In this document: piece by piece, positions 1 through 64,000 of the stretch | How the letters are laid out: each line of letters opens with the position of its first letter | Position numbering within the stretch: the stretch's first letter is position 1 | NCBI GenBank assembly: GCA_964505635.1 | Contig: CAZDIP010000004.1 | Coordinates: 7,198-71,197 of the forward strand | Direction: 5' to 3' | Source: an uncultured Candidatus Saccharibacteria bacterium | Lineage (GTDB): Bacteria; Patescibacteriota; Doudnabacteria; UBA920 | DNA: 64,000 nucleotides | Translations under genes and position numbers: made by a program | Notes under the pieces: model-generated | Told to the model about the DNA's origin: nothing | The model's database searches: none | What the model saw: only the letters and a program-made list of their open reading frames with translations

Positions 1-1699
1 GCACGTGATTATGGTAGAAATGGGAGCTAAATTAGTCAGCGAAGCGGAAATTGTTGAAGCCGTTAAATTTGCCCAAAAGTATTTGGGGGTTTTGGTTAAG
101 TGTCAATTAGATTTTGCTAAACAAGTAGGCAAAGAAAAAGCTCAGCCAATTATTAAAGAAATTAATAGCAATGTTTTGGCAAAGGTTAAAGAATATTTAA
201 CTGAAGAAAAAATTGATAAAGCTTTGTATGTGAAGAATAAGGAAGATCGCGACAATAATACGGCAAGCCTGGTTAAAGAAATTGTGGAAAAAGTCGCGGC
301 CGAACTTGGCGAGGTAAAAGATGTTGACATAAAAGGCGATGCTGAAACCGCGGTTGATAAAATTATAAAAAAATATACCCAAAAGCAAATTTTGGAAAAA
401 GAACGAAGGGTGGACGGCCGAAAGCTTGATGAAACCAGGCCAATAAGCTGTGAAGTGGGGGTTTTACCGCGCACTCACGGCAGCGCTTTGTTTACCAGAG
501 GAGAAACGCAAGCTTTAACCACAGTCACTTTGGGCAGTCCGGGTGACGAGCAGATGTTGGACGGTATGGAAGATCCGCTTGATGGCAGAGCCAAGCGATA
601 TATCCATCATTATAACTTTCCAGGTTATTCGGTTGGCGAAGTGTCTCCGATTCGCGGGCCTGGACGCAGAGAAATTGGCCATGGGGCTTTGGCCGAACGC
701 GCGGTGGAAGTTGTCGTGCCGCAAAAAGAAGAATTTCCTTACACTTTAAGGCTTGTAAGTGAAATTATGTCTTCAAATGGTTCTACTTCTATGGCTTCTA
801 CCTGCGGCAGCACTTTAGCGTTAATGGACGCCGGCGTGCCGATAAAACATATTATCGGCGGTTGCGCCATGGGGCTTGTTATGGACGAAAGTAATACCGA
901 CAAATTTAAAGTTTTAACCGACATTGCAGGCATAGAAGATTTTAACGGCCATATGGATTTTAAAGTCACTGGCTCTGAAGAGGGCGTAACCGCGCTTCAG
1001 TTAGACATTAAAGTTAAGGGCTTAACCGCGGAAATTTTAGAAACTGCTTTAAACCAGGCTAAGCCTGCTCGCATACATATTATTAGCAAAATGAAAGAAG
1101 CCATTCCCGCTCCGAGAAGCGAAATGTCAAAGTATGCTCCGCGCATTACTTCTTTCAAAATCAAACCTGACAAGATCCGCGAAGTTATTGGCAGTGGCGG
1201 CAAAACCATTAATGAAATTATTGCCAACTGCCCAGGAGTTAAAATTGACATCGAAGATGATGGTTTGGTCATGGTGACTTCAACCGACGCTGAAAGTTCC
1301 GCCAAGGCTGTAAAATGGATACAAGACATTGTACGTGAAGTAGAGCCGGGAGAAATTTTTGAAGGCAAAGTAACAAGGCTTATGGATTTTGGCGCCTTTG
1401 TAGAAGTCTTGCCCGGCAAAGAAGGTTTGGTACATATTTCCCAGCTTGCCAACTATCGTGTAGGTAGAGTGGAAGATGTTGTTAAAATTGGAGACACGCT
1501 AAAGGTACAGGTTTCTGAGATTGATGATCAGGGTCGTATTAATTTGACCCACAAACCTTTTGCCCCGGCTCCAACTCCGGAACAGTTAGCATCGGGAGGC
1601 GGCAATGGCGGTTTTGACAGGCCTCATCGAAACAGCGGTTTTAATGGCCGAGGCGGCCACGGCCATGGCAGGCCGCCAAGAAGAAACTTTGATAGGTAA
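1..1699 (+). CDS. pnp: Polynucleotide phosphorylase (PNPase), 5'-truncated by the window edge; second RNase PH domain, KH and S1 domains, then a Gly/Arg-rich C-terminal tail
   Basis: The 564 aa track ORF continues in frame from the window start. It has RNase PH-like motifs (GSPGDEQMLDG...YNFPGYSVGE...GPGRREIGHGALAERA), KH (IGSGGKTINEI) and S1 (GKVTRLMDFGAFVEV). The tail reads GGGNGGFDRPHRNSGFNGRGGHGHGRPPRR. Confidence 0.93.
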   Translation, partial: HVIMVEMGAKLVSEAEIVEAVKFAQKYLGVLVKCQLDFAKQVGKEKAQPIIKEINSNVLAKVKEYLTEEKIDKALYVKNKEDRDNNTASLVKEIVEKVAAELGEVKDVDIKGDAETAVDKIIKKYTQKQILEKERRVDGRKLDETRPISCEVGVLPRTHGSALFTRGETQALTTVTLGSPGDEQMLDGMEDPLDGRAKRYIHHYNFPGYSVGEVSPIRGPGRREIGHGALAERAVEVVVPQKEEFPYTLRLVSEIMSSNGSTSMASTCGSTLALMDAGVPIKHIIGGCAMGLVMDESNTDKFKVLTDIAGIEDFNGHMDFKVTGSEEGVTALQLDIKVKGLTAEILETALNQAKPARIHIISKMKEAIPAPRSEMSKYAPRITSFKIKPDKIREVIGSGGKTINEIIANCPGVKIDIEDDGLVMVTSTDAESSAKAVKWIQDIVREVEPGEIFEGKVTRLMDFGAFVEVLPGKEGLVHISQLANYRVGRVEDVVKIGDTLKVQVSEIDDQGRINLTHKPFAPAPTPEQLASGGGNGGFDRPHRNSGFNGRGGHGHGRPPRRNFDR

Positions 1700-1708
1700 A
1701 AATAATAT

Positions 1709-2029
1709 ATGCCTGTTTTAGAAAAATCTCATTCTATGCCAAGCGAGAAAAGTTCAGGGAATTTAAAAGCTAAAAGTTATGGTGTATCGCAAGATTCTGG
1801 GGTTCCAATTGAACACCGTAGATGGGCTGACAGATTGGCTAAAGAGCTAGGTTTAGCAAAGCCGGAAGTTCGCGGGGTAATGGTAGAAGAAATGGCAAGG
1901 TTAAAAAAAAGTGAACCGCAAGCTTTTGAGTCATTTGCCAAAAGTATGATAGATTTTTGTTCAAAACGGAAAAATAACACAGCGGATATGGTAGAGGAAG
2001 CTTTAAAATTTTTGAATTTGAAAAAGTAA
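1709..2029 (+). CDS. Hypothetical protein (106 aa), immediately upstream of a sigma factor gene
   Basis: ORF track; no recognisable motif; followed by a hairpin terminator. Confidence 0.45.
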   Translation: MPVLEKSHSMPSEKSSGNLKAKSYGVSQDSGVPIEHRRWADRLAKELGLAKPEVRGVMVEEMARLKKSEPQAFESFAKSMIDFCSKRKNNTADMVEEALKFLNLKK

Positions 2030-2040
2030 ATTTTATAAAA

Positions 2041-2066
2041 CAGCCTCGCAATCGCGAGGCTGTTTT
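2041..2066 (+). terminator. Rho-independent terminator hairpin (cagcctcgc-aatc-gcgaggctg + TTTT)
   Basis: Perfect 9-bp stem followed by a T-run, directly after the stop of the 1709..2029 ORF. A near-identical copy lies at 2972..2996. Confidence 0.75.
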
Positions 2067-2074
2067 GCTATAAT
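2066..2074 (+). promoter_or_regulatory. Extended -10 promoter element TGcTATAAT upstream of the sigma factor gene
   Basis: TGnTATAAT match 26 nt upstream of the ATG at 2100; no clear -35. Confidence 0.4.
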
Positions 2075-2099
2075 CTAAGTAATTAAACTAATAAAATTT

Positions 2100-2948
2100 A
2101 TGTCGGATAAAGAAAAGGCTTTTGCCGCGGCAGCGGGATTTTTTTCTGGTGGCGAGGCAGCTTCAATTATTGACAGTAGAGTTTCGGATTTTGATTATGA
2201 AAAAGTCAAAACAATGACGCGAGAAGAACTTTTGGCCGAGTATAGAGGGAGAATTCAACCGATAGTAAGCGGAATATATAGAACCTTGCCAAAAAATGCG
2301 CTTGAAAAAGAAGAATTATTCAACGTAGCTTTTATAGCTCTAATTGAAGCGCAAGAGCAATTTGATCCAGCAAAAAAAACTCAGTTCGTAAATTTTTTCC
2401 CCAAAAGAGTTCGTGGAGCTATTTTAGATTATTTAAGAAGTCTTGATATGCTGAAGCGAAGAGATAGGCAGGTTTTAAGATTTAAGAATGAGCTTGAAAA
2501 AATACCCGCGCCAGACAGGCAAAAGTCAATTGAAGATTTTGCTGCTAAGCTAAAGATTTCTCCAAAAAAACTTTTGCAATTGATGGATGAAGCAAATGAA
2601 CCGTTAGTATTGAGTCAGGAAAAACAAGACGGCCGAACTATGGAATTTTCAGAAGAAACTGGGAAAACTTATAACTCTCATAGGAATTTACAAAATGAGC
2701 AAGCGCGTATAATTTTAATGGAAGTTTTAGATGAGGTAATAAGTAATAATTTTATGCCCAAAAATCGTAAAAGATATAAACAAGCGTTTTTAAAACATTA
2801 CTACAGCGGCTTGACCTTTAAAGAAATCGGACAAAAATTAGGACTACAAGAGTCAAGAGTAAGTCAGGTATTAAAAGAAATTAAGACTAAGATGAAAATA
2901 ATTTTGCAGGAAAAGAAAATACATTCAACCAATACTTTATTTGGTTAA
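2100..2948 (+). CDS. RNA polymerase sigma factor, sigma-70 family (short FliA/WhiG/SigB-like architecture with N-terminal extension)
   Basis: Region-2-like FIALIEAQEQFDP...FVNFFPKRVRGAILDYLR and a C-terminal region-4 HTH (LTFKEIGQKLGLQESRVSQVLKEI); 282 aa. Confidence 0.65.
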   Translation: MSDKEKAFAAAAGFFSGGEAASIIDSRVSDFDYEKVKTMTREELLAEYRGRIQPIVSGIYRTLPKNALEKEELFNVAFIALIEAQEQFDPAKKTQFVNFFPKRVRGAILDYLRSLDMLKRRDRQVLRFKNELEKIPAPDRQKSIEDFAAKLKISPKKLLQLMDEANEPLVLSQEKQDGRTMEFSEETGKTYNSHRNLQNEQARIILMEVLDEVISNNFMPKNRKRYKQAFLKHYYSGLTFKEIGQKLGLQESRVSQVLKEIKTKMKIILQEKKIHSTNTLFG

Positions 2949-2971
2949 TAGGTGTTTAAAATGAAATTCAC

Positions 2972-2996
2972 GGCCTCGCAATCGCGGGGCTGTTTT
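2972..2996 (+). terminator. Rho-independent terminator hairpin (ggcctcgc-aatc-gcggggctg + TTTT)
   Basis: Near-identical copy of the 2041..2066 hairpin, directly after the sigma-gene stop. It overlaps the 5' end of the track ORF 2952.., which argues that tgt starts at 3036. Confidence 0.7.
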
Positions 2997-3035
2997 AGCT
3001 TTGTACTTTATACCAAATACTTTATACTATTTAAT

Positions 3036-4202
3036 ATGCCTTATTTTGAAATTATAAAATCAGGTTCCGCATCCAAAGCCCGCTGTGGGGTTATTCATAC
3101 CGAGCACGGAGACGTTATGACCCCTACCTTTTTACCTATTGGCACAAAGGGCGCGGTTAAAACCGTGACTGCCGAAGAACTTAAATTTTGGGGTGCCGAT
3201 ATTATACTTGCCAACACCTACCACCTTTGGCAACGTCCTGGTGATGCTTTAATTTATAAAGCCGGGGGCTTACATAAATTCATGAATTGGAAAGGCCCGA
3301 TTTTTACCGATTCAGGCGGCTTTCAGGTTTTTAGCCTTGCAAAAATGCGAAAAGTTATGGAAGCCGGGGTGCTTTTCCAATTTGACTTAGACGGCAAGCA
3401 GGAAATTTTGTCCCCGGAAAAAAGCGTGGATATCCAGGCAAATTTAGGCAGCGATATTTGTTTAATTTTGGACGATTTTCCAGGTTACCCTTTTGAATAT
3501 GAAAGAAGTAAAGAATCCATTGCGCTTACAAAAAGGTGGGCAGAGCGCGCTATAAAAGAGCACCAAAAAATAGTTTTAGATGGCGACCCCATAAACCCCG
3601 GGCAAAAACTTTGGGGCATAGTTCAGGGCGCTTCGTTTAAAGACTTGCGCGAGCAGTCGGCCAAAGACATGGTGAATTTAGGCTTTGAAGGTTTTGCCAT
3701 CGGCGGCGTGGCGGTAGGCGAGCCGCATAAGGAAATGATGCTTGCTGTAGAAGCAGCTATGCCGCATTTGCCCGAGACTGCGCCCAAGCATTTACTGGGC
3801 GTTGGTACGCCTTTTGACATTGTCCAGGCAGTGGCTCGGGGCTGCGATACTTTTGACTGCGTAATACCGACAAGGGAAGCGAGGCATGGAAGACTATATA
3901 TAAGTAGCAGGTATCAAGTAGAAAGTAGCAAGCAACAGACAGATGGTTATTCAACTTTAGACATTAGGCTTGAAAGATACAAAGAAGACTTTACGCCAGT
4001 CGATAATACTTGCGACTGTTATTTGTGCCTTAACCACACCAAGTCTTACTTGCGTCATTTATTCCAAACCGGCGAGCCTTTGGCGGAGAGACTTGCCACT
4101 ATGCACAACTTAAAGTTTTATTTAAATTTAATGAAGAAAATCCGTAACGCCATAACTTACGATTATTTTGACGAGATGGCGGAGAATTATAGGGAAGTAT
4201 AA
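3036..4202 (+). CDS. tgt: Queuine tRNA-ribosyltransferase
   Basis: PTFLPIGTKGAVK...ILANTYHLW...FTDSGGFQ motifs and the C-terminal zinc site CDCYLC...H. Start moved to the ATG at 3036 (MPYFEIIKSG) because the upstream part of the track ORF overlaps the terminator hairpin. Confidence 0.9.
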   Translation: MPYFEIIKSGSASKARCGVIHTEHGDVMTPTFLPIGTKGAVKTVTAEELKFWGADIILANTYHLWQRPGDALIYKAGGLHKFMNWKGPIFTDSGGFQVFSLAKMRKVMEAGVLFQFDLDGKQEILSPEKSVDIQANLGSDICLILDDFPGYPFEYERSKESIALTKRWAERAIKEHQKIVLDGDPINPGQKLWGIVQGASFKDLREQSAKDMVNLGFEGFAIGGVAVGEPHKEMMLAVEAAMPHLPETAPKHLLGVGTPFDIVQAVARGCDTFDCVIPTREARHGRLYISSRYQVESSKQQTDGYSTLDIRLERYKEDFTPVDNTCDCYLCLNHTKSYLRHLFQTGEPLAERLATMHNLKFYLNLMKKIRNAITYDYFDEMAENYREV

Positions 4203-4278
4203 AAGTAGTAGGTAGTGAGTAATTAGCAAAAAAGTTAGTCCGAAAAGCGGGGTGACTTTTTTTATGAGCCCTAAAAAA

Positions 4279-4304
4279 CCATTCCGAGCGCAGCGAGGAA
4301 TCCC
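4279..4304. repeat. Family-1 palindromic repeat copy A (ccATTCCGAGCGcaGCGAGGAATccc), intergenic
   Basis: Other copies at 7631-7657 (inside pepP), 36946-36974 (rpsL leader) and 41555-41578 (tuf leader). Confidence 0.8.
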
Positions 4305-4377
4305 TTTATGCAAAGATTTTTGAATATTTTAAGGGATACTTCGCTTCGTTCTGTATGGTTGAGCCAGGTTTTTTGGC

Positions 4378-4406
4378 TTGACTTTTTTGTTGATGTGTGG
4401 TAAATT
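4378..4406 (+). promoter_or_regulatory. Sigma-70-type promoter TTGACT-17-TAAATT
   Basis: -35 at 4378-4383, 17-nt spacer, -10 at 4401-4406, about 80 nt upstream of the small ORF at 4488. Confidence 0.45.
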
Positions 4407-4487
4407 GTATAGTCGGTTTTGTGGCATATCTGCAGTTGCCACGGGATCGATTTGCGTTACGGGGCAAAGGAGGCCCCAATAGATATT

Positions 4488-4670
4488 ATGGACATCAACA
4501 AAATGTTGCAGGATCTGCGCGCGGAGCGCGAGCAGATTGAAGAAGCAATCCTCAGCCTCGAGCGGCTCGCTCGGGGACGTGGAAAGCGCCGGGGCCGGCC
4601 GCCAGTTTGGCTAACGGAAATGCGTAAGGGCGGCGGTAAAGATAACGAAGGCAAAGGAGGGAAAAACTAG
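4488..4670 (+). CDS. Small basic protein (60 aa) with a coiled-coil N-terminus and an AT-hook-like motif (GKRRGRPP); GC-rich island
   Basis: ATG at 4488 preceded by AAGGAGG. Reads MDINKMLQDLRAEREQIEEAILSLERLARGRGKRRGRPPVWLTEMRKGGGKDNEGKGGKN. Own promoter and terminator; local GC well above surroundings. Confidence 0.4.
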   Translation: MDINKMLQDLRAEREQIEEAILSLERLARGRGKRRGRPPVWLTEMRKGGGKDNEGKGGKN

Positions 4671-4692
4671 AAGGGAGTGTTAGCGCAAGGCG

Positions 4693-4726
4693 TGGGTCAC
4701 AAAGGTGTGGCCCGCCCTTTTATTTT
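4693..4726 (+). terminator. Hairpin plus T-run after the small ORF
   Basis: gggtcacaaaggtgtggccc stem (one mismatch) followed by gcccttttatttt. Confidence 0.45.
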
Positions 4727-4803
4727 GGCAAAAAGGGCTTATTTTGATATAATTGTGCTACAGAAAATATTAAACTCTACGGAAAACTACAGAAAGTAAA
4801 AAT

Positions 4804-5136
4804 ATGAGCCAAACAAATAATTTTCAGCCAATATTTGATTATATTTACCAAAATAATGCGACTATCGCTAAAGTGGTAGAGGCGCGGTTAGAAGAGAATA
4901 ATGTCGCCTTGGTTAAAGTAATCGAAGAAAGATTTAAACAGAATAACGAAGAATTGTGGGAAAAAATGCAGGAGCATTTTGCTGGCAAGGAAGGTATTCG
5001 CGCTATTAATGACAGATTGGATGGAATTGTAAAACTGGTAAAAAAACTTGATGAAGAAAGGCTTTTTAGCGTGGAGTGGCTAAGAAGGATTGAGGGCGAA
5101 GTTGAAAGAATTAAGAAGCATTTGCAAATTGTATGA
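4804..5136 (+). CDS. Hypothetical coiled-coil protein (110 aa)
   Basis: ORF track; charged helical sequence; stop overlaps the glyQS start (ATGA). Confidence 0.45.
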   Translation: MSQTNNFQPIFDYIYQNNATIAKVVEARLEENNVALVKVIEERFKQNNEELWEKMQEHFAGKEGIRAINDRLDGIVKLVKKLDEERLFSVEWLRRIEGEVERIKKHLQIV

Positions 5137-6437
5137 CAGAAAAGAACGATTTGATGGAAAAAATTGTAAGTCTTTGCAAACGCAGGGGGTTTGTGTTTCC
5201 GGGCTCGGAAATTTATGGTGGACTTGCTAATAGTTGGGACTACGGGCCTTTGGGCGTGGAGTTAAAAAACAATTTGCGGGATTCATGGTGGAAACGCTTT
5301 GTTCAAGCCAGAGAAGATATGGTTGGATTAGACGCCGCTATTTTAATGAACCCAAAAGTATGGGAAGCAAGCGGGCACGTAAAAAGTTTTTCCGATCCTT
5401 TGGTTGAATGTAAAAAATGTCATATGCGTTTTAGGGCGGATCAGATAGATTTAAATGCCCCTTGTTCAAACTGCAAATCAAAAGATGGTTATTCTGAACC
5501 AAAACAATTTAATTTACTTTTTCAAACATCTATTGGCACGGTGGAAGGCGATAAATCTACTGTTTATTTAAGAGGTGAAATCGCCCAGGCTATGTTTGTA
5601 AATTTTAAAAATATTTTAGACACCATGCGTAAGCGTTTACCGTTTGGTATTGCCAGTATTGGTAAAGCTTTTAGAAACGAAATCACCCCGGGAAATTTTA
5701 TTTTCCGTACATTGGAGTTTGACTTAATGGAGTTTGAATATTTTGTTCGTGAAAATGAATGGGAAAAGCATTTTGAATATTGGCTTAAAGAACAGCAAGA
5801 CTGGCTTATGGACCTAGGTTTTTCCAAAGAAAATTTAAAGCTTAGAGAGCATGACAAAGAAGAACTTGCCCATTATTCGAAGCGTACCGTAGATATAGAA
5901 TATAATACGCCTTTTGGTTGGAAGGAAATGTTTGGTTTGGCTTATAGGACAGATTTTGATTTAAAGAATCACGCTGAGAAATCCGGTCAGGCTTTAGAAT
6001 ACAAAGATCCGGAAACGAATGAAAAATTGGTACCGCACGTGATTGAACCAACCTTTGGTTTAACTAGGTTATTCTTGATGGTGTTATTAGAAAGTTATCG
6101 TGAAGAGGAAGATCGCGTTTACTTAAAATTGCCCCCAAAACTCGCACCCTACAAAGTTGCGGTGTTTCCTTTGCTAAAAAATAAACCAGAACTTGTAGCT
6201 AAGGCAAAAGAAATTTACCACGACTTACAAAAACATTTTAACGTTGCCTGGGACGACAGGGGTAATGTTGGAAAAAGGTATTACAGCCAGGACGAAATTG
6301 GCACGCCGTTTTGCATAACCGTTGACTTTGACAGTTTAGAAGACGGTAGCGTCACCGTGCGCGACCGCGACAGCAAAGAGCAGCCGAGGGTAAAAATTGA
6401 GGAATTGAAAAATTATATTGCCCAAAAAGTATTATAA
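5133..6437 (+). CDS. glyQS: Glycyl-tRNA synthetase, class II alpha2 type
   Basis: N-terminus RGFVFPGSEIYGGLANSWDYGPLG, class-II motifs, zinc-binding insertion CKKCHMRF...CSNC, C-terminal anticodon-binding domain. Confidence 0.9.
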   Translation: MTEKNDLMEKIVSLCKRRGFVFPGSEIYGGLANSWDYGPLGVELKNNLRDSWWKRFVQAREDMVGLDAAILMNPKVWEASGHVKSFSDPLVECKKCHMRFRADQIDLNAPCSNCKSKDGYSEPKQFNLLFQTSIGTVEGDKSTVYLRGEIAQAMFVNFKNILDTMRKRLPFGIASIGKAFRNEITPGNFIFRTLEFDLMEFEYFVRENEWEKHFEYWLKEQQDWLMDLGFSKENLKLREHDKEELAHYSKRTVDIEYNTPFGWKEMFGLAYRTDFDLKNHAEKSGQALEYKDPETNEKLVPHVIEPTFGLTRLFLMVLLESYREEEDRVYLKLPPKLAPYKVAVFPLLKNKPELVAKAKEIYHDLQKHFNVAWDDRGNVGKRYYSQDEIGTPFCITVDFDSLEDGSVTVRDRDSKEQPRVKIEELKNYIAQKVL

Positions 6438-6546
6438 AAAAATTGATTTATGAATTTAACTATGCCCAAAGACCGAAAGTGTTTGTGGATAGTGGGAGTT
6501 GGAGTAGTAATAATTTTATCATTGGGCGAAATTTTGACAAACAAGT

Positions 6547-6852
6547 ATGAAAGTATTTGATGAATTAACAGGCGGAGTATATAGAAAAGGCGAATCGAGA
6601 GAAAGTTTGCTAAAAAGAGCCAAGGAAAAATTTCCGGATCAATTTTCTAAAATAGACTCGTTAAAAGAATTTTATTTTGACCCTATTTTAAAAGAGAGAT
6701 TTTTAGATTTAGAGACCAGCCTTATGCAGTGTGTGGAAAACGGATACCAACACAGGGAACTCTCAGAAATGCTTAATGAGTGGGAAAAAGAGTATGAATT
6801 TTTAAAAACACATGCAAAGCGACTTGATTCAAATTCTCAAAAAGCGGCTTAA
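6547..6852 (+). CDS. Hypothetical protein (101 aa)
   Basis: ORF track only; overlaps the start of the next gene by 41 nt. Confidence 0.35.
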   Translation: MKVFDELTGGVYRKGESRESLLKRAKEKFPDQFSKIDSLKEFYFDPILKERFLDLETSLMQCVENGYQHRELSEMLNEWEKEYEFLKTHAKRLDSNSQKAA

Positions 6853-8011
6853 ACATCCAATCTTAATTAAGAAAAAAGAAAACCTGCTGTATTTAACCGG
6901 CAGGAGCTTTGATTACAGGGCGGAGGAATATCTGTTAATTTTACCCCTCACCCCCACCCTCTCCCACAAGGGGAGAGGGGGAGATAGTGTGATTGGGTTT
7001 GGCAGCGGGCTTGAGCAGATAGATTGGGTCAAAAAGTCAGATAGGCTAAAGAACATCGGCCAATATTTAAAAGGTTATAAACAGTTGGATATTGAGTACG
7101 GGTTTACTTATGGGGAAGGAGAATATTTGAAATATAAGATTTCCTCCTTCGCTAAAGCTATGGCGGACAAGTCAGATTTAGGATATAAGATTTTGGTGAA
7201 ACCGGAAAGAAGTTTGGTTGATGTTATGAGGCAGATAAAAAGCATGGAGGAACTGTCTAAAATAAAAAAATCAATGCAGATTGTAGAGAAAGTATTTGCG
7301 CTTGTAAGAAAAGAAGTTAAAAAATCGGGGATGACGGAGAGAAAATTGGCTGATTTTATTACCAAGACTGGTTATAAATTTGGCGCACACGATGTTTCTT
7401 TTCCAGCAATTATAGCAAGCAGGGCAAATGCTGCTATACCTCACCATGTCCCATCAAACAAGTTTTTAAAAGCGGGGGAAAGCATAATTATAGATTTTGG
7501 TTTTAAGTACAAAAATTACTGCAGCGACTTTACGCGTACGGTGTTTTTAAAAAAAGTGCCCAAAAAATTGGAAATTGCCTATAATCAAGTAGAAAAGGCG
7601 TATAATGGAAGTATGGAGTATATCTCAAATCCATCCCGAGCGCGGCCGAGGGATCCCTCAAAACAAGAAAAAGGGATTCTTCCCCCGCATCAAGTGCGGG
7701 GTCTGAATGGTAATACAATTACCGGTAATGATGTTTATCAAAAAGTTGTTGATATTTTGGCTGAAAAAAAATTAGACAAATATTTTATTCATTCTTTAGG
7801 CCATGGTACGGGTTTGGAAATTCACGAATTGCCCAATCTTTCGCCCGACTCAAAAGATGAACTTAAAAATGGAATGGTTTTTAGCATTGAACCGGGAGTG
7901 TATATCCCTAAATTAGGTGGTATAAGAATTGAAGATTTGGTATATTTACAAAATGGCAAAGTTAATAAATTTATTAATGTTTCAGCGAAACTAAAGGATA
8001 ATATTTTATGA
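6812..8011 (+). CDS. pepP: Xaa-Pro aminopeptidase / M24B family metallopeptidase; contains two repeat-derived in-frame segments
   Basis: Creatinase-like N-domain, then the M24 catalytic core (HDVSFPAIIASRANAAIPHH...DFGFKYKNYCSDFTRT...HSLGHGTGLEIHE...EPGVY...RIEDLV). Repeat copies lie in frame at 6944-6984 and 7631-7710. Confidence 0.85.
   Translation: MQSDLIQILKKRLKHPILIKKKENLLYLTGRSFDYRAEEYLLILPLTPTLSHKGRGGDSVIGFGSGLEQIDWVKKSDRLKNIGQYLKGYKQLDIEYGFTYGEGEYLKYKISSFAKAMADKSDLGYKILVKPERSLVDVMRQIKSMEELSKIKKSMQIVEKVFALVRKEVKKSGMTERKLADFITKTGYKFGAHDVSFPAIIASRANAAIPHHVPSNKFLKAGESIIIDFGFKYKNYCSDFTRTVFLKKVPKKLEIAYNQVEKAYNGSMEYISNPSRARPRDPSKQEKGILPPHQVRGLNGNTITGNDVYQKVVDILAEKKLDKYFIHSLGHGTGLEIHELPNLSPDSKDELKNGMVFSIEPGVYIPKLGGIRIEDLVYLQNGKVNKFINVSAKLKDNIL
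6944..6984. repeat. Family-2 palindromic element (ccctcacccccaccctctccc-acaa-ggggagagggggaga), in frame inside pepP
   Basis: Shares the ctcccacaaggggaga hairpin core with the rpsG copy and the ccctcacccc / gggggaga ends with the nfo copy. Confidence 0.75.
7631..7710. repeat. Family-1 repeat copy B plus adjacent ccccgca-tcaagt-gcgggg hairpin, in frame inside pepP
   Basis: ccatcccgagcgcggccgagggatccc is ~85% identical to the intergenic copies. Confidence 0.75.
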
Positions 8012-8268
8012 GGGAAATACATAAAGTTAATGAACTAGAGTTTAAATTTTTTAATTTAGGCGAGCAGGCCAAAAGCAATTATCAAATGCTGGGTTCGGTT
8101 GATTACGCAGCAGACCCAAGTGTGATAAAAGATCTGTTAAGATTAATGGCTAAAATCGATGATTCCGAAAAATTAGCGGCAAACGGAGCAAAAATACATC
8201 CAGCTAATGATTATGAATCCTTAAAGGCCGAATTAGATGAATTAACTTCAAGGATTGGAAAAGTATAA
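8008..8268 (+). CDS. Hypothetical protein (86 aa)
   Basis: ORF track; ATGA overlap with pepP. Confidence 0.4.
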   Translation: MREIHKVNELEFKFFNLGEQAKSNYQMLGSVDYAADPSVIKDLLRLMAKIDDSEKLAANGAKIHPANDYESLKAELDELTSRIGKV

Positions 8269-8270
8269 AT

Positions 8271-9536
8271 ATGAAATTTGCTAAAAAAACTTTATCAAAC
8301 GGGTTAACTATTATTGAGGTCCCATCTTCAGATGCGGAAAGCGTGGTAGTGGATTTTTTTGTTAAAACCGGCTCGCGCAGCGAAACAGAAAAAGAAAGCG
8401 GCATCAGCCATTTTTTGGAACATTTTTTATTTAAGGGTACAAAAAAATATCCGTCGGCTTTGGCAATATCTAGCTTGATAGACAGCATAGGCGGGGAAAT
8501 GAACGCTAACACCGGCAAAGAACATACCCAGTATTATATTAAAGCCTCCAATCAGCATTTGGAATTAATTTTCGAAGTGCTTACGGATATGATCCAGAAT
8601 CCTTTGTTTGACCAAGAGGAGTTAGAAAGGGAAAAAGGCGTAATTGTGGAAGAAATAAATATGTATAAGGACACGCCAATGTACGAAATAGAAAACGTGC
8701 TGGAGCAAAAAATGTGGCCGGGCGAGCCTTTGGGTAGGGACATTGCAGGCACTAAGGAAACTGTAACTAAGTTTACGCGAGAAATGTTTTTGGATTACAT
8801 AAACAGGCATTACCAGGCGCCGAATATGATTTTGGGCATTAGCGGCAAATATAGCCAGAAAAAATTTGACGAACTGGTAAAAAAGTATTGGAGTGGTTTT
8901 CCGAAAAAGAAATTTCACGGCTGGGGTAAAACTTTAGACAAACAAAAATCGTTTCGCGTAAATCTGCAATTTAAACAAACCGAACAGGCTCATTTGGCTT
9001 TAGGGTTTAAGGGTCTAAGCTATGCTAGCAAGAGTTTGGCTGCGCAGTCAGTTTTGTCCGCTATTTTAGGCGGCGGAATGTCCTCGCGCTTGTTTATGGA
9101 GGTTAGGGAAAGAAGGGGTCTTGGTTATTATGTGCGCGCAAGCGGGTCTTCATACCAGGACGCCGGGGTGTTTAATATTGGCGCTGGCGTACAGGTGGGA
9201 AAAATTGAGGAAGCACTTAAGGTTATAATGCAGGAATTGGAAAAAATAAAAAATAACCTTGTTAATTTAACTGAACTAAATAAAGCCAAAGAGTATTTAA
9301 AAGGAAAAACTATTTTGGCTTTGGAAGACAATCAAATACGCTTAGACTGGTTTTTAGAAAGAGTTGCATTTTATCCGCAAATAATAACGCCCAAGGAAGC
9401 ATTTGAAAAAATAGACAAAGTTACGGCAAAAGACGTGCAAGAGCTCGCAAAAAATTTGTTTAGGAAAGATTGCGCAACATTAGCGGTCATTGGCCCCTAT
9501 AAAACCGATAAAAAATTCAAAAATATATTAATCTGA
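8271..9536 (+). CDS. M16 family zinc peptidase (insulinase/pitrilysin-like)
   Basis: Inverted zincin motif HFLEHFLFKGT near the N-terminus, 421 aa, two-domain M16 layout. Confidence 0.85.
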   Translation: MKFAKKTLSNGLTIIEVPSSDAESVVVDFFVKTGSRSETEKESGISHFLEHFLFKGTKKYPSALAISSLIDSIGGEMNANTGKEHTQYYIKASNQHLELIFEVLTDMIQNPLFDQEELEREKGVIVEEINMYKDTPMYEIENVLEQKMWPGEPLGRDIAGTKETVTKFTREMFLDYINRHYQAPNMILGISGKYSQKKFDELVKKYWSGFPKKKFHGWGKTLDKQKSFRVNLQFKQTEQAHLALGFKGLSYASKSLAAQSVLSAILGGGMSSRLFMEVRERRGLGYYVRASGSSYQDAGVFNIGAGVQVGKIEEALKVIMQELEKIKNNLVNLTELNKAKEYLKGKTILALEDNQIRLDWFLERVAFYPQIITPKEAFEKIDKVTAKDVQELAKNLFRKDCATLAVIGPYKTDKKFKNILI

Positions 9537-9548
9537 TACTAAAACACC

Positions 9549-10493
9549 GTGCTATCTATTGGCTGTCATGTTAGCGCCGCTGGAGGAGTCTGGAACGCGC
9601 CTAAAAATGCGGCTAATTTGGAATGCGAAACTTTTCAAATTTTTACCAGGCCGCCTATGGGCGGACCAGCGCCTAAAATAGATGAAGAAGCAGCGGACAA
9701 GTTTAAGACCGAGATGGAAAAGTATAAGTTTACAGACTTCGTTATTCATTGCCCTTATATTGTTAATTTTGGTTCTGCTAAAAAACCTACATATCACGGC
9801 TCTATTGGTATTGTTTCCGAAGAACTTAAACGGGCAAATAGTTTGGGAGCAAAATTGGTAATGACCCACTTAGGAAGCTTTAAGGACTTAGGGCAAGAAA
9901 AAGGCATGAAGCAGACGCAAAAAGGTTTTGTGGAAGTTTTGGAAAAATATGAAAAGGCATCAAAGAACCCAAAAACCGAATTTTTGCTGGAAATAGCAGC
10001 CGGTAGTGGGGAAGTTATTGGCGACACTTTTGAAGAATTGGCGGAGCTTATGGAACCCTTAAAGAAATTTAAAACTTTCGGGGGAATTTGTTTTGACACC
10101 CAGCATGCTTTTTCAAGCGGTTACGACATTAGAGATAAAAAATCTGTTATAGAGACATTTAAAAAGTTTGAAAAAGTAATAGGCCTTAAGTGGCTTAAAA
10201 TGTCGCACATTAACGACTCCAAAGTGCCTTTGGGCGGCAAGAAAGACAGGCATGAGCATATTGGCGATGGGGAAATAGGGAAAAAGGGGTTTGAGGCGCT
10301 GATTGGATATTTTGAAACCCTCACCCCAAAAACCCTCTCTACCCCTCGGCTTCGTTCGGGGCATCAACGCCAGGCGGGGGAGAAAAATAATGTTGCTTTC
10401 GGCGGCTTTCCCTTGATTCTTGAGACAGAGCATGATAAAGTCAAAAAAGATATAGAAATATTAAAAAATATAAGAAATAAAATTTATGTTTAA
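9549..10493 (+). CDS. nfo: Endonuclease IV (AP endonuclease, TIM-barrel) with a ~28-aa repeat-derived in-frame insertion near the C-terminus
   Basis: GTG start; MLSIGCHVSAAGG...HCPYIVN...MTHLGS...DTQHAFSSGYD...DRHEHIGDGEIG...PLILET. Insertion TLTPKTLSTPRLRSGHQRQAGEKNNVA relative to E. coli Nfo. Confidence 0.85.
   Translation: MLSIGCHVSAAGGVWNAPKNAANLECETFQIFTRPPMGGPAPKIDEEAADKFKTEMEKYKFTDFVIHCPYIVNFGSAKKPTYHGSIGIVSEELKRANSLGAKLVMTHLGSFKDLGQEKGMKQTQKGFVEVLEKYEKASKNPKTEFLLEIAAGSGEVIGDTFEELAELMEPLKKFKTFGGICFDTQHAFSSGYDIRDKKSVIETFKKFEKVIGLKWLKMSHINDSKVPLGGKKDRHEHIGDGEIGKKGFEALIGYFETLTPKTLSTPRLRSGHQRQAGEKNNVAFGGFPLILETEHDKVKKDIEILKNIRNKIYV
10317..10386. repeat. Family-2-related element inside nfo, in frame
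   Basis: accctcaccccaaaaaccctctct...cgccaggcgggggaga. The internal ccaggcgggg also resembles the intergenic hairpin at 36795-36815. Confidence 0.65.
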
Positions 10494-10641
10494 TGAAGGC
10501 AGGGAAGGAAATATTAAAAGCCCGGACAATATGGGGATAGGCCTAGAAGCAAGTTTGGCAAAAGTCCCCAAACAGGCGGTTGGGGCGGTAATAAACGTTT
10601 ACAAGTCAATTGAGCAAATGATAGAGAGGGGTATTTAAAAT

Positions 10642-10827
10642 ATGAGCGGTACTATAAGTTTAGAAAAGATTATAGAAGTTATTGAAGCTTCCGAACTTGA
10701 CCCAACTATTAAGGAGATTTTAGTGAGGGATTTAAAAAGTGAAGGCCTTACTGAGTTTTTGGAAGAACAAATTAAAGCTTATTGCGATAAAGCCATTGCT
10801 ATTTTAGAAAAACGTAAAGGCGAATAA
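10642..10827 (+). CDS. Hypothetical small protein (61 aa)
   Basis: ORF track. Confidence 0.35.
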   Translation: MSGTISLEKIIEVIEASELDPTIKEILVRDLKSEGLTEFLEEQIKAYCDKAIAILEKRKGE

Positions 10828-10842
10828 AAGTAAGGCAAATTT

Positions 10843-11880
10843 ATGACTTTTGCAGAATTGGAAAAAAGCACCCAGGTTATAATCAAAGTAGTTTTTGTTG
10901 TTCTTGCTTTAGCCTTTTTGTGGGTAATCAGAGACATTATTGTAATAATGCTTTTGTCTTTGATTTTAGCTTCCGCCATGGATCCCATGGTGGATTATTT
11001 TAACCAAAAGAAAATTCCCAGGGCAGTTAGCGTTATAACCGTTTACGTCTTGGTGCTTGGTTTGGCAGGTTTAATTATTGCTTTAATTATTCCCCCGGTG
11101 GGAGAGCAATTTAAGTATTTTCAAGCCAACTTGCCGGAATATCTAGGAAATTTTCAACAAAAATTTGCGGGAACCGAACTCGGGAACTTATTTTCGACAG
11201 ATACTTTTAAAAATCTAATTTCCGGTTCAGGTTCCAGTACGGTTATTAGCAGTACTTACGGGGTCTTTAGCGGGCTTTTTACTTTTCTTACTGTTTTGGT
11301 AATTTCTTTTTATTTGGTAGCGGAAGAACAGGGGATGAAAAAGTTTGTTGCGACGCTTTTACCAGAGCATCACCATGAGTTTACAATGGGGCTTTTGGAG
11401 AAAATCCAAAAAAAAATGGGTTTGTGGATTTTGGGGCAGTTAATCTTAAGTTTTTCAATTTTTGTATTAACCTTAATCGGGTTGGTTGTGGTGGGTCTTA
11501 TATTTGGGTCACAGGGCGGTAACCCGATTTTATCTAACGCCTTATTGCTCGCACTTTTGGCCGGACTATTTGAGGTCATGCCTTATATCGGTCCTTTTTT
11601 ATCGGCCATACCCGCGGTGTTAATAGCTTTTACTTTTAGCCCGCCGTTAGGGTTAGTAGTCGGTATTTTATATTTGTTAATTCAAAAAACCGAAGGCTAT
11701 GTGCTGGTTCCGAAGGTTATGGAAAAAACCGTTGGAACTTCTCCTTTGGCAGTGCTTTTAGCCATGCTTATTGGTTTTAAGCTTTCAGGAGTAATAGGTC
11801 TTTTAATAGCGGTTCCTTTAGTCAGCGCTGTAACCGTAGTTGTTAACGAATTTTTGGCTAGTAAATCCGCGCGGCCTTAA
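10843..11880 (+). CDS. AI-2E family transporter (PerM/YdiK-like permease)
   Basis: Eight predicted TM helices, 345 aa; sequence features typical of this family (DPMVDYF...IPRAVSVITVY...MPYIGPFLSAIP). Confidence 0.75.
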   Translation: MTFAELEKSTQVIIKVVFVVLALAFLWVIRDIIVIMLLSLILASAMDPMVDYFNQKKIPRAVSVITVYVLVLGLAGLIIALIIPPVGEQFKYFQANLPEYLGNFQQKFAGTELGNLFSTDTFKNLISGSGSSTVISSTYGVFSGLFTFLTVLVISFYLVAEEQGMKKFVATLLPEHHHEFTMGLLEKIQKKMGLWILGQLILSFSIFVLTLIGLVVVGLIFGSQGGNPILSNALLLALLAGLFEVMPYIGPFLSAIPAVLIAFTFSPPLGLVVGILYLLIQKTEGYVLVPKVMEKTVGTSPLAVLLAMLIGFKLSGVIGLLIAVPLVSAVTVVVNEFLASKSARP

Positions 11881-11885
11881 TAAAT

Positions 11886-11914
11886 TTGTTAAAAAATCAA
11901 GAAAAAGCTATAAT
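11886..11914 (+). promoter_or_regulatory. Candidate promoter TTGTTA-17-TATAAT upstream of metG
   Basis: Good spacing; overlaps/precedes the hairpin at 11918..11945. Confidence 0.3.
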
Positions 11915-11917
11915 AAT

Positions 11918-11945
11918 AAGGCCTTTTTAAGGCCTTTTATTTAAT
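11918..11945 (+). terminator. Hairpin aaggcc-tttttaa-ggcctt plus T-run after the transporter gene
   Basis: 6-bp GC-containing stem and TTTTATTT immediately before the metG ATG. Confidence 0.45.
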
Positions 11946-13430
11946 ATGGATAAATTTTATTTAACCACAACTTTACCTTATGTTAACTCCAGTCCTCATT
12001 TGGGATTTGCTTTGGAATTAGTGCAGGCTGATACTATAATTCGCTACCAAAAACAACTCGGTAAAGAAGTGTTTTTTAATACCGGAACCGACGAACACGG
12101 GATTAAAATTTTTCAAAAGGCTCAGGAGCAGAATAAGCAAGTTCAGCAGTACGTGGACGAATATGCTGATAAATTTAAAAATTTAATGCCTCTGTTAGGT
12201 ATTTTGCCGGAAATTCACTTTATTCGTACAACCGATAAGAATCATATTAAAGCCTGTCAGGAGTTTTGGAAGTTGGTGGATAAAAACGGGTATATTTATA
12301 AAGCAGAATATAAGGTTAAATATTGCGTGGGCTGTGAGTTGGAAAAAACCGAAAGTGAATTAGACAAAGAAGGTCAGTGTTTGGTTCACCCACATTTAAA
12401 TATAGAAATACGCGAAGAGGAAAACTATTTTTTTAAGTGGAAAGAATTTGAAAAGCCGTTATTGGAATTATATGCGAAATATCCCGACTTTGTGGTGCCG
12501 GATTTTCGTTTTAATGAAATAAAAGAATTTGTAAAAAGAGGCCTAAAGGATTTTTCTATTTCCCGAAGAAAAGAAAAAATGCCCTGGGGCGTCCCCGTGC
12601 CGGGCGACGAAGAACATGTTATGTACGTCTGGTTTGATGCTTTGATAAATTATGTTTCAACTCTTGGTTGGCCGGAAAACAAAAAAGATTTTCAAGAGTT
12701 TTGGGGAAATGTCGTGGATCCCAGGGCAGTTCAAATTGCAGGCAAAGATAATTTACGGCAACAGTCGGCTATGTGGCAGGCCATGCTTATGGCTGCGGGG
12801 CTGCCCACCTCAAAACAAATTGTTATTCACGGATTTATAAATAGCGGCGGGCAAAAAATGTCCAAATCTCTTGGCAACGTGGCCGACCCTTATGAAATAA
12901 TTTCCGCGCTTTTAGAAAAAGGCCTTAGTAAAGAGCAGGCAACTGAAGCCTTGAGATTTTATTTACTCCATGACATTCCTACTTTTGAAGACGGAGATTA
13001 TACCTGGGAAAAATTTACGGAAAGTTATAATGCGTTTTTGGCCAATGGGATTGGCAATTTAACAAGCAGAATTTTAAAAATGGCGGTTAACTTAGGAATA
13101 AAAATAGATTTATCTAAGCAAAATATTAATACAAACAATACAGAATATTCTTTTAGATGGTTTATGGATAACTATAGACTAAATGATGCCATTAATGATA
13201 TTTGGCAAAGAATAAGGAACATGGACCAATCTATTCAAACCAAAGAACCATTTAAATTGGCTAAGGTGGATATTGTTAGAGCTGAGGCCGAAGTTACTAT
13301 TTTATTGGAGGCGCTTTATAGTATTGCCTATGATTGTCAAATGTTTATTCCTGTAAGCTCTGAAAAAATTTTAGAGGCATTAAATGAGCCAACTTTAGAA
13401 AATATTCCAAAGTTGTTTCCAAGAATATAA
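11946..13430 (+). CDS. metG: Methionyl-tRNA synthetase
   Basis: Class-I HIGH-region variant (NSSPHLGFA), CxxC knuckle (CVGCE), KMSKS, anticodon-binding helical domain; 494 aa. Confidence 0.9.
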   Translation: MDKFYLTTTLPYVNSSPHLGFALELVQADTIIRYQKQLGKEVFFNTGTDEHGIKIFQKAQEQNKQVQQYVDEYADKFKNLMPLLGILPEIHFIRTTDKNHIKACQEFWKLVDKNGYIYKAEYKVKYCVGCELEKTESELDKEGQCLVHPHLNIEIREEENYFFKWKEFEKPLLELYAKYPDFVVPDFRFNEIKEFVKRGLKDFSISRRKEKMPWGVPVPGDEEHVMYVWFDALINYVSTLGWPENKKDFQEFWGNVVDPRAVQIAGKDNLRQQSAMWQAMLMAAGLPTSKQIVIHGFINSGGQKMSKSLGNVADPYEIISALLEKGLSKEQATEALRFYLLHDIPTFEDGDYTWEKFTESYNAFLANGIGNLTSRILKMAVNLGIKIDLSKQNINTNNTEYSFRWFMDNYRLNDAINDIWQRIRNMDQSIQTKEPFKLAKVDIVRAEAEVTILLEALYSIAYDCQMFIPVSSEKILEALNEPTLENIPKLFPRI

Positions 13431-14089
13431 TGACTGTAGAAGGATTGCACGTTAACGGGCCAGAAAATAGAAATTTTTTAGCAGATGCAGAAGCAAGGCT
13501 TTTAACTTTGGGTTTAAGCTTAAAAGATTTGGCTAGATATGATCATGTTTTAGACATAGGCGCAGCAGACTGTGCTATTGAGAGAGCTTCTTTATCTTTG
13601 GGTCGGAGGAATGTAACTTCAGTAGATAGAAAATTTAGTTTGACAGAGACAGAGCTAGCGGGTTTAAATGTTATGAAAATTGATGCAGCGGATCTTAGTT
13701 TGTCTGAAAACTCAGTAGATATAATTTTAGTGACCTCGAGTGCTTATAAGTATACCAGGACTGAAAAAGAGACTTTAGAAATTTTGTTTGGATTAAATAG
13801 AGTTTTAAGAATTGGAGGTAAACAACTAGTTCATCCCGCGCGATTTGGGCATATTGTGGAGGATTTAAAAAGAATTTACCCGGAATTTGATCGGGCAGTA
13901 GAAACTGAGAGGCACAAGAGGTCAGCGGAACAAGCTAAAATAATAATTCATAATAATACCATTGCTGATCAACAAACTTTAAGTTATTTAAGAGAAAATA
14001 ATATTTTTGCTAGAAAGCTTAAAAGCCATGAACCTCATCCTTTGCCCAGTTTTGAGCATTATTTAGAAATCCCAAAGTTTAAATGTTAA
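13430..14089 (+). CDS. Class I SAM-dependent methyltransferase-like protein (219 aa)
   Basis: Motif I VLDIGAADC, acidic beta2 end, post-motif VDIILV...LNRVLRIGGKQ. Paralogous in layout to the 20819..21478 product. Confidence 0.5.
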   Translation: MTVEGLHVNGPENRNFLADAEARLLTLGLSLKDLARYDHVLDIGAADCAIERASLSLGRRNVTSVDRKFSLTETELAGLNVMKIDAADLSLSENSVDIILVTSSAYKYTRTEKETLEILFGLNRVLRIGGKQLVHPARFGHIVEDLKRIYPEFDRAVETERHKRSAEQAKIIIHNNTIADQQTLSYLRENNIFARKLKSHEPHPLPSFEHYLEIPKFKC

Positions 14090-14928
14090 TTGACACCCAT
14101 GCCCATGTGAATTTTAAGAGTTTTAAAGACGATGCCAGAGAAACTTTGCAGCGGGCTTTAGACGCGGGTGTGAATGTTATAAATGTAGGTTCGCAAATAG
14201 ATACCTCAAGGCAGGCTGTGGAATTAGCAAATAGTTTTGAAAAAGGAGTATACGCTGTGGTGGGTCTGCATCCGGAACATACCCATTCGCAATATGTGGA
14301 CGAGGAAGAAACGCACTTTTTGTCCAGGGAAGAAAATTTTAATTACGATGAGTATAAAAAATTGGCGCAAAATGAAAAAGTTGTTGGTATAGGGGAGTGT
14401 GGGTTGGATTATTATAGATTGCCCGATGACAAAGGCTTTCATGCCGAAGTTAAAGAAAAACAGAAAGCAGCCTTTAGGTTGCAACTGAAATTAGCTAAAG
14501 AATTAAACAAGGCCTTGGTAATTCATAGTAGACCAGAAAAGGGCAATGAAGAATTGTTTGATGATTTAATAAATATTTTAGATACCGAAGGAACACCAAA
14601 TTTAAGGTTTGAGGTGCACAGTTTTACAGGTAGCCCTAGAGCTTTAAAAATGTTTTTAGACCGAGGCGCGTATGTTTCTTTTAATGGTATAATTACATTT
14701 GATAAGACTGGGAATATGGAAGAATTGGTGAAAATGGCGCCTATGGACAGGATAATTTTAGAGACCGATTGCCCGTATTTAACACCTGTGCCTAATAGGG
14801 GAAAAAGAAATGAGCCAGCATACGTCCGTTTTGTGGCGGAGCATGTGGCTCGGGTGAAGGGGCTTAAGGCTTCTGAAGTCGCAGAGGCGACCACCGGGAA
14901 TGCGAAAGGATTGTTTCGGCTGAGTTGA
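14083..14928 (+). CDS. tatD: TatD family metal-dependent hydrolase/DNase
   Basis: MLIDTHAHVNF N-terminus, GECGLDYYR, HSR..E, ETDCPYL motifs. Confidence 0.88.
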   Translation: MLIDTHAHVNFKSFKDDARETLQRALDAGVNVINVGSQIDTSRQAVELANSFEKGVYAVVGLHPEHTHSQYVDEEETHFLSREENFNYDEYKKLAQNEKVVGIGECGLDYYRLPDDKGFHAEVKEKQKAAFRLQLKLAKELNKALVIHSRPEKGNEELFDDLINILDTEGTPNLRFEVHSFTGSPRALKMFLDRGAYVSFNGIITFDKTGNMEELVKMAPMDRIILETDCPYLTPVPNRGKRNEPAYVRFVAEHVARVKGLKASEVAEATTGNAKGLFRLS

Positions 14929-15141
14929 TTAGGTTCCGCAGGCTCCTTCTTCATGAAGGGTCGACAAACCAGTTTTGTTGGGAAGTTCTGGTTGGTTCAA
15001 TACAACTCCTGGGTTTAGGACGAAAGACAGTTGCCCGTCCTTAATCGTCAATATTCCAAGAATTGTACTACTGCTCAGGGCAGTAACTTGCAAGAGTCCT
15101 TCCTGTTCGACTAGAGCTCTCAAACCTGCTTTGTTTAGCAT
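14929..15141 (-). CDS. Orphan small protein (70 aa) in a GC-elevated segment, strong RBS
   Basis: Minus-strand ATG at 15141-15139 with AGGAGG 11 nt upstream; local GC about 50% versus about 40% elsewhere; no recognisable family. Confidence 0.35.
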   Translation of the reverse strand: MLNKAGLRALVEQEGLLQVTALSSSTILGILTIKDGQLSFVLNPGVVLNQPELPNKTGLSTLHEEGACGT

Positions 15142-15169
15142 TTATATCGAGCCTCCTTGCGAAGAACTC

Positions 15170-15189
15170 TATCATCATCATCATCATCA
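15170..15189. repeat. (CAT/ATC)6 trinucleotide microsatellite in a divergent intergenic region
   Basis: catcatcatcatcatcat run; produces the spurious His5 ORF on the plus strand. Confidence 0.9.
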
Positions 15190-15258
15190 AAAGTCAATCG
15201 TATGTGTTATCCTAAATCGACCTTAGACGGGATCCAGCATAAAGTTATTCATATTATG

Positions 15259-15297
15259 GATTCCGGATATCTCGCTTCAGGAGATTCCGGAATGACA
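15259..15297. promoter_or_regulatory. Near-perfect palindrome ggattccggatatctc...gagattccggaat between divergent genes (possible operator)
   Basis: Inverted repeat arms tccggatatctc / gagattccgga immediately upstream of the NUDIX gene start. Confidence 0.35.
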
Positions 15298-15313
15298 AAG
15301 TAGTTAATTATGT

Positions 15314-15880
15314 ATGCAAAAATATTTTCCTAAAAATGAGAATGAAGAAAAATCTTTTGTTGAAGTTTTTGGTCTGAATCCAGGACAACCTTTGGATCCA
15401 TATTTTGAGGCGGATAATGCTGATGCAATGCCAAGACTGGATTTGCCAACGGTTTGTATAAACGCGGTCAGCAGTATAATAAAGCATCATAGTGAAAATA
15501 AATATTTAGTGGTTAAACATCACAGAAGCAGTGTTGACGGTTATTTTTCGGTTTCCGGCGCGGTTGATTTGGGCGAAAGTCTGCAGCAGACAGCGGCCAG
15601 GGAAATTGCCGAGGAAACCGGCTACAAACACCTAAAGTTTGTAAGCAGTTTGGGAGAACCGATATATTTTAAATATTTTAAACTTAGTAAAAATGAAAAC
15701 CGTTTGCTTAAATTAACGCCGTTTTATTTTCAAACTTTAGATGACGAAGTTGAACCTATGACTGAATATGAAAAAGCCAAACAGGAACCAGTTTGGCTTA
15801 AAGAACCAGACATAGAGCAATTTTTAAGAACCAGGCCTTTTCATAGAATTTTTTGGGAAAGAATGAAAGAATTGCAATAA
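15314..15880 (+). CDS. NUDIX hydrolase
   Basis: Nudix box GAVDLGESLQQTAAREIAEETGY (GX5EX7REUXEEXGU). Confidence 0.8.
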   Translation: MQKYFPKNENEEKSFVEVFGLNPGQPLDPYFEADNADAMPRLDLPTVCINAVSSIIKHHSENKYLVVKHHRSSVDGYFSVSGAVDLGESLQQTAAREIAEETGYKHLKFVSSLGEPIYFKYFKLSKNENRLLKLTPFYFQTLDDEVEPMTEYEKAKQEPVWLKEPDIEQFLRTRPFHRIFWERMKELQ

Positions 15881-15985
15881 TTTTTTTAAGCTAAATTTTG
15901 TTTATGAAAAAATATGAAGCCTCAAAAGTAGAAAAAAAATGGCCCTCCTTCGCTAAAGCTTCGGAGGGTAAACAAAAGTTTTAAT

Positions 15986-18900
15986 ATGAAGAAATATAAT
16001 CCACAAGAAATAGAAAAACGTTGGCAGGAGTTTTGGGAAACGAAAAAGGTTTTTCATGCAAAAGATAATTCTAAAAAGCCCAAGAAATTTATTTTGGTGG
16101 AATTTCCGTATCCCAGTGGCGCAGGACTGCACATGGGTCATTTACGGCCTTATGTAGCGGCAGATGTTTACGCCAGGTATAACCGCATGAAGGGGTTTGA
16201 AACGCTTTTTCCAATTGGCTGGGATGCTTTTGGTTTGCCCGCGGAAAATTACGCGATAAAAATGGGAGTACATCCTTCTATAACTACCAAAAAAAACGTT
16301 GCGAATGCAAAAAAGCAAATGCAGAGCTGGGGACTCAGTTTTGACTGGAGTAGGGAAGCAAACACCACTGACCCGGACTATTACAAATGGACACAGTGGT
16401 TGTTTTTACAGTTTTATAAAAAAGGTTTGGCTTTTGAATCTACCGGACTTATAAACTGGTGCCCTAAGGACAAAACCGGCCTGGCAAACGAAGAAGTTAT
16501 AGACGGCAAATGCGAACGGTGCGGAACAGCGGTAGAAAAAAAAGAATTGCGCCAATGGTATTTAAAAATTACAGAATATGCTGAAAAGTTATTAGATGGT
16601 CTTAAGTCGTTAGATAAATGGCCGGAAGCAGTAAAACTTCAGCAGGAGAATTGGATTGGAAAAAAGACCGGAACAAATATTACTTACGGGTTTGATGAAA
16701 AGCCAAATTTTTTATTGCTTCATGGCAGAGGTAGCTCTCCTGAGAAAGCATTTTTGCCGTGGATGAAATATACCTTGGAAAGACGAGGTTATTTTGTTCA
16801 GGTTCCGGCAATGCCCGGCGGAGATGAACCGAACGATTTAGAGCAAGCTGAACACGTCTTAAAAAATTGCAAAGTAGATGAAAATACAATTGTTTTAGGG
16901 CATTCGTTTGGTGGGATTGTGGCATTAAGGCTTTTGGAGAAAGGAGTAAAAGTAAAAAAAGTATTGTTGGCAGGCACTCCTTTTTTGGGCAGATTTTCAG
17001 ACGGTAAGGTCAGACAAAGCGTGGCAGATGCTATTAAACGAGGTTTTAATTTTGGCAAAATAAGAAAACACGCCCAAAGTTTTATCTCTATTTCCGATGA
17101 GAGTGATCATATTGTGCCTAATTCAGATGGAAAAAAGCTTGCCGAGAATTTAAACGGACTGTTTGTAAGTTTTAAAGCCGGCAGTCCGCATTTTAATGAC
17201 CAACAGGAAAGTGGGTTGTTAAAAATTTTAGACCCTCAAATTACCTGCTTTACCACACGCCCGGACACAAACTTTGGAGCAACGTTTGTAGTTTTGGGAC
17301 CGGAGCACCTGCTGTTAAAGGACCGCAACTTGCTAAATATAGATGAAAAACACTGGAAGGAGATTGTTAAATATCAGCAAAAAGTAAAAAATACTCCCGA
17401 AGAAGAACGCTTAAAAGAGGGTCGTAAAAAAACCGGTGTGTTTACGGGTTTGTATTTAATAAATACCCTGAATAATTATAAAATGCCTCTGTATGTTTCC
17501 GATTACGTTTTAGGCAACGTTGGTACTGGAGCTGTGGTTGGAGTGCCCGGGCACGACAAAAGGGATTTTGAGTTTGCTCAGGTTTTTAAAATTCCCATTG
17601 TAAGGGTTGTGCAAAAAGACGCCAACGACGTTGCGCCAATAGAAAAAATAGAGCAGGTTCAGGAAGAAGAAGGTACAATGGTAAATTCTGAATTTTTAAA
17701 CGGGCTAAATATTCACGAAGCGACCGAAAAAATAATGGATTACATGGAGGCTCAAGGTTATGGCAAAAGAGTTACCAATTACAAACTTCGCGATTGGGTG
17801 TTTAGCAGGCAGCGCTATTGGGGCGAGCCTATTCCTCTTATTCACTGCGAAGACTGCGGAGTGGTGCCAGTGCCGGACAAAGACTTGCCGGTGAAATTAC
17901 CAAATGTAAAAAAATACGAGCCGACCGGCACAGGCGAGTCTCCTTTGGCCGACATTAAAAATTGGGTTAAAACCAAATGCCCTAAGTGCGGCAAATTAGC
18001 CTGGAGAGAAACTAACACTATGCCTCAGTGGGCAGGTTCAAGCTGGTATTGGCTTCGGTATGCTGACTCAAAAAATAAAAAACAATTTTCATCTCTTGCT
18101 AAGCAAAAATATTGGACGCCCGTAGACGTTTATTTTGGCGGGATGGAACATACAACCTTGCATTTGCTATATAGCCGTTTTTGGAATTTATTTTTATTTG
18201 ACCAAGGTTTAGTGTCATCCCGCGAGCCATATGCTTTACGCAAGCCTCACGGAATAGTTTTGGGTCCGGATGGGGAAAAAATGTCCAAAAGTCGGGGAAA
18301 TGTAGTTGATCCGCAAAGCATAGTTAAACAATATGGGGCCGATGTTTTAAGAATGTATGAAATGTTTTTAGGTCCGCACGAAGCCATGGTGGCTTGGAAT
18401 GACAAGGGGATTGTGGGCGTCGCTAGATTTTTAGACAGAGTTTGGAATTGGGTGAATGAAATCGCGGAAGCGCCCCATAACAAAGTCACAAGTGACAAGT
18501 CACAAGTGACAAGAGATACCGAAAAGGTTGAGAGAGAGCTTAATAAACTTATAAAAAAAATTACAGTTGATATAGAAGGCTTTAGTTTTAATACCTGTAT
18601 AAGCGCATTTATGGAATTTCATAATGCGATTAAGGATGACTTTATTACACTGGAAAGCGTAAAAAAATTTTTATTGGTTTTGTATCCCTTTGCTCCACAC
18701 ATTGCCGAAGAACTTAATTTAATTTTACCCGCAGTAACCTTAAATCGTGACCGCGAAAGAAGGTTACAGTCTTTACAGTTGGAAACTTGGCCTATGTTTG
18801 ACGACTCAAAGCTTATAGAAAGTCAGGTTACGGTAGTTGTGCAAATAAACGGCAAAGTCAGGGGCAAGATTGTTGTTCCAAAAAATGCTCTGGAGCAAGA

Positions 18901-19009
18901 TGTTCAGGCTGAAGCTGTTAAACTGGAAGTAGTAAAACAGGCTTTGGTGAACGAGAGCATAAAACGCACAATTTATATTAAAGACAGACTCATCAATTTG
19001 GTAATTTAA
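15986..19009 (+). CDS. leuS: Leucyl-tRNA synthetase with an inserted alpha/beta-hydrolase-like domain (residues ~239-417) upstream of the CP1 TTRPDT motif
   Basis: HMGH (PYPSGAGLHMGH), zinc-binding knuckle, ENWIG, TTRPDT, GTGAVVGVPGHD, KMSKS (GEKMSKSRGN), C-terminal tRNA-binding domain; 1007 aa. Insert has HG oxyanion-like LLLHGRG, nucleophile elbow GHSFGG, and downstream D...H. Confidence 0.9.
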   Translation: MKKYNPQEIEKRWQEFWETKKVFHAKDNSKKPKKFILVEFPYPSGAGLHMGHLRPYVAADVYARYNRMKGFETLFPIGWDAFGLPAENYAIKMGVHPSITTKKNVANAKKQMQSWGLSFDWSREANTTDPDYYKWTQWLFLQFYKKGLAFESTGLINWCPKDKTGLANEEVIDGKCERCGTAVEKKELRQWYLKITEYAEKLLDGLKSLDKWPEAVKLQQENWIGKKTGTNITYGFDEKPNFLLLHGRGSSPEKAFLPWMKYTLERRGYFVQVPAMPGGDEPNDLEQAEHVLKNCKVDENTIVLGHSFGGIVALRLLEKGVKVKKVLLAGTPFLGRFSDGKVRQSVADAIKRGFNFGKIRKHAQSFISISDESDHIVPNSDGKKLAENLNGLFVSFKAGSPHFNDQQESGLLKILDPQITCFTTRPDTNFGATFVVLGPEHLLLKDRNLLNIDEKHWKEIVKYQQKVKNTPEEERLKEGRKKTGVFTGLYLINTLNNYKMPLYVSDYVLGNVGTGAVVGVPGHDKRDFEFAQVFKIPIVRVVQKDANDVAPIEKIEQVQEEEGTMVNSEFLNGLNIHEATEKIMDYMEAQGYGKRVTNYKLRDWVFSRQRYWGEPIPLIHCEDCGVVPVPDKDLPVKLPNVKKYEPTGTGESPLADIKNWVKTKCPKCGKLAWRETNTMPQWAGSSWYWLRYADSKNKKQFSSLAKQKYWTPVDVYFGGMEHTTLHLLYSRFWNLFLFDQGLVSSREPYALRKPHGIVLGPDGEKMSKSRGNVVDPQSIVKQYGADVLRMYEMFLGPHEAMVAWNDKGIVGVARFLDRVWNWVNEIAEAPHNKVTSDKSQVTRDTEKVERELNKLIKKITVDIEGFSFNTCISAFMEFHNAIKDDFITLESVKKFLLVLYPFAPHIAEELNLILPAVTLNRDRERRLQSLQLETWPMFDDSKLIESQVTVVVQINGKVRGKIVVPKNALEQDVQAEAVKLEVVKQALVNESIKRTIYIKDRLINLVI

Positions 19010-19669
19010 ATGTTAGTTTTAAGTTATAATAAACATAGCCATCAGCAAATAATAGCATTATGCGTGAAAGCTTTGAAAGCGGGAAAAGCCGTGGTATACC
19101 CAACCGACACCTCTTATGGTTTAGCTGTTGATGCAACAAATGAGAAAGCTATAAAAAAGCTTTATTCTATTAAAGAAAGGGGTTTTAAAAAACCCGTCCA
19201 TGTTATTATCCCCTCAAAAAATTTTGGTAAGAAATTGGTCAAATGGGGTAAAATGGCGGAAAAACTCTCAGAAAAATTTTGGCCAGGCGCTTTAACTTTA
19301 GTTTTACCCATCTTGTCTAAAAATAAAACACTGAAAAGAATATGCGGTGGTACTAAGTATTTAGGACTCAGGTATCCAAATAATAAAGTCGCTTTAGAAT
19401 TAAGTAGTTTACTAAAAAAACCGATTACGGCTACAAGCGCTAATCCCTCCCAGCATTTGTCGGGTGGATTTGATAGCTATTCAGCCGCGGACGTGATTAA
19501 ACAGTTTGTAGAACAAAAATTTAAACCGGATATAATTATTGATGCCGGGAAATTAAAGAAAAGGAAACCTTCTACATTGGTTAAAATTACGGAAAATAAC
19601 ATTGAAATTTTAAGGCAAGGGCCGGTTTCAAAAGCAGCAATAAAAAAAGTTTTAAAAATTAAAAAATAA
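19010..19669 (+). CDS. tsaC: L-threonylcarbamoyladenylate synthase (YrdC/Sua5 family)
   Basis: YrdC fold motifs KAVVYPTDTSYGLAVDA...KPVHVII...WPGALTLVL...SAN. Confidence 0.8.
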   Translation: MLVLSYNKHSHQQIIALCVKALKAGKAVVYPTDTSYGLAVDATNEKAIKKLYSIKERGFKKPVHVIIPSKNFGKKLVKWGKMAEKLSEKFWPGALTLVLPILSKNKTLKRICGGTKYLGLRYPNNKVALELSSLLKKPITATSANPSQHLSGGFDSYSAADVIKQFVEQKFKPDIIIDAGKLKKRKPSTLVKITENNIEILRQGPVSKAAIKKVLKIKK

Positions 19670-19673
19670 AATA

Positions 19674-20822
19674 GTGCTTCTTAATTTTCATTTACCTAGT
19701 TATTTTTCCAGAAATGTCCGCAGGGAAATAAGCGAGCTTTATGCCCACTCAGCTATTGTTAATATGGCAAGCTCAATGATGCTTTTGTTTGAGCCCATTT
19801 TTTTGTATGCGGTTTTGGGTTTTTCCGTCAATCAGGTTTTGTTGTTTACCGCTATAGTTTACGCTGTTTATATTGTCTGTATTCCGTGGGGTGGCAAGAT
19901 GGCAAGCATGTACGGGTACAAACACGCAATTGCCATGTCTGTACCTTTTCAAATTATTTATTGGGCAATGCTTATAGCTTCCCAGCAGAATGCTTCTTTG
20001 GCATTTGCGGCCGGGATTTTTTATGGCCTTTCTAAAAGTCTTTATTGGCCGGGTTTCCATTCGCTTATGGCTCGTTACGCTGACCAAGGCCAGGTGGGAA
20101 GGGAATTTAGCGTAGTTTACGCTCTTATTAGTATTACTCATATAGTAGGTCCTTTTTTTGCCGGGTGGATTTCGCAACATTACGGATTTACCGCATCTTT
20201 TTTAACCGTTTCCATTTTACAAGGCGCAAGCTTATTGCCTTTGTTTAAAGCCAAGGAAATTTTTATACCGAAAGTATACAAATACAGCCAGACTTTGGAG
20301 TTGTATAGAACTTATCCCAGGAAATTTTTTGGCTATTTGGGTTTTGGGGAAGAGATGTTGGTTTTAAACATCTGGCCCGTGTTTATTTATATTGTTGTAA
20401 GGAACTATCAAGAAGCCGGGCTTTTGGCTACGGGCGCGAGTCTTTTAGCCGCTTTGCTTGCTTTAATTGTTGGTAAGGTGACTGACCAGTATTCCAAGAG
20501 AATTTTAATTAAGCTCGGAGCGTTTTTTACTTCTTTAGTATGGGCATTCCGGTATCTGGCCACCAGCGCTTCCAGCGTATTTGCCGTAGACGCTTTTTCC
20601 AGAACCAGCAAAGAAATGGCTTTTATACCCATTTCTACGGTAACGTATATACGGGCGGAAAATACCCACGTAGTGCCTTATGTGGTATTTTTTGAGCAGT
20701 CCCTAGCTATAGGAAAGCTTATTGCCTGCATTTTGGGGATCGCGGTTTTTGCGTTAACAGGTAGTTTTGTGGCACTATTTATATTAGGCGCGCTATTTAG
20801 TTTATTGTATATGCTTATATGA
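19674..20822 (+). CDS. Polytopic membrane protein, MFS-like transporter (382 aa)
   Basis: About 10-12 hydrophobic helices throughout; no catalytic motifs. Confidence 0.5.
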   Translation: MLLNFHLPSYFSRNVRREISELYAHSAIVNMASSMMLLFEPIFLYAVLGFSVNQVLLFTAIVYAVYIVCIPWGGKMASMYGYKHAIAMSVPFQIIYWAMLIASQQNASLAFAAGIFYGLSKSLYWPGFHSLMARYADQGQVGREFSVVYALISITHIVGPFFAGWISQHYGFTASFLTVSILQGASLLPLFKAKEIFIPKVYKYSQTLELYRTYPRKFFGYLGFGEEMLVLNIWPVFIYIVVRNYQEAGLLATGASLLAALLALIVGKVTDQYSKRILIKLGAFFTSLVWAFRYLATSASSVFAVDAFSRTSKEMAFIPISTVTYIRAENTHVVPYVVFFEQSLAIGKLIACILGIAVFALTGSFVALFILGALFSLLYMLI

Positions 20823-21478
20823 GAAAAAATTCGGAAACAAATATTTATAGGAAAGACTTGGCTCACGCAATCCATAATTCAAGAGTTGATGACGCGGAAA
20901 AAGCGTATAGGTTGTCCAGAACAAAAACAGGTTATGAATTTGGGTTGGAACTAGACGATTCCTTATACGATTACATTTCCAATTTATCTTCAAAAAAAAT
21001 ATTAGATATTGGAATTGGTTCGGGAAAAGCCTTGAGTGATTTTTGCAAGGATGCCAAATTAAGGGATAAGGGGTTTGTTTTTGAGGGAACTTACTTGACC
21101 AGAAAAGTATTAAGGGATGAAATTAGGTCGGGTGTTAAATTGTATCAAACACCTGTAGAAAGATTAAAAGGAGTGCCGGAAAGTTCATATGGTGCAGTCT
21201 TAGCTTATTTATCGGTAGCATATTCTCGGTTTCCTGATTCTGCAGTGGAAAGTATTGATCGAGTGTTGGTTTCAGGAGGTATTTTTGTCGGTAAGTTTAG
21301 TTATGTTAATCATAAATCTGTTCGATCAAAAGGATCACAAACTGAATTTTTCGCGCCACATTTTAAAAAGAGGGGTTACGTAGTTTTAGAAAAGTACGGT
21401 TATCTGCTTAAGGCAGTAAAGCCACCATTTAATGCAGAAGAAGTAAGAAAAATCTTACCTTTATATTCAATAGGATAA
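20819..21478 (+). CDS. Class I SAM-dependent methyltransferase-like protein (219 aa)
   Basis: Motif I ILDIGIGSGKA; IDRVLVSGGIFVGKF; same length and layout as the 13430..14089 product. Confidence 0.5.
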   Translation: MRKNSETNIYRKDLAHAIHNSRVDDAEKAYRLSRTKTGYEFGLELDDSLYDYISNLSSKKILDIGIGSGKALSDFCKDAKLRDKGFVFEGTYLTRKVLRDEIRSGVKLYQTPVERLKGVPESSYGAVLAYLSVAYSRFPDSAVESIDRVLVSGGIFVGKFSYVNHKSVRSKGSQTEFFAPHFKKRGYVVLEKYGYLLKAVKPPFNAEEVRKILPLYSIG

Positions 21479-21536
21479 GTTTTAATCTTTTTAATATTTA
21501 TTTATACCCGGTCAGCCGGGATTATAAGGAAAAACG

Positions 21537-22877
21537 ATGAGTTACCTTAATATTGAAAATCAAGACCCAAAACTGTATCAAATTATTAAGAACGAAGAGC
21601 AGAGGCAGAAGGAAGGCCTCGAGCTTATTCCTTCTGAAAATTATACATCCGCGGCAGTTATGGAGAGCATGGGAAGCATACTGACCAACAAGTATTCGGA
21701 AGGTTACGCGAAAAAACGCTATTATGGGGGAAATGAATTTATTGACCAGGCAGAATTAATTGCCATAGAAAGGGCAAAAAAACTTTTTGGCGCAGCTTCC
21801 GCGAACGTTCAGCCTTATAGCGGAAGTCCGGCTAATTTAGCCGTTTATATGGCAACTTGCCAGCCGGGCGACACGGTTTTAGGTTTGTCTCTTCCAGAAG
21901 GCGGGCATTTGACCCATGGCTGGAAAGTTTCCGCGACCGGAATTTTTTATAAAACTTTTGGCTACCATGTTAAGGCAGACGGCCGGGTTGATTTTGATGA
22001 AGTATGGGCTTTGGCCAAAGAACATAAGCCAAAGCTTATTTGGTGCGGCTGCACAGCTTACGTTTATGAAGTTGAATATGAAAAATTCGCCGAAATAGCC
22101 GACAGTGTCGGCGCATATTTGGCAGCTGACATAGCCCACGTTTCCGGGCTCATAGCTGCCGGAGCGCATAAAAGCCCGTTTGATTACGCTCATATAGTTT
22201 CTACTACAACCCATAAAACTTTGCGCGGGCCTCGGGGCGGCATAATTATGACAACAAAAAAGGGTTTAGAAAAAGACACTGAACTGGCCGACAAAATAGA
22301 TAAAGCGGTTTTTCCTGGGCTTCAAGGCGGACCGCACGACCACCAGACTGCGGCAATTGCCATAGCTTTAAAAGAAGCATCTTTGCCCGAATTTAAAGCC
22401 TACGGCCATCAAATCGTAAAAAACGCAAAAGCTTTAGCCGAGTCCTTAAAAAAGAATGACATGAGGTTGGTTGGGGACGGTACGGAAAATCATTTGTTGT
22501 TATTGGACTTAGTTCCCGTGTTTGGTCCGAGCGGGGGAGTTTTTGGAAGTGAGGTTTTAGAAGCGGCAGGTATGACAGTAAATAAAAATACCATTCCAAA
22601 AGACCCGGGCTCGCCTTTTTATCCCAGCGGTGTGCGTTTAGGGACACCGGCTGTTACAACCAGAGGAATGAAGGAGTTAGAAATGGAAAAAATCGGAGAA
22701 TGGATTGCCAAAGCAATTAATTCTGTTAAGCAATATAAATTACCCGAAGCCAAAGAGCAAAAAACCGCTTACATTTCTAAATTTAAGGAAGAGTTAAAAC
22801 AGAATCAGGAAATACAAAATATTCGCGAAGAAGTGAAAAATCTTTGCAAAAAATTTCCTGTTCCCGGGATTGAATAA
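21537..22877 (+). CDS. glyA: Serine hydroxymethyltransferase
   Basis: ELIPSENYTSAAV...YSEGY...YYGG, PLP-lysine region TTTHKTLRGPRGG; 446 aa. Confidence 0.95.
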   Translation: MSYLNIENQDPKLYQIIKNEEQRQKEGLELIPSENYTSAAVMESMGSILTNKYSEGYAKKRYYGGNEFIDQAELIAIERAKKLFGAASANVQPYSGSPANLAVYMATCQPGDTVLGLSLPEGGHLTHGWKVSATGIFYKTFGYHVKADGRVDFDEVWALAKEHKPKLIWCGCTAYVYEVEYEKFAEIADSVGAYLAADIAHVSGLIAAGAHKSPFDYAHIVSTTTHKTLRGPRGGIIMTTKKGLEKDTELADKIDKAVFPGLQGGPHDHQTAAIAIALKEASLPEFKAYGHQIVKNAKALAESLKKNDMRLVGDGTENHLLLLDLVPVFGPSGGVFGSEVLEAAGMTVNKNTIPKDPGSPFYPSGVRLGTPAVTTRGMKELEMEKIGEWIAKAINSVKQYKLPEAKEQKTAYISKFKEELKQNQEIQNIREEVKNLCKKFPVPGIE

Positions 22878-23393
22878 ATGCATAAAATTTTAAAATTGGA
22901 TTATGAATTGTTCAAAGTTTTAAACGGTTTTTCCGGACGTTCAGTTTCTTTAGACAAGGTAATTTTATTTTTTTCCCACCAGGCGGCTTACATTATGGTT
23001 TTTTTGGCTGCTTGTTACGGAATTTATTTTTGGCGGGATGCGGGGGTAAAATATGCTTTGGCGGGCAGTGTTGGGACCTATATTGTTTCCAGGCTGGTTT
23101 TGGAAGTTTGCCGGTTTGCTTTTTACAGGCAGCGTCCTTTTTTAGCCCACCATGTTGTTGAATTGTTTGACAAGCGGCCGGAAAATTCTTTTCCTTCCGG
23201 CCATACTTCCGGCATGGCCTCTATTGGTTTTTGGATTTATGCTATAAGTCCGGAAATCGGATTGTCGTTAATCTTTTTTTCTTTACTGGTCGGTTTTGCG
23301 AGGGTCATGGCCGGCGTGCATTATCCGGGAGACATTTTGGGCGGCTTTCTTTTTGGCATCTTTGCGGGAGTTTTAGCTAAGCAGCTTTTTTAG
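22878..23393 (+). CDS. PAP2 superfamily phosphatase (membrane)
   Basis: PAP2 signature motifs PSGH (SFPSGHTSG) and SRxxxxxHxxxD-like ARVMAGVHYPGD. Confidence 0.75.
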   Translation: MHKILKLDYELFKVLNGFSGRSVSLDKVILFFSHQAAYIMVFLAACYGIYFWRDAGVKYALAGSVGTYIVSRLVLEVCRFAFYRQRPFLAHHVVELFDKRPENSFPSGHTSGMASIGFWIYAISPEIGLSLIFFSLLVGFARVMAGVHYPGDILGGFLFGIFAGVLAKQLF

Positions 23394-23396
23394 CAT

Positions 23397-24203
23397 ATGG
23401 AAATATTACAGGCTATAATTTTGGGTTTTGTCCAGGGAGTTGGTGAATTTTTACCAATTTCTTCTTCTGGCCATTTAATTATTACCCACTGGCTCTTTAA
23501 AAAAGATTTGGGTTTAGGTTTTGATGTGGCCTTGCATTGGGGTACGCTTTTAGCAGTGCTGATTTATTTTAAAAATGAGGTCTGGCTTATGGTTAAGGGT
23601 GTTTGGCATAGCCTATTTAAATCCACGCGCGATATTGAAAATAATATTTACCAAAAACTGCCGTGGCTTATTTTAGTAGCCACTGTGCCCGCTGCTGTTA
23701 TAGGAAAATTTTTTGAAAGCAGGGCCCAGACCAGCTTCAGGGATCCTTTGCTGGTGGCCTTGAACTTGGCGGTTTTCGGTCTGGTGATTTATTTTGCCGA
23801 CAGGTTCGGAAAAAAGCAGAAAAATTTAGACAGGATTTTATTTTGGGATGCTTTGTTAATAGGCTTTGCCCAGGCTTTAGCTATTTTACCGGGTGTATCC
23901 CGCAGTGGCGCTACTATGGCCGCTGCTTTGCTTTTAAGCTTTAAGCGTCCCGACGCGGCAAGGTTTTCTTTTTTGATGTCCGCGCCTATAATCTTGGGAG
24001 CCGGCATTTTAGAATCCCCAAGTTTTTTTGCCAGTGGAAATTTTAGCCAAATTATTTTCGGCTTTTTCAGCGCCGGTTTATTCGGTTTTTTAGCCATCAA
24101 GTATTTATTAAAGTTTTTGTCAGCCCATGATTTTAAAATATTTGTTTGGTATAGGTTTTTGGTCGCGGCATTGATTTTGCTTTTATATTTTGCTAAAATC
24201 TAA
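23397..24203 (+). CDS. uppP: Undecaprenyl-diphosphatase
   Basis: BacA/UppP N-terminus ILGFVQGVGEFLPISSSGHLII and PGVSRSGATM motif; 268 aa membrane protein. Confidence 0.9.
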   Translation: MEILQAIILGFVQGVGEFLPISSSGHLIITHWLFKKDLGLGFDVALHWGTLLAVLIYFKNEVWLMVKGVWHSLFKSTRDIENNIYQKLPWLILVATVPAAVIGKFFESRAQTSFRDPLLVALNLAVFGLVIYFADRFGKKQKNLDRILFWDALLIGFAQALAILPGVSRSGATMAAALLLSFKRPDAARFSFLMSAPIILGAGILESPSFFASGNFSQIIFGFFSAGLFGFLAIKYLLKFLSAHDFKIFVWYRFLVAALILLLYFAKI

Positions 24204-24282
24204 TTTAGTTTAAGCTGTATATTTATTTTCCGTAAATGGCGGGTGGGTGGCAAAATTGGCAAATTCACCCTGCACAAATGAA

Positions 24283-24367
24283 GCCGCTGTGGTGGAATTG
24301 GCAGACACGCACGACTCAAAATCGTGTGCCTAACGGCATGTCGGTTCGACTCCGACCAGCGGCACCA
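24283..24367 (+). tRNA. tRNA-Leu (anticodon CAA), long variable arm, CCA encoded
   Basis: Acceptor gccgctg/cagcggc, D-loop ggaattggcaga, anticodon stem cacga/tcgtg with loop cuCAAaa, variable arm, T-arm gtcgg-ttcgact-ccgac, A73, CCA; 85 nt. Confidence 0.9.
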
Positions 24368-24515
24368 TTTGTGCAGGGCGCGAAAGCCCCATGCTTTAGT
24401 CCCATTAAGGGATTTCAGCGGACAGGTAAAATCATTCGCTTGAGGCCTGAGGGTTGTGCTCCCTCCTCGGCCGCCATTTGCGAGGAATATTTGGGTAATA
24501 ATTTAAATAAAATTT

Positions 24516-25541
24516 ATGGATTCTATTGTCAGTCCGCAGTCAAATATAACCATTCAGTCTTTGGATGATTTGCAAAGTCCCATATCTCAGAAAAACCAGA
24601 CTCCTGTCCCGTCAAACGCTCAAACAGTTGCCATAAGCCAGGATGTAAATTATGAGGCGCCTTCTTTGGTCGGCGAGCAAGTTCCTCAGCCCGCGCCGGT
24701 TCTAGAAAATCCGGACAGGGTTTCTTACGCCGACGCGCAAATTCAGGAAATAGAAGTTTCTAAAATTCAGCCCAATCCTTTCCAGCCCAGAAAGGTTTTT
24801 GAGCCTAACGCCTTAAAAGAATTAGCCGACTCCATAAAAGAGCATGGGGTAATTCAGCCTTTGGTAGTTATTAAAACCGAGCTTGGCTATGAAATTGTGG
24901 TCGGGGAAAGGCGTTTTCGGGCTTCTCAGTTAGCCGGAATGGAAAAAGTGCCGGCAATTGTTAAAGACAGCATGGTTGACCAGACCAAGCTAGAGGTGGC
25001 ATTAATAGAAAACATACAGCGCAAAGAGCTAAACCCCATAGAAGAGGCCATGGCTTACGACCGGCTTATGAAGACTTTTCATATGACTCAGGAAGAAGTG
25101 GCTAAAAAAGTCGGTAAAAGCCGTCCGGCAGTGGCTAACACGGTCAGGTTGTTGAATTTGCCTGCGGAAATCCAGCGCGCGGTCATAGAGGGAAAAATTA
25201 TGGAAGGCCATGCCAGGGCGGTTTTAGGGCTCGGGGATACAGAAAAAATGATAGCTTTATACAAGCAGGTGGTGGAAAATGGTTGGAACGTGCGGCAGGT
25301 GGAGCAAAAGGTGAGGGAGTTTACCTTAAAAAAACAAATGGATGCGGCCATGCCGGATCCAAAACTAATGGCTTTGGAAACCGAATTAAGGGTTAAGCTG
25401 GGTACGCAGGTAAAAATTCAAAAGCAGGGGCAAAGCGGCAAAATAACAATAGAATTTTTTAGTGAAGAAGAGTTAAATGACATTGTGAATAAAATGGCCA
25501 GTCAGCAAAATTCTGGCGGCGAAGGTTACTTAACAGTTTGA
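24516..25541 (+). CDS. parB: ParB/Spo0J family chromosome partitioning protein
   Basis: ParB box GERRFRA, HTH region, N-terminal low-complexity extension; 341 aa. Confidence 0.88.
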   Translation: MDSIVSPQSNITIQSLDDLQSPISQKNQTPVPSNAQTVAISQDVNYEAPSLVGEQVPQPAPVLENPDRVSYADAQIQEIEVSKIQPNPFQPRKVFEPNALKELADSIKEHGVIQPLVVIKTELGYEIVVGERRFRASQLAGMEKVPAIVKDSMVDQTKLEVALIENIQRKELNPIEEAMAYDRLMKTFHMTQEEVAKKVGKSRPAVANTVRLLNLPAEIQRAVIEGKIMEGHARAVLGLGDTEKMIALYKQVVENGWNVRQVEQKVREFTLKKQMDAAMPDPKLMALETELRVKLGTQVKIQKQGQSGKITIEFFSEEELNDIVNKMASQQNSGGEGYLTV

Positions 25542-25693
25542 CATATTTCATTTTTTATTTTATAATTTTTTTAATGCGAAGAAAAACTAACAACCAAATT
25601 AATTTCCTACTTAAGGTTTTGGTTAAGCCCGTGCTTTTTACACGCGCAAAGCGGCAGTTTGGTAATTAGTAAGAATGCAAAAGAATTCAAACC

Positions 25694-25720
25694 AAACCCG
25701 CCGTAAGAAGCGGGTTTTTT
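25694..25720 (+). terminator. Rho-independent terminator after parB (aacccgc-cgtaagaa-gcgggtt + TTTTTT)
   Basis: 7-bp stem plus T-run. Confidence 0.7.
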
Positions 25721-25956
25721 AAGGGGTTAGTGCTTGCGGAAATGTAAAAAAGTTTATTTTATATTTTCGCAAGCGCAAGCTTGCAAGGTATGGGTGGTCG
25801 GTTGAGCCCGCGCAGGTTCCCGATAAGAAAATTTCGTTTTCCGAACTCTCCTTTCAGTCGGTCGGTTGTATCATGACCGGGAAACAAGATTTTGAAAACC
25901 ACCCAAAAAGTTTTAGGTCTGCCATGCGGCAGACCATCCACGCAGAGGAGAAAAAG

Positions 25957-26187
25957 ATGGCTGCAGTAGTAGTAGTCGCCCTCAGGCGTCCGCCTGAGGA
26001 AGATAGTTCCCCAGAATTATGCTGGGGGTGCGAGAGTCGTCTTGTTCCGGTAAATACAAAGACTTTTGGCCTCTGTCCGAAATGCCTTTTTGAAGGCTCA
26101 CCTAAGCTTCAAAAGAGTATTTATACAGACCCGGAGTTAGGAGGCCACAGCCTCAGTTGTTTTGGTGGCGACAAAGTTGATAATTAG
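25957..26187 (+). CDS. Possible small zinc-ribbon protein (76 aa; CWGC...CPKC)
   Basis: ATG with GGAGAAAAAG 5' of it; lies in a GC-elevated, otherwise non-coding unit. Could instead be part of a structured RNA. Confidence 0.25.
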   Translation: MAAVVVVALRRPPEEDSSPELCWGCESRLVPVNTKTFGLCPKCLFEGSPKLQKSIYTDPELGGHSLSCFGGDKVDN

Positions 26188-26380
26188 GAGGAGATGGCTA
26201 GCAAGTTTACCAGGCCGCTAGGCTGGAAACTAAAAGGTGAGCGGCAAACCGCAAAAAGCCTTGCTGGCTAAACAATATAAACGGCCATTTTTGGCCGGGC
26301 GGAAAGAAAGTCAGATACCCGACAAACAACTTAGCTTAGTTTGGTTGTTGCAATCATAAAACTTTCACCGCTGTTTGGTA

Positions 26381-26449
26381 GCCCGAGAGTTTTGTTTCGC
26401 GCTTTCGTAAAAAAGAGCGCTTAAACAGAATTCTCGGGCCTGTTTTTTG
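26381..26449 (+). terminator. Large hairpin (cccgagag...ctctcggg with inner gcgct/agcgc stem) followed by TTTTTT
   Basis: Seen directly; closes the 25.73-26.45 kb unit. Confidence 0.5.
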
Positions 26450-26499
26450 CCAAAAGTTTTACTAAATTTAAAGCCGTGAATTTAGTAAACTAAGAATTA

Positions 26500-26528
26500 T
26501 TGAAAAATAAAACCTTTTTTGTTAAAAT
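26500..26528 (+). promoter_or_regulatory. Sigma-70-type promoter TTGAAA-17-TAAAAT upstream of tRNA-Pro
   Basis: -35 26500-26505, -10 26523-26528. Confidence 0.5.
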
Positions 26529-26699
26529 AGTCTAGTTAGCGGGATGTGGCCCTGCTAGTAATTTGCTTACAACAAATACTACGGGGTAAATATAGTGGCA
26601 GCCCGTCTAGTGCCATTTTAATAAACATGCCTTATTGATCGGGCTTGTGGTACGCCGGTAGTACGCGCCCACTTGCTCTGTTAAATTTTTGCCCCTTTG

Positions 26700-26773
26700 C
26701 GGGATGTAGTATAGTGGTAGTACGCGTCCATGGGGTGGATGTAGTCTGGGTTCGATTCCCAGCATCCCGACCA
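26700..26773 (+). tRNA. tRNA-Pro (anticodon GGG), C1:G72 pair, A73, CCA encoded
   Basis: Acceptor cgggatg/catcccg, D-stem gtat/gtac, anticodon stem cgtcc/ggatg with loop auGGGgu, T-arm ctggg-ttcgatt-cccag; 74 nt. Confidence 0.88.
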
Positions 26774-26785
26774 GGAGCAAATAAT

Positions 26786-26930
26786 ATTTAACAGGGTGAA
26801 GGGCGAATATAGATTGGGTTTTATTCCCGGCACCCCGACCAATAACGTATGTGAGAATGGAGCGGGGTAAAATTCCCAATCTAGTCCCGTGGTAATTGCC
26901 AGGCAATTTACTACCGGGGCATCCTAACCA
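26786..26930 (+). pseudogene. Degenerate tRNA 3'-half fragments downstream of tRNA-Pro (T-arm/acceptor/CCA-like copies at ~26833-26850 and ~26908-26928)
   Basis: gggttttattcccggcaccccgacca and ccggggcatcctaaccag resemble the tRNA-Pro 3' end gggttcgattcccagcatcccgacca. Similar 5'-half-like fragments lie upstream at 26540-26690. Confidence 0.5.
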
Positions 26931-26949
26931 GAAAATTATCAAAAACAAA

Positions 26950-27396
26950 ATGCCTGACATAAAAAAAATCGACCAGTCCTTAATTCATTTCTTTCATAAA
27001 TACAGTGGAGCGTTTGCCCGTATTTCCCTGTTTGTCGTTTATTTTTGGTTTGGGATTTTAAAAATTTTAGACACCAGTCCTGCCAATCCTTTGGTGGCTT
27101 CTTTGCTTGAGCAGACCTTGCCTTTTTTAACTTTCCGTTCTTTCATTGTATTTTTTAGTTTGTATGAAATGCTTATCGGCATTTTGTTTTTGTTTCCAAA
27201 ATCGGACAGATTAACTTTTATTTTGTTTGCCGCTCATATGCTGACAACTTTTTTGCCCCTGGTTTTTTTGCCCGCCAATACCTGGCAAAGTTTTATGGTA
27301 CCAACTTTAGAAGGCCAGTATATTATAAAAAATTTGGTGTTAATTGGTTTGGCTATGGCTATTGCGGGTAATTTGCGTCCCTTGTCAAAAAAATAA
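26950..27396 (+). CDS. Small polytopic membrane protein (~149 aa from the ATG at 26950; DUF417/YkgB-like guess)
   Basis: Four hydrophobic helices. Start moved to the internal ATG because the upstream part of the track ORF overlaps tRNA debris. Confidence 0.5.
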   Translation: MPDIKKIDQSLIHFFHKYSGAFARISLFVVYFWFGILKILDTSPANPLVASLLEQTLPFLTFRSFIVFFSLYEMLIGILFLFPKSDRLTFILFAAHMLTTFLPLVFLPANTWQSFMVPTLEGQYIIKNLVLIGLAMAIAGNLRPLSKK

Positions 27397-27968
27397 TGAT
27401 TCCAATAATTCTAGCATCCACTTCACCCAGGCGAAGTCAAATTTTAAAACTTTACGGCTTAAGTTTTAAGGCCGTTGACAGTGGTTATAGAGAGGTTTTG
27501 CATAAGCATCTAAAACCTAAAGATTTGGTGAAATTTTTGGCTTTGGGTAAGGCGCGGGCTTCGGCCAAAAAATACCGCAAGGCCATAATTATATCGGCTG
27601 ATACCGTAGTATCTTATAACGGGGTTGTTTTTGGTAAGCCAAAAAATAGGCAGGAAGCTTTTAAATTTTTAAAGTCTTTGAGCGGCAAGAAACACTACGT
27701 TTACACCGGCGTAGCGGTCTTAAATAGCCAAACCGGAGAAATTTTTCAAGCGGTGAGCAAGGAGGCGGTGTGGGCGCGCACTCTGACTGATCTGGCAATA
27801 AATTCGTATTTAAACTTAAATCAGTATAAAGGCAGGGCGGGCGCTTATAGTCCGCAAGGCCCAGGGTTGAATATTGTTAAGAAAATCAAAGGGGACATGA
27901 CAGGCATAATTGGTTTACCTGTGGGTTTGGTTATAAAGGGTATGAATAAGTTAAGAATAAAGTTTTAA
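27396..27968 (+). CDS. maf: Maf-like nucleoside triphosphate pyrophosphatase
   Basis: ILASTSPRR...SADTVV...GKP motifs; 190 aa; ATGA overlap with the upstream gene. Confidence 0.88.
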   Translation: MIPIILASTSPRRSQILKLYGLSFKAVDSGYREVLHKHLKPKDLVKFLALGKARASAKKYRKAIIISADTVVSYNGVVFGKPKNRQEAFKFLKSLSGKKHYVYTGVAVLNSQTGEIFQAVSKEAVWARTLTDLAINSYLNLNQYKGRAGAYSPQGPGLNIVKKIKGDMTGIIGLPVGLVIKGMNKLRIKF

Positions 27969-28069
27969 ATTCATCCGAATTTAACGGTGCTAAAAAGAGA
28001 CATGGTTAAGATTTGAGCCCGTGGAATTTTAGCGTAGACAAGATTTTGGTTTTTTGCTAAAATTTCCCT

Positions 28070-29341
28070 ATGTTTTTTACAAATTTGAAAGTGGCTTTCT
28101 TTCTCGCAGTCAGGCAAATTAAACGTGCCAGTTTGGGTACTACAAGCCTGATTGTTTTTATTATGACTTTGACTTTTCTGAACTTGGTGGTGGTTAACGG
28201 CATTTTAGTGGGTCTTTTAACCGGTTCTTATGAACAGTTTAGAAACCGTTATTCAGGTGAGATATTAATTACTGCCCAAGACAGGATTTCAAGCATTGAA
28301 AAAAGCCAGCAGATAATCGCATTGGCCAGGGCTTTGCCCGATGTGCAGGCTGTTTCGGCTCGTATTGTAACTTCCGGAAAAATTAGGGCGGATTTAGACC
28401 AAAATCCCAGTGGCAAAGAGTCGCCAAATGAAAATGGCAGCAGTATTGTCGGCATTAACCCGACTGACGAGGAGATGGTAACCGGTTTTTCCGATTTGAT
28501 TTTAATCGGCGAACCTTTAAGGCCGGGGGATGAGGGTTATATATTACTCGGCGCAAGTTTAATAAAGGAATATTCTAATTTTGCGGACGCTAATTTTCCC
28601 GGTTTTACAATTTTGCGGGGAGTTAAGGTGGGTGACAAAGTCAGGGTATCAATTAACAGCCAAAATCAACAACCAATTTCCAAAGAAGTAATAGTCAAAG
28701 GCATAGTTAAAAGTAAAGTCGATCAGGTTTCGCAGCGCACTTTTATGCTTGATTCAGAAGTAAGAAAATTAACTCAAAACACTGATTTAAATGTTCAGGA
28801 AATAGCCGTAAGGGCTAACGAAGCCGGTGTTGAAGAATCGGTTAGTGCTTTAAGGAATTCCGTTGACTTAGGCAAGGTCAGGGTGCAGACCTATATTGAA
28901 GCGATTCCTTCTTTTTTGCGCGATATAGAAAAAACTTTTGGTGTGTTGGGGAATGTGATTGGCGGTATTGCTTTGGTAGTGGCTTCTATTACTATCTTTA
29001 TAGTTATTTTTATAAACGCGGTCACCAGAAAAAAATATATTGGTATATTGAAAGGTATAGGCATTTCCGCAACCGCAATCGAAATGGCTTATGTCATACA
29101 GGCTTTATTTTACGGATTTTCGGGCAGCATTTTGGGCTTTGGCGTGGTTTTTTTATTTTTAAAGCCTTTTCTGGATAAAAATCCACTGGATTTTCCTTTT
29201 AGCGATGGGATTTTGGCAGCCAGTTTTAGCGGTTCTGTGGCCAGAGCCGGAGTGCTTTTGTTAATTACATTAATTGCCGGATACTTGCCAGCTAGAAGCA
29301 TTGTGAAAAAAAATACTTTGGATTCAATTTTAGGCCGATAA
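28070..29341 (+). CDS. ABC transporter permease, FtsX/MacB-like (N-terminal TM, large periplasmic domain, C-terminal 3-TM FtsX domain)
   Basis: Topology and length (423 aa); partnered with the downstream ATPase. Confidence 0.75.
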   Translation: MFFTNLKVAFFLAVRQIKRASLGTTSLIVFIMTLTFLNLVVVNGILVGLLTGSYEQFRNRYSGEILITAQDRISSIEKSQQIIALARALPDVQAVSARIVTSGKIRADLDQNPSGKESPNENGSSIVGINPTDEEMVTGFSDLILIGEPLRPGDEGYILLGASLIKEYSNFADANFPGFTILRGVKVGDKVRVSINSQNQQPISKEVIVKGIVKSKVDQVSQRTFMLDSEVRKLTQNTDLNVQEIAVRANEAGVEESVSALRNSVDLGKVRVQTYIEAIPSFLRDIEKTFGVLGNVIGGIALVVASITIFIVIFINAVTRKKYIGILKGIGISATAIEMAYVIQALFYGFSGSILGFGVVFLFLKPFLDKNPLDFPFSDGILAASFSGSVARAGVLLLITLIAGYLPARSIVKKNTLDSILGR

Positions 29342-29366
29342 TTAGAGGTAAACTTAAAGAATTTAT

Positions 29367-30047
29367 ATGATAATCGCAAAAGATTTGGTTAAGACTTTTT
29401 ATAACGGAGATGTGCAAACCCAAGTTTTAAAGGGTATAAATTTGGAAATTAGTTCCGGTGAATTTGTGGCAATAATTGGACCTTCGGGTGCCGGTAAATC
29501 CACCTTGCTGTATCAGCTGTCTTTGCTTGATCATCCAACTTCCGGGGAAGTATTTATAGACGGACAGGAAGTGACTGCGCTGTTAAGCAGCCAACGTACG
29601 GAGTTTCGTTTGCAAAATTTGGGTTACGTATTTCAAGACTATGCCTTAATGCCGGAACTAACCGCTTTAGAGAATATTGCCTTGCCAATGTTAATGCAGG
29701 GCATGAATCATGCCGATGCCGGTTCTCAGGCTTTGGAAAATTTATCTAAAATTGGACTGGCTGGCAAAGAGCATAATTTGCCAAGCCAGCTTTCCGGCGG
29801 GCAGCAGCAAAGAGTAAGCATTGGCAGGGCGATTGCCCATAACCCAAAAATTTTATTTGCCGATGAACCAACAGCTAACCTTGACACTTTAACCTCCAGG
29901 GAAATTTTAAAAGTTTTTTTGGATTTGCATAAAACCGGCCAAACAATAGTTATGGTTACCCACGAAGCGGAGTTCGCCAACATGGCAGAAAGAATAATTG
30001 AGTTGAAAGATGGTATAATTGTCTCAGATACAAGTCTTAAGGTTTGA
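29367..30047 (+). CDS. ABC transporter ATP-binding protein (MacB/LolD-type)
   Basis: Walker A GPSGAGKST, signature LSGGQQQRV, Walker B ILFADEPT, H-loop; 226 aa. Confidence 0.92.
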   Translation: MIIAKDLVKTFYNGDVQTQVLKGINLEISSGEFVAIIGPSGAGKSTLLYQLSLLDHPTSGEVFIDGQEVTALLSSQRTEFRLQNLGYVFQDYALMPELTALENIALPMLMQGMNHADAGSQALENLSKIGLAGKEHNLPSQLSGGQQQRVSIGRAIAHNPKILFADEPTANLDTLTSREILKVFLDLHKTGQTIVMVTHEAEFANMAERIIELKDGIIVSDTSLKV

Positions 30048-30409
30048 TTATGAAGAAAAAAACTGCCGCAATCATTGGGTTGGTTCTTTTTTTACTCGGT
30101 TTAATGGGATTTTTGCCAAATCCTTTTGTTGGTCCGGATAAATTTTTTCATGCCAATTTAACCCATGGCTTTGTTCATATGTTATTTGGGGTTTTATTTT
30201 TGTTTTTTGGTTCCAGATCTCAAAACGGACAGGACTTGCTCTTTAAATCTGCTTTTTATTTTTATCTTGCAGTTTCACTTTTTGGCTTTGTTGTGGGTCC
30301 CGGCAAATTGTTTAATTTGTTGGATATTAATTCGGCCGACAACTGGCTGCATTTGCTAATCGCTTTTTTTATCGGCTGGACTTTATGGGCTAAAAAAGAA
30401 GAAAAATAA
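30044..30409 (+). CDS. Small membrane protein (121 aa)
   Basis: Four hydrophobic helices; ATGA overlap with the upstream gene. Confidence 0.5.
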   Translation: MIMKKKTAAIIGLVLFLLGLMGFLPNPFVGPDKFFHANLTHGFVHMLFGVLFLFFGSRSQNGQDLLFKSAFYFYLAVSLFGFVVGPGKLFNLLDINSADNWLHLLIAFFIGWTLWAKKEEK

Positions 30410-30418
30410 TTTTGAGCT

Positions 30419-31495
30419 ATGCATTTAAATAAAATTAAGCCTGAAAAAAATATAAAAAAAATCGCGTTTTTGACTCTTTGTACCATGCTGGTTTTGATTG
30501 CCGGGGTCTATTTAAAAAATGGAAAAAGACAGCGTGATAATTTGCAAAATAATTATTTCAAACAGGAGGCGGAAGAAAAGGTTAAGTTTTATGCTTTGAG
30601 CGGGGAAGAAGCAGAAAAGCAGGTTGCCAGTTTGCGGCCAGTGGCGATTATGGTGGAAAACCATCCAGATAGCCGGCCGCAATCCGGACTCTCTTACGCA
30701 GATATAGTTTACGAAGCATTGGCTGAAGGCGGTATTACCAGATTTTTGGCCTTTTTTCAGACTTTGCCAAAGGACAGTAAAATTTTAATCGGCCCTGTTC
30801 GCAGTGCCAGGGAGTATTTTGCCCAAATAGCAGAAGAGTACGGGGCGATTTTTGCCCACGTTGGCGGCAGCAACGAGGTAATCGCGCAAATTAAAAAAGG
30901 CCAATACCCAAATTTGGCTGATATTAATGAATATTACAATGGCGAATATTTTATCCGCAGGTCTGAAAGTTTCGCCCCGCACCATATTTTTACAAACAGA
31001 TATTTGCTTAGTTTAGCCTCAGAAACTAAAGGTTTTAAGCAAGAATTGATATCCGATAATTTTTGGAAATTTATAGATCAGGGAGAAAAAGCCAGTACAA
31101 CGGTTTCTGAAATTAATTTGGACTTTTCCAGACCGGGTTATGAAGTTAAGTGGCAATATGAGCAGTCCGAAAATGTTTATAAGCGCGTGCAGTATAAAAG
31201 CGCTCACGTTGATGCTTTAAATAGCCAACAACTTAAGGCAAAGAGCGTGGTAGTCCAGGTGGTGTCGGTTACGCCTGTGCCTAACGATAAGCTGTTGTCT
31301 GTAGATATAGACCTTGCTTATGGTGGGCGGGCAGTAATTTTTTCCGGCGGACGGGTTATAGAAGGCATTTGGAAAAAAAACAATGGACGAACCAAGTATT
31401 TTGACCAACAGGGCAACGAAATAAGTTTAAGCAGGGGTAAAATTTGGGTTGAGCTTTTGCCAAAAGACAAACAAGGCGGGTTTGTTTGGAAATAA
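30419..31495 (+). CDS. Membrane-anchored protein, DUF3048 (YerB-like) family guess
   Basis: N-terminal TM, then the MVENHPDSRPQSGLSYADIVYEALAEGGITRFLAFF segment, which I recall as characteristic of DUF3048. Confidence 0.5.
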   Translation: MHLNKIKPEKNIKKIAFLTLCTMLVLIAGVYLKNGKRQRDNLQNNYFKQEAEEKVKFYALSGEEAEKQVASLRPVAIMVENHPDSRPQSGLSYADIVYEALAEGGITRFLAFFQTLPKDSKILIGPVRSAREYFAQIAEEYGAIFAHVGGSNEVIAQIKKGQYPNLADINEYYNGEYFIRRSESFAPHHIFTNRYLLSLASETKGFKQELISDNFWKFIDQGEKASTTVSEINLDFSRPGYEVKWQYEQSENVYKRVQYKSAHVDALNSQQLKAKSVVVQVVSVTPVPNDKLLSVDIDLAYGGRAVIFSGGRVIEGIWKKNNGRTKYFDQQGNEISLSRGKIWVELLPKDKQGGFVWK

Positions 31496-31496
31496 A

Positions 31497-31556
31497 AAGC
31501 GCTTCAGCCGCGCTATTAAAAAATAAAAACCCCCTTATTATAGAGGGTTTTAAAAT
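31497..31556. terminator. Bidirectional terminator region between convergent genes (two hairpins with flanking A/T runs)
   Basis: agcgc-ttcagcc-gcgct and aaaccc...gggttt hairpins; serves the 30419..31495 gene (+) and rpmB (-). Confidence 0.55.
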
Positions 31557-31567
31557 CGGATTTGAAA

Positions 31568-31741
31568 CTACTTAGTTTTAGCCTTGGTTTTAATGCAACG
31601 GGTGCAAGCTTTCACGCGTTTATGGTTATGCATGACATATTGCAAATTGGGCAGTAAACGGACAATGGAAGCTCGCATGGAGTGGGAGCGTTTTATGGTA
31701 CGGCTGTAGGTTTTGCCGCAAATAGCACACATTCGGGGCAT
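31568..31741 (-). CDS. rpmB: 50S ribosomal protein L28 (57 aa, zinc-ribbon form); not in the supplied ORF track (<60 aa)
   Basis: Reverse-complement translation MPRMCAICGKTYSRTIKRSHSMRASIVRLLPNLQYVMHNHKRVKACTRCIKTKAKTK matches the L28 consensus (M.R.C..CGK....N.SHS.....R...PNLQ), with CxxC...CxxC. Confidence 0.85.
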   Translation of the reverse strand: MPRMCAICGKTYSRTIKRSHSMRASIVRLLPNLQYVMHNHKRVKACTRCIKTKAKTK

Positions 31742-31854
31742 AAAATATAATATAAAGTTTTAAGTATAATGTATATAGGAATAAATAACTTTCACAGTTT
31801 ATCATAGTTTGTTAAAATAAGCAAGGAACCGGTAAAATAATTATATAAAGATAT

Positions 31855-33393
31855 ATGGGAGACTACTTGGGAAATTCAGGTCACGAGCCCTTTAGTTCTG
31901 AAATAGAAAAAACATTGGAAGAAAAGGTGAAAGCTTATATTAGCACCTTGTATGTTGAGCTGCCGCAAAATACTAAGGAAACAGCTTCAGGAAAACATCT
32001 TTTAGAGATAAGTGAAGCGCAGATAGGAAACATTAAACCGCCGCTTGAGTCTGAAGGCGAGATTGATATTTTGCCCGGGAAAGTTATTGCTTTAACCGGT
32101 TCAAACGGAGCCGGTAAAAGTACATTTTTTAAAAGCTTGTTAGAAAATAACAGTTTGCCGGAAGGCTTAAAACATAAGCCTGGACTTAAAATTGGCTATT
32201 TGCCCCAGGAAGGAGATTTTAGCCTGGCAGAAGATTTGAGCTTAGAAGAATTTTTAAACGAAATGTCAGCTCAAATTAGAGAAGCTAATGACTGGGATTT
32301 TGATGACGGCTTCTTTAATACAGGCTCAAGCGTACTGTTTAAGGATGCTTTGGAAACCAAACTTCGGGACTTAAGCGGTGGTGAAAAAACCAAGCTTCAA
32401 ATGTTTATACTGCTTTTGAGAAAAGCCGAACTTGTGTTTTTAGACGAACCCACCAACCATATAGACCAGGAAGGCCAGGCCTTATTAACCCAAATGATTC
32501 AAAAACTTACAAGTGGTGAAACCACCGGATACGAAACTACTTTTGTTATAAGCAGCCATAACCAGCAATTTTTGCAAGAAAATTGTAAAGACGGGGCATT
32601 AAATATTACAGTTTCGGATGGAGGGAGAAAAATTAAACAAGACAAAGCATATAAACCGGAAAATTTAAAAAATCCAAAATATAATATACCCTGGTTAAGC
32701 GACAGCTCTTTTACCGGCACAGTCTATAAAGGGGGCAATGAGAAAATTAATAGCAGCGAAGTATATTTTGGTTCCATTGAGCATAATTCAAAAATTATTA
32801 TGGCTGGCGAAAATGGTTCCGGAAAAACCACTTTTTTAAAACTTTTGGCTAATTTAGATAGCAAAAAAATTGACAGCGCTTGTAAGCCTGCTTATTTGCC
32901 CCAGGAATGGCCAAAAGAAGTATTGGAAGGGGATTTGGCGAACTTTTTACAGTATTTGGGAGTTGATGAATATAATTTTACCCAAGGTTTAGAAGAGAGC
33001 GGTTTTTTTGAAAAACGGGCTAAAGGAACGAAGTGGCTTTTGGAAAAATTTTCCAGTTTTAGCCTGGGCGAACAAAGGTTTTTATGGTTTTTAGCCGTAT
33101 GCAAGGGAAAAAACAGTAGCTTTTTATTGCTGGATGAGCCAACTAACCATCTGGATGCCCAGCTAAAAGCAGAACTTATAAAGGCAATTTTAGATTTTCC
33201 CGGCGCGGTTTTAGCAGTAACTCATGACAAAGAGTTAATGGATGCTATTTTACAAAAAATTCCTTTGAACAAACGCGAGTTTTGGCTTATGCAAAAAGGT
33301 AAGGGTGTTAGTGATTCCGCGTTTGGAATAGATGAGTATTTTGGGGCTATGGCGAGGAAAGCGCAACAAAGCATTAACCAATTAAATAAATAA
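31855..33393 (+). CDS. ABC-F-type protein: two tandem ABC ATPase domains, no TMD (second signature motif degenerate)
   Basis: NBD1 GSNGAGKST / LSGGEKTKLQ / VFLDEPTNHID; NBD2 GENGSGKTT / FSLGEQRF / LLLDEPTNHLD; 512 aa. Confidence 0.7.
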   Translation: MGDYLGNSGHEPFSSEIEKTLEEKVKAYISTLYVELPQNTKETASGKHLLEISEAQIGNIKPPLESEGEIDILPGKVIALTGSNGAGKSTFFKSLLENNSLPEGLKHKPGLKIGYLPQEGDFSLAEDLSLEEFLNEMSAQIREANDWDFDDGFFNTGSSVLFKDALETKLRDLSGGEKTKLQMFILLLRKAELVFLDEPTNHIDQEGQALLTQMIQKLTSGETTGYETTFVISSHNQQFLQENCKDGALNITVSDGGRKIKQDKAYKPENLKNPKYNIPWLSDSSFTGTVYKGGNEKINSSEVYFGSIEHNSKIIMAGENGSGKTTFLKLLANLDSKKIDSACKPAYLPQEWPKEVLEGDLANFLQYLGVDEYNFTQGLEESGFFEKRAKGTKWLLEKFSSFSLGEQRFLWFLAVCKGKNSSFLLLDEPTNHLDAQLKAELIKAILDFPGAVLAVTHDKELMDAILQKIPLNKREFWLMQKGKGVSDSAFGIDEYFGAMARKAQQSINQLNK

Positions 33394-33394
33394 A

Positions 33395-34003
33395 ATGGAA
33401 ATTATTATTACATTGGCAATTTTAATTTTTTCAGCCATTGTTCACGAAGTGAGTCACGGGCTTATGGCGGAAAAATTGGGCGACAGCACAGCCAGGGACG
33501 AAGGCAGGATTACCTTAAACCCTATTCCGCACATAGACCCCTTTGGCTCGGTTTTATTACCCTTTTTGCTTTTGGCTGTAGGCAGTCCTATAATTTTTGG
33601 CGCTGCCAGGCCGGTGCCTGTTAATTTTGAGAATTTAAAGCCAAAAAAATTGGGCATGGCTTTGGTTTCTTTAGCCGGACCTTTTAGTAACTTTTTTTTG
33701 GCGGTTTTGTGCGCTTTGCCCATTAAGTTTGGCTTGGCCAACCCGGTTTCCGGGCCGATACTGCTTAAGGCCGTATTAATTAACCTGGTTTTGGGGGTGT
33801 TTAATTTAATTCCCATCCCGCCTTTGGACGGCAGTAAAATTTTAGCTTCTTTTTTGCCCGAGTCCATAATGGAGAAAATTTTAGAGCTTGAACGCTGGGG
33901 CTTTATCCTGGTTATAATTTTTTTGTACCTGGGAATTTTGGATGCCATACTAATCCCTATTTTGGTTTTGTTTTCAAAGATTTTTAATTTACCTATCATA
34001 TAG
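33395..34003 (+). CDS. Site-2 protease family (M50) zinc metalloprotease, short form
   Basis: HEVSHG (HExxH) in the first TM and LNLIPIPPLDG motif; 202 aa polytopic. Confidence 0.8.
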   Translation: MEIIITLAILIFSAIVHEVSHGLMAEKLGDSTARDEGRITLNPIPHIDPFGSVLLPFLLLAVGSPIIFGAARPVPVNFENLKPKKLGMALVSLAGPFSNFFLAVLCALPIKFGLANPVSGPILLKAVLINLVLGVFNLIPIPPLDGSKILASFLPESIMEKILELERWGFILVIIFLYLGILDAILIPILVLFSKIFNLPII

Positions 34004-34078
34004 TTTTTTAAAAATTTGGAGTTTCGGCATAAATTTGCTATTATTTAGGCATATATTTTAGCACCTTTCAGAAACAAA

Positions 34079-34744
34079 ATGCTGGTTAAAGACATAATGT
34101 CCCAGGAGGTAATAAACGTAAAAACCGACACTTTGCTGGAGCGGGTAGCCCAAATACTTCATGAAAAGCATTTAAAAGGCGTGCCGGTTTTAAATCAGTA
34201 CGGAATTATAGAGGGTTTAATTACCGAAAGCGAACTTTTTTCCAGCGACCAAAAAATTTATTTACCTATGTACGGCCAGCTGATTAAGCGCACGGAATTT
34301 GTGGCCAACTCTAAAGCCGAGGGCTTGCCGTACGAAGCTGACCGGATTACCAAAATTACGGCAAAAGAAATAATGAACACGAAAGTTTATTTTGCCAGAG
34401 CTGATATGGAAGTTTCCGAACTGGCAACTAAAATTGCCAATTTAAAACAAGACCCGATTCCCGTAACCGACAATGGCAACAGACTGCTTGGCATAGTTTC
34501 CAGAGGCGACATAATTAGGGCTTTAACCGGTACAAAAAAAGCAAGTCCAATTGCCGGCAAGCAGGCGAAGTTTGTTGAAAAAGAAGTAGAATTTGTCGCA
34601 GAAGATATTAGTTCCAGATTCGCATTTATTAGTAAGAGCCGGGCCAGATTTTGGCTGTTAGCCATAACTATAATTTTTGCTTTAGGTTTTTTGGCCGGTA
34701 TATTATACGTAATAAACCCTCTGATTTTGACCAAAAAATTTTAA
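34079..34744 (+). CDS. CBS-pair domain protein with C-terminal transmembrane anchor
   Basis: Two CBS motifs (VKDIMSQEVINV...GVPVL; EIMNTKVYFA...PIPVTDNGNRLLGIVSRGDII); C-terminal hydrophobic helix. Confidence 0.7.
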   Translation: MLVKDIMSQEVINVKTDTLLERVAQILHEKHLKGVPVLNQYGIIEGLITESELFSSDQKIYLPMYGQLIKRTEFVANSKAEGLPYEADRITKITAKEIMNTKVYFARADMEVSELATKIANLKQDPIPVTDNGNRLLGIVSRGDIIRALTGTKKASPIAGKQAKFVEKEVEFVAEDISSRFAFISKSRARFWLLAITIIFALGFLAGILYVINPLILTKKF

Positions 34745-34791
34745 AACCAAATTTTAAAATTAAAAATTAATGCGCAAAAAAATATCCGTCT

Positions 34792-36687
34792 TTGGCCGAA
34801 AAAAAAATTAAACATATGGGATTACACGACAAGTTTATGCAAAAAGATGGGCCTTATGCCAAATGGCACAGGCACCCGATGCACAAAATTGGCCAGTGGG
34901 CTTTACTGCTTTTAGTGGTTGGTAGCGTGGGGTATTTATTGGTAAACAGGACCAATGACCCTTATGCTGAAAATTATGGCCTGAATTCAAAGGCCTCCAA
35001 CCAAGGGCAGGATGGCCCGCCTAATTTATTTAAAGGAGAGACATTTTTTAAGGAAAGCGGTAAATACGGCCTAGAAGCTGAAGAAGACGATGTAAATACG
35101 GATTTAATTGAAAGAGGTACGGATAAAATGAAAATTAAGCTACCCGGGGAACGAAATATTGTGGTCAGCAAAAAGAAGTTTGAAAAACGCGGTATGGGTG
35201 ACGCTGTATGGCATGGTGAGGTAGAGGGAAGGAGCGATTCCAGCGTTTCTATTACTTTAAAAAATGGTTTTGTGGCGGGAGCAATAAATATTGGCGGGGA
35301 ATTATATGAAATAAGGCCGGGACAGGGCACAAAGCATACTGTTGAAAAAATGGATTCAACTGCTTTTCCGCCTGAGTCCGATGTTCATTTAGCCACAGCT
35401 GATGATACTTTGAGCCAGGACGCGCTTACAGGTTCTGGCGCTGTGTTAAATGAAGGGGTTGTGCAAATTGACTTGCTTTCTGTTTATACACCGCAGGCCA
35501 GGACTGCGGCAGGCGGGGTCGCACAGATTGACTCACTAATCCAGGCTGCGGTAGACAGGGCTAATCTTTCTTTTACCAACAGCCAGGTTAACGCGCATTA
35601 TAATTTAGTTGCTACGGCCGAAGTTGCTTATAATGATTCTGGAACAACCTCAACTGATTTATATTGGCTTCGTTCTGATGCCAATGTGGCTAGCCTTAGA
35701 AACCAATACGGCGCTGATATGGTTTCCATGATGGTGTCAAATGGCGGCAGCGCTTGTGGAACTGGGTTTTTGTATACGGCTTCCGCATCTTCCGCTTTCC
35801 AGGTTACTGACATGGATTGTGCGGTTGGTAATTTAACCTTTGCACACGAACACGGGCATAATCTTGGTATGGGGCATGATCCTTCAACTACAAACCAAGG
35901 TATTTATTCATACTCCTGGGGACATGGAGTTAACGGTGTTTTTCGAACGGTAATGGCATACGCTTCTGCTTGCTCTTCAGGCTGTACCCGTTTGCCCTAT
36001 TTTTCTAATCCAAATGTAATGTATTCGGGGTATGCTACAGGTATTGCTGACCAAAGGGATCATGCCAGAACCGCAAACCAGACTGTTGCAACGGTTGCCG
36101 GTTTTAGAAGCGCTCCGGGCAGTACAAATATACCAGCTTCGCCAAGTTCTCTTTCTGCTTCTGCAGTCTCAACATCCCAAATTAAATTAACCTGGACTGA
36201 TAATGCTGTTGACGAGCTGGGTTTTAAAGTCCAGCGCTCGTTAGACGGCGCTAATTTTACCCAAATCGCAGATATTGGCACGAACGTAACAAGTTATACT
36301 AATTCGGGACTTGCCGCCAATACAACTTATTACTACAGAATTCTTGCTTATAATAGCGCCGGAGACTCAGGTTCAAGTAATATAGCTAATGCCACGACTT
36401 TTATTGCAGACATTCAAGCTCCTTCAGTCAGCATAACCAGCCCAGTTGACGGCGCTAAAATTAGCGGCAGCAGAGTGGAAATAGCTGCCACAGCCAGCGA
36501 CAACGTGGGAGTTACCAGCGTGCAATTTTATATAGACGGTAAAGCCAGCGGGTCCGACACCTCGGCTTCTTATACTTACCGCTGGAATGTAAATAGAAAA
36601 GTTGCTAACGGCAGTCATACCATAATGGCCAGAGCCTATGATGCGGCGGGTAATAGTTCAACCTCCAGCATTACGGTTACAAAGTAA
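34792..36687 (+). CDS. Secreted/membrane-anchored metzincin metalloprotease (HEHGHNLGMGHD; reprolysin/M12B-like) with C-terminal fibronectin-III and Ig-like (Big) domains
   Basis: HExxHxxGxxHD zinc motif, N-terminal TM/signal, FN3-like SASAVSTSQIKLTWTD...YYYRILAYN, Big-like C-terminus; 631 aa. Confidence 0.75.
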   Translation: MAEKKIKHMGLHDKFMQKDGPYAKWHRHPMHKIGQWALLLLVVGSVGYLLVNRTNDPYAENYGLNSKASNQGQDGPPNLFKGETFFKESGKYGLEAEEDDVNTDLIERGTDKMKIKLPGERNIVVSKKKFEKRGMGDAVWHGEVEGRSDSSVSITLKNGFVAGAINIGGELYEIRPGQGTKHTVEKMDSTAFPPESDVHLATADDTLSQDALTGSGAVLNEGVVQIDLLSVYTPQARTAAGGVAQIDSLIQAAVDRANLSFTNSQVNAHYNLVATAEVAYNDSGTTSTDLYWLRSDANVASLRNQYGADMVSMMVSNGGSACGTGFLYTASASSAFQVTDMDCAVGNLTFAHEHGHNLGMGHDPSTTNQGIYSYSWGHGVNGVFRTVMAYASACSSGCTRLPYFSNPNVMYSGYATGIADQRDHARTANQTVATVAGFRSAPGSTNIPASPSSLSASAVSTSQIKLTWTDNAVDELGFKVQRSLDGANFTQIADIGTNVTSYTNSGLAANTTYYYRILAYNSAGDSGSSNIANATTFIADIQAPSVSITSPVDGAKISGSRVEIAATASDNVGVTSVQFYIDGKASGSDTSASYTYRWNVNRKVANGSHTIMARAYDAAGNSSTSSITVTK

Positions 36688-36703
36688 GTTAAGATAAACT
36701 TAA

Positions 36704-36738
36704 GAGACTCTTCTGCCAGGGGCAGAAGAGTCTCTTTT
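36704..36738 (+). terminator. Rho-independent terminator (agagactcttctgcc-aggg-gcagaagagtctct + TTTT)
   Basis: Perfect 15-bp stem. Confidence 0.85.
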
Positions 36739-36945
36739 GCTAGTTTGACATTTTAGCTCTAGTTGGGTAAAATAAGAATAATTGAATAAGAAACCCCCCG
36801 CCCAGGCGGGGAATTACTCAATTTGTCGATGTGTTTGAGAAGTTAATCCTAAAGGTTTCAGGATAGTATCGAACGCACGAAGTAGCAAAAATCCAAAGTT
36901 TTGCGCGTGGATTTTTTTGTTGCTTGGAATAATAATTTAAGTAGT

Positions 36946-36974
36946 CACCATTCCGAACGTAAGTGAGGAATTCC
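36946..36974. repeat. Family-1 repeat copy C (degenerate) in the rpsL upstream region
   Basis: caccattccgaacgtaagtgaggaattcc. Confidence 0.6.
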
Positions 36975-37043
36975 TTATATTATGAAGGGATCCTTCTCCG
37001 CCAGCCGGCGGATCTGGATGGCGGCAGAAGGAATTAAGAAATA

Positions 37044-37457
37044 ATGCCTACTATAAATCAGCTCGTACGAAAAGGCCGCAGGCCTTTAAAGGCCAAGAGC
37101 AAATCTCCGGCGCTTCAGCGCAGGATAAACTTGATTAAAAATCGGGTAATTCCTTTAAAAACCGGTTCGCCTTTTATGCGCGGGGTTTGTTTAAAGGTTT
37201 ATACCACCACGCCAAAAAAGCCGAACTCAGCTTTGCGCAAAGTGGCTAAGGTCAAATTGACTAATGGGATGGAAGTTATTGCTTACATTCCAGGCATTGG
37301 CCATAATTTGCAGGAACACTCGGTGGTTATGATCCGCGGCGGCAGGGTAAAAGACTTGCCTGGCGTGCGCTATCATATTGTTAGAGGAAAACTGGACACA
37401 CTAGGCGTTGACGGTCGAAAACGCGGCAGAAGTAAATATGGAGCGAAAAATAAGTAA
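37044..37457 (+). CDS. rpsL: 30S ribosomal protein S12
   Basis: [12 protein letters not shown]...; 137 aa. Confidence 0.97.
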
Positions 37458-37560
37458 AAGGAATGACAAGAATGACATGATTGACCAAGAATGACAAGAA
37501 TGTAAACAATTGAAATCTTGCTCAATCATTTAAATCTTTTAAATCCTGTCAATTAATTCT

Positions 37561-38157
37561 ATGCCAAGAAAATCACGTTCATACGACAAACACACTCCCG
37601 ATCCGGATCCAAAATACGGTTCGGTTAAATATGCTAAATTTATTAACTATTTAATGGAGCGCGGCAAAAAAAATGTAGCCCGCAAGATTTTTTACGATGC
37701 CTTGGAAATAGTGGGGGAAAAGGCGAAAGATTTAGCTAAATCTGCGCCGGTTGCTTCAAAGACCCCCTCATCTGCCGCGTCTAAAGACGCGGCACCTTCT
37801 CCCACAAGGGGAGAAGGAAATAAGGAAAAATCTTTGGACGGAAGACAGGTTTTTGATATAGCCTTAAAAAACATAGCGCCGATTATGGAATTAAAGTCCC
37901 GCCGTATTGGCGGAGCTAACTATCAGGTGCCTATGGAAGTTATGGAACCGCGCAAAACCACTCTTGCCATGCGCTGGCTTTTGATTGCCTGCCGTGCGAA
38001 AAAAGGCGCCCGGATGGCCGAAAAGTTGGCCGCTGAAATTATGGAAGCCTTTAACAAACAAGGCGCGGCTATTAAAAAACGCGAAGATGTTCACAGGATG
38101 GCAGAAGCCAACAAAGCTTTTGCTCACTTTGCTAGGTTTGGGAATAAGAGGAGATAA
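37561..38157 (+). CDS. rpsG: 30S ribosomal protein S7 with a ~38-aa repeat-derived in-frame insertion
   Basis: S7 core (KSRRIGGANYQVPMEV...KREDVHRMAEANKAFAHF). 198 aa versus ~156 typical; inserted segment LAKSAPVASKTPSSAASKDAAPSPTRGEGNKEKSLDGR is encoded by palindromic DNA. Confidence 0.93.
   Translation: MPRKSRSYDKHTPDPDPKYGSVKYAKFINYLMERGKKNVARKIFYDALEIVGEKAKDLAKSAPVASKTPSSAASKDAAPSPTRGEGNKEKSLDGRQVFDIALKNIAPIMELKSRRIGGANYQVPMEVMEPRKTTLAMRWLLIACRAKKGARMAEKLAAEIMEAFNKQGAAIKKREDVHRMAEANKAFAHFARFGNKRR
37775..37817. repeat. Family-2 element inside rpsG, in frame (hairpins gccgcgtc-taaa-gacgcggc and cttctccc-acaa-gggagaag)
   Basis: Seen directly; accounts for the S7 insertion. Confidence 0.8.
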
Positions 38158-38627
38158 AGCTACAGAAGCTAAATTACTATGCTAGTGTTTGTATCTGTGA
38201 AATCTGTGTGCAGAAAAAATCTGCGAGTTAGAACTTTTACAAAAAGAAAAGCGCCGCAGTCACCGTTGAAGGTAAAAGGGCGCGGTTAGGCGGACAATAA
38301 AACGTCCGCTATGTGGTTTTCCTCCTTGACTTTGGAAGCTTTTGTCCACACTTAGGGCAAAATTTTGTCTCTTTTTCAGACAGGAATATTTTGCCGTTCC
38401 TTCCGGTGCTCCAATGGAGGATGTCTGCTCGGACTCCCATGGAGTCCTTAATGTCTTGGCAAACTCTGCACTTTTTCATAGCAGCGTAAAGATATCAAGA
38501 AAATGCCAATGCTGTAAAGGCTCTAAAATCATCAAAAAACAATAAGTCTAATAGGTCTTAAATAGGACCGATGAGACACAAAAATTTAAAAACTAACAAC
38601 TAATAACTATTCACTAACAACTATCTT

Positions 38628-40751
38628 ATGCCCCGAGAATATCCCATAGAACAAACCCGTAACATTGGCATTATTGCCCACATTGACGCGGGTAAAACCA
38701 CGGTTACCGAAGGTATTTTATACAATACCGGCATGATCCATAAAATCGGCGCGGTGCACGAAGGCGAGACCACGACCGACTGGATGGAGCAGGAACGCGA
38801 GCGCGGAATTACGATTACCGCGGCCGCGGTGACTTGCTATTGGACACCCAGGTTTATTAAACTGGCCGGCGACACCAAGCACAAAATCAACATTATAGAC
38901 ACCCCGGGACACGTGGATTTTACCGTGGAAGTAGAGCGCTCTTTGCGCGTTTTAGACGGCGCGGTTGTGGTATTTGACGGAAAAATGGGCGTAGAGCCTC
39001 AAAGCGAAACCGTATGGCGCCAGGCTGACAAGTACAATGTGCCCCGCATGTGTTTTATTAACAAAATCAACCAGACCGGAGGCGACTTTTACAAGTCCTT
39101 AGACTCCATTCATAAAAGGCTTTCTCCCAACGCTTTTCCTATTCAGCTGCCAATTGGTTTTGAAAAGGAAATTGTTGGCGTAGTGGATTTAATTAACATG
39201 AAGGCTTATACCTACAAGGACTACACTGACAAGGAGTTTGTGATAGGCGAAGTACCGGCTAGTATGATGGAAAAAGCCAAAGAGTACCGACATAAGCTTT
39301 TGGAAAAAGTCGTGGAAAGCGACGACGCTTTAATGGAAAAGTATTTAAATGGACAGGAATTAACCGAAGCGGAATTTTTAACCGCAATTCGTAAAGCCGT
39401 TCAGTCAGCCAAGTTTTTCCCCGTGTTAGGCGGAGACGGGCGCGGGATTATTGTGCAGACTATTTTGGACGCGGTAACTAACTTTTTACCAAGCCCAACT
39501 GACCGCGGGGAAGTAAAAGGCCATGACTTAAAAACCGGAGCCGAAATTATTAGAAAACCCAACGACTCAGAGCCGTTTACCGCCCTGGCGTTTAAAATTG
39601 CCACCGACCCTTTTGTCGGCCGCCTGTGTTTTTTTAGAGTTTATGCCGGGCATTTGGAGGCCGGCAGTTATGTGCTTAACGCCCGCACTGGGGATAAAGA
39701 ACGCGTGGGCCGCATTGTGCGCATGCGTGCTGACCAAAGAGACGAGGTTAAAGAAGTTTTTGCAGGCGACATTTGCGCGCTTGTAGGGCCAAAAAATACT
39801 TTTACCGGAGACACTTTGTGCGACGTAGACAAGCCTGTTCAGTTAGAAGCTATTAAGTTTGCCGAGCCGGTTATAAGTATGGCGATTGAACCTAAAACCA
39901 AAGCAGACCAGGAAAAAATGGGCATTGCTTTGCAAAAATTGGCGGAGGAAGATCCGACTTTCAGGCTTTCCACCAACGAAGAAACCCAACAGACTATTAT
40001 TGCCGGTATGGGAGAATTGCATTTGGAAATTATTGTTGACCGCATGAAGCGGGAATTTAAGGTGGAAGCAAACGTGGGTAAGCCGGAAGTCGCTTACAAA
40101 GAAACCTTTAAGAAAATTGCCGAAGCGGAAAGCAAATACATTCGCCAGACCGGCGGACGCGGCCAATACGGCCACTGCTGGATTCGGGTTGAGCCGCTTG
40201 AACGCGGCAAGGGCTATGAATTCGTGGACGAGGTTGTCGGCGGCGTTATTCCCAAAGAATATATTAAGCCGATAGACAAAGGCATTCAAGAATCGGCCGC
40301 TAACGGCGTGATTGCCGGTTACCCCTTGGTGGACTTTAGGGCTGCGGTGTTTGACGGAAGCTATCACGAAGTGGACTCTAGCGAAATGGCCTTTAAAATC
40401 GCGGGTAGCAAGGCGTTGCAGGACGCGGTGAAAAAAGCCGACCCGATAATTTTAGAGCCGATTATGAAAGTGGAGGTTATAACCCCCGAAGCCAACATGG
40501 GCGACGTAATTGGCGACCTTAACAGCAAACGCGCCCAAATTAACGAAATGATTGACCGCATGCACTTAAAAGTTATAGATGCTTTTGTTCCTTTAAGCGA
40601 AATGTTCGGCTATGCTACCGCACTGCGCAGCATGACCCAGGGCCAGGCTTCCTACACAATGGAATTTGACCATTATTCAGAAGTGCCGAAAAATGTTGCT
40701 GCCAGCATTATTGAAAGCCGCGCCGGGATAAATGTCAGAAAAGGAATGTAG
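38628..40751 (+). CDS. fusA: Elongation factor G
   Basis: [17 protein letters not shown], full five-domain length of 707 aa. Confidence 0.97.
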
Positions 40752-40891
40752 AGCTACAGAAGCTACAGATGGGATGCGCTACAGATGCCTACAGAAAACT
40801 ACAGAAATTAAATAACAAATTTCAAATTAAAAAAAGCGCCGGCGGTGGTGCCGGCGCAAGGCGATCCAGGGAAAGTTGATGGACACAATAA

Positions 40892-41086
40892 TTAGATGTA
40901 TCGGATTGGAATTCCTCGACGCCGGTCCCACCAGTCGCCTATTCCAACAACAATAAGAGTTGCTACCAGAGCACCGGGAATTGTCAGAATGGTTATTGGC
41001 CAAAAAACGTCTTCCAACCCCAGCATCCAGTAAAGGTAGCAGACCAGTCCGTACACCAAAAGAACTACCAGGATGGTTATTATCAT
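40892..41086 (-). CDS. Possible small membrane protein (64 aa) on the minus strand between fusA and tuf
   Basis: Two hydrophobic helices; AGGAA-like RBS upstream on the minus strand. Confidence 0.35.
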   Translation of the reverse strand: MIITILVVLLVYGLVCYLYWMLGLEDVFWPITILTIPGALVATLIVVGIGDWWDRRRGIPIRYI

Positions 41087-41152
41087 GGATGTTCCTGTTT
41101 CTTTTTCAGATTTAATCTATCAGTTTATCCAGAGAATGTAAATATAGAATTT

Positions 41153-41491
41153 ATGTCTACATTAAATGATTTAATCAAACTAGCAAAGGCGGACGGGGGA
41201 AAGTTTTTTGTGCTGGATGAAGCTGGCGAGGTAAAGTTGGTTATAATGCCTTTGGAAGAATATAAAAGTTTGACTGTGGGCAAGGCTGTAAAATCTGCTT
41301 TAGACCCGGAAACGGTTAATAAGCAAATTATCAAAGCCCAACTTGAAGACGTTTCTGAACTTACACCCGCATCTGCGCCAAAAAGCCCGCAAGTGCAGAG
41401 CCTGGATTTGGAAAAACGCGATTTAAGGGAAGAAGTTATAGATTTAAGTTTTGATTTTGACGGACCAAAAACTGATTTTGACGACCTGTAA
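41153..41491 (+). CDS. Hypothetical acidic protein (112 aa)
   Basis: ORF track. Confidence 0.4.
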   Translation: MSTLNDLIKLAKADGGKFFVLDEAGEVKLVIMPLEEYKSLTVGKAVKSALDPETVNKQIIKAQLEDVSELTPASAPKSPQVQSLDLEKRDLREEVIDLSFDFDGPKTDFDDL

Positions 41492-41506
41492 AGTACAAAG
41501 TACAAG

Positions 41507-41535
41507 TTGACATAAAGTTATTTTTTGGGTAAAAT
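41507..41535 (+). promoter_or_regulatory. Sigma-70-type promoter TTGACA-17-TAAAAT with ~245-nt leader to tuf
   Basis: Consensus -35, 17-nt spacer, -10 TAAAAT. The leader contains a family-1 repeat copy and GC hairpins. Confidence 0.5.
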
Positions 41536-41554
41536 TTTTTTGCAACTTCCGGCG

Positions 41555-41578
41555 TCATTCCGAGCGTGGCGAGGAATC
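41555..41578. repeat. Family-1 repeat copy D in the tuf 5' leader
   Basis: tcattccgagcgtggcgaggaatc. Confidence 0.8.
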
Positions 41579-41779
41579 TACTAAATATGATCTGATTTTT
41601 GACTTCGTTTGGGATGATGCCGAAAGACTGAGTTAATAAAACTAATAAATTAATCGTAGCCCTGGATTCCGAAAGGATAGAAAGAGAAAAACCCTTGGCT
41701 TTGCGCCGATCGATAGGCGCGGGGTTAAGGGTTTCTCGGGCGAAATTCCGCCTCTGGCGGGATAAGAAAGGTAAAATAA

Positions 41780-42961
41780 ATGGCAGACAAGTTTGACAGA
41801 AGCAAAACCCACGTAAACGTGGGTACCATTGGCCACGTTGACCATGGTAAAACCACATTAACCGCGGCAATTACCACCGTGCTTTCCAAAACCGGCGGTG
41901 CGAAAGCCAGGGCTTACGACAGCATTGACAATGCCCCGGAAGAAAAGGCTCGCGGTATTACCATTAATACCGCCCACGTGGAATATGAAAGCGCCAAGCG
42001 CCACTATGCCCACGTAGACTGTCCGGGTCACGCTGACTACATCAAAAACATGATTACCGGCGCCGCTCAAATGGACGGGGCGATTTTGGTAGTTTCAGCC
42101 GCTGACGGACCTATGCCGCAGACTCGCGAACACATTTTGCTCGCCCGCCAGGTAGGCGTGCCGTACATTGTGGTTTATATGAACAAGTGCGACATGGTGC
42201 AGGACAAGGAACTTTTGGACTTGGTGGAAGAAGAAATCCGCGACTTGCTCAACAAGTACGAATTTCCCGGCAAAGACACCCCAATTATCCGCGGCAGCGC
42301 CTTAAAAGCTTTGGAAGGCGACGCGGAATATGAAAAAACCATTCATCAATTGGTTGAAACTTTGGATAGTTATATCCCGGATCCGGTTAGAGAAACCGAC
42401 AAGCCTTTCCTAATGCCGATTGAAGATATATTCTCAATCGAAGGCCGAGGAACTGTGGTTACCGGAAGAATTGAACGCGGACAAGTTAAAGTCAACGAAG
42501 AAATTGAAATTGTCGGTATTCGCCCAACAACTAAAACCGTAGTAACTGGTATTGAAATGTTTAATAAGCAGTTAGACAGCGGTTTGGCAGGGGACAATGC
42601 CGGTGTTTTGCTTCGCGGCACTAAAAAAGACGAAGTGGAACGCGGCCAGGTTTTGTGCAAGCCGGGATCCATTAACCCGCATACTGAATTTGAAGCTGAG
42701 GTTTATATTTTAACCAAAGAAGAAGGCGGTCGACACACCCCGTTCTTTAAAGGTTATAAGCCGCAATTTTATGTCCGCACTACCGATGTGACCGGTGAAG
42801 TGATTTTGCCGGAAGGCCAGGAAATGGTTATGCCGGGCGACACCGTTAAATTGGTTATTAAATTAATTACTCCGGTGGCTTTGGAAGAAAAGGGCAAGTT
42901 TGCCATTCGCGAAGGCGGTCATACTGTAGGAGCCGGTGTTGTTACCAAGATCATCAAATAA
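41780..42961 (+). CDS. tuf: Elongation factor Tu
   Basis: GHVDHGKTT...DCPGHADY...NKCD; 393 aa. Confidence 0.98.
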
Positions 42962-42987
42962 TCAAAATTTGACAGTCTGTGAAAAAG

Positions 42988-43017
42988 AAAAACCCTCTTT
43001 TAGAGGGTTTTTCTTTT
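42988..43017 (+). terminator. Rho-independent terminator after tuf (aaaccctc-tttta-gagggttt + T-run)
   Basis: Seen directly. Confidence 0.8.
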
Positions 43018-43104
43018 AACTAAGCGGAAAAGAAAAAAAAGAGATAAAAATAATAATGTATAATTATAACACATATTTATATAATTGTCAATATAAGTTA
43101 AATG

Positions 43105-43133
43105 TTGACAATATTGCCATTATGCTTTAAACT
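43105..43133 (+). promoter_or_regulatory. Candidate S10-operon promoter TTGACA-17-TAAACT
   Basis: -35 43105-43110; -10 43128-43133; about 65 nt upstream of rpsJ. Confidence 0.4.
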
Positions 43134-43197
43134 ATTGCAAGTTGCTTAATTATATTTAAGCGCAATTTTATTTAATCTTTTAAGTAGTACTTTTCAA

Positions 43198-43524
43198 ATG
43201 GAAAAGGAAGCGGTAAAACAGCCTAAAATTAGAATAAAAATCAGGGCTTATGACCATAAGCTTATTGATCAAAGCTGTAAACAGATAGTGGAAACTGCCA
43301 AACGGACCGGCGCAAGAATCAACGGTCCTATTCCTTTGCCTACCGATAATAAAAAATACACCGTACTTCGTTCCACTTTTGTCCATAAAGACAGCCGCGA
43401 ACAGTTTGAAATGCGAACCCATAAGAGATTAATAGACATTTTAGACGCTACCCCGAAAACCATTGATTCTTTAACTAATCTGAATTTACCCGCCGGCGTT
43501 GATGTGGAAATAAAAATGAGTTAA
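43198..43524 (+). CDS. rpsJ: 30S ribosomal protein S10
   Basis: [16 protein letters not shown]...INGPIPLPT. Confidence 0.95.
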
Positions 43525-43705
43525 TCCGCTAATTGTAAATTTTACTAAGAATACAAATCTAAAAGTTTTGTAGCATAAATACAACTAGCAGTTAGCGAAT
43601 AAGATGAGTTGGTTCTTTTATCCCAAATCCGCGAGACAGCGAATCAGGATATTTAGATAACGATTCATTCACATAAGTAAAAGAAAGCACAGCTTTCATT
43701 TATTC

Positions 43706-43736
43706 ATGCGGGTGAGTCGCCCGCATTTATTTTTTG
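43706..43736 (+). terminator. Terminator/attenuator-like hairpin (atgcgggtgagtcgcccgcat + TTATTTTTT) inside the rpsJ-rplC spacer
   Basis: 8-bp GC-rich stem plus U-run, 17 nt before the rplC start. Confidence 0.5.
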
Positions 43737-43752
43737 CAAAATAACAAATACA

Positions 43753-44415
43753 ATGAACTTTGCCTTTGGAACCAAATTAAATATGAGCCAGTATTTTGAC
43801 GAAAAATCCGGGGAAGTTATCCCGGTAACTGTCGTTAAGGCTGCTCCTATGGTTGTTACCCAGGTTAAGTCCACGGAAGGCAAAGACAAATATAATGCCG
43901 TCCAGGTTGGAATTGGCAAAAAGAAAAAGCTTTCTAAATCTTTACAGGGCCATATGAAAGATTTGGGAAGTTTTTCCGTTTTGGCTGAATTTCGGGTTAA
44001 TGACACTAAAGATTTGGAACGCGGTAAAAAATTAGACGTTTCGGCGTTTCAGGTAGGCGAGCTGGTTAATGTAATTGGAATTTCCAAAGGCCGTGGATTT
44101 GCAGGCGCTATTAAACGCCATGGTTTTGCGGGTTTTCCGGCTAGTCATGGCCATAACAAGCCCCGTAGCGTAGGCAGCATAGGTCAGCGTTTTCCACAAC
44201 ATACCAGAAAAGGCCTTAGGATGTCAGGCCATATGGGAGTTACCCAGGTGACGGTTAAAAATTTGCAGGTAGTGGAAGTTGACGCTAAGAGGCATTTGAT
44301 TTCTTTGAGAGGCGCGGTTCCCGGACACCGAAACGGGATGGTTAAGATTGTTTCTACCGGTAAAGTCAAGCCATTGGTAAGAATTGAAGAATTTAAGGAA
44401 GTAAAGAAGAAGTAA
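43753..44415 (+). CDS. rplC: 50S ribosomal protein L3
   Basis: L3 N-terminal layout (GTKLNMSQYFDEKSGEVIPVTVV) and conserved central and C-terminal regions; 220 aa. Confidence 0.93.
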   Translation: MNFAFGTKLNMSQYFDEKSGEVIPVTVVKAAPMVVTQVKSTEGKDKYNAVQVGIGKKKKLSKSLQGHMKDLGSFSVLAEFRVNDTKDLERGKKLDVSAFQVGELVNVIGISKGRGFAGAIKRHGFAGFPASHGHNKPRSVGSIGQRFPQHTRKGLRMSGHMGVTQVTVKNLQVVEVDAKRHLISLRGAVPGHRNGMVKIVSTGKVKPLVRIEEFKEVKKK

Positions 44416-44457
44416 TTTAGTAAGTAGTCGGCAGTAAGCAGCAAGCAGCCAGAAGAT

Positions 44458-45129
44458 TTGACTGCCAACTATCAAACTCCTATGAAAGTATCTTTATACA
44501 ATCAACTGGCAGAGAAAATCGGCGACGTGGATTTGAATCCGAAGATTTTTGAAGTAAAGTCCAAGAAGCATCTTTTGGCAGAAGCAGCTAGAATAGCTTT
44601 GTCCAATGCCCGTCAGGGAACCAGTAATACTAAGACTCGCGGCGAAGTAAGGGGCGGCGGTAAAAAACCCTGGAAACAGAAAGGCACGGGCAGGGCGCGC
44701 GCCGGCAGCATCAGAAGTCCAATTTGGCGTAAAGGAGGTATTACCTTTGGCCCGAGAGCAAACCAAAATTGGGAATTAAAGCTTAATAAGAAGGCAAAAA
44801 AGCAAGCCTTGTTTATGACCCTGTCAGATAAAGCCAAGGAAAACGCCCTATTTGTAGTGGACCGGTTAGTTTTGGAGAAAAATAAAACCAAAGAATTTAT
44901 GGAAGTTCTCAAAGCTTTTCATAAGTCCATAAAATCTTTTGGGAAAAGGCATTTACTGCTTTTGCCCAAGAATGAATCAGGGATAGTAAGAGCCAGCAGA
45001 AATATTCCGTCGGTTATGCCGGTATTAGCTTCCAATTTAAATTTGATTGATGTATTAAAAGCAGACAGTGTTTTAGTAACCAAAGATTCTTTGGAAACTT
45101 TAGAAAAAACTTTTTTAAGTGAGAAATAG
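44458..45129 (+). CDS. rplD: 50S ribosomal protein L4
   Basis: GGGKKPWKQKGTGRARAGSIRSPIWRKGG motif; 223 aa. Confidence 0.93.
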   Translation: MTANYQTPMKVSLYNQLAEKIGDVDLNPKIFEVKSKKHLLAEAARIALSNARQGTSNTKTRGEVRGGGKKPWKQKGTGRARAGSIRSPIWRKGGITFGPRANQNWELKLNKKAKKQALFMTLSDKAKENALFVVDRLVLEKNKTKEFMEVLKAFHKSIKSFGKRHLLLLPKNESGIVRASRNIPSVMPVLASNLNLIDVLKADSVLVTKDSLETLEKTFLSEK

Positions 45130-45144
45130 CATCACTAACCATTT

Positions 45145-45486
45145 ATGGCCATTTTGGAGAAAAAAACTGAAAATATGAAAGTTGCCTTATTATCTACCCC
45201 GGCTATGCAGGGAATTTTGGTGCAGCCCAGGGTTTCCGAAAAAGCTTCTCATTTGGCAGGCAAGGGTAAGTATGTGTTTATTGTGGCCCCTAAAGCTAAT
45301 AAAGTTGAAGTAAAGAAAGCTATAGAAAAAGCCTATAAAGTCAAAGTTATCCAGGTTAATATTATTAACAATAAAGGCAAGGTCAGGAATTTTGGCCGTA
45401 CCACCGGAAGGATTTCCGGTTTTAAAAAAGCCGTTGTTACTTTGAAGCAAGGCGATAAAATTGAAGACATGACCGAGACAGTGTAA
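45145..45486 (+). CDS. rplW: 50S ribosomal protein L23
   Basis: L23 core (VSEKA...YVFIV...ANKVEVKKAIEKAYKVKV); 113 aa. Confidence 0.9.
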   Translation: MAILEKKTENMKVALLSTPAMQGILVQPRVSEKASHLAGKGKYVFIVAPKANKVEVKKAIEKAYKVKVIQVNIINNKGKVRNFGRTTGRISGFKKAVVTLKQGDKIEDMTETV

Positions 45487-45506
45487 TTATTTAATTAATC
45501 TACAAT

Positions 45507-46343
45507 ATGGCAGTAAAAGTTTACAAACCAACTTCAGCCGGACGGCGCATTCACAGTGTGACCGATTATTCGGTATTGCAAAAAAGCCACAAAACTCCCA
45601 AAAGTTTGGTTTTTAGTAAAGCTAGGCCTGCCGGTCGCAATAACAGCGGTAAGATTACCGTTCGCCACCAGGGCGGGGGGGCTTTAAGAAAAGTCAGAAT
45701 TGTAGATTTTTCCCGCCAAGATAAAAAGAATATTCCGGCTAAAGTTTTGACTGTTGAATACGATCCGACCCGCAGCGCTTTTATTTCATTAGTTGCATAT
45801 AAAGATGGAACTAAGCGTTATGTTATTACGCCAGAAGGCTTGAAGGTTGGAAATATAATTTTGTACTCAGACACGGCTGAAATTTTGCCGGGCAATCGTT
45901 TAATGCTAAAAAATATTCCAGTCGGTACTTTGGTGCATGATATTGAGTTGATTCCCGGACATGGCGGCAAAATTGCCAGAAGCGCCGGCGGGTACTGCAT
46001 TTTGCAGACTTTGGAAGCCGGCTACGCGCTTTTAAAAATGCCTAGCGGGGAAATTAGAAAAGTTCCTGAAGCTTGTTTAGCGAGTATAGGCCAGGTTACA
46101 AATGTTGATTGGATGAATGTGCGTATTGGTAAAGCCGGTAGAATGCGTCTTATGGGCTGGCGGCCGTCGGTTAGAGGTAAGGTCATGAATCCGGTGGATC
46201 ACCCCCATGGTGGCGGTGAAGGTGTTAACCCAATTGGACTTAAGTATCCTAAAACCCCCTGGGGCAAACATGCTTTAGGTGTAAAGACCCGCAGGCAAAA
46301 GAAGTATTCCAACAGGATGATAGTCAAACGCAGAAGTAAATAA
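45507..46343 (+). CDS. rplB: 50S ribosomal protein L2
   Basis: MAVKVYKPTSAGRR...GGGEG...; 278 aa. Confidence 0.97.
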   Translation: MAVKVYKPTSAGRRIHSVTDYSVLQKSHKTPKSLVFSKARPAGRNNSGKITVRHQGGGALRKVRIVDFSRQDKKNIPAKVLTVEYDPTRSAFISLVAYKDGTKRYVITPEGLKVGNIILYSDTAEILPGNRLMLKNIPVGTLVHDIELIPGHGGKIARSAGGYCILQTLEAGYALLKMPSGEIRKVPEACLASIGQVTNVDWMNVRIGKAGRMRLMGWRPSVRGKVMNPVDHPHGGGEGVNPIGLKYPKTPWGKHALGVKTRRQKKYSNRMIVKRRSK

Positions 46344-46373
46344 TTTTTAAACAGATTAATAATTTAGCATAAG

Positions 46374-46706
46374 ATGTCACGAAGTTTAAAAAAAGGTCCG
46401 TTTATAGACGCCAAGCTTTTAAAAAAAGTCTTAAAAGGCAAAGCCGGAAAAGACAGGATTAAAACCTGGTCTCGGGACAGCACAATTTCTCCGGAAATGG
46501 TTGGTTTTACCTTTGAAGTGCATAACGGCAGGGCTTTCATTCCGGTTTTTGTCACAGAAAACATGGTTGGGCATAAACTTGGAGAATTTGCTTTAACCAG
46601 AAAGTTTATGAGGCATGGAGGTAAGATGGCTAAAGAGCAGGAAGCTGCGGCAGCCGCTTCGGAAAAAGCTAAATTAAACGCCGCTAAGGAAGAGCCTAAG
46701 AAGTAA
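46374..46706 (+). CDS. rpsS: 30S ribosomal protein S19 with Ala/Lys-rich C-terminal extension
   Basis: [12 protein letters not shown]...TWSRDSTI...[13 protein letters not shown]. Confidence 0.95.
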
Positions 46707-46732
46707 TATTTTGAATTAAGTTTTCCGTATTT

Positions 46733-47302
46733 ATGTCCGATCAAACATTAAAAAACCAGACTCCTAAAATTGTTACGGCTTACGCCAGGCATCTTAGAAT
46801 TGCTCCAAGAAAAATGAGATTGGTTACTAACCTTGTCAAAAATATGCACGTAGCGGATGCTTTAAACCAATTGGCGCATACCAATAAAAAGGGAGCTGCC
46901 ATGTTGGTTAAACTGATTAAGTCGGCCGTAGCCAATGCCCAGCATAATTTTGCCATGGATTCGGACAAACTTTATATTAGAAAGGTTACCGCTGACATGG
47001 GCAAGGCCATGAAACGCTATTTTCCCAGAGCCCGCGGCAGCGCATTTGTTATTAAAAGAAAAATGAGTCATGTAAGCGTAGAGTTGGAAGAGCGCAAGAC
47101 CGGCAAGGCCAAAACATCAAAATTTGAAATTTTTAAAAAATCCCAGCAGAAAGAAAAAGACGGCGCTGACCATAAAGACGCAGTAAGCAAGCCGGTTGTG
47201 GATGAAATAAAAAAATCCCAGATTTTTAAAACCGACGAACAGAAAAAAATGAGCAAAGTCGCCAATAAACGCAGAATGTTTAATCGCAAAGCCGGTGAGT
47301 AA
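46733..47302 (+). CDS. rplV: 50S ribosomal protein L22 with long lysine-rich C-terminal tail (189 aa)
   Basis: L22 core (ARHLRIAPRKMRLV...AHTNKKGA...AVANAQHN). Confidence 0.9.
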   Translation: MSDQTLKNQTPKIVTAYARHLRIAPRKMRLVTNLVKNMHVADALNQLAHTNKKGAAMLVKLIKSAVANAQHNFAMDSDKLYIRKVTADMGKAMKRYFPRARGSAFVIKRKMSHVSVELEERKTGKAKTSKFEIFKKSQQKEKDGADHKDAVSKPVVDEIKKSQIFKTDEQKKMSKVANKRRMFNRKAGE

Positions 47303-47345
47303 ATTAGTACAAGATTTTGTAAATATTCAACTCAATTAAATTTTT

Positions 47346-48020
47346 ATGGGACACAAGATTAGCCCGACATCTTTAAGACTTAATATAACCGATACCTGGA
47401 AATCCAGGTGGTTTTCCAAAAGCGCTTTTCAAAAACAACTGAAAGAAGATGTGGTTATCCGCGAATATCTTGCTAAGCACTTAAAAAATGCCGGATTGGT
47501 AAGAATTGATATAGAACGGTTAAACGACGGCACAATTACAGTTATAATAAAAACCACCAAGCCGGGCTTGATTATTGGCAAAGGCGGGGCTGGGATTGAG
47601 GAGCTAAAGAAGAAAATCAAGGCTAAGCTGGGAATTAAGCAGGAACTAAAGGTTAACATTGAAGAAGTTAGGGACATAAATTTACAAGCCCAGGTTATTG
47701 CCAACAGTATTGCTGAACAGATAGAAAAACGCGTTGCGTTCAGGAGATTAATGAAACAGTCTTTGGAGCAAATTATGAATGCGGGCGCCAAGGGCGCCAA
47801 AGTGGCAATAGGCGGACGTTTAAACGGAGCTGATATTGCCAGAACCGAGCATTTAGCCAGCGGGAAAATCCCGCTTCATACTTTGCGGGCTGATATAGAC
47901 TTTGCCCGCAGTACCGCTTACACTACATATGGAACTGTTGGAATTAAGGTCTGGATTTATAAAGGAGATGTGTTTGAGGAAAGGCAAGTGCAAAACTCCA
48001 AAAGCAAGATGCAAAATTAA
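47346..48020 (+). CDS. rpsC: 30S ribosomal protein S3
   Basis: MGHKISPTSLRL..., KH domain, GGRLNGADIARTEH. Confidence 0.96.
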   Translation: MGHKISPTSLRLNITDTWKSRWFSKSAFQKQLKEDVVIREYLAKHLKNAGLVRIDIERLNDGTITVIIKTTKPGLIIGKGGAGIEELKKKIKAKLGIKQELKVNIEEVRDINLQAQVIANSIAEQIEKRVAFRRLMKQSLEQIMNAGAKGAKVAIGGRLNGADIARTEHLASGKIPLHTLRADIDFARSTAYTTYGTVGIKVWIYKGDVFEERQVQNSKSKMQN

Positions 48021-48082
48021 AGTACCCCTTTGGGCGGAAGTTATTATTACGTAAATTTTAAACTTTCAATTTTTATTAAGAT

Positions 48083-48499
48083 ATGTTCATTCCTAAAAAA
48101 TTAAAACACCGCAAACATCACCGCGGTCATACTTACGGCCAGGCTACCGCTGGCAACAGCATCGATTTTGGAACCTTTGCTTTAAAGGCAACAGAGAGTT
48201 CTTGGGTCACGGCCAGGCAGATTGAAGCAGCCAGACGAGCCATGACAAGGTATGTCCAGCGCGGGGGAAAAATCTGGATTCGGGTATTTGCCGACAAACC
48301 GGTAACCCTGCACGGCAACGAAAGCCCGATGGGTGGCGGTAAAGGCGCAGTAGATCATTTTGTTTCGGTTGTAAAAAAAGGCAAAATTTTGTTTGAAATG
48401 GACGGAGTGACCAAAGAGCAGGCACAGGAGGCTATGAGGTTGGCATCTTATAAATTACCCGTTAAGACCAAATTTTTAGTTAAAGAAAAACAAGGTTAA
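48083..48499 (+). CDS. rplP: 50S ribosomal protein L16
   Basis: [15 protein letters not shown]...; 138 aa. Confidence 0.96.
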
Positions 48500-48504
48500 C
48501 ACTT

Positions 48505-48702
48505 ATGAAGTTTAAAGAATTATCAACCAAATCAGATACCGAATTACAGCAATTGCTTAAGGATTTAAAAGCCGAAGTTCATGAATTTTCGGTAAAACTC
48601 AGATTAAGGCAGATAAAAAATCCCAAAGCCTTGTCAGGCAAGAAAAAAGACATTGCCAGGGTGCTTACTTATTTAACACAGAAATTATCAGCCAAGCAAT
48701 AA
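48505..48702 (+). CDS. rpmC: 50S ribosomal protein L29
   Basis: 65 aa helical; position between L16 and S17; ELQQLLKDLKAE. Confidence 0.88.
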   Translation: MKFKELSTKSDTELQQLLKDLKAEVHEFSVKLRLRQIKNPKALSGKKKDIARVLTYLTQKLSAKQ

Positions 48703-48707
48703 TACAT

Positions 48708-48971
48708 ATGATATTAGAAACATCCTCCGCCCTAGGCGGAAAAAAGCAACAATTTATAGGCACGGTGGTTTCCGACAAAATGGCTAAAACCGTTGTGGTA
48801 AAAATAGATGTAAAAAAAAGACATCCTAAGTATCATAAGGCTTATACTGTTTCCAGGAAATTCAAGGCTCATACAGAAAGTTCTGACTATAAAGTTGGCG
48901 ACAGGGTTGTAATTGAGTCCATTAGGCCCATAAGCAAGGAAAAGAAATTTAAAGTAATAGGTAAAGCATAA
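48708..48971 (+). CDS. rpsQ: 30S ribosomal protein S17
   Basis: GTVVSDKMAKTVVVKI...RHPKY.K....SRKFKAH. Confidence 0.93.
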   Translation: MILETSSALGGKKQQFIGTVVSDKMAKTVVVKIDVKKRHPKYHKAYTVSRKFKAHTESSDYKVGDRVVIESIRPISKEKKFKVIGKA

Positions 48972-49023
48972 AAGTAGTATGTTGTAAGTTACTTACAACT
49001 CTACAACTCTACAACTTACATTT

Positions 49024-49416
49024 ATGTTACAAGTAAGATCATGGATTAAAATAGCAGATAACACCGGCGCGAAAATCGTTAATGTTTTTAGCGTGAACGG
49101 TAAAAACAGCAATCGTTTTGCCAGAATCGGTGACATTGTGGCAGGCAGCGTTAAGCAGGTTGCGCCAAATTCAACTTTGAAAAAAGGAGACAAGGTTTAT
49201 GCCGTGATTGTTCGTTTACGCAAAGAAATTCGCCGCAAAGACGGGAGTTATATTAGGTTTGATGAGAATGCTGGCGTGTTGGTAAATAAAGAAACCGGCG
49301 AACCAAGAGGTACCCGCATTTTCGGCCCTATCCCAAGAGAAATTCGCGAAAAAGCCCTGGGTGAATACGAAGATGGTTTTAAAAAAATAGTTTCACTGGC
49401 TCCCGAGGTTATATAA
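49024..49416 (+). CDS. rplN: 50S ribosomal protein L14
   Basis: [17 protein letters not shown].... Confidence 0.95.
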
Positions 49417-49499
49417 CTGAGTGAAAAGTAAAATACGCAAAGTAACACTGCTTTGCACTTTACACTCTCAACTTTACACTCTCAACTTTACACTTACTT

Positions 49500-49817
49500 A
49501 TGAACAAATTACGAATAAAAAAAGGCGATACAGTAAAAATTATTTCCGGCAAAGACAAAGGCAAGACCGGGAAGGTACTTTCCGTGTATCCTAAATTAAA
49601 CAAGGTTGTGGTTGAGAACGCAGCATTACATACCCGTTTTGAAAAAAGCAAGCAGGCCGGTCAGCCGGGAAAGAAAATAACTTTTTCCGCGCCTATTAAT
49701 GTCTCTAAGGTTATGCTGGTGGACAATAATTCTGGAAACACGTCGCGCGTCGGATATAAGTTCCTAGAAGACGGCAGCAAGCAAAGAGTGGCAAAAGCAA
49801 GCGGGAAGGCAGTATAA
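49500..49817 (+). CDS. rplX: 50S ribosomal protein L24
   Basis: KOW motif IKKGDTVKIISGKDKGKTGKVL. Confidence 0.93.
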   Translation: MNKLRIKKGDTVKIISGKDKGKTGKVLSVYPKLNKVVVENAALHTRFEKSKQAGQPGKKITFSAPINVSKVMLVDNNSGNTSRVGYKFLEDGSKQRVAKASGKAV

Positions 49818-49868
49818 TATTTAAGTTTAAATTATTTTAAATATAAAGGTATAAGTTATAAATTTACC

Positions 49869-50408
49869 ATGGAAAGATTGCAAGAACAATATAATAAACA
49901 GATTGTGCAGGCTTTGCAAAAAAAGTTTGCTTTTAAGAATGTAATGCAGGTTCCCAAAGTTACAAAAATTGTCGTAAGCACCGGAGTGGGTAAATTTAAG
50001 GATGATAAAAAGAAGATAGATGCCATTTTTGAAGACATGAAAAAAATTACCGGACAGGCTCCGGTTAAAACCAAGGCTCGCAAGTCAATCTCAGGTTTTA
50101 AAGTAAGAGAGAACCAGGTGGTAGGTCTTATGTGTACTTTGCGGGGTTTTAGAATGTATAGTTTTTTAGACAAATTAATAAATATTGCTTTGCCGAGAGT
50201 CCGGGATTTTCAAGGGGTTAATAAAGAAGGTTTTGATGGCAGGGGCAATTACCATCTGGGCTTGAAAGAACATTTAGTGTTTCCGGAAATTTCCAGCGAA
50301 TCTTTAGAAAACGTTTTTGGCTTGGAGGTGTCCATAGTTACTAACGCAAAAAAAGACCAGTATGCCAAAGAACTTTTAACTTTAATGAATTTTCCTTTTA
50401 AAAAATAA
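49869..50408 (+). CDS. rplE: 50S ribosomal protein L5
   Basis: Position and L5 motifs (RLQEQYNKQI...NVMQVPKVTKIVV...GNYHLGLKEHLVFPEI). Confidence 0.95.
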   Translation: MERLQEQYNKQIVQALQKKFAFKNVMQVPKVTKIVVSTGVGKFKDDKKKIDAIFEDMKKITGQAPVKTKARKSISGFKVRENQVVGLMCTLRGFRMYSFLDKLINIALPRVRDFQGVNKEGFDGRGNYHLGLKEHLVFPEISSESLENVFGLEVSIVTNAKKDQYAKELLTLMNFPFKK

Positions 50409-50439
50409 TTTAACTATCAAATAGTATTTAAGTAAAGAT

Positions 50440-50634
50440 ATGGCCACACAAGCACACATTGCGAAAGCTAAGCGCAGCAGAAAAAAACCCAAATTCCCGA
50501 CACGGGTGATTAGGCGTTGCTGGAAATGCGGAAGAAAAGCCGGTTATATGAGAGACTTTGATATGTGCAGGATTTGTTTTAGAGAGCTGGCCAGCAAAGG
50601 AGAAATTCCCGGGATTGTTAAGGCCTCCTGGTAG
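50440..50634 (+). CDS. rpsN: 30S ribosomal protein S14, zinc-binding type Z (64 aa)
   Basis: [23 protein letters not shown] (Cx2C...Cx2C). Confidence 0.93.
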
Positions 50635-50694
50635 CGAATTTATAAGATTAATTTATAAAAATAACAGACATTAGTTATTAATTATCAGTCAATT

Positions 50695-51087
50695 ATGTTT
50701 ACCGATCCAATCGCAGACATGCTAACAAGAATACGAAATGCAGCGCAGGCTCATAAAACGGAGCTGGTTTTACCGTATTCAAAATTTAAAGCAAGCTTGG
50801 CTGCCGTGTTGGCCAAAGAGGGCTTCATTTCAGGATTTAGTGAGGTTGAAGAGCAGCACAAAGCTTTGCAGATTAACTTGAAATACGACCAAAGTGGAGC
50901 ATCGGTTATCGCTGGAATTAAAAGAGTCAGCAAGCCCGGACAGAGAATTTATTTGCCAGCAGCAAAAATTCCCAGAACCAACAGCGGTTTCGGTATCACA
51001 GTAGTTTCTACTCCTTTGGGCTTAATGACTGACAGGCAGGCAAGGAAGGTTAAGGTCGGGGGCGAAATTATTTGCCAGGTATGGTAA
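50695..51087 (+). CDS. rpsH: 30S ribosomal protein S8
   Basis: MFTDPIADMLTRIRNA.... Confidence 0.96.
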   Translation: MFTDPIADMLTRIRNAAQAHKTELVLPYSKFKASLAAVLAKEGFISGFSEVEEQHKALQINLKYDQSGASVIAGIKRVSKPGQRIYLPAAKIPRTNSGFGITVVSTPLGLMTDRQARKVKVGGEIICQVW

Positions 51088-51159
51088 AATACGGGATTGG
51101 CATGAGTGACAAGAATATTTTTAAAACATGTCAATCATAAAATTATTTAAATTTTATTT

Positions 51160-51714
51160 ATGTCTAGAGTTGGAAAAAAACCCATAGTTCTACCCTCAGG
51201 GGTAAAAGTTGACCTTAAAGGCTTGAATTTGTCCGTTGTTGGCCCCAAAGGTACTTTAAGCATCGAAATTCATCCGAAGGTTTCTGTAACCCTGTCTGAA
51301 AAAGAGGTTTTAGTAGATGTTGACAATAAGAGCGATAAGCGTCAAAAAGCTTTGTGGGGTCTTTTCCGTTCCTTAATCCAAAACATGGTGGATGGGGTGG
51401 CCAAGGGTTTTGAAAAAAAATTGGAAGTTATCGGGGTGGGTTTTAAAGTCGCAATGCAGGGTCAAAAATTGATTATGTCGCTTGGTTTTTCGCATCCTGT
51501 GGAAGTTGAAATCCCTAAGGAATTGCAAGTCGCGGTTGATAAAAATACCATTACAGTGACCGGGGTTGACAAGCAAAAAGTCGGCCAGTTCGCAGCTGAG
51601 ATTAGAGAACTTAAAAAGCCGGAACCTTATAAAGGCAAGGGCATAAAGTACGCAGATGAAGTGATATTAAGGAAAGCCGGTAAAGTGGTGAAGGTGGTCG
51701 GAGGAGGAAAATAG
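51160..51714 (+). CDS. rplF: 50S ribosomal protein L6
   Basis: MSRVGKKPIVLPSGVKV...; two-domain length of 184 aa. Confidence 0.95.
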   Translation: MSRVGKKPIVLPSGVKVDLKGLNLSVVGPKGTLSIEIHPKVSVTLSEKEVLVDVDNKSDKRQKALWGLFRSLIQNMVDGVAKGFEKKLEVIGVGFKVAMQGQKLIMSLGFSHPVEVEIPKELQVAVDKNTITVTGVDKQKVGQFAAEIRELKKPEPYKGKGIKYADEVILRKAGKVVKVVGGGK

Positions 51715-51784
51715 TAGCCGCACGAACTACAAAAATTACAAACCACACTAATCGTATTTGTAAAATTTGTAAGATCAGTAATTA

Positions 51785-52147
51785 GTGAACAATATGGACA
51801 AGAATAAACACAAGAGAATAAAGCGGAATTTACGCCATAGCCGTGTGAGAAGCAAAGTCGCTGGCAGTTTAGAGAGGCCTAGATTGGTTGTTTTTCGCGC
51901 CAATGCCAACATTTATGCCCAATTGATTAACGATTCTTTAGGCAAGACTTTGGTTTCTGCTTCCAGCATGGAAGTTAAATCTAAAGCGAACAAAACTAAC
52001 GTTGCCGCTGAAGTGGGAAAAATTCTGGCCAAGAAAGCTTTGGATAATAAAATTTCAGAAGTGGTTTTTGACAGAGCCGGCTATAGATATCACGGCAGAG
52101 TCAAGGCCTTGGCCGAAGGCGCCAGAGAGGCTGGACTTAAATTTTAA
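51785..52147 (+). CDS. rplR: 50S ribosomal protein L18
   Basis: [21 protein letters not shown]...[24 protein letters not shown]. Confidence 0.95.
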
Positions 52148-52198
52148 TTAACGAATTTTATAGGACTTACGGATCCTATAGGATATATACTATTTAAT

Positions 52199-52702
52199 AT
52201 GGCATTTGAAAAAAGACGAAAAAATAATAATGAAGAACAGCGGGAGCGCAGTGAATTTGACCAGAAAGTGGTGGAAGTAAAACGTGTAACCCGTGTTGTG
52301 GCCGGAGGAAAGCGCATGCGCTTTAGGGCTCTGGTGGTTATTGGCGACCATAAGGGACGGGTAGGCATGGGTTTGAGAAAAGGCGCTGACGTCTCTGAAA
52401 GTGTAAACAAAGCCGTAAATCAGGCTAAAAAGAATATGATTAAGCTGCCTTTGGTGAACGAAACCATTCCCCATGAAATGAATGTAAAGTACAAATCTTC
52501 TTCTTTAATGTTAAAGCCCGCCAGACCCGGTACCGGAGTTATTGCCGGCGGGGCTGTCCGGAGCGTAATGGATTTGGCCGGCGTTAAGAATGTGGTTTGT
52601 AAAATGCTTGGCAGTAACAACAAGGTTAATAACGTGAAAGCGGTTTTTGAAGCCTTTGGAAGGATGAAAAGCAAAGAAGAATTGGCACAAATACGTAAAT
52701 AA
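52199..52702 (+). CDS. rpsE: 30S ribosomal protein S5
   Basis: KVVEVKRVTRVVAGGKRMRFRALVVIGD...GTGVIAGGAVR. Confidence 0.96.
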   Translation: MAFEKRRKNNNEEQRERSEFDQKVVEVKRVTRVVAGGKRMRFRALVVIGDHKGRVGMGLRKGADVSESVNKAVNQAKKNMIKLPLVNETIPHEMNVKYKSSSLMLKPARPGTGVIAGGAVRSVMDLAGVKNVVCKMLGSNNKVNNVKAVFEAFGRMKSKEELAQIRK

Positions 52703-52798
52703 TATCGCACAAATTACTAATCATACAGAATAATATTAACAAGTTTTGAATTTATATAGCTAGAATTAGTAAAATTTGTAATTAGTACACAAATAATT

Positions 52799-53233
52799 AT
52801 GTTAAAACTCCATCAGTTAAAAAAACATCCCAAATCCACCCACCGCAAAAAAGTTGTCGGCAGGGGTCTTGGCAGCGGGCATGGCACTTATTCCACCAGA
52901 GGTAATAAAGGCCAGACCAAACGAACCGGCCACAGCAAGATGCCGGTTAACTTTGAAGGAGGCAGGCAACCGATTGTCAGGCAGCTGCCCAAATTGCGGG
53001 GTTTTAAGTCTCTGAATACAAAAGCTTTTTCGCTTTCACTTTCTAGGTTGAATGTTTTTAACGATGGTGATACAGTTACTCTTAAGGAGCTAAAGGACAA
53101 GTCTTTAGTTGATGTGAATATTTTTAAAGTTAAAATTTTAGACGGCGAAATAAAAAAGAAATTGACAATCAAATTACCGGTGTCAGCCAAGGCAAAAAGC
53201 TCTGTGGAAAAAGCGGGTGGATTGGTTAAGTAG
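52799..53233 (+). CDS. rplO: 50S ribosomal protein L15 (follows S5 directly; no L30 gene)
   Basis: MLKLHQLKKHPKSTHRKKVVGRGLGSGHGTYSTRG.... Confidence 0.95.
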   Translation: MLKLHQLKKHPKSTHRKKVVGRGLGSGHGTYSTRGNKGQTKRTGHSKMPVNFEGGRQPIVRQLPKLRGFKSLNTKAFSLSLSRLNVFNDGDTVTLKELKDKSLVDVNIFKVKILDGEIKKKLTIKLPVSAKAKSSVEKAGGLVK

Positions 53234-53289
53234 TTTTCAAGTTCATAAAGTCATCAAGAAAAATACGGACTTTATAAGCTTTTAGAACT

Positions 53290-54591
53290 TTGAAACTTGA
53301 TAAACTTTATATGAATAAATTATCTCTTATTTGGAAAACCAAAGATTTGCGCAATAAAATTTTAATTGTGCTTGGTCTTTTGTTGTTAACCAGGGTACTG
53401 GCTCATGTGCCTATACCCGGCATAGATACGACAGGACTTAAAAGTTTTTTACAGCAAAGCCAGTTTTTTAATCTTTTAAATATTTTTTCCGGCGGAGGCT
53501 TGACTAATTTTTCCATTGCCATGTTGGGCGTAGGGCCTTATATCACGGCTTCCATTATTATGCAGCTTCTGACCATAATTGTTCCTTCCTTAGCTGAAAT
53601 GTCCAAGGAAGGGGGGGAAGCGGGGAGAACTTTAATTAATCAGTATACGAGATATTTAACCATTCCTTTAACTTTGCTGCAGGGTTTTGGCACCATTCGG
53701 CTTTTACAGTCCCAAGGCGGTAGCGCGATTTTAGGCCAGTTTACCCCATTTACCTGGTTTTTAGTTTTACTTTCAGTAACGGCCGGAACCATGCTAATTA
53801 TGTGGCTAGGGGAAATTATGTCTGAATTTGATGTTGGCAACGGCATCTCCCTTATAATTTTTGCCGGAATTGTGGCTCAATTGCCAGCTTCTGTTGGTTT
53901 TTTAAAGGATTGGTATGATCCAACCAAACTGCCGGTGGTCCTGGGTTTCTTGGCTGTTATTTTAATAGTTATAGCCGGCGTGGTAATGGTTACGGAAGCG
54001 CAAAGAAATATTCCCGTGGCCTATGCCAAAAGGGTCAGGGGCAATAAACTATTCGGCGGAGTCAATACTCATCTGCCTTTAAGGCTTAATCAGGCAGGAG
54101 TTATTCCCATTATTTTTGCGGTTTCTATAATGCTTTTTCCCGCCTTGATTGCCCAATTTTTTGTCAACGCGAAATCCCAACTATTGGCCACCTATGCCAA
54201 TAAAATTATTGCTTTGTTTAATTCACAGGGCTGGTTTTACGGCGTGACTTATTTTTTGCTCATAATGATTTTTACTTATTTTTATACCGCCGTGGTGTTT
54301 AACCCTACCGAAATTGCCGAGAATGTGCAAAAGAACGGCGGGTTTGTGCCGGGCCTGAGGCCAGGCGGCCAGACAGCGGATTTTTTGGCAAGCGTGCTTA
54401 ATCGCATAACTTTGGCCGGCGCTTTCTTTTTGGCAGTTATCGCGGTACTGCCTTTAATTGTGCAAAATTTTACCGGTACTCAGGCTTTAACCATCGGCGG
54501 CACCGGATTGTTAATCGCTGTTTCCGTGGTTATTGAGGTTATTAAGAAAGTGGAAGCCCAATTAACCATGCATGATTACGAAGGGTTTTAA
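53290..54591 (+). CDS. secY: Preprotein translocase subunit SecY
   Basis: 10-TM layout, conserved segments (IFSGGGLTNFSI, GVGPYITASIIMQLL); 433 aa. Confidence 0.96.
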   Translation: MKLDKLYMNKLSLIWKTKDLRNKILIVLGLLLLTRVLAHVPIPGIDTTGLKSFLQQSQFFNLLNIFSGGGLTNFSIAMLGVGPYITASIIMQLLTIIVPSLAEMSKEGGEAGRTLINQYTRYLTIPLTLLQGFGTIRLLQSQGGSAILGQFTPFTWFLVLLSVTAGTMLIMWLGEIMSEFDVGNGISLIIFAGIVAQLPASVGFLKDWYDPTKLPVVLGFLAVILIVIAGVVMVTEAQRNIPVAYAKRVRGNKLFGGVNTHLPLRLNQAGVIPIIFAVSIMLFPALIAQFFVNAKSQLLATYANKIIALFNSQGWFYGVTYFLLIMIFTYFYTAVVFNPTEIAENVQKNGGFVPGLRPGGQTADFLASVLNRITLAGAFFLAVIAVLPLIVQNFTGTQALTIGGTGLLIAVSVVIEVIKKVEAQLTMHDYEGF

Positions 54592-54623
54592 AATTGGATA
54601 GTTGTTCAAAGAATTGCTAAAAT

Positions 54624-54657
54624 AAACCTATCCTAAAAGGATAGGTTTTAAATTTTT
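54624..54657 (+). terminator. Rho-independent terminator after secY (aaacctatcc-taaaa-ggataggttt + T-run)
   Basis: Perfect 10-bp stem. Confidence 0.75.
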
Positions 54658-54662
54658 AGAAT

Positions 54663-55199
54663 ATGCTATTATCGGATACAACAATAAAAAAATACTTATC
54701 AGAGGGGCTAATTAAAATTTTACCTGCAGTTAAAACAGGGGATATAAAATCAATCGGGATTAGGATGCATTTAGGTAAAGATTTTCTAAAACCCGTTTTG
54801 AATAAACAAGTTAGCCTGGATTCAAAGGCGGAAGATTTATATGAAAGAATTACAGTTTTAGACGAAGATTATATTTTAAAGCCAAATGAATTTATATTGG
54901 GTACTACAGTTGAGCGTTTTATGGTACCAAGGAATTTGGTCGGTTATTTAGATGGGCGGAGCACACTAGCCAGATTAGGTTTGGGAATCCACATGACATC
55001 GCAGTTTGCCGACGGGAATTATGATAACGCTTCAGCCATAACCCTTGAAATAAAAAATAACGGAACATTTAATTTAGTTTTAAAACCAGGCATGCCTATT
55101 GGTATGTTAAGTTTTTTTGAATTGAGCGAGCCGGTAAGTAAGGAGGCTGAATTTTTATACAAAAATCAAACTTCTGTAAGGCCGCCTGAGTTTAATTAG
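54663..55199 (+). CDS. dcd: dCTP deaminase (dUTPase-fold)
   Basis: MLLSDTTIKKYL...VGYLDGRSTLARLGLGIH...; 178 aa. Confidence 0.8.
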   Translation: MLLSDTTIKKYLSEGLIKILPAVKTGDIKSIGIRMHLGKDFLKPVLNKQVSLDSKAEDLYERITVLDEDYILKPNEFILGTTVERFMVPRNLVGYLDGRSTLARLGLGIHMTSQFADGNYDNASAITLEIKNNGTFNLVLKPGMPIGMLSFFELSEPVSKEAEFLYKNQTSVRPPEFN

Positions 55200-55202
55200 C
55201 TT

Positions 55203-55748
55203 ATGTACGAAGTTGAAACTAAAATTTTGGATGTAAGTAAAGACGAGATTGAACAAAGTTTAAATATTTTGGGGGCGAAAAAAATCCAGACTACGCGTTT
55301 ATGGGTTGACTGGTTTCGGTCTAAAGGTATTTTGGAAGGAGAAGATCCCTGGTATTTGAGGGTGCGCAAATATTCGGACGGCAAAGTTGAGGTAACCTGG
55401 AAAGGCAAGTCGGAAATTTTAGGAGCCGCACGAAAGCATAAAGAGATTAATTTTTTAATTTCAGATCCGCAGGCTGCAAAAAATTTGTTTTTGGAACTTA
55501 ACCTGGAAGCTTACGCGCATCAGGAAAAAGATAGGTTGTCCTGGGAATTTATGGAGTGGAGGTTTGATTTGGACCAGTATCCCAATATGCCGGCTTATTT
55601 GGAAATAGAAGGCAAAGACGAAGCGCATATTTTAGAAGCTATTAAGCTTTTAAAATTGGATAAGCACCGAACCAGCTCTTTGGGAGAAACAAGCGTAATT
55701 AGAAATATTTACGGCCTTGATTGGAATAATATGAAATTTAATGAATAA
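55203..55748 (+). CDS. CYTH-domain triphosphate tunnel metalloenzyme (CyaB/thiamine-triphosphatase-like)
   Basis: N-terminal ExExK signature (MYEVETKI); 181 aa; acidic and basic residues spaced as in CYTH beta-barrel enzymes. Confidence 0.6.
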   Translation: MYEVETKILDVSKDEIEQSLNILGAKKIQTTRLWVDWFRSKGILEGEDPWYLRVRKYSDGKVEVTWKGKSEILGAARKHKEINFLISDPQAAKNLFLELNLEAYAHQEKDRLSWEFMEWRFDLDQYPNMPAYLEIEGKDEAHILEAIKLLKLDKHRTSSLGETSVIRNIYGLDWNNMKFNE

Positions 55749-56106
55749 GGAAAATTTTGAAAATTTAATTAGTCAGGCTGTGTTGGCTTTGCCGGAAAAG
55801 ATTCGCAGGAAACTAAATAACGTGGAAATTATTATGGAGGAAGGCGAGTCGCCCAACAATTCTTTGTTTGGGCTGTATCACGGCGTTTCCCAATTAAGAA
55901 GAGGTTCAGCTTATGGTATAAATCCTACATTGCCCGATAAAATAACAATCTACAAAGGTACTATAGAAAAATATGCTCAAACTGAAACAGAGGTGGCGTC
56001 TTTGGTTAGAAGAGTGGTTTGGCATGAAATTGGGCATCATTTCGGCTTTGACGAAGAGGGTGTTAGGAAATTGGAAAGTAAGTGGGTAAGTGAGGGAAGG
56101 GTGTAA
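55741..56106 (+). CDS. Small zincin-like metallopeptidase-fold protein (HEIGHHFG; DUF1025/Zincin_1-like)
   Basis: HExxH motif embedded in VVWHEIGHHFGFDEEG; 121 aa. Confidence 0.5.
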   Translation: MNKENFENLISQAVLALPEKIRRKLNNVEIIMEEGESPNNSLFGLYHGVSQLRRGSAYGINPTLPDKITIYKGTIEKYAQTETEVASLVRRVVWHEIGHHFGFDEEGVRKLESKWVSEGRV

Positions 56107-56110
56107 AATA

Positions 56111-56139
56111 TTGACAAAACAATAAAAATAGTGTATAAT
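56111..56139 (+). promoter_or_regulatory. Consensus sigma-70 promoter TTGACA-17-TATAAT upstream of the 56180/56596 genes
   Basis: Perfect -35 and -10 with 17-nt spacer; lies inside the 3' end of the preceding ORF. Confidence 0.6.
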
Positions 56140-56179
56140 ATATATCATAAATTTTAGACTTGTGTGATATAATCAACTT

Positions 56180-56542
56180 ATGGAACAAAAACCAATAAAC
56201 CAAGAATCGCTTTCTAATTTAATCAAGGCAGTGGAAAAAGGAAGTCTCACTCCTGAACAGGAAAAAACTCTTGCTGGCATTGTGGAAACGGCCAGGTCAA
56301 CCGAAAAACTGACTAAGCCACATGAGGAAGCTCAGTTGACAGGCTCTAAAGAAGTTAATCCGTCTATAAATCGGACTTCAGATTCAGGGCCTGAATTTTC
56401 AGGGAATTTAGTAGAGGGAAATGGCGATAGTAATGAGGCGGGTATTACCCAGTTACTTGAAGCTTTGCAGGAAGCCCAGCTGTACCATCAAGATAAGTCG
56501 TCTACTTCCGCTGCGGAATTGGCTGATTCACTCAACCGTTGA
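56180..56542 (+). CDS. Hypothetical protein (120 aa)
   Basis: ORF track; no motif. Confidence 0.45.
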   Translation: MEQKPINQESLSNLIKAVEKGSLTPEQEKTLAGIVETARSTEKLTKPHEEAQLTGSKEVNPSINRTSDSGPEFSGNLVEGNGDSNEAGITQLLEALQEAQLYHQDKSSTSAAELADSLNR

Positions 56543-56595
56543 TTTAAACTAAGTATAATTAAAATAAAAATTGAGTAAAACAAAAAATATAACGC

Positions 56596-59145
56596 ATGTC
56601 GTTTGAGTTAAGCGCAATCAATATTGCCCTTTTGCTGCTGCCGGTTTTAGTAGCAGTGTTTTTGGGTTTAGGATTTTATTTTTTTAAACGCCATGTTTAT
56701 CATAAAAAACATATTATTCCAAGGACTTTGGATTGGGTATTTTTGGAAGTGCAGATGCCTAAGGACAATATTGACGAAAAAGACAAGCCAAAAAATGAAG
56801 ATGAAAAAAAACGTTTAATTGCCGTTGCTGAACAGCTTTTTACCACGCTTTCGGAAAGCACTCATAAAAAGGGCTGGCTTTTGGGTAAAGATTACTATAG
56901 TTTTGAAATTGCCTGTACGGATAAAAAAATATCTTTTTATATAAATTGTCCTAAACATTTGCAGGAGCTGGTGGAAAAACAGGTTTTGGCCCAGTACCCG
57001 CACGCGTTTATAGAACAGGTAAAAGGCTATAATCCGTTTATAAAGGGAGGAACCTTGGAAGTAGAGGAGCTTGAGTTATCTAAACAATATATTTACCCTT
57101 TTAGAACCTATAAAACAACCGAGTCAGATCCTCTTAATGCCATAACCAATGCTATGAGCAAGCTTTCGGAGAACGAGGGCGCGGCCGTGCAGTTTATATT
57201 GAGCCCGGCAGGCACAGCCTGGCAAGGCAGACCGAGGCGCATGGCTTTGGAAATCCAGCAGGGTAAGAATCCCGAACTGGTGGAAAAAAGCCATTTTTCC
57301 AGAATGTTAATCGGTCTTTTGCGCGCGGTTGGCGGAGGGCTTTGGGGGGTGGGCAAGGGAAAAAATTATCAATCTTCCCACGCTCACAAAGACTTAATGG
57401 GCTATTATGCCCCCATACAGCTTACGCCCATGCAGCAGGAAATAGTAAAGAAGTTGGAAGAAAAAGCCAGTAGGCCGGGGTATAAAACCAATATCAGAAT
57501 TGTAACTTCTTCGGCTGTGCCTGGCGCGGCGCAAGTGCACATGAGGAATTTGCTTGCTAGTTTTTTGCAGTTTAATATGCCCCCCTTTAACGGCATTAAA
57601 ATAAAAAAACGTGATAAGAATGACATTTTAAAAGATTATATTTTTAGAGTTTTTCGGGCGAACAATAAGCGCGGTATTTTAAATACCGAGGAATTGGCCA
57701 GTTTGTGGCATCTGCCGACTTTGTATTTGGAAACGCCGAATATTAAGTGGCTGCAAAGCAAAAAAGCCCCGCCGCCCATTAATTTACCGGATTCAGGCAT
57801 TTTGCTTGGCAGGAATATTTACAGAGGCCTAGAGACGCCTATTTTTATGGCGCGCGAAGATAGACGCAGGCATACGTATATTTTAGGCCGCACCGGAGGT
57901 GGTAAATCAGTGCTTTTGGCCAATATGGCTCTGCAGGATATAAAAAACGGTGAAGGTGTTTGCGTAGTGGATCCGCACGGGGATTTAGTTCAGGATATTT
58001 TGGAGCGAGCGCCCAAGGAACGCGCCGAAGATATTATTGTGTTTGAGCCTTTTGACATGGACAGGCCTATTGGTCTGAACATGTTGGAAGTTGACAGTGA
58101 GGAACAGAAAGATTTTGCGGTGCAGGAAATGATCTCTATTTTTTACAAATTGGTTACCGATCCTGCCATGTTAGGGCCGATGTTTGAACATAATATGCGC
58201 AACGCCATGTTGACTTTAATGGCTGATGAGGAGCACCCGGGCACTATTACAGATATTCCCAGAATTTTTACAGATACAGAATTTCAGCGTTATAAAGTAG
58301 AAAAATTAAAAGATCCGGTGGTGAGGTTATTTTGGGAAAAAGAGATGGCCAAAACTTCCGATTTCCACAAGTCGGAAATGCTCGGTTATTTAATTTCCAA
58401 AGTTGGCCGGTTTGTGGAAAATGCCATGATGAGAAATATTGTCGGGCAATCCAAATCCGGGTTTAACTTCAGGAAAGTTATGGATGAAGGCAAGGTTTTA
58501 CTGGTTAATCTGTCTAAAGGCCGAACCGGGGAAATAAACGCTAAACTGCTTGGTTTAATTTTTGTCAGTAAAATTCAAATGGCAGCCATGTCAAGGGCGG
58601 ATGTTCCGGAGGATAAACGGAAGGATTTTTATTTGTATGTAGATGAGTTTCAAAATTTTATTACCGACGCTTTTTCTTCTATTTTGTCTGAAGCCAGAAA
58701 GTATCGCCTAAATTTAATAATCGCGCATCAGTATTTAGGCCAGTTAGAGCAGCAGGCAGGGGCGCAGGGAGCGGCTAGTAAAGATTTGCGGGACGCTGTG
58801 TTCGGCAACGCCGGGACGTTAATTACCTTTAGAACCGGGGCAGAAGACGCGGAATTTTTAGCCAAAGAGTTTTCGCCCACTTTTAACCAATTTGACCTAG
58901 TCAATATTGACCGTTTTAATACCTACTTAAAACTCATGGTCAACGGCACGGCTTCCAAGCCTTTTAATATGGCCACCAATCCTTTACCTAAAGACGTAAA
59001 TGTGGAAATGGCTGTGGCTGTTCGCAATCTTTCCAGGCTTAAATATGGCAGGTCAAGGACAGAAGTGGAGTCAGAACTTTTGGAAGCCAGCAAGGTGGCG
59101 GAAAGCATGTCCGAAGCTTTGCCTGAAATTGAACGTGGTTTGTAA
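56596..59145 (+). CDS. Membrane-anchored P-loop ATPase of the VirD4/TraD/HerA (DUF87/TraG-D_C-like) class with a ~400-aa N-terminal domain of unknown function
   Basis: N-terminal TM helix; Walker A ILGRTGGGKSVL (~res 430); Walker B YLYVDEFQNF (~res 690); 849 aa. Confidence 0.6.
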   Translation: MSFELSAINIALLLLPVLVAVFLGLGFYFFKRHVYHKKHIIPRTLDWVFLEVQMPKDNIDEKDKPKNEDEKKRLIAVAEQLFTTLSESTHKKGWLLGKDYYSFEIACTDKKISFYINCPKHLQELVEKQVLAQYPHAFIEQVKGYNPFIKGGTLEVEELELSKQYIYPFRTYKTTESDPLNAITNAMSKLSENEGAAVQFILSPAGTAWQGRPRRMALEIQQGKNPELVEKSHFSRMLIGLLRAVGGGLWGVGKGKNYQSSHAHKDLMGYYAPIQLTPMQQEIVKKLEEKASRPGYKTNIRIVTSSAVPGAAQVHMRNLLASFLQFNMPPFNGIKIKKRDKNDILKDYIFRVFRANNKRGILNTEELASLWHLPTLYLETPNIKWLQSKKAPPPINLPDSGILLGRNIYRGLETPIFMAREDRRRHTYILGRTGGGKSVLLANMALQDIKNGEGVCVVDPHGDLVQDILERAPKERAEDIIVFEPFDMDRPIGLNMLEVDSEEQKDFAVQEMISIFYKLVTDPAMLGPMFEHNMRNAMLTLMADEEHPGTITDIPRIFTDTEFQRYKVEKLKDPVVRLFWEKEMAKTSDFHKSEMLGYLISKVGRFVENAMMRNIVGQSKSGFNFRKVMDEGKVLLVNLSKGRTGEINAKLLGLIFVSKIQMAAMSRADVPEDKRKDFYLYVDEFQNFITDAFSSILSEARKYRLNLIIAHQYLGQLEQQAGAQGAASKDLRDAVFGNAGTLITFRTGAEDAEFLAKEFSPTFNQFDLVNIDRFNTYLKLMVNGTASKPFNMATNPLPKDVNVEMAVAVRNLSRLKYGRSRTEVESELLEASKVAESMSEALPEIERGL

Positions 59146-59204
59146 CTAAAATTTGAAATAAAAAAGCTTTTTTGTTAGTATTAAAGCATAATTAAAGATA
59201 TTTT

Positions 59205-59414
59205 ATGGCACACGGTGGGCATGGAGGAGAATCGCATAGTAAGTCTGGCGGTGGGGGCGGCTTTTTTCGTAGTATGGTTGAGGGTTTTGTGGATCCGGTT
59301 TCAGAGGCTATAGGCGGTAACGCCCAAAAAATAGTAAATAAGGAAATAAAAGGTTTAATTTCAACCGGCAAGGGTGGGGGTGGCAAGGGTGGGGGTGGTC
59401 ACGGACATCACTAG
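59205..59414 (+). CDS. Small glycine/histidine-rich protein (69 aa)
   Basis: MAHGGHGGESHSKSGGGGG...GKGGGGKGGGGHGHH; low complexity. Confidence 0.35.
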   Translation: MAHGGHGGESHSKSGGGGGFFRSMVEGFVDPVSEAIGGNAQKIVNKEIKGLISTGKGGGGKGGGGHGHH

Positions 59415-59425
59415 TTTAAAAATTC

Positions 59426-59454
59426 TTGCAAATTTTCTAGTTTAGTGGTATATT
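59426..59454 (+). promoter_or_regulatory. Candidate promoter TTGCAA-17-TATATT
   Basis: Upstream of the ORF at 59525. Confidence 0.4.
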
Positions 59455-59524
59455 TTATTTACACTTAAAGTAAGGTTTAAGAAATAAAAATAAAAAACAA
59501 ATATAAACTTTAGAAAATAAAAAT

Positions 59525-60154
59525 ATGGATAACGATAAACTTTCTCATTTGGCCATGGTTATGCAGATGCTGGATTCTGCTGAGAAAAATACTCAATCTG
59601 CCAAACAGCTTTTAAAAGATATTATAGGGGGTAAGGAAATTAAAACAGCTTATTCCGCGGTTTCCGCGCTTTCTGAAAAGGCGTCGACTTTTTCCGTTTC
59701 TGAAGGCGGAAAGGTGATTGAAGGCGTTTTTGACGGGCAAAATATGATAGGCCCGGACAAAAAGCAGTATCCGGTGCCGGCTAATTACGCTTCCAAGTCC
59801 AAATTGGTGGAAGGCGATGTGTTAAAATTAACTATTGCCGAAGACGGGTCTTTTATATATAAACAAATTGGCCCGGTTAACCGTAAAAAAATGCTCGGCA
59901 TTTTGGTAGTTGACGACAAGGGTGATTTTAGAGTCATGGCTGAAGGGAAACCTTACAAAGTTTTATTGGCCAGCTTAACTTATTTTAAATCTGAACCCGG
60001 AGACGAGGTTACTATTGTGGTGCCTGAAGATCAGGAAACTGACTGGGCGGCAGTGGAAAATGTTATAAAAAAGGGCACTTCCAGCGCTCATACCGATTTG
60101 GAAATGGGCGATTCAAAAAATAAAGTTTTGCTGGACGAAGACGAAGAATTATAA
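59525..60154 (+). CDS. Hypothetical protein (209 aa)
   Basis: ORF track. Confidence 0.45.
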   Translation: MDNDKLSHLAMVMQMLDSAEKNTQSAKQLLKDIIGGKEIKTAYSAVSALSEKASTFSVSEGGKVIEGVFDGQNMIGPDKKQYPVPANYASKSKLVEGDVLKLTIAEDGSFIYKQIGPVNRKKMLGILVVDDKGDFRVMAEGKPYKVLLASLTYFKSEPGDEVTIVVPEDQETDWAAVENVIKKGTSSAHTDLEMGDSKNKVLLDEDEEL

Positions 60155-60156
60155 AA

Positions 60157-60861
60157 ATGGAGCAAACACAAAATTTACCCGCATTGGGTTTGAATCAAAA
60201 AGTAACCGGTTACCTGGAGAAATATCCGGTCATTTTGCAATTATGCCGATTCGGCGCAATTGGCATTTTAAACACGGCTCTTGATTTTTTGATTTTAAAT
60301 TTTGTCTCAGAAACTCTTAACATTACTAAGGGTTTAAGCTTAGGAGGGGTTAATATAATTGGTTTTTCGGCAGCAGTGGTACAGAGTTATTTTTGGAATC
60401 GCTATTGGGCATTTGGAGATCAGGAAAAGAGTTTGTTGAAAAATTTTATCAGGTTGGTTATGGTGGGCCTTTTGGGCGCGTTTGGCATGGCAGCGGTTTT
60501 TCTTGGGGCTGCGGCCGGAGCCTTTAGTTTTTATTATTTGATAGTTTTAGTCGTTTACGTGGCAGCCCAAATTGCGCTTTGGAAAAGTTTTGGTTTAAGC
60601 GAGGCAAATTCAGATATTCCAAGCTTGCATACACCAACAGTTTCCGAAGAGCAGGGTAAAAAGAGCTTGCAATTTTGGAGTTTTTTAATTGTCAGCTTTG
60701 TCGGACTTTTGATTAACAGCGGTTTGGTTGGTTTGCTTTCTGAAAGATTAATGTTCGTTGATAGCGCCGCTTTAAATAAAAATGTTGCCAAAATTATAGC
60801 CACTTTAGCTTCTTTAATTTGGAACTTTGTGGGGTATAAGCTGGTTGTATTTAAGAAATAG
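60157..60861 (+). CDS. GtrA-family membrane protein (polysaccharide-synthesis/flippase-associated), extended form
   Basis: GtrA-like N-terminus (LCRFGAIGILNTALDFLILNF), 4+ TM helices; 234 aa. Confidence 0.6.
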   Translation: MEQTQNLPALGLNQKVTGYLEKYPVILQLCRFGAIGILNTALDFLILNFVSETLNITKGLSLGGVNIIGFSAAVVQSYFWNRYWAFGDQEKSLLKNFIRLVMVGLLGAFGMAAVFLGAAAGAFSFYYLIVLVVYVAAQIALWKSFGLSEANSDIPSLHTPTVSEEQGKKSLQFWSFLIVSFVGLLINSGLVGLLSERLMFVDSAALNKNVAKIIATLASLIWNFVGYKLVVFKK

Positions 60862-60877
60862 ATAAAATATCAGAATA

Positions 60878-60907
60878 AAAAAAACGTCTTGCAAGACGTT
60901 TTTTTTA
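60878..60907. terminator. Rho-independent terminator (aaaacgtcttgcaagacgtttt, A-run/T-run flanks; bidirectional)
   Basis: Perfect palindromic stem. Confidence 0.8.
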
Positions 60908-60970
60908 TTAACCCCGTGTGGTATAATTATTTGGCTTAAGAACAAGTTAATTTAAGCATCTTTTAACTTT

Positions 60971-62578
60971 ATGGCTGTTTTATATAGAAAATACAGATCC
61001 CAGACTTTTGCCGAGGTGGTTGGTCAGGGGCATATAATTACCACCCTAAAAAACCAGGTTGTTTTGGGGCAAGTGGCTCATGCCTATTTGTTTACAGGCA
61101 GTCGGGGAGTTGGGAAGACTTCTGTTGCAAGAATTTTAGCCAAAGCCGTTAATTGTGAAAAATCCGAAATCCGACCTGTCCCCCGAAGCCTTGGCGAAGG
61201 AGAAAATCCGAAATCCGAAATAATGGCAGGCGATGCATGCGGGCAATGCGGCGTATGCAAGGCGGTAGAAAACGGAAATTTTATTGATTTGTTGGAAATT
61301 GATGCTGCTTCCAACACCGGGGTGGACAATGTTAGAGACATAATAGAACATGTCAAGTTTTCCCCGTCTATTGGCAAATACAAAGTTTTTATTATAGATG
61401 AAGTGCATATGCTCTCTAAGGGCGCTTTTAATGCCTTATTAAAAACTTTGGAAGAACCGCCTAAGCACGCAATTTTTATTCTAGCAACCACCGAAATTGG
61501 CAAAGTGCCGGTTACCATAGTTTCTAGGACTCAGCGTTTTGACTTTAAGCGATTGTCTGAGCAGGAAATTTTTGTTCAGCTCAATAATGTCTTAAAGCAA
61601 GAAAATAAAATGTTAGACGAAAACGTGATAAATTTGTTGAGCCGGCATGCCGAAGGTAGTTTGCGGGACGGACTGTCTTTACTTTCAAAACTTTTGTCTT
61701 TAGGCGACAATATGAGTTTGGAAAGTGCTAGCGAGCTTTTGGGTATAACAGATGTTTCGTTGTGCGAGGAATTGGTTAAGCTGGTATCTTTAGGTAGTGC
61801 GGATCAGCTACCGGATTTTTTTGAAGCGCTTTCAGAGAAGGGTATTGATTTTTCGGCTTTTAACAAGGATTTATTGGAATATTTTAGGCAAGTGCTTATT
61901 TATAAAGTTACGGGTCAAAAGGAAAATTTTACCCTGGGCGAAGAATACTTAAACGGATTTTTGGAGAATGCCAACGCTTTTTTGTCACCTTTGGATGTAA
62001 TTTATTCTATTAGACTTTTTTTAAAGTCATTTAAAGATTTGAGTTTTAGTCCCAGTCCGCAAATTCCTTTGCTACTATGTTCTATGGAAGCGGCATTTAG
62101 GCAGAAGAGCCTGTTAAAAAGACCAATAGACTTAAACGACAAGAATAATAAAAAGAATGACCAGCAGTTGGACCCCGCGGCTTTAGAAGAAAAAAAAACA
62201 GTTGAGGTATTACCTGAAAAACAAGTAAATCCCTCGCATTCGGAAATTTTATTGGAACAGTCTGAGCTGGAAAAGAATTGGCCAAAAATCATCGCCCATG
62301 TAAAAAACATTAATTCACCTTTGGCAAATACTTTGCGGGGCTGTAAGCTCTTAGGAGTTTCCAGTGGTAGGTTTATTTTGGGCGCTAAGTTTTTGTTCCA
62401 TAAACAAAGTTTGGAAAATCAAAAGAATCAGGCGTTAATTTTGCAAAGTGTCGAGTCAGTTTTAAACAAGCGCGCAGGTTTTGTGGTTGAGGTTTTGAAA
62501 GATGAAACCGATGAAACCGCCGAGAATTTAAGCCTTTCCGATGCCTTGAAAATATTTGGCGGAGAATTGGTAGAATAA
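60971..62578 (+). CDS. dnaX: DNA polymerase III subunit gamma/tau, with a ~20-aa in-frame insertion flanked by a 17-nt direct repeat between the NCE and CGQC zinc-module residues
   Basis: Walker A GSRGVGKTS, zinc module C..CGQCGVC, sensor motifs, DEVHMLS, SRTQRF; 535 aa. Confidence 0.9.
   Translation: MAVLYRKYRSQTFAEVVGQGHIITTLKNQVVLGQVAHAYLFTGSRGVGKTSVARILAKAVNCEKSEIRPVPRSLGEGENPKSEIMAGDACGQCGVCKAVENGNFIDLLEIDAASNTGVDNVRDIIEHVKFSPSIGKYKVFIIDEVHMLSKGAFNALLKTLEEPPKHAIFILATTEIGKVPVTIVSRTQRFDFKRLSEQEIFVQLNNVLKQENKMLDENVINLLSRHAEGSLRDGLSLLSKLLSLGDNMSLESASELLGITDVSLCEELVKLVSLGSADQLPDFFEALSEKGIDFSAFNKDLLEYFRQVLIYKVTGQKENFTLGEEYLNGFLENANAFLSPLDVIYSIRLFLKSFKDLSFSPSPQIPLLLCSMEAAFRQKSLLKRPIDLNDKNNKKNDQQLDPAALEEKKTVEVLPEKQVNPSHSEILLEQSELEKNWPKIIAHVKNINSPLANTLRGCKLLGVSSGRFILGAKFLFHKQSLENQKNQALILQSVESVLNKRAGFVVEVLKDETDETAENLSLSDALKIFGGELVE
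61157..61220. repeat. 17-nt direct repeat (gaaaatccgaaatccga) x2 flanking 27 nt, in frame inside dnaX
   Basis: Seen directly; encodes KSEIRPVPRSLGEGENPKSEI. Confidence 0.8.
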
Positions 62579-62678
62579 AATAAATGATAAAATTGACAAG
62601 AATAACAAGAATGAAATACACTTAAACTGAAGTTTATCGGAAGTTTAGCCAGGTCGGCTCAATTTTTATTTTTAATCC

Positions 62679-64000
62679 GTGCTTGAAACGAAAGAACAAA
62701 AAAAAATTTTAGTTATTGCTTTAACGGCCCTGCTAATTTTGGTATTGATAAATGTTTTAAGCCCGGGCGGTTTTTCTTTTAAGATAAAACAAGAGCGAGA
62801 TGTCAATGAGCAGGCTTTGCAGGCCGAGCAGTATTTAAAGTATTTAAATTCTTTGCAAATAGATCGTAATGCTAGCGAACTGGTTTTTAAAGAAATATTA
62901 AGTGAGGAAGATATCCGCAACGAGGTGGAAAATCAATTAAAAATCAACCGGGAAATAGACACAAATAATTTTGAAGAAATTATTTTGAAGATTGACGCTA
63001 TGGGCAATAAAGAGGCGGCAGAAGCTTATGCAACGCAAGTCGGGGATTTGATATTGAATTTTAAAACCAGGTCAGCAGGTTTGGCTGGCGGACTGTTTTC
63101 CGGAGATTTGCAAAAAGTTGAACAGCTGGAAAAATACAGAAAAATTTTTGAGGTCAGGCTTAAAGAAATAACAGTTCCGAAACGGGCGCAAAAAGCCCAC
63201 CAAGAGCTTTTGCAAGCAGTGATTGCTTACGGCGAAACTTTAAATACCGCCATGCTTTATGCGCGAGGAGAAACAGCCGACATATGGCCGCAGGTCTATG
63301 AAAGTTATTATGTTATCAATAGCAAGCTGGCAGGTTTTACAGCTGAATTTACTAAATTTGTTGAAAGTTATAATATAGCATTTCTAGCTATACCGGCTTA
63401 CTCCGAAGGTTTGGGGAAAAAGAGCAAACAAAACACTTTTAGTTTAATACCGAAGGCTCAGGCAGTTTTGGGGATTGGCGATGTGGTAATTATTGCGGGA
63501 AATATTCCCCAAATTGTGCGTGAGGCCGTGGAAGAGGGTTTAACCGCGGCGTTTACCCAATTTATGGGCGAGTTTTTAAATAAAATGTTAGCCAAAATAG
63601 AAGAAAATTATAAAATTTCAAACTTTTTGTATTATACCGATGCCCTTATAGCCGGCCAGTACACAGATGATTATTTGAAAAAATATGTTAACGACGCTTT
63701 GGATAAAAAAATTATCAAGCGCTTTATACCCCAGCTTTCCTGCGGCGCAAGCAACGCCGAATTAACTCCCGTGTTTGAAGCGAAGGCGGCTCAGTTTTTG
63801 GGTTTTAATCCTCAGAGTTTGAGCGTTAATGACCCCGAATATTATTCAAAATTAAATAGGGTGGGAAATTTTTTGTCCAGCGAAAGCGGGTGGAGGTTAT
63901 ATTACGAAGACATGGCCAGACAGGTTCAGAGTGAAGCTGAAAAAGCGGCGGAAAGGGAATTAATCAGCCCCGGACTTAAAACCCCCAGGGATTCTATAGA
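62679..64000 (+). CDS. Hypothetical protein with N-terminal TM anchor, 3'-truncated by the window edge (>440 aa); not in the ORF track
   Basis: Open frame from GTG 62679 (VLETKEQKKILVIALTALLILVLINVL...) to the window end with no stop; typical codon usage. Confidence 0.5.
   Translation, partial: MLETKEQKKILVIALTALLILVLINVLSPGGFSFKIKQERDVNEQALQAEQYLKYLNSLQIDRNASELVFKEILSEEDIRNEVENQLKINREIDTNNFEEIILKIDAMGNKEAAEAYATQVGDLILNFKTRSAGLAGGLFSGDLQKVEQLEKYRKIFEVRLKEITVPKRAQKAHQELLQAVIAYGETLNTAMLYARGETADIWPQVYESYYVINSKLAGFTAEFTKFVESYNIAFLAIPAYSEGLGKKSKQNTFSLIPKAQAVLGIGDVVIIAGNIPQIVREAVEEGLTAAFTQFMGEFLNKMLAKIEENYKISNFLYYTDALIAGQYTDDYLKKYVNDALDKKIIKRFIPQLSCGASNAELTPVFEAKAAQFLGFNPQSLSVNDPEYYSKLNRVGNFLSSESGWRLYYEDMARQVQSEAEKAAERELISPGLKTPRDSI

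Follow-up and report, generated by a model that had tools for sequence, protein, structure and literature searches.

The Xaa-Pro aminopeptidase gene (pepP) of a Candidatus Doudnabacteria genome carries, in frame, a complete copy of a short, GC-rich, three-block repeat that by its sequence is a member of the BoxC/PIT/TM_ECO family and not the founder of a new one. We consider it probable (roughly 0.7) that this repeat is a small, selfishly copied element that is tolerated in disordered protein loops, and that the pepP copy is one of the survivors. The novelty lies in the context, i.e., a genome of the candidate lineage Doudnabacteria (CPR) with the repeat inside genes. A literature search found no earlier report of such repeats in coding genes of CPR bacteria, which is not proof of absence.

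A GC-rich three-block element in frame within pepP

The element was found in a 64-kb stretch of DNA (64,000 nucleotides, referred to here as the window) from a genome of the CPR/Patescibacteria with a GC content of approximately 40%. The host gene (6812..8011, plus strand) encodes an Xaa-Pro aminopeptidase/M24 peptidase of 399 amino acids with a Pfam Peptidase_M24 match (E = 4.9e-53). A preliminary description had placed a GC-rich hairpin in frame within this gene, and the sequence (positions 6940-6990 read tttaCCCCTCACCCCCACCCTCTCCCACAAGGGGAGAGGGggagatagtg, as had been described), a perfect 9-bp stem, and the open reading frame all bore this out. The extent had been given as 6944-6984 (41 nt); the start at 6944 was correct, but DNA alignment against orthologues that lack the element showed that the inserted unit is 6944-6979, a net gain of exactly 36 nt, or 12 codons.

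On the minus strand, 6944..6979 reads CCCTCTCCC-CTTGT-GGGAGAGGG-TGG-GGGTGAGGG-G and was assigned as a complete TM_ECO/BoxC/PIT repeat on the basis of the pattern, the profile, and the empty orthologues described below. In the layout on the plus strand, a C-rich block is followed after 2 to 3 nt by a C-rich stem, which a loop connects to a G-rich stem. The third block occupies 6945..6953 on the plus strand, where it reads CCCTCACCC (minus strand, GGGTGAGGG), and equals the block in the E. coli TM_ECO table, while the hairpin core occupies 6957..6979, with the stem CCCTCTCCC/GGGAGAGGG and the loop ACAAG. The block that comes first in this layout resembles the stem, and thus a triplex-forming mirror repeat is suggested. 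With up to three mismatches allowed, the 23-mer core occurred twice in the window and not at all in 100 dinucleotide-preserving shuffles. The fold z-score of the hairpin in its local context was modest (-1.7 and -2.6).

The 12 codons added on the plus strand encode PLTPTLSHKGRG, in agreement with the earlier proposal that the element contributes a peptide to the N-terminal domain of PepP. They correspond to residues 45-56; residues 46-60, read in frame, are LTPTLSHKGRGGDSV, the reading across the element is ..LLILPLTPTLSHKGRGGDSVIGFG.., and the stretch of the product at the insert is ..LLILPLTPTLSHKGRGGDSVIGF... In an AF2 model of PepP with a mean pLDDT of 87.7, residues 45-56 form a low-pLDDT loop that joins strands 40-43 and 60-64. 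According to this model, the element is read as a Pro/Gly-rich surface loop of 12 residues in the N-terminal domain. The intact open reading frame suggests that the insert is translated, and it probably is neutral, with no function of its own in PepP.

We also considered other classes of hairpin. Enterobacter sp. 638 has 100 copies of the palindromic repeat CCCTCTCCCXX(X)GGGAGAGGG at gene 3' ends, where they are presumed to be terminators (PMC2869309). The hairpin core is shared with pepP, but the pepP core lies inside an open reading frame, has no T-run, and has a 5-nt loop. An intrinsic terminator was rejected for the same element, as the hairpin is followed by GGAGATAGTGTG with no T-run and is located 132 nt into a 1,200-nt open reading frame that continues in frame. 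A known structured RNA was rejected as well; Rfam at the gathering score returned only two tRNAs in the window and none at the element.

The element belongs to the BoxC/PIT/TM_ECO family

BoxC, PIT, and TM_ECO repeats have been known since the 1990s, and, to our knowledge, no function has been assigned to them and no evidence exists on their mode of spread. The G/C-rich intrastrand triplex motif TM_ECO, formerly named BoxC or PIT element (PMC4666352; Hoyne et al. 2000, 2002), has the pattern 5'-CCCTCNCCC N3-6 GGGNGAGGG N3 GGGNGAGGG-3' (Holder et al. 2015, PMC4666352), in which a C-rich stem and a G-rich stem are joined by a further G-rich block, the mirror of the first. In the window, this pattern was matched exactly once, on the minus strand at 6945-6979; 100 shuffles yielded no match. 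The blocks CCCTCTCCC, GGGAGAGGG, and GGGTGAGGG were identical to those of E. coli copies (Table 1, PMC4666352); the loops alone differed and, at 5 and 3 nt, were inside the published ranges. Additionally, a family profile made of 47 copies, all from outside the window, matched 6941-6982 with an E value of 1.8e-12. IMG/VR contigs (GC, 40-75%) contained the exact core CCCTCTCCCNCAAGGGGAGAGGG in more than 120 stretches. Among the matches listed, CCCCTCACCC(C/T)NN very often stood in front of the core, as it does in the pepP copy, and in others the CCCCTCACCC block and an intervening hairpin did so. The low-GC viral contigs with the core were also inspected for copies inside genes; those that they carry appeared to be intergenic.

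The published work tabulates 23 copies of TM_ECO in E. coli K-12 and reports 3610 copies in 262 proteobacterial genomes; the location in E. coli is always intergenic, and the sites show raised local sequence variability between strains (PMC4666352). The isolated G-rich strand forms a stable triplex in vitro, whereas no stable triplex was detected in vivo; neither promoter, terminator, or regulatory activity nor a link to mobile elements was found in E. coli (PMC4666352). The repeat that we describe resembles TM_ECO in its three-block pattern and in the blocks themselves, in being dispersed in multiple copies, in its patchy presence among relatives, and in its locally variable sequence. However, the E. 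coli copies are intergenic and the family was reported from proteobacterial genomes, while here the repeat was found in a CPR bacterium, inside genes and in frame. Two further differences are that composite forms here hold nested hairpins in either loop and that a composite unit has been copied between two genes, whereas no connection with mobility emerged from the work on E. coli.

Derived copies in rpsG and nfo

The window contains one intact copy, in pepP, and two derived copies. A composite relative was located in rpsG (open reading frame 37561-38157; 198 amino acids; Pfam Ribosomal_S7) at 37763..37817 on the plus strand by a match to the core and by a profile match at 37798-37819 (E = 1.8e-4). 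It starts with CCCCCTCATC as the third block (37763-37772), continues with a separate hairpin at 37773-37794 (TGCCGCGTC-TAAA-GACGCGGCA), and ends with the core hairpin at 37795-37817 (CCTTCTCCC-ACAAG-GGGAGAAGG), and it encodes ..PSSAASKDAAPSPTRGEG.. This layout is that of many IMG/VR contigs and of the pepP allele of one other locus (L152). The hairpin core that the preliminary description had seen as common to pepP and rpsG was recovered at 37795-37817; the two versions differ at a single base pair, both partners of which are changed (C>T and G>A) so that the stem is kept, and the rpsG core folds with -16.6 kcal/mol (z = -3.0). Orthologues of S7 have an Ala/Pro/Lys-rich linker of 20 to 70 amino acids at the insertion point, and in many of these orthologues PSPxKGEG-type remnants are visible that have decayed to different degrees.

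The second relative, a decayed composite in the endonuclease IV gene nfo (open reading frame 9549-10493), spans 10318..10383 on the plus strand and was recognized from a shared 10-mer and 8-mer and from an alignment with the orthologue in a related genome (L209). Terminal ends common to the pepP and nfo inserts had also been claimed, and both recur, CCCTCACCCC at 10318-10327 and GGGGGAGA at 10376-10383. On the 5' side, CCCTCACCCC and CCCTCTC survive, and on the 3' side, GGGGGAGA survives, while the core stem is lost. The insert is located in a C-terminal linker that varies among nfo orthologues. In the window, this stretch showed no significant fold (z = +1.4) and no match to the family profile, which we attribute to its being an old, decayed composite. 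The orthologous nfo insert of L209 aligns with that of the window and has an intact TCTCTCCC-GAAA-GGGAGAGA hairpin together with a nested hairpin. The nfo insert of the window thus appears to be related to the family by way of the L209 orthologue, its only tie. The assignment of all three inserts to one repeat superfamily is therefore supported, for rpsG by the core and the profile and for nfo through L209.

The pepP site is a hot spot with filled and empty alleles

As the preliminary description had suggested, PepP homologues were aligned, initially 49 orthologues and then an extended set of 114, in which the site follows ..EEYLL(V/I). The alignment marked the site as a hot spot. More than half of the orthologues (59/114) were empty, with the short conserved turn V-T-K-K-x-V-V-G. 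A peptide derived from the TM_ECO-type repeat, PLTP(T/A)LS(H/R)KGRG, PSPRPSPKGRGG, and similar, was present in 13/114, in scattered lineages. The remaining 42/114 carried inserts other than TM_ECO, including other hairpin repeats; 19 were of the "P-INTD-KKR-INTD" type, 7 were of the "RKDAE..AE.RG" type, and 16 were of other types. The closest relative (L004; 71% amino acid identity) was empty. On a single-gene neighbor-joining tree made from conserved columns and without support values, the repeat-bearing alleles were scattered, and their nearest neighbors were empty or carried another family. Thus, the repeat is patchily present at a hot spot in pepP.

The closest filled and empty pair, L209 and L126 (84% amino acid identity), showed a block insertion after ..TT(A). 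Neither a target-site duplication, for which a check had been proposed, nor a clean junction was present in the alignment of this pair, and the 3' flank was rewritten. A MITE, which has terminal inverted repeats with a target-site duplication, was rejected as the class of the element on the grounds of the missing duplication. Within the species of another relative (L002), a metagenome scan with the L002 flanks and a gap of 0 to 30 nt found no empty allele, while the control scan with a gap of 31 to 61 nt found three filled alleles, all identical.

Duplication of a composite unit in pepP and nfo

A 69-nt composite made of the repeat and a 30-nt passenger occurred twice on one L209 contig, in pepP and in nfo. 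The passenger of the pepP copy, tccaccttcgctaaagctacggcggacaag, sits exactly in the hairpin loop. The two composites matched at 66 of 69 bases (96%), including the 5' TTA, and the similarity went on 3' of the G stem; the reading frames differed, so that pepP encodes PLTPALSRSTFAKATADKKGRG where nfo encodes PSPQPSPAPPSLKLLRTRRGEG. The passenger is a dispersed repeat family in its own right, occurring alone as well as nested in other copies of the triplex motif. The recurrence of the composite in both genes indicates that nesting came first and copying of the unit second. Duplication of the composite unit between genes is directly visible in this genome, while the copying mechanism is inferred.

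Short GC-rich hairpin repeats of the REP/REPIN type are mobilized by RAYT transposases and leave no target-site duplications; REPs are species-specific and extragenic, RAYT is an HUH tyrosine transposase, and REPINs are inverted doublets. Very small dispersed repeats of cyanobacteria, which also are nested, were reportedly described by Elhai et al. in 2008. Like the pepP element, these are short GC-rich hairpin repeats that lack target-site duplications, and the nesting of one small repeat in the loop of another resembles that of the composites described here. In contrast to REPINs, the pepP copy is a singlet, with no inverted doublet at the locus.

Copies are neither confined to genes nor tied to one frame

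The repeat was counted in 721 kb of Doudnabacteria-like loci, i.e., the pepP neighborhoods of the window, L001, L002, L004, and L126-L160. In total, 28 hairpins of the TM_ECO type were found, 21 of them with the third block. Among these three-block copies, 13/21 lie in open reading frames of at least 300 amino acids, 6 are intergenic, and 2 are ambiguous. Approximately 10% of the bases are outside open reading frames of at least 100 amino acids, so that intergenic DNA is about 3-fold enriched in copies (binomial P = 0.016 with six copies and P = 0.0007 with eight). The genic copies include some in pepP (sites 1 and 2), nfo (two sites), TatD, TGT, and GlyRS, and from genome to genome copies recurred at the same loops in nfo, GlyRS, and TatD. 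The pepP loci of other phyla (646 kb) had no three-block copies and one hairpin.

All three frames of the element (LS.., PSP.., and LP..) and both orientations are used by the genic copies, and the pepP and rpsG copies of the window differ in frame. One DNA sequence thus yields several peptides, with PSPxRGEG in S7 and nfo and LALPxKGRE in GlyRS and pepP site 2. The family is neither specific to coding DNA nor tied to one frame. The preliminary description had reported three copies in the window, all coding and all in frame, and had proposed a coding-compatible family. Compatibility with coding stands, as the 36-nt unit is stop-free in 5/6 frames, but confinement to coding DNA does not, with 6 to 8 of 21 copies intergenic. 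At a coding density of about 90%, it is unremarkable that all three copies fall in genes (0.9^3 = 0.73), and the proposed in-frame bias largely fell away in view of the three frames, both orientations, and intergenic copies. The alternative that had been offered, selection against frame-breaking copies, is a natural explanation for the copies seen in genes; they are in frame because survival inside an essential gene requires it, helped by a stop-poor unit of 12 codons.

Discussion

In the reading that we favor, the repeat in Candidatus Doudnabacteria would be small and non-autonomous and would be copied from one locus to another. Many copies would persist in genes because these genomes have almost no intergenic DNA, and the survivors would be only those copies that add whole codons in disordered, permissive loops. 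The pepP survivor would be transcribed and translated as a 12-residue loop between two beta-strands, whereas other copies would gain nested passengers in their loops and decay to lineage-specific loop sequence, as may have happened in rpsG and nfo. Several observations count against selfish copying: the family showed no link to mobile elements in E. coli, the closest filled and empty pair had neither a target-site duplication nor a clean junction, and no polymorphism of filled and empty alleles was seen within the one species scanned (L002).

The main rival is selection on structure, in which a functional hairpin or triplex in mRNA or DNA is maintained and its translation is a side effect; candidate roles are translation pausing between folding units, mRNA stabilization, and a replication or recombination signal. 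Identity of the 36-nt element across the window, L001, and L002 is 92%, compared with 68% for the upstream codons, and this conservation above the flanks would fit such selection, as would the paired change in rpsG that preserves the stem. The third block may also mirror the stem, as a triplex needs: among related copies with asymmetric stems, the mirror arrangement fitted better in 15, the direct arrangement in none, and 8 were ties, although the differences are of 1 nt only and the window copy is self-symmetric. Additionally, different hairpin-forming repeats fill the same pepP position in other lineages. However, the 59/114 orthologues with no insert at all include the closest relatives, copies occur in unrelated genes and in intergenic DNA, in both orientations and all frames, and the copies in S7 and nfo decay in place. 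The modest fold z-scores in local context and the lack of regulatory activity and of a stable in vivo triplex in E. coli (PMC4666352) argue in the same direction. We therefore regard selection on structure as unlikely.

Slightly less probable still is a single ancient insertion in pepP, followed by many precise losses or replacements, with gene conversion keeping the consensus; recent mobility then would not be needed. It would account for an insert that is fixed and invariant among the three alleles of the L002 species, for what seems to be one old insertion in S7 common to a subclade, and for the C-terminal nfo insert common to the window and L209. Yet the empty alleles share V-T-K-K-x-V-V-G, which each excision would have to restore, and the alleles with the repeat are scattered and unlike one another at both junctions. 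The duplicated composite of L209 shows copying between loci, and the pepP site also holds unrelated repeat families, neither of which agrees with one insertion at one gene.

A role of the encoded peptide, PLTPxLSxKGRG, as a functional motif that PepP and other proteins have gained is very improbable: the same peptide does recur in PepP of several species, but it is the DNA that is conserved and not the peptide, in S7, nfo, GlyRS, and pepP site 2 that DNA is read in other frames, and AF2 gives a low-confidence loop, so that this explanation was rejected. A chance low-complexity resemblance or an assembly artifact, which the simple composition (C/T-rich and then G/A-rich) might suggest, was dismissed as next to impossible in view of the zero matches in shuffles, the profile E value of 1.8e-12, and the recovery of the same insertion in independent JGI, ENA, NCBI, and Logan assemblies.

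Selfish copying with survival in permissive loops has a known parallel in Rickettsia. The palindromic repeats termed RPEs lie in frame in unrelated housekeeping genes of a reduced genome, at permissive positions, and have been proposed as selfish DNA from which new segments of proteins arise (PMC10969869). They are approximately 100 to 150 bp long, encode one conserved peptide in one frame, and are found only in Rickettsia (PMC10969869). The in-frame insertion in unrelated conserved genes (here pepP, rpsG, nfo, GlyRS, TatD, and TGT) is common to both systems. In contrast, the present repeat has 36 nt (four times shorter), is read in any of three frames and in either orientation, and is part of a family found across phyla.

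A broader and more tentative idea, which we hold to be possible but doubtful, is that BoxC/TM-type motifs are actively mobilized across phyla and insert in single-stranded loops, i.e., in extruded hairpins and in A-rich, turn-encoding sites of genes. Insertion of this kind would explain the recurrent and independent hits at the same codons in pepP, nfo, GlyRS, and S7. If this is true, the motifs would be a major source of lineage-specific loop expansions in essential CPR proteins, and Doudnabacteria would offer the first filled/empty system for studying the insertion chemistry of a 30-year-old orphan repeat.

Overall, a repeat that had been reported as strictly intergenic and proteobacterial is now found in frame in essential genes of an ultra-small CPR genome. 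The empty and filled sites, the nested composites, and the duplicated composite in relatives provide comparative evidence for copying between loci. They outline a route from selfish hairpin DNA to lineage-specific protein loops, as has been proposed for the Rickettsia RPEs. For the annotation of CPR genomes, low-complexity inserts of the PSPxxGEG and LTPxLSxKGRG types should be expected to be derived from repeats and not to be functional motifs.

Further inserts in pepP and the S7 linker

The pepP gene of the window contains, at 7140-7175, an in-frame copy of a second repeat family, which encodes residues about 110 to 121 (peptide ISSFAKAMADKS), a stretch that is absent from most orthologues. 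This repeat, CTTCGCTAAAGCTATGGCGGACAAG, is a 25- to 30-nt unit that also is nested within the loops of the triplex-motif repeat in related pepP loci (L209, L135, and L139), and units of the CTTCGCTAAAGCTATGGCGGACAAG type were found standing alone in L129, L138, L143, L145, and L150. The M24 domain of the same protein is split by a third variable insert (7630-7710, residues about 273 to 303), which consists of two hairpins side by side, gagggatccct..agggattcttc and ccccgcatcaagtgcgggg, and has a fold of -34.5 kcal/mol (z = -2.8). The corresponding protein region had low pLDDT in the structure model and differed in every orthologue, and in the related locus L004 a variant of the triplex motif occupied this site (L004 10752-10772).

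At the codon position of PepP site 1, where the window gene carries the triplex-motif repeat, at least three further insert families were found in other Doudnabacteria. INTD-type inserts were present in, e.g., L136, L138, and L142, and DAE-type inserts in, e.g., L135 and L143. One of the families was represented in L139 (10001-11185) by a 99-nt element with a strong fold (-47.9 kcal/mol) encoding SRRHSERSEESQRKRSFGRQRRPQDDA.

A hypervariable linker rich in Ala, Pro, and Lys, located between ALEIVGEK and LDGRQVFD, accounts for the lengths of 174 to 225 aa in the Doudnabacteria S7 proteins (orthologues P0121-P0240). Some of these orthologues, e.g., P0154 and P0235, contained two repeat-derived segments.

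Intergenic elements and gene orientation

A hairpin, CCTTCTCCC-loop-GGAGAAGG, followed by the conserved sequence tggccggagg.cggat, occurred in three related genomes (L132 17475-17512, L139 17907-17944, and L143 18373-18410). This hairpin was intergenic and had no third block, and it may belong to a conserved small RNA instead of being a copy of the repeat. In the window, a 28-nt sequence with a hairpin (AAAACAGCCTCGCAATCGCGAGGCTGT) was present in two mutually inverted copies (2036-2066 and 2970-2997), which flank the ORF at 2100-2948 and look like terminators at gene ends. A G-rich tandem of two ggcaagggtgggggtgg units (59364-59406), located between an ORF end at 59145 and an ORF start at 59525, could form a G-quadruplex.

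Nearly all of the 68 window ORFs of at least 90 aa were on the plus strand, and GC skew was positive across the whole window. Thus, the window probably lies within one replichore, with its genes co-oriented with replication.

Follow-up and report, generated by a model that had tools for sequence, protein, structure and literature searches.

Four copies of a short palindrome are scattered over the window, i.e. the whole 64-kb stretch of DNA analysed here: one lies behind tgt, one in the coding sequence of a pepP-like gene, and two in the leaders of rpsL and tuf. These positions raise the question of whether the repeats are regulators of the operons that they precede or copies of a mobile element that happened to settle there. 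The original prediction had allowed for both, comparing the palindrome with selfish REP and RPE families and proposing in addition a regulatory or RNA-structural role in the two leaders.

Repeat copies in the window and their anatomy

Pattern searches located four copies of CATYCCGARCG-N3/4-YGAGGRAT on the + strand, at the places where they had been predicted. Exact matches to CATTCCGAGCG-N3-CGAGGAATC are found at 4280-4302 and 41556-41578, and matches to the repeat core with a four-base loop at 7632-7655 (2 mismatches) and 36949-36972 (3 mismatches); the N4 loop originally assigned to the whole family holds for this second pair, the first having three loop bases. In 100 dinucleotide-preserving shuffles there were 0 matches, in the N3 search and in the N4 search alike. 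The gene context was also correctly described, since open reading frames were located for TGT (2952-4202, 5′ of the first copy), an M24 peptidase (pepP-like, 6812-8011, + strand, Pfam match) that hosts the second copy in frame, ribosomal protein S12 (37044-37457), followed by S7 and EF-G, and EF-Tu (41780-42961). Named homologues place the host in Candidatus Doudnabacteria (Patescibacteria/CPR). Two promoter-like sequences of the form TTGACA-17-TAAAAT, called from their consensus match alone, are present on the + strand: one at 36745-36773, upstream of the copy in the rpsL leader, and one at 41507-41535 (11/12), which ends 18 nt before the tuf copy, in agreement with the earlier placement of that copy just downstream of a consensus promoter.

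The palindrome of approximately 25 nt is real, but this description understates the element, as every copy turned out to open an inverted doublet some 65-85 nt long, in which unit A (+) is followed by a spacer of 15-30 nt and a reverse-oriented unit B. Doublet 1, intergenic and after tgt, comprises unit A at 4278-4302 (+; ACC tag, ATTCC-GA-GC[GCA]GC-GA-GGAAT, tail C) and a degenerate unit B at 4333-4358 (−; reverse complement CCATACAGAACGAAGCGAAGTATCCC, read by eye and from folding). Doublet 2, in pepP, comprises unit A at 7630-7655 (+; TCC tag, ATCCC-GA-GCGCGGC-C-GA-GGGAT, tail C), which encodes PSRARPRD, and unit B at 7673-7710 (−; reverse complement CCATTCAGA-CCCCGCA-CTTGA-TGCGGGG-GAAGAATCCC); the second GC hairpin that had been noticed behind the pepP copy is this inverted partner. 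Doublet 3, in the rpsL leader, has its unit A at 36947-36972 (+; ACC tag, ATTCC-GA-AC[GTAA]GT-GA-GGAAT, tail T) and its unit B at 36987-37021 (−; reverse complement CCATCCAGA-TCCGCC-GGCT-GGCGGA-GAAGGATCCC), ending 22 nt before the rpsL ATG; the B units of doublets 2 and 3 share a longer G+C upper stem. Doublet 4, in the tuf leader, has at 41554-41578 (+) the only unit A with the canonical GTC tag (GTC-ATTCC-GA-GC[GTG]GC-GA-GGAAT-C) and at 41594-41618 (−; reverse complement ATCATCCCAAACGAAGTCAAAAATC) a decayed unit B that was recognised by eye and is weak (folding z = −0.2). A related perfect-stem unit with a GTC tag lies between genes at 15259-15297 (−; reverse complement GTCATTCCGGA-ATCTCCTGAAGCGAGATA-TCCGGAATCC).

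All units follow one plan: a tag, AT-NNN, GA, a short G+C upper stem with its loop, GA, N′N′N′-AT and a tail. The stem consists of nine positions beginning with AT, in which five Watson-Crick pairs are followed by tandem G.A/A.G at positions 6-7 and then by at least two G-C pairs, closed by a loop of 3-4 nt; this form is called the GA variant below. In the rpsL copy, with its GTAA loop, an inner G-C pair is replaced by A-T on both sides and the fold is kept. Both arms have the context 5′-C-GA-G-3′, which in DNA favours tandem G.A pairs of the sheared kind; a classic stable DNA mini-hairpin is GCGAAGC. Folded as DNA, doublet 1 forms one long hairpin (−19.4 kcal/mol, z = −6.8) and is the only sequence of the set to stand out. 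Single units folded no better than shuffled sequences under nearest-neighbour DNA parameters, which give G.A pairs no credit; the hairpin structure is accepted here because of covariation (see below), not because of folding energy.

The tag is GTC in one of the four window copies (CGTC at 41553-41556), the other three reading AACC, ATCC and CACC; the tail C is present in three of the four. Elsewhere in the family the outer ends of a doublet read GTC...GAC. The CC tag of three window units recurs in the pepP units of two orthologous loci (L242, L243) and is matched by the outer ends of the partner units (...ATGG), a symmetry which makes the change look like a sub-family trait and not like decay. 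In all four window copies the tagged strand is the coding strand (two-sided probability 0.125, four copies in 64 kb giving no power to detect enrichment). The coding strand of the copies is G-rich across the whole window, and we take it to be the leading strand. None of the four insertions shows a target-site duplication; a classification as MITE was rejected because of this, although the units do serve as inverted termini.

A repeat family shared across phyla and its association with Ssn-type genes

An exact scan for the 20-base core in 596 Gb of sequence, with one genome per species, returned more than 120 stretches or species from at least 13 phyla among the matches listed, where about two chance occurrences are expected by our own arithmetic. 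Hosts among these matches include Chloroflexota, Acidobacteriota, Verrucomicrobiota, Planctomycetota, Bacteroidota (with a cultured Hymenobacter), Bacillota, Nitrospirota, Gemmatimonadota, Armatimonadota, Pseudomonadota, Desulfobacterota, Bdellovibrionota and Patescibacteria, together with one Nanoarchaeota MAG. The core was also present on 35 viral contigs, and the plasmid and E. coli collections gave one partial Natrinema match and nothing more. In 133 of the 136 core copies among the matches listed GT precedes CAT, though the pattern had left that position free; T or C follows the core in 129/136, and an inverted partner lies within 120 nt in 62/136. The partners often carry other stem triplets (ATGTC/GACAT, ATCCT/AGGAT). 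At loci that were not selected by the pattern, NNN/N′N′N′ is fully complementary in 24 of 28 distinct units representing eight triplet types, whereas shuffling of the partners gave 5 on average and never more than 13; the tail C is present in 26 of these 28, and GTC, AT, the two GA and the tail C are invariant across triplet types. The triplet covariation supporting the hairpin is genuine. Falling below chance had been named beforehand as one outcome that would count against the repeat. An origin by chance or base composition, for which the short length of the motif and nothing else speaks, can be practically dismissed in view of the covariation, the empty shuffles and the hundreds of exact copies with conserved flanks that had not been asked for.

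The unit plan recalls two published groups of repeats. CGTC-tagged REPs have an unpaired CGTC or TGTC tag (variants TGTC/CCTC), stems of 8-9 bp opening with A-T and T-A, short loops (4-5 nt) and tails, and occur mostly as head-to-head dimers with spacers of 20-100 nt, in-frame dimers encoding 20-30 amino acids; no dedicated transposase is known for them (PMC3733652). Their superfamily, CGTC-1 to CGTC-4, takes in dRS3 of Neisseria and RPE-6 and RPE-4 of Rickettsia (Di Nocera et al. 2013, PMC3733652). The window repeats share with them the short tail and the dimeric state of all four copies, with the pepP dimer in frame; their AT-first stem has nine positions with G.A/A.G at 6-7, their loop is 3-4 nt long, and the (C/T)GTC tag, found across the wider family, is present in one of the four. 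They differ in that CGTC REPs were reported from five phyla, compared to at least 13 for the GA variant, and in that the intragenic peptides of CGTC REPs (VIPAKAGI, RHSGGGRNL, VIPWLDHGI and others) all derive from perfect stems, none being of the GA type (VIPSEARN / HSERSEES) (PMC3733652).

The second group is formed by NTS (CGTCATTCCCGCGMAVGCGGGAATCYRG) and the Ssn-related motifs (SRM), hairpins that flank the gene of a GIY-YIG protein of approximately 100 amino acids, Ssn, in the arrangement NTS-ssnA-NTS in Neisseria (Chenal et al. 2025, PMC11893778). In binding as in cutting, Ssn acts on the hairpin only when it is ssDNA, not dsDNA or RNA, and the characterised homologues cut just upstream of it; for SsnA, cutting is affected by the three bases 5′ of the palindrome and binding by the C that follows. 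In Neisseria the Ssn/NTS pair lowers transformation by NTS-bearing DNA, and mobilisation of its own repeats by Ssn was raised only as an idea (PMC11893778). The GA variant resembles NTS and SRM in its 5′ tag and stem start (CGTCATTCC...), its tail (GGAATC followed by Y), its hairpin with a free loop, its hundreds of dispersed copies and, as described below, the order motif(+)-ssn-motif(−). It is set apart by the tandem G.A/A.G in the stem, a distinct Ssn sub-group, the CC tag in three of four window copies and the CPR host. The published SRM pattern HGTCWYN(0-2)YYVSBRHN(0-5)WNVSBRGN(0-2)RNCYNB is matched by canonical NTS and NTSvar; the consensus of the GA variant and all window copies fail it, the G.A mismatch placing an A at an S position.

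The association with the nuclease gene was observed directly in other genomes. At locus L009 a unit (+) is followed, after a 10-nt gap, by a small GIY-YIG open reading frame (PF01541, 43.5 bits) and then by a unit (−). A metagenome scan with the L009 protein yielded 80 further loci, 81 in all, of Ssn-like genes (a small single-domain GIY-YIG type, cd10448), with PF01541 as the profile scored. Tagged hairpins adjoin the gene in the expected orientation at 59 of the 81 loci, and on both sides at 38 (23 of the GA type and 15 of the perfect-stem type); the two types were found together at none of the 81. Hairpin density was 152 per 59 kb near the gene versus 32 per 129 kb elsewhere in these loci, a difference of approximately tenfold. 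Ssn proteins most similar to that of L009 go with the GA type, those less similar with the perfect type; at the loci closest to L009 (L161-L167, L171-L176) the unit-gene-unit order was confirmed by eye. The Ssn-type gene bracketed by inverted units encodes approximately 95 amino acids. The low-GC locus L165 has its Ssn gene flanked by GTCATTCCGAGCGA...TCGAGGAATCCCT, with the tail seen in the window. Among the best 120 matches to the L165 protein all named ones are Patescibacteria (Roizmanbacteria, Falkowbacteria, Liptonbacteria, Minisyncoccia, Absconditicoccaceae and others), with no Doudnabacteria among the names, and a Roizmanbacteria (CPR) Ssn gene at L245 is followed by the reverse complement of GTCATTCCGAGCAACGTCGAGGAATCCC. 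From these unit-flanked loci it follows that the GA variant is an Ssn-associated motif and that CPR bacteria have the enzyme. The window itself contains no GIY-YIG open reading frame, and a jackhmmer search with the L009 protein against all open reading frames collected, the window included, returned L009 itself only.

Another comparison is with the REP/REPIN sequences known from Pseudomonas and E. coli, to which a RAYT (Y1/HUH transposase) gives mobility in trans. The window repeats are similar to these in being imperfect, mostly extragenic palindromes whose doublets can fold as one long hairpin, and the inverted doublet with its spacer, inserted without target-site duplication, speaks for a RAYT. 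Moreover, in the Doudnabacteria relative L241 a Y1_Tnp gene (PF01797, 28.5 bits) lies directly upstream of pepP. That gene is flanked by different, GTAG-tagged palindromes (GTAGTTGC...GCAACTAC), however, and both the Y1 gene and these palindromes are absent from the window. The GA units have GTC-AT instead of the GT[AG]G tag that defines RAYT-associated REPs; no RAYT flanked by such units and no Y1 family enriched near the 120 genome loci was found. In addition, REPs are specific to their RAYT and lineage, whereas the GA core is identical across phyla. We therefore regard mobilisation by a RAYT as improbable. Clustering of the open reading frames within 600 nt of the motif, and of all open reading frames, at 120 genome and 35 viral loci revealed no enriched family and no transposase. 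Rfam searches of the window and eight doublet-bearing loci, with gathering and E-value thresholds, gave nothing beyond tRNAs and spurious miRNA hairpins; in the literature, the DNA strings and encoded peptides were matched only by primers and by chance, and no paper printing the GA-variant sequence was found.

Operon leaders and the pepP loop

The proposal that the leader copies act as cis-regulatory RNA structures of the rpsL and tuf operons has its basis in their location. Each follows a promoter-like site and precedes the start codon, on the strand that is transcribed, the tuf copy would begin approximately 10-20 nt into the transcript, and in a crude survey of 120 genome loci the tagged strand was the coding strand in 31 of 48 unidirectional cases. 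The str-operon regions of four relatives whose EF-Tu is 94-98% identical (L157-L160) were compared for their leaders, and the presence or absence of the repeats was read directly. None of the four has a doublet at the leader positions of the window, and three of them (L157, L159, L160) have no unit there. The fourth, L158, carries doublets of the same superfamily, perfect-stem and GTC-tagged, at other positions: in the gap between promoter and conserved segment of rpsL, in the gap between element and Shine-Dalgarno sequence of tuf, and in the rpsG-fusA spacer. The tuf leader does contain a conserved structured element at 41655-41745 of the window, with 34 predicted pairs, of which 12 show two-sided changes among five sequences, and with no match in Rfam; in the rpsL leader, conservation is seen at about 36815-36885. 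Neither segment includes the repeats; the conserved leader structures are separate segments. Furthermore, the same element also occurs in a coding loop and after tgt, the repeats have no Rfam match, and the characterised Ssn does not bind the RNA form (PMC11893778). The leader doublets fit repeated mobile insertion into tolerant spacers and not conserved regulators; the regulatory role is unsupported, and we judge it very improbable. An incidental RNA effect of the transcribed hairpin may exist.

In the same survey, 32 of 48 unidirectional copies had the stop of the upstream gene nearer to them than the following start codon, and consequently no preference for 5′ leaders is apparent. These figures depend on greedy ORF calls and are indicative only, the 42 cases scored as inside an open reading frame being over-counted in G+C-rich genomes. 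The bias towards upstream stops would suit a role on the 3′ side of genes, which was proposed for CGTC REPs as terminators or mRNA stabilisers by Di Nocera et al. (PMC3733652), and the copy after tgt folds as a long hairpin and is followed by a further hairpin with a T-run. Against such a role, only one of the four window copies sits at a 3′ end, no T-tracts directly follow the units, and the gene calls of the survey are crude. Although compatible with an origin as mobile doublets, this function is doubtful for the copies studied here.

In pepP, the two hairpins had been estimated to encode about 27 residues, and comparison with insert-free orthologs gave an in-frame insert of about 28 codons, around which the Pfam M24 match is split in two stretches. 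As a side observation, five of the six reading frames of the unit sequence are open. Among 70 pepP homologues, the loop after AYNxSMEYIS is short in distant ones, and most close homologues have 10-50 extra residues there, of several sequence types. Each of the five orthologs examined at the DNA level has a doublet of the superfamily whose site is the same or almost so: the window, L242 and L243 carry CCATCCCGAG...CGAGGGATCCC, L241 carries GTCATTCCGGCC... and L244 carries GTCATTGCGAG...; in addition, a different repeat has inserted in nested fashion in L241 and L243. RPE-1 is a longer element whose sequence is unrelated to the GA unit. Like RPE-1, which PMC3733652 mentions, the pepP copy is a selfish palindrome that a housekeeping enzyme accommodates in frame within a surface segment; it differs from RPE-1 in that one loop carries several stem types in different orthologs.

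Without the insert, PepP of the window shares an amino acid identity of 0.80 with L241 and of 0.69-0.70 with L242 and L243. The closest ortholog, L241, carries another stem type, and the stem type departs in this way from the gene tree. Third positions of identical four-fold codons agree at a fraction of 0.37-0.39 among the window, L242 and L243, i.e. they are saturated; in the same three sequences tag, arms and tail of unit A are identical at 21 of 21 positions, and the loop alone differs. Unit A of pepP is either under selection at the nucleotide level or a site that was repeatedly overwritten from other copies. It is possible, if rather unlikely, that some active process at the DNA level maintains the units or copies them anew, in which case they would not be passive relics. 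This would fit a homing-like correction of copies: Ssn would nick the extruded ssDNA hairpin, and repair would draw on another genomic copy. Direct selection for a DNA function, such as the marking of incoming or recombining ssDNA, would fit equally. By analogy with SsnA, the CC tag could mean reduced cutting, and under such an active process the CC-tagged sub-family might be a cut-resistant form.

Origin of the doublets and their meaning

Taken as a class, the family belongs to the already known and very widespread small hairpin repeats that travel with a tiny ssDNA-cutting nuclease; the GA variant with its tandem mismatch is new within the superfamily of CGTC-tagged REPs and Ssn-related motifs. 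This supports the original view of a selfish dispersed palindrome comparable to REP/RPE and provides it with a name. The window copies are probably non-autonomous inverted doublets of this CGTC-tagged REP / SRM (NTS-like) superfamily, and likely gene-less derivatives or relics. In other genomes, including those of CPR bacteria, two inverted units bracket an Ssn-type GIY-YIG gene, and the short doublets of the window would most likely be what such a unit-gene-unit element leaves once the gene is missing. These doublets would have spread, or been copied, into the few sites that a compact genome can spare, namely long leaders of operons, a gap between genes and a surface loop of pepP that accepts insertions. 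We infer that this genome encodes a cognate Ssn and that either Ssn, or host repair after nicking by Ssn, copies the units; an effect on the expression of rpsL or tuf, if any, would be a by-product. Some features speak against this origin: three of the four copies have NCC in place of GTC and one is without the tail C, at positions which, to judge from SsnA of Neisseria, would matter for cutting and binding. The mismatch with the SRM pattern, the absence of a GIY-YIG open reading frame from the 64 kb, the absence of Doudnabacteria from the named Ssn matches listed and the folding of single units, no better than that of shuffles, count against it as well.

For annotation, the family accounts for odd peptides (PSRARPRDP, IPRFARND, VIPSEARN) and for wrongly extended N-termini of MAG proteins. 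These repeats do not reveal a new regulator of ribosomal operons. Instead, an anonymous repeat can be assigned to a system whose characterisation dates only from 2025, and a mismatch-bearing type of hairpin, missed by the published search pattern, proves to be among the most widely shared short sequences that we found across bacterial phyla. As the GA variant has its own Ssn subgroup, these enzymes are candidates for new ssDNA cutting specificities. The variant extends into CPR genomes, including in-frame copies in housekeeping enzymes, where the hairpin arms resist synonymous drift. If the units are indeed actively kept or re-copied, the marking of ssDNA would be of consequence for CPR bacteria, given their dependence on DNA uptake.

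Superfamily units and the pepP neighbourhood of a relative

A fifth unit of the superfamily to which the inverted hairpin doublets belong is located in an intergenic position on the minus strand (15259-15297). This perfect-stem unit carries a GTC tag, has an inner hairpin nested within it, and is similar to units of two relatives, L158 (a str-operon locus) and L241 (the locus of the pepP ortholog closest to that of the window). The exact bacterial core, a 20-nt sequence of the GA-mismatch type, was also present in one Nanoarchaeota MAG (L020) and in 35 IMG/VR viral contigs (L122-L156), at up to four copies per viral contig (in 4.9 kb, L145); the archaeal origin is a MAG label and the viral origin a database label, and binning error is possible for both.

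In L241 (2470-3010), a gene for a 137-aa Y1 (IS200/RAYT-like) transposase is located immediately 5' of pepP, with GTAG-tagged palindromes (GTAGTTGC...GCAACTAC) on both sides. This arrangement is like a REPtron, with a repeat type other than the main one, and no such unit was found in the window.

Palindromes and inserts in coding genes

Close to its N-terminus, pepP carries an in-frame insertion of a second GC-rich palindromic repeat, unrelated to the main one (6944-6985); the repeat reads CCCTCACCCCCACCCTCTCCCACAAGGGGAGAGGG, encodes PLTPTLSHKGRGG, and is also present as an insert in some orthologs. The AP_endonuc_2 gene (9549-10493) contains a related CCCTCACCCC... stretch at 10319-10365. The pepP of the window further comprises a 'SFAKAMADKS' stretch that most orthologs lack. 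Ribosomal protein S7 (37561-38157) is 198 aa long, including a low-complexity insert of about 28 aa (SAPVASKTPSSAASKDAAPSPTRGEGNKEKS) that is absent from two str-operon loci of relatives (L158, L159) and shorter in a third (L160).

Leaders of rpsL and tuf

A segment of the rpsL leader (about 36815-36885), distinct from the repeat doublet of this leader, is conserved upstream of rpsL in L158, L159 and L160; it reads gaattac..ttgtcgat..aggtttc.gga.agta..gaagtag and had no match in Rfam.

The fusA-tuf spacer (40752-41779) is unusually long at 1 kb. It contains a small hydrophobic ORF on the minus strand (about 40870-41095) and a 112-aa ORF on the plus strand (41153-41491), the latter with no Pfam match; at this position the relatives have unannotated ORFs of similar size (110-118 aa). 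Several EF-Tu database entries from relatives (P0125, P0126, P0169, P0194, P0197) are overlong by 30-60 aa; the cause in L158 is an open-frame repeat doublet (6501-6590) ahead of the true start, which was annotated as coding.

Upstream of tuf, a structured leader element is conserved in Doudnabacteria (window 41655-41745; L157 3362-3480, L158 6386-6502, L159 6368-6492, L160 6347-6462), in the order GCCCTGGATTC, a variable hairpin and GAGAAAAACCCTTGGCTTTGCGCC...GGCGCGGGGTTAAGGGTTTCTCGGGC. Among the five sequences compared, 12 of the 34 predicted pairs showed two-sided changes. The element had no match in Rfam, and it could be an EF-Tu leader motif not yet described.

What the first reader, a model, noticed from the sequence alone, without database searches (positions are those of the whole stretch)
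10317..10386. ~28-aa repeat-derived in-frame insertion near the C-terminus of endonuclease IV
Relative to E. coli Nfo (…[22 protein letters not shown]…), this protein has TLTPKTLSTPRLRSGHQRQAGEKNNVA inserted just before the conserved PLILET strand. The encoding DNA begins and ends like the pepP element (ccctcacccc…gggggaga) and contains a GC hairpin resembling the intergenic hairpin at 36795-36815. The insertion is close to the metal-binding C-terminal region, yet the frame and motifs are preserved.
Basis: partly seen in the sequence, partly recalled or inferred. Interest (0 to 1): 0.6.

Follow-up and report, generated by a model that had tools for sequence, protein, structure and literature searches.

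The report
Decayed palindromic repeat inside endonuclease IV
An apparently intact DNA-repair gene (endonuclease IV) of a Candidatus Doudnabacteria (CPR) bacterium carries, in frame, a decayed copy of a GC-rich hairpin/triplex-type repeat related to the E. coli BoxC element; it probably forms a floppy loop on the back of the enzyme, and the same repeats sit in other housekeeping genes of this lineage, including ribosomal protein uS7.

Summary
The nfo ORF (9549-10493, 314 aa) has all nine metal ligands and a confident Nfo TIM-barrel model. It carries about 27 extra residues (T257-A283, DNA about 10317-10406) between the last helix and strand beta8.

About 29% of the 119 closest homologues have no insert here. 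The rest carry 2-57 extra residues of very different sequence, and the states are scattered across the tree.

At DNA level the insert is a degenerate member of a dispersed repeat family. An intact copy has a pyrimidine arm, a variable hairpin H1, a CTCTCCC-loop-GGGAGAG hairpin and an AATAATGT tail. Intact copies sit at the same nfo site in relatives, in a 6-phosphogluconate-dehydrogenase-like gene (L116), and in this window's uS7 gene.

The simpler form matches the published BoxC/PIT/TMECO triplex motif and occurs in frame in pepP (6945-6979). I found 28 such motifs in 1.36 Mb of Doudnabacteria DNA, none in shuffles. Of these, 22 lie inside long ORFs, read in five of six frames. In E. coli the motif is strictly intergenic.

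The window's nfo copy has lost one arm and no longer folds. It is most likely a tolerated, decaying selfish-repeat remnant translated as a disordered loop.

The parts
9549..10493 (+). nfo (endonuclease IV) ORF, 314 aa, apparently intact
   Evidence: Pfam PF01261; PDB Nfo hits; nine metal-ligand positions conserved (H67 H107 E148 D183 H186 H220 D233 H235 E292); AF2 pLDDT 88; Foldseek TM 0.89-0.91 (normalised to target) to 1QTW/1QUM/4HNO
10317..10406 (+). in-frame repeat-derived insertion (residues about 257-286; net +25 aa relative to empty-site relatives)
   Evidence: pLDDT 52-69, no regular secondary structure except a 4-residue helix at 260-263
10318..10327 (+). pyrimidine arm CCCTCACCCC, identical to the outer arm of the pepP BoxC/TM element
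10333..10340 (+). pyrimidine arm CCCTCTCT, the conserved left arm of the nfo-site element in relatives (CACCCTCTCT)
10341..10363 (+). remnant of variable hairpin H1 (ACCCCTCGG..CGGGGCA); homologous to GCCCCTCGG..CTCGGGGCA of L058 and L098; only CCCC/GGGG can still pair
10364..10375 (+). degenerate stretch (TCAACGCCAGGC) where intact copies have the second pyrimidine arm plus loop (L098: CCCTCCCC-ATCAACT); the arm is lost here
10376..10383 (+). purine arm GGGGGAGA
10384..10406 (+). element tail AAAATAATGTTGCTTTCGGCGGC (peptide KNNVAFGG); part of the repeat unit, not of nfo
   Evidence: duplicated with the unit in the tandem copies of L058 and L124, and present with the element in a different gene in L116
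6945..6979 (-). exact BoxC/PIT/TMECO-pattern triplex motif, in frame inside pepP (peptide PLTPTLSHKGRGG)
   Evidence: 1 match, 0 expected; pattern from PMC4666352
37764..37817 (+). intact twin-hairpin copy of the composite element, in frame inside rpsG (uS7), within a 36-aa insert
   Evidence: (DNA fold z -6.7)

Best explanation
The extra ~27 residues are the translated remnant of a small GC-rich repeat, not an evolved protein feature.

The repeat family has three arms: two pyrimidine arms that are roughly mirror images (CCCTCTCT / TCTCTCCC) and one purine arm (GGGAGAGA). This is the layout of the BoxC/PIT/TMECO 'intrastrand triplex' motif. In the composite form an extra, variable-sequence hairpin (H1) is nested between the pyrimidine arms, and an AATAATGT(TGCCTTCGGC) tail follows.

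A copy entered, or was generated in, the loop between the last helix and strand beta8 of nfo in an ancestor within Doudnabacteria. Only in-frame, stop-free versions in a structurally permissive loop survive. The site has since turned over quickly through loss, replacement, tandem duplication and decay.

In this genome the copy has lost its second pyrimidine arm and no longer forms the hairpins. It is now neutral or nearly neutral filler, translated as a disordered Pro/Ser/Thr/Gly/Lys/Arg-rich loop on the barrel face away from the active site, and the enzyme stays functional.

Shown: the insertion, DNA-level homology to other copies, dispersal to other genes and reading frames, patchy distribution, conserved catalytic residues, low model confidence in the loop, and loss of folding potential. 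Inferred: that it is translated, that it is neutral, and the direction of events. The mechanism by which such elements insert and excise is unknown; no transposase is known for BoxC.
For: Insertion and intact enzyme.

DNA homology with same-site inserts of relatives, sharing the backbone CACCCTCTCT-H1-CTCTCCC-loop-GGGAGAGA-AAATAATGT.

Intact relatives fold as two adjacent hairpins (L002 z -4.75, L012 z -3.4, window rpsG z -6.7). The window nfo copy does not (z -0.23). L098 shows which arm the window copy lost.

The whole element, tail included, is in frame in a different gene (6-phosphogluconate-dehydrogenase-like, L116). It is also in rpsG of this window.

The canonical form matches the published TMECO pattern. 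There are 28 fuzzy matches in 1.36 Mb against 0 in 5 shuffles, and 22 of 28 are internal to long ORFs. Stop-free stretches of 150 codons or more cover 86% of this DNA. The motifs are read in 5 of 6 frame/orientation combinations. The same 15-mer CTCCCACAAGGGGAG is read as LSHKGR in pepP and SPTRGE in uS7.

About 17 distinct composite (arm + H1 + H2) elements were found against 0 in shuffles.

Distribution is patchy. The nearest relatives of the window protein have no insert (P0005), a homologous insert (P0002) or an unrelated AT-rich hairpin (P0004). Outgroups are empty.

The interior of the insert is not conserved even against the 82%-identical P0002. Loop pLDDT is 52-69.

In-frame fusion of small repeats inside protein genes is an established phenomenon: RPE, Ogata 2000, reviewed in PMC3184786.
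Against: There is no direct evidence of translation or enzyme activity.

The window copy is too degenerate to pass the TMECO pattern itself. Its membership rests on alignment to intact copies and on shared arms.

The tail 18-mer was found outside nfo only once in the metagenome scan; about 50 other hits were chance matches in unrelated DNA.

The recurrence of related elements at exactly the same loop in distant branches could instead mean site-specific targeting, or selection for something at that site.

H1 stems differ on both arms between copies. This could reflect selection for structure rather than neutrality.

The NJ tree used for 'patchiness' is a quick distance tree of one protein, not a species tree.
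Confidence: 0.75

Rival explanations
1. The loop is a lineage-specific, protein-level functional extension of Doudnabacteria Nfo (for example a partner- or DNA-contacting arm). Its GC-rich, repeat-like DNA is incidental.
For: About 71% of the 119 closest homologues carry at least 2 extra residues at this site, and 31% carry 11 or more. A KG(E)xNNVAFG-like motif recurs in 21 long inserts.
Against: 29% of close homologues, including the 76%-identical P0005, and all outgroups have no insert. Insert sequences are unrelated between sister lineages (AT-rich hairpins versus GC-rich elements). The same DNA occurs in other genes and other frames. The loop is low-confidence coil and lies on the N-terminal side of beta8, away from the catalytic and DNA-binding face (TIM-barrel topology, established knowledge).
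Confidence: 0.08
2. The nucleic-acid structure itself (DNA triplex, G-quadruplex or hairpin, or an mRNA hairpin) is the selected feature. It could serve as a pause, stability or recombination signal inside the gene, and the peptide is a by-product.
For: Intact copies in relatives and in rpsG form two near-perfect hairpins. H1 stems differ between copies yet stay complementary. TMECO oligonucleotides form stable triplexes in vitro and mark unstable loci in E. coli (PMC4666352). A hairpin/G-quadruplex switch has been proposed (PMC5100583).
Against: The window's nfo copy has lost one arm and folds no better than shuffled sequence, so any such function is gone here. Many relatives lack any element at the site. 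Per the introduction of PMC4666352, earlier work on PIT elements found no promoter or terminator activity. Perfect palindromes can also arise and be maintained by template switching without selection (inference).
Confidence: 0.08
3. The gene is a pseudogene, or the insert is an assembly or sequencing artefact.
For: Two relatives (L035, L067) show a frameshift at this very site.
Against: The window ORF is open from start to stop with all nine metal ligands. The identical protein is present on an independent Logan contig. Homologous in-frame inserts exist in dozens of independent MAGs and metagenomes. L035's record title (MFD04780.bin) suggests a Microflora Danica long-read MAG (the sequencing platform is from my own knowledge, not checked here) and its shift lies at a G/C homopolymer run.
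Confidence: 0.03

Closest known systems
BoxC / PIT / TMECO intrastrand-triplex motif of E. coli and other Proteobacteria and Cyanobacteria (Bachellier 1990s; Hoyne/Maher 2000; Holder et al. 2015, PMC4666352; Kaplan et al. 2016, PMC5100583)
   Same: Same arms and geometry: CCCTCNCCC-N3-6-GGGNGAGGG-N3-GGGNGAGGG. The pepP copy (6945-6979) and four copies in related loci match the published pattern exactly. The nfo insert shares the CCCTCACCCC and CCCTCTC arms and a purine arm. It is multi-copy and occurs in both orientations. I saw no flanking duplication or terminal inverted repeat in the copies aligned, though I ran no dedicated test, and I did not search for a transposase. It is associated with locally unstable, variable loci.
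   Different: In E. coli all 23 copies are intergenic. Here 22 of 28 are inside long ORFs and in frame. The host is a CPR lineage; the pattern's 3610 matches were reported in 262 proteobacterial genomes, and other triplex motifs in cyanobacteria. The nfo-site form is a composite with a nested variable hairpin and a 3' tail. The window's nfo copy is degenerate and fails the pattern.
Rickettsia palindromic elements (RPE; Ogata et al. 2000; reviewed in PMC3184786)
   Same: Small dispersed palindromic repeats found in frame inside housekeeping protein genes of a reduced-genome bacterium. They are tolerated in surface loops without destroying the fold and are proposed to be selfish DNA that adds new peptide segments.
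   Different: There is no sequence relationship. The elements here are shorter (about 35-90 nt against about 105-146 nt). They are triplex/mirror-repeat type rather than simple long palindromes. They show strong per-site turnover, with many unrelated inserts at the same loop.
REP/BIME and MITE-type small repeats
   Same: Short GC-rich stem-loops, multi-copy, sometimes fused to ORFs.
   Different: No terminal inverted repeats or target-site duplication are evident at the nfo, pepP or rpsG copies (reading). No RAYT or IS partner was identified, and none was searched for systematically.

Membership tests
Endonuclease IV (Nfo; Pfam PF01261 AP_endonuc_2 TIM barrel) | Significant match to the family profile and to solved Nfo structures | tested here: met
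   Pfam E 1.4e-34; PDB phmmer E 1.9e-41 to 1.2e-36; Foldseek TM 0.89-0.91 to 1QTW, 1QUM and 4HNO
Endonuclease IV (Nfo; Pfam PF01261 AP_endonuc_2 TIM barrel) | Nine ligands of the trinuclear metal site (E. coli H69 H109 E145 D179 H182 H216 D229 H231 E261) | tested here: met
   They align to H67 H107 E148 D183 H186 H220 D233 H235 E292, all invariant in 40 relatives. The E. coli numbering and sequence are from memory.
BoxC / PIT / TMECO triplex motif | Sequence pattern CCCTCNCCC N3-6 GGGNGAGGG N3 GGGNGAGGG (PMC4666352) | tested here: not met
   For the nfo insert itself, only CCCTCACCCC, CCCTCTC and GGGGGAGA remain, with a 35-nt interior. The pattern is met by the pepP copy at 6945-6979 and by relatives' nfo copies (L015 at site S1; L008 at site S3, fuzzy match).
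BoxC / PIT / TMECO triplex motif | Multi-copy and dispersed, far above chance | tested here: met
   28 fuzzy matches in 1.36 Mb against 0 in 5 shuffles
BoxC / PIT / TMECO triplex motif | Intergenic location (as in E. coli) | tested here: not met
   22 of 28 are internal to ORFs of 150 aa or more, against 23 of 23 intergenic in E. coli
BoxC / PIT / TMECO triplex motif | Forms an intrastrand triplex (CD/NMR) | not testable with these tools
   Only Watson-Crick folding could be computed
RPE-like in-frame palindromic elements | Dispersed repeat present in frame inside otherwise conserved protein genes, with empty orthologous sites | tested here: met
   Seen in nfo, pepP, rpsG, a gnd-like gene and others. 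Empty sites exist in relatives.
RPE-like in-frame palindromic elements | Sequence homology to RPE-1 to RPE-8, length about 105-146 nt | not tested
   No RPE sequences were compared. Lengths here are about 35-90 nt, so the relation is functional analogy only.
MITE | Terminal inverted repeats plus target-site duplication | tested here: inconclusive
   None is apparent at the boundaries in filled-versus-empty alignments, but boundaries are blurred by decay
REP/REPIN | Cognate RAYT (Y1 transposase) in the genome | not tested
   Only 64 kb of this genome was available and no systematic search was done

The most novel reading that the evidence does not exclude
Doudnabacteria (and perhaps other CPR bacteria) may have an active, so far undescribed process that inserts, swaps and excises triplex/hairpin cassettes at particular surface loops of essential proteins (Nfo, PepP, uS7 and others). 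Candidates are a transposase-independent or structure-directed mechanism, for example one acting on non-B DNA during replication or repair. On this reading the BoxC-type motif is a genuinely mobile or self-templating element. It would be a major source of new peptide sequence and of protein length variation in these reduced genomes, and the recurrent same-site occupancy would reflect targeting rather than only a survival filter.
Probability: 0.15. Interest if true: 0.8.

Novelty: new variant of a known kind. Interest (0 to 1): 0.55.

Why it matters
BoxC/PIT/TMECO motifs have been known for 30 years, but their function and their means of spread are still unknown, and they have been described as strictly intergenic. 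Here the same motif, and a composite derivative, sit inside essential genes of a CPR lineage. There are many orthologous filled, empty and replaced sites across MAGs. That gives a natural data set for reconstructing how such elements enter and leave DNA. It also extends the Rickettsia 'selfish DNA in protein genes' phenomenon to a second, unrelated group of reduced-genome bacteria.

In practice, it explains much of the length heterogeneity of Doudnabacteria proteins: Nfo runs 282-401 aa and uS7 174-225 aa. It also warns annotators that these segments are repeat-derived filler, not domains.

Tried and rejected
1. Generic repeat finding on the whole window did not reveal the family. The copies are too short and too divergent.

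2. Folding the insert as RNA or DNA gave no significant structure.

3. Rfam at gathering thresholds over the window, and E-value mode on 25400-26750, returned nothing relevant.

4. The right-hand tail looked nfo-specific within the 1.36 Mb of related genomes. The metagenome scan of the 18-mer gave 53 loci. About 50 were chance matches in unrelated DNA, 2 loci were nfo, and 1 (L116) was the whole element in another gene. That single hit is what shows dispersal.

5. I planned a covariance model of the composite element but abandoned it. MAFFT could not align the variable hairpins in register. I used an explicit architecture search with shuffle controls instead.

6. An intein, intron or translational-bypass reading was considered and rejected. 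The segment is only about 80 nt, it is in frame and stop-free in nearly all relatives, and I saw no resemblance to intein or self-splicing-intron features in the sequence (not tested with a dedicated tool).

7. Literature searches for CPR/Patescibacteria in-frame palindromic insertions found nothing on this phenomenon.

Full report
**1. What is at the coordinates**

The ORF 9549..10493 (+) encodes a 314-aa protein.
- It is an endonuclease IV: Pfam AP_endonuc_2 at E 1.4e-34, and PDB Nfo chains 3AAL, 2X7V and 1QTW at E 1e-41 to 1e-36.
- An AlphaFold2 model built on 40 relatives is confident (mean pLDDT 88.3, pTM 0.88).
- The model superposes on E. coli and T. maritima Nfo with TM 0.89-0.91 normalised to the target.

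BLASTP against E. coli Nfo leaves a single 27-residue gap immediately before [13 protein letters not shown].

The nine metal ligands of E. coli Nfo align to H67, H107, E148, D183, H186, H220, D233, H235 and E292. All are invariant in 40 relatives.

The extra peptide TLTPKTLSTPRLRSGHQRQAGEKNNVA is residues 257-283 (DNA 10317-10397). In the model the insert region has low confidence (10-residue-block mean pLDDT 52, 60, 69 over residues 261-290). It is coil apart from a 4-residue helix at 260-263, and it lies between helix 244-256 and strand 288-291. It enters beta8 from its N-terminal end. By TIM-barrel topology (established knowledge, not measured on the model) this is the face opposite the catalytic and DNA-binding face.

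The identical protein is also encoded on an independent Logan contig.

**2. Relatives**

The 120 best homologues are from Candidatus Doudnabacteria or Patescibacteria MAGs and range from 282 to 401 aa. The length variation is concentrated in three hot spots.

- 34 have no insert
- 48 have 2-10 extra residues
- 37 have 11-57 extra residues

The states are scattered on a quick NJ tree. The window protein's nearest neighbours have no insert (P0005, 76% identity), a homologous long insert (P0002, 82%) or an unrelated short insert (P0004). Deeper Doudnabacteria and the outgroups (Yanofskybacteria, Paceibacteria) are empty.

Even against P0002 the interior of the insert is not conserved. This pattern fits rapid turnover of non-essential DNA. 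It does not fit a conserved protein feature.

**3. The DNA**

I fetched 76 related genomic loci, 1.36 Mb in total with the window, and read the site in each.

Long inserts share one architecture:
- CACCCTCTCT
- a hairpin H1 whose stem differs between copies: GTCCCGC/GCGGGAC, GTCGCGT/ACGCGAC, GCCACCC/GGGTGGC, ACCCG/CGGGT
- (A)TCTCTCCC-loop-GGGAGAGA
- AAATAATGTTGCCTTCGGC

Intact copies fold as two adjacent perfect hairpins: L002 z -4.75 and L012 z -3.4. L058 and L124 carry two diverged units in tandem, each with its own tail, so the tail belongs to the repeat unit.

The window copy aligns to this backbone. Its layout is:
- CCCTCACCCC (10318-10327)
- AAAAA
- CCCTCTCT (10333-10340)
- an H1 remnant homologous to that of L058 and L098 (10341-10363)
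- a degenerate stretch where L098 has the second pyrimidine arm CCCTCCCC (10364-10375)
- GGGGGAGA (10376-10383)
- the tail (10384-10406)

Having lost that arm, it no longer folds better than shuffled sequence (RNA z +2.07; DNA z -0.23).

Short inserts in other relatives are unrelated AT-rich palindromes or tandem repeats, for example TGCAGAATgcagATTCTGCA and CCCCCTCTTTtctAAAGAGGGGG. L014 keeps only ACCCTCTCT next to the empty-site sequence, which may be an excision footprint.

**4. It is a dispersed repeat, not an nfo peculiarity**

- CCCTCACCCC-N1-6-CCCTCTC occurs twice in the window (pepP and nfo), with 0 expected.
- The 15-mer CTCCCACAAGGGGAG occurs in pepP and in rpsG, with 0.02 expected. 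It is read in two different frames, LSHKGR and SPTRGE.
- A metagenome scan for the tail 18-mer returned mostly chance hits. It also returned one locus (L116) where the complete element, tail included, lies in frame in a 6-phosphogluconate-dehydrogenase-like gene, with peptide SPEALSPARQAGGTLSPGGESNNVAFGA.
- An explicit search for 'pyrimidine arm + hairpin + pyrimidine/purine hairpin' found about 17 distinct elements in the related DNA and none in three shuffles. A second subfamily is CCACCTCCC-H1-CTCCTCC-loop-GGAGGAG. Some copies are intergenic, others are in frame in nfo site S1, pepP site 2, rpsG and other genes.

**5. Identity of the simple form**

A literature search on the arm sequences led to Holder et al. 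2015 (PMC4666352). That paper defines the BoxC/PIT/'TMECO' intrastrand triplex motif as CCCTCNCCC N3-6 GGGNGAGGG N3 GGGNGAGGG. Kaplan et al. 2016 describes the same sequences as a G-quadruplex/hairpin switch.

The pepP element matches this pattern exactly on the minus strand at 6945-6979. Four copies in fetched loci also match exactly, including one inside the nfo gene of L015 at hot spot S1.

Allowing one mismatch per arm gives 28 motifs in 1.36 Mb and none in five shuffles. Of these, 22 lie inside stop-free stretches of 150 codons or more, with at least 15 codons on each side. Such stretches cover 86% of this DNA, so genes are not avoided. The motifs are read in five of the six frame/orientation combinations.

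In E. coli the motif is always intergenic. In the library I could search, I found no description of such elements in CPR genomes or inside genes. In-frame fusion of other small repeats is well known: RPE in Rickettsia, and others reviewed in PMC3184786.

**6. Independent replicate in pepP**

pepP is syntenic with nfo in 38 loci; 31 full-length copies were aligned with the window's. Both of its insertion sites are hypervariable in the same way. They carry TM-type peptides (PLTPALSRKGRGG at the window's site in L016) and other repeat-derived peptide families (xINTDxxRINTD; SLRG...LPRPSDALGARNDK).

**7. Mechanism and confidence**

Best explanation (confidence 0.75): a selfish or by-product GC-rich repeat of the BoxC/triplex type lodged in a permissive loop. 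It was kept only because it is in frame and harmless, and it is now decaying. It is translated as a disordered loop on the back of the barrel.

How these elements insert and excise is not known. I saw no terminal inverted repeats or target-site duplication, and I did not search for a transposase.

Rivals:
- a protein-level functional loop (0.08)
- a selected nucleic-acid structure (0.08; hard to hold for this copy, which no longer folds)
- a pseudogene or artefact (0.03)

Two relatives have a frameshift at the site. One of them, L035, has its shift at a G/C homopolymer run, and its record name suggests a long-read MAG.

**8. Verdict**

The hairpin resemblance to 36795-36815 does not.

The individual insertion is a modest, probably neutral feature. 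What lifts the interest is the context: a BoxC/TMECO-type motif family living inside essential genes of a CPR lineage, with rapid same-site turnover. I rate it a new variant of a known kind, with interest 0.55.

Noticed in passing
window 37561-38157 (rpsG/uS7), insert about 37729-37836, hairpins 37764-37817: uS7 is 198 aa, with a 36-residue insert (residues 57-92) relative to all solved uS7 structures. Its DNA holds two perfect adjacent hairpins (GCCGCGTCTaaAGACGCGGC and CCTTCTCCCacaaGGGGAGAAGG; DNA fold z -6.7), with the same composite architecture as the nfo-site element. In the 69 best homologues printed (all 120 are at least 174 aa, against 156 in E. coli) there is a 20-60 aa hypervariable Ala/Pro/Lys-rich insert here, some with TM-type peptides.
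   Followed up: partly
window 6812-8011 (pepP), site 1 6945-6979 and site 2 about 7625-7712: pepP carries an exact BoxC/TMECO-pattern motif in frame (site 1). It also has a second GC-rich in-frame insert with hairpin CCCCGCatcaaGTGCGGGG at 7683-7701. In 31 syntenic relatives both sites are hypervariable and hold several other repeat-derived peptide families (xINTDxxRINTD; SLRG...LPRPSDALGARNDK).
   Followed up: partly
window about 9957-9974 (nfo residues about 137-142) and relatives' nfo site S1 (about residue 61-63): The same nfo has a second small insert (KASKNP) at hot spot S2. Relatives carry up to 54 extra residues at S1, including exact TM motifs (L015 10190-10222) and the CCACCTCCC/CTCCTCC subfamily in reverse orientation (L018).
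   Followed up: partly
L116 4521-4642 (minus strand): A metagenomic 6-phosphogluconate-dehydrogenase-like gene carries the complete composite element, with the NNVAFGA tail, in frame. It is the only copy of the tailed form found outside nfo.
   Followed up: yes
L035 about 10720-10790 and L067 about 10730-10760: Two relatives' nfo genes change reading frame exactly at site S3. In L035 the shift lies at a G/C homopolymer run in what appears (from the MFD record name) to be a long-read MAG, so a sequencing error is likely. L067 is unexplained.
   Followed up: partly
window 25541-26600: About 1 kb has no ORF of 110 aa or more and contains three perfect GC-rich hairpins (25695-25716, 25916-25935, 25980-25999), between a 341-aa ORF and tRNA-Pro. 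A permissive Rfam search found nothing credible.
   Followed up: partly
window 59358-59415: G-rich tandem GGCAAGGGTGGGGGT x2, just upstream of the ORF starting at 59525.
   Followed up: no
window 36703-36735 and 36795-36815: Two intergenic hairpins lie downstream of the 631-aa ORF. The first is a long perfect stem followed by a T run and looks like a terminator.
   Followed up: partly
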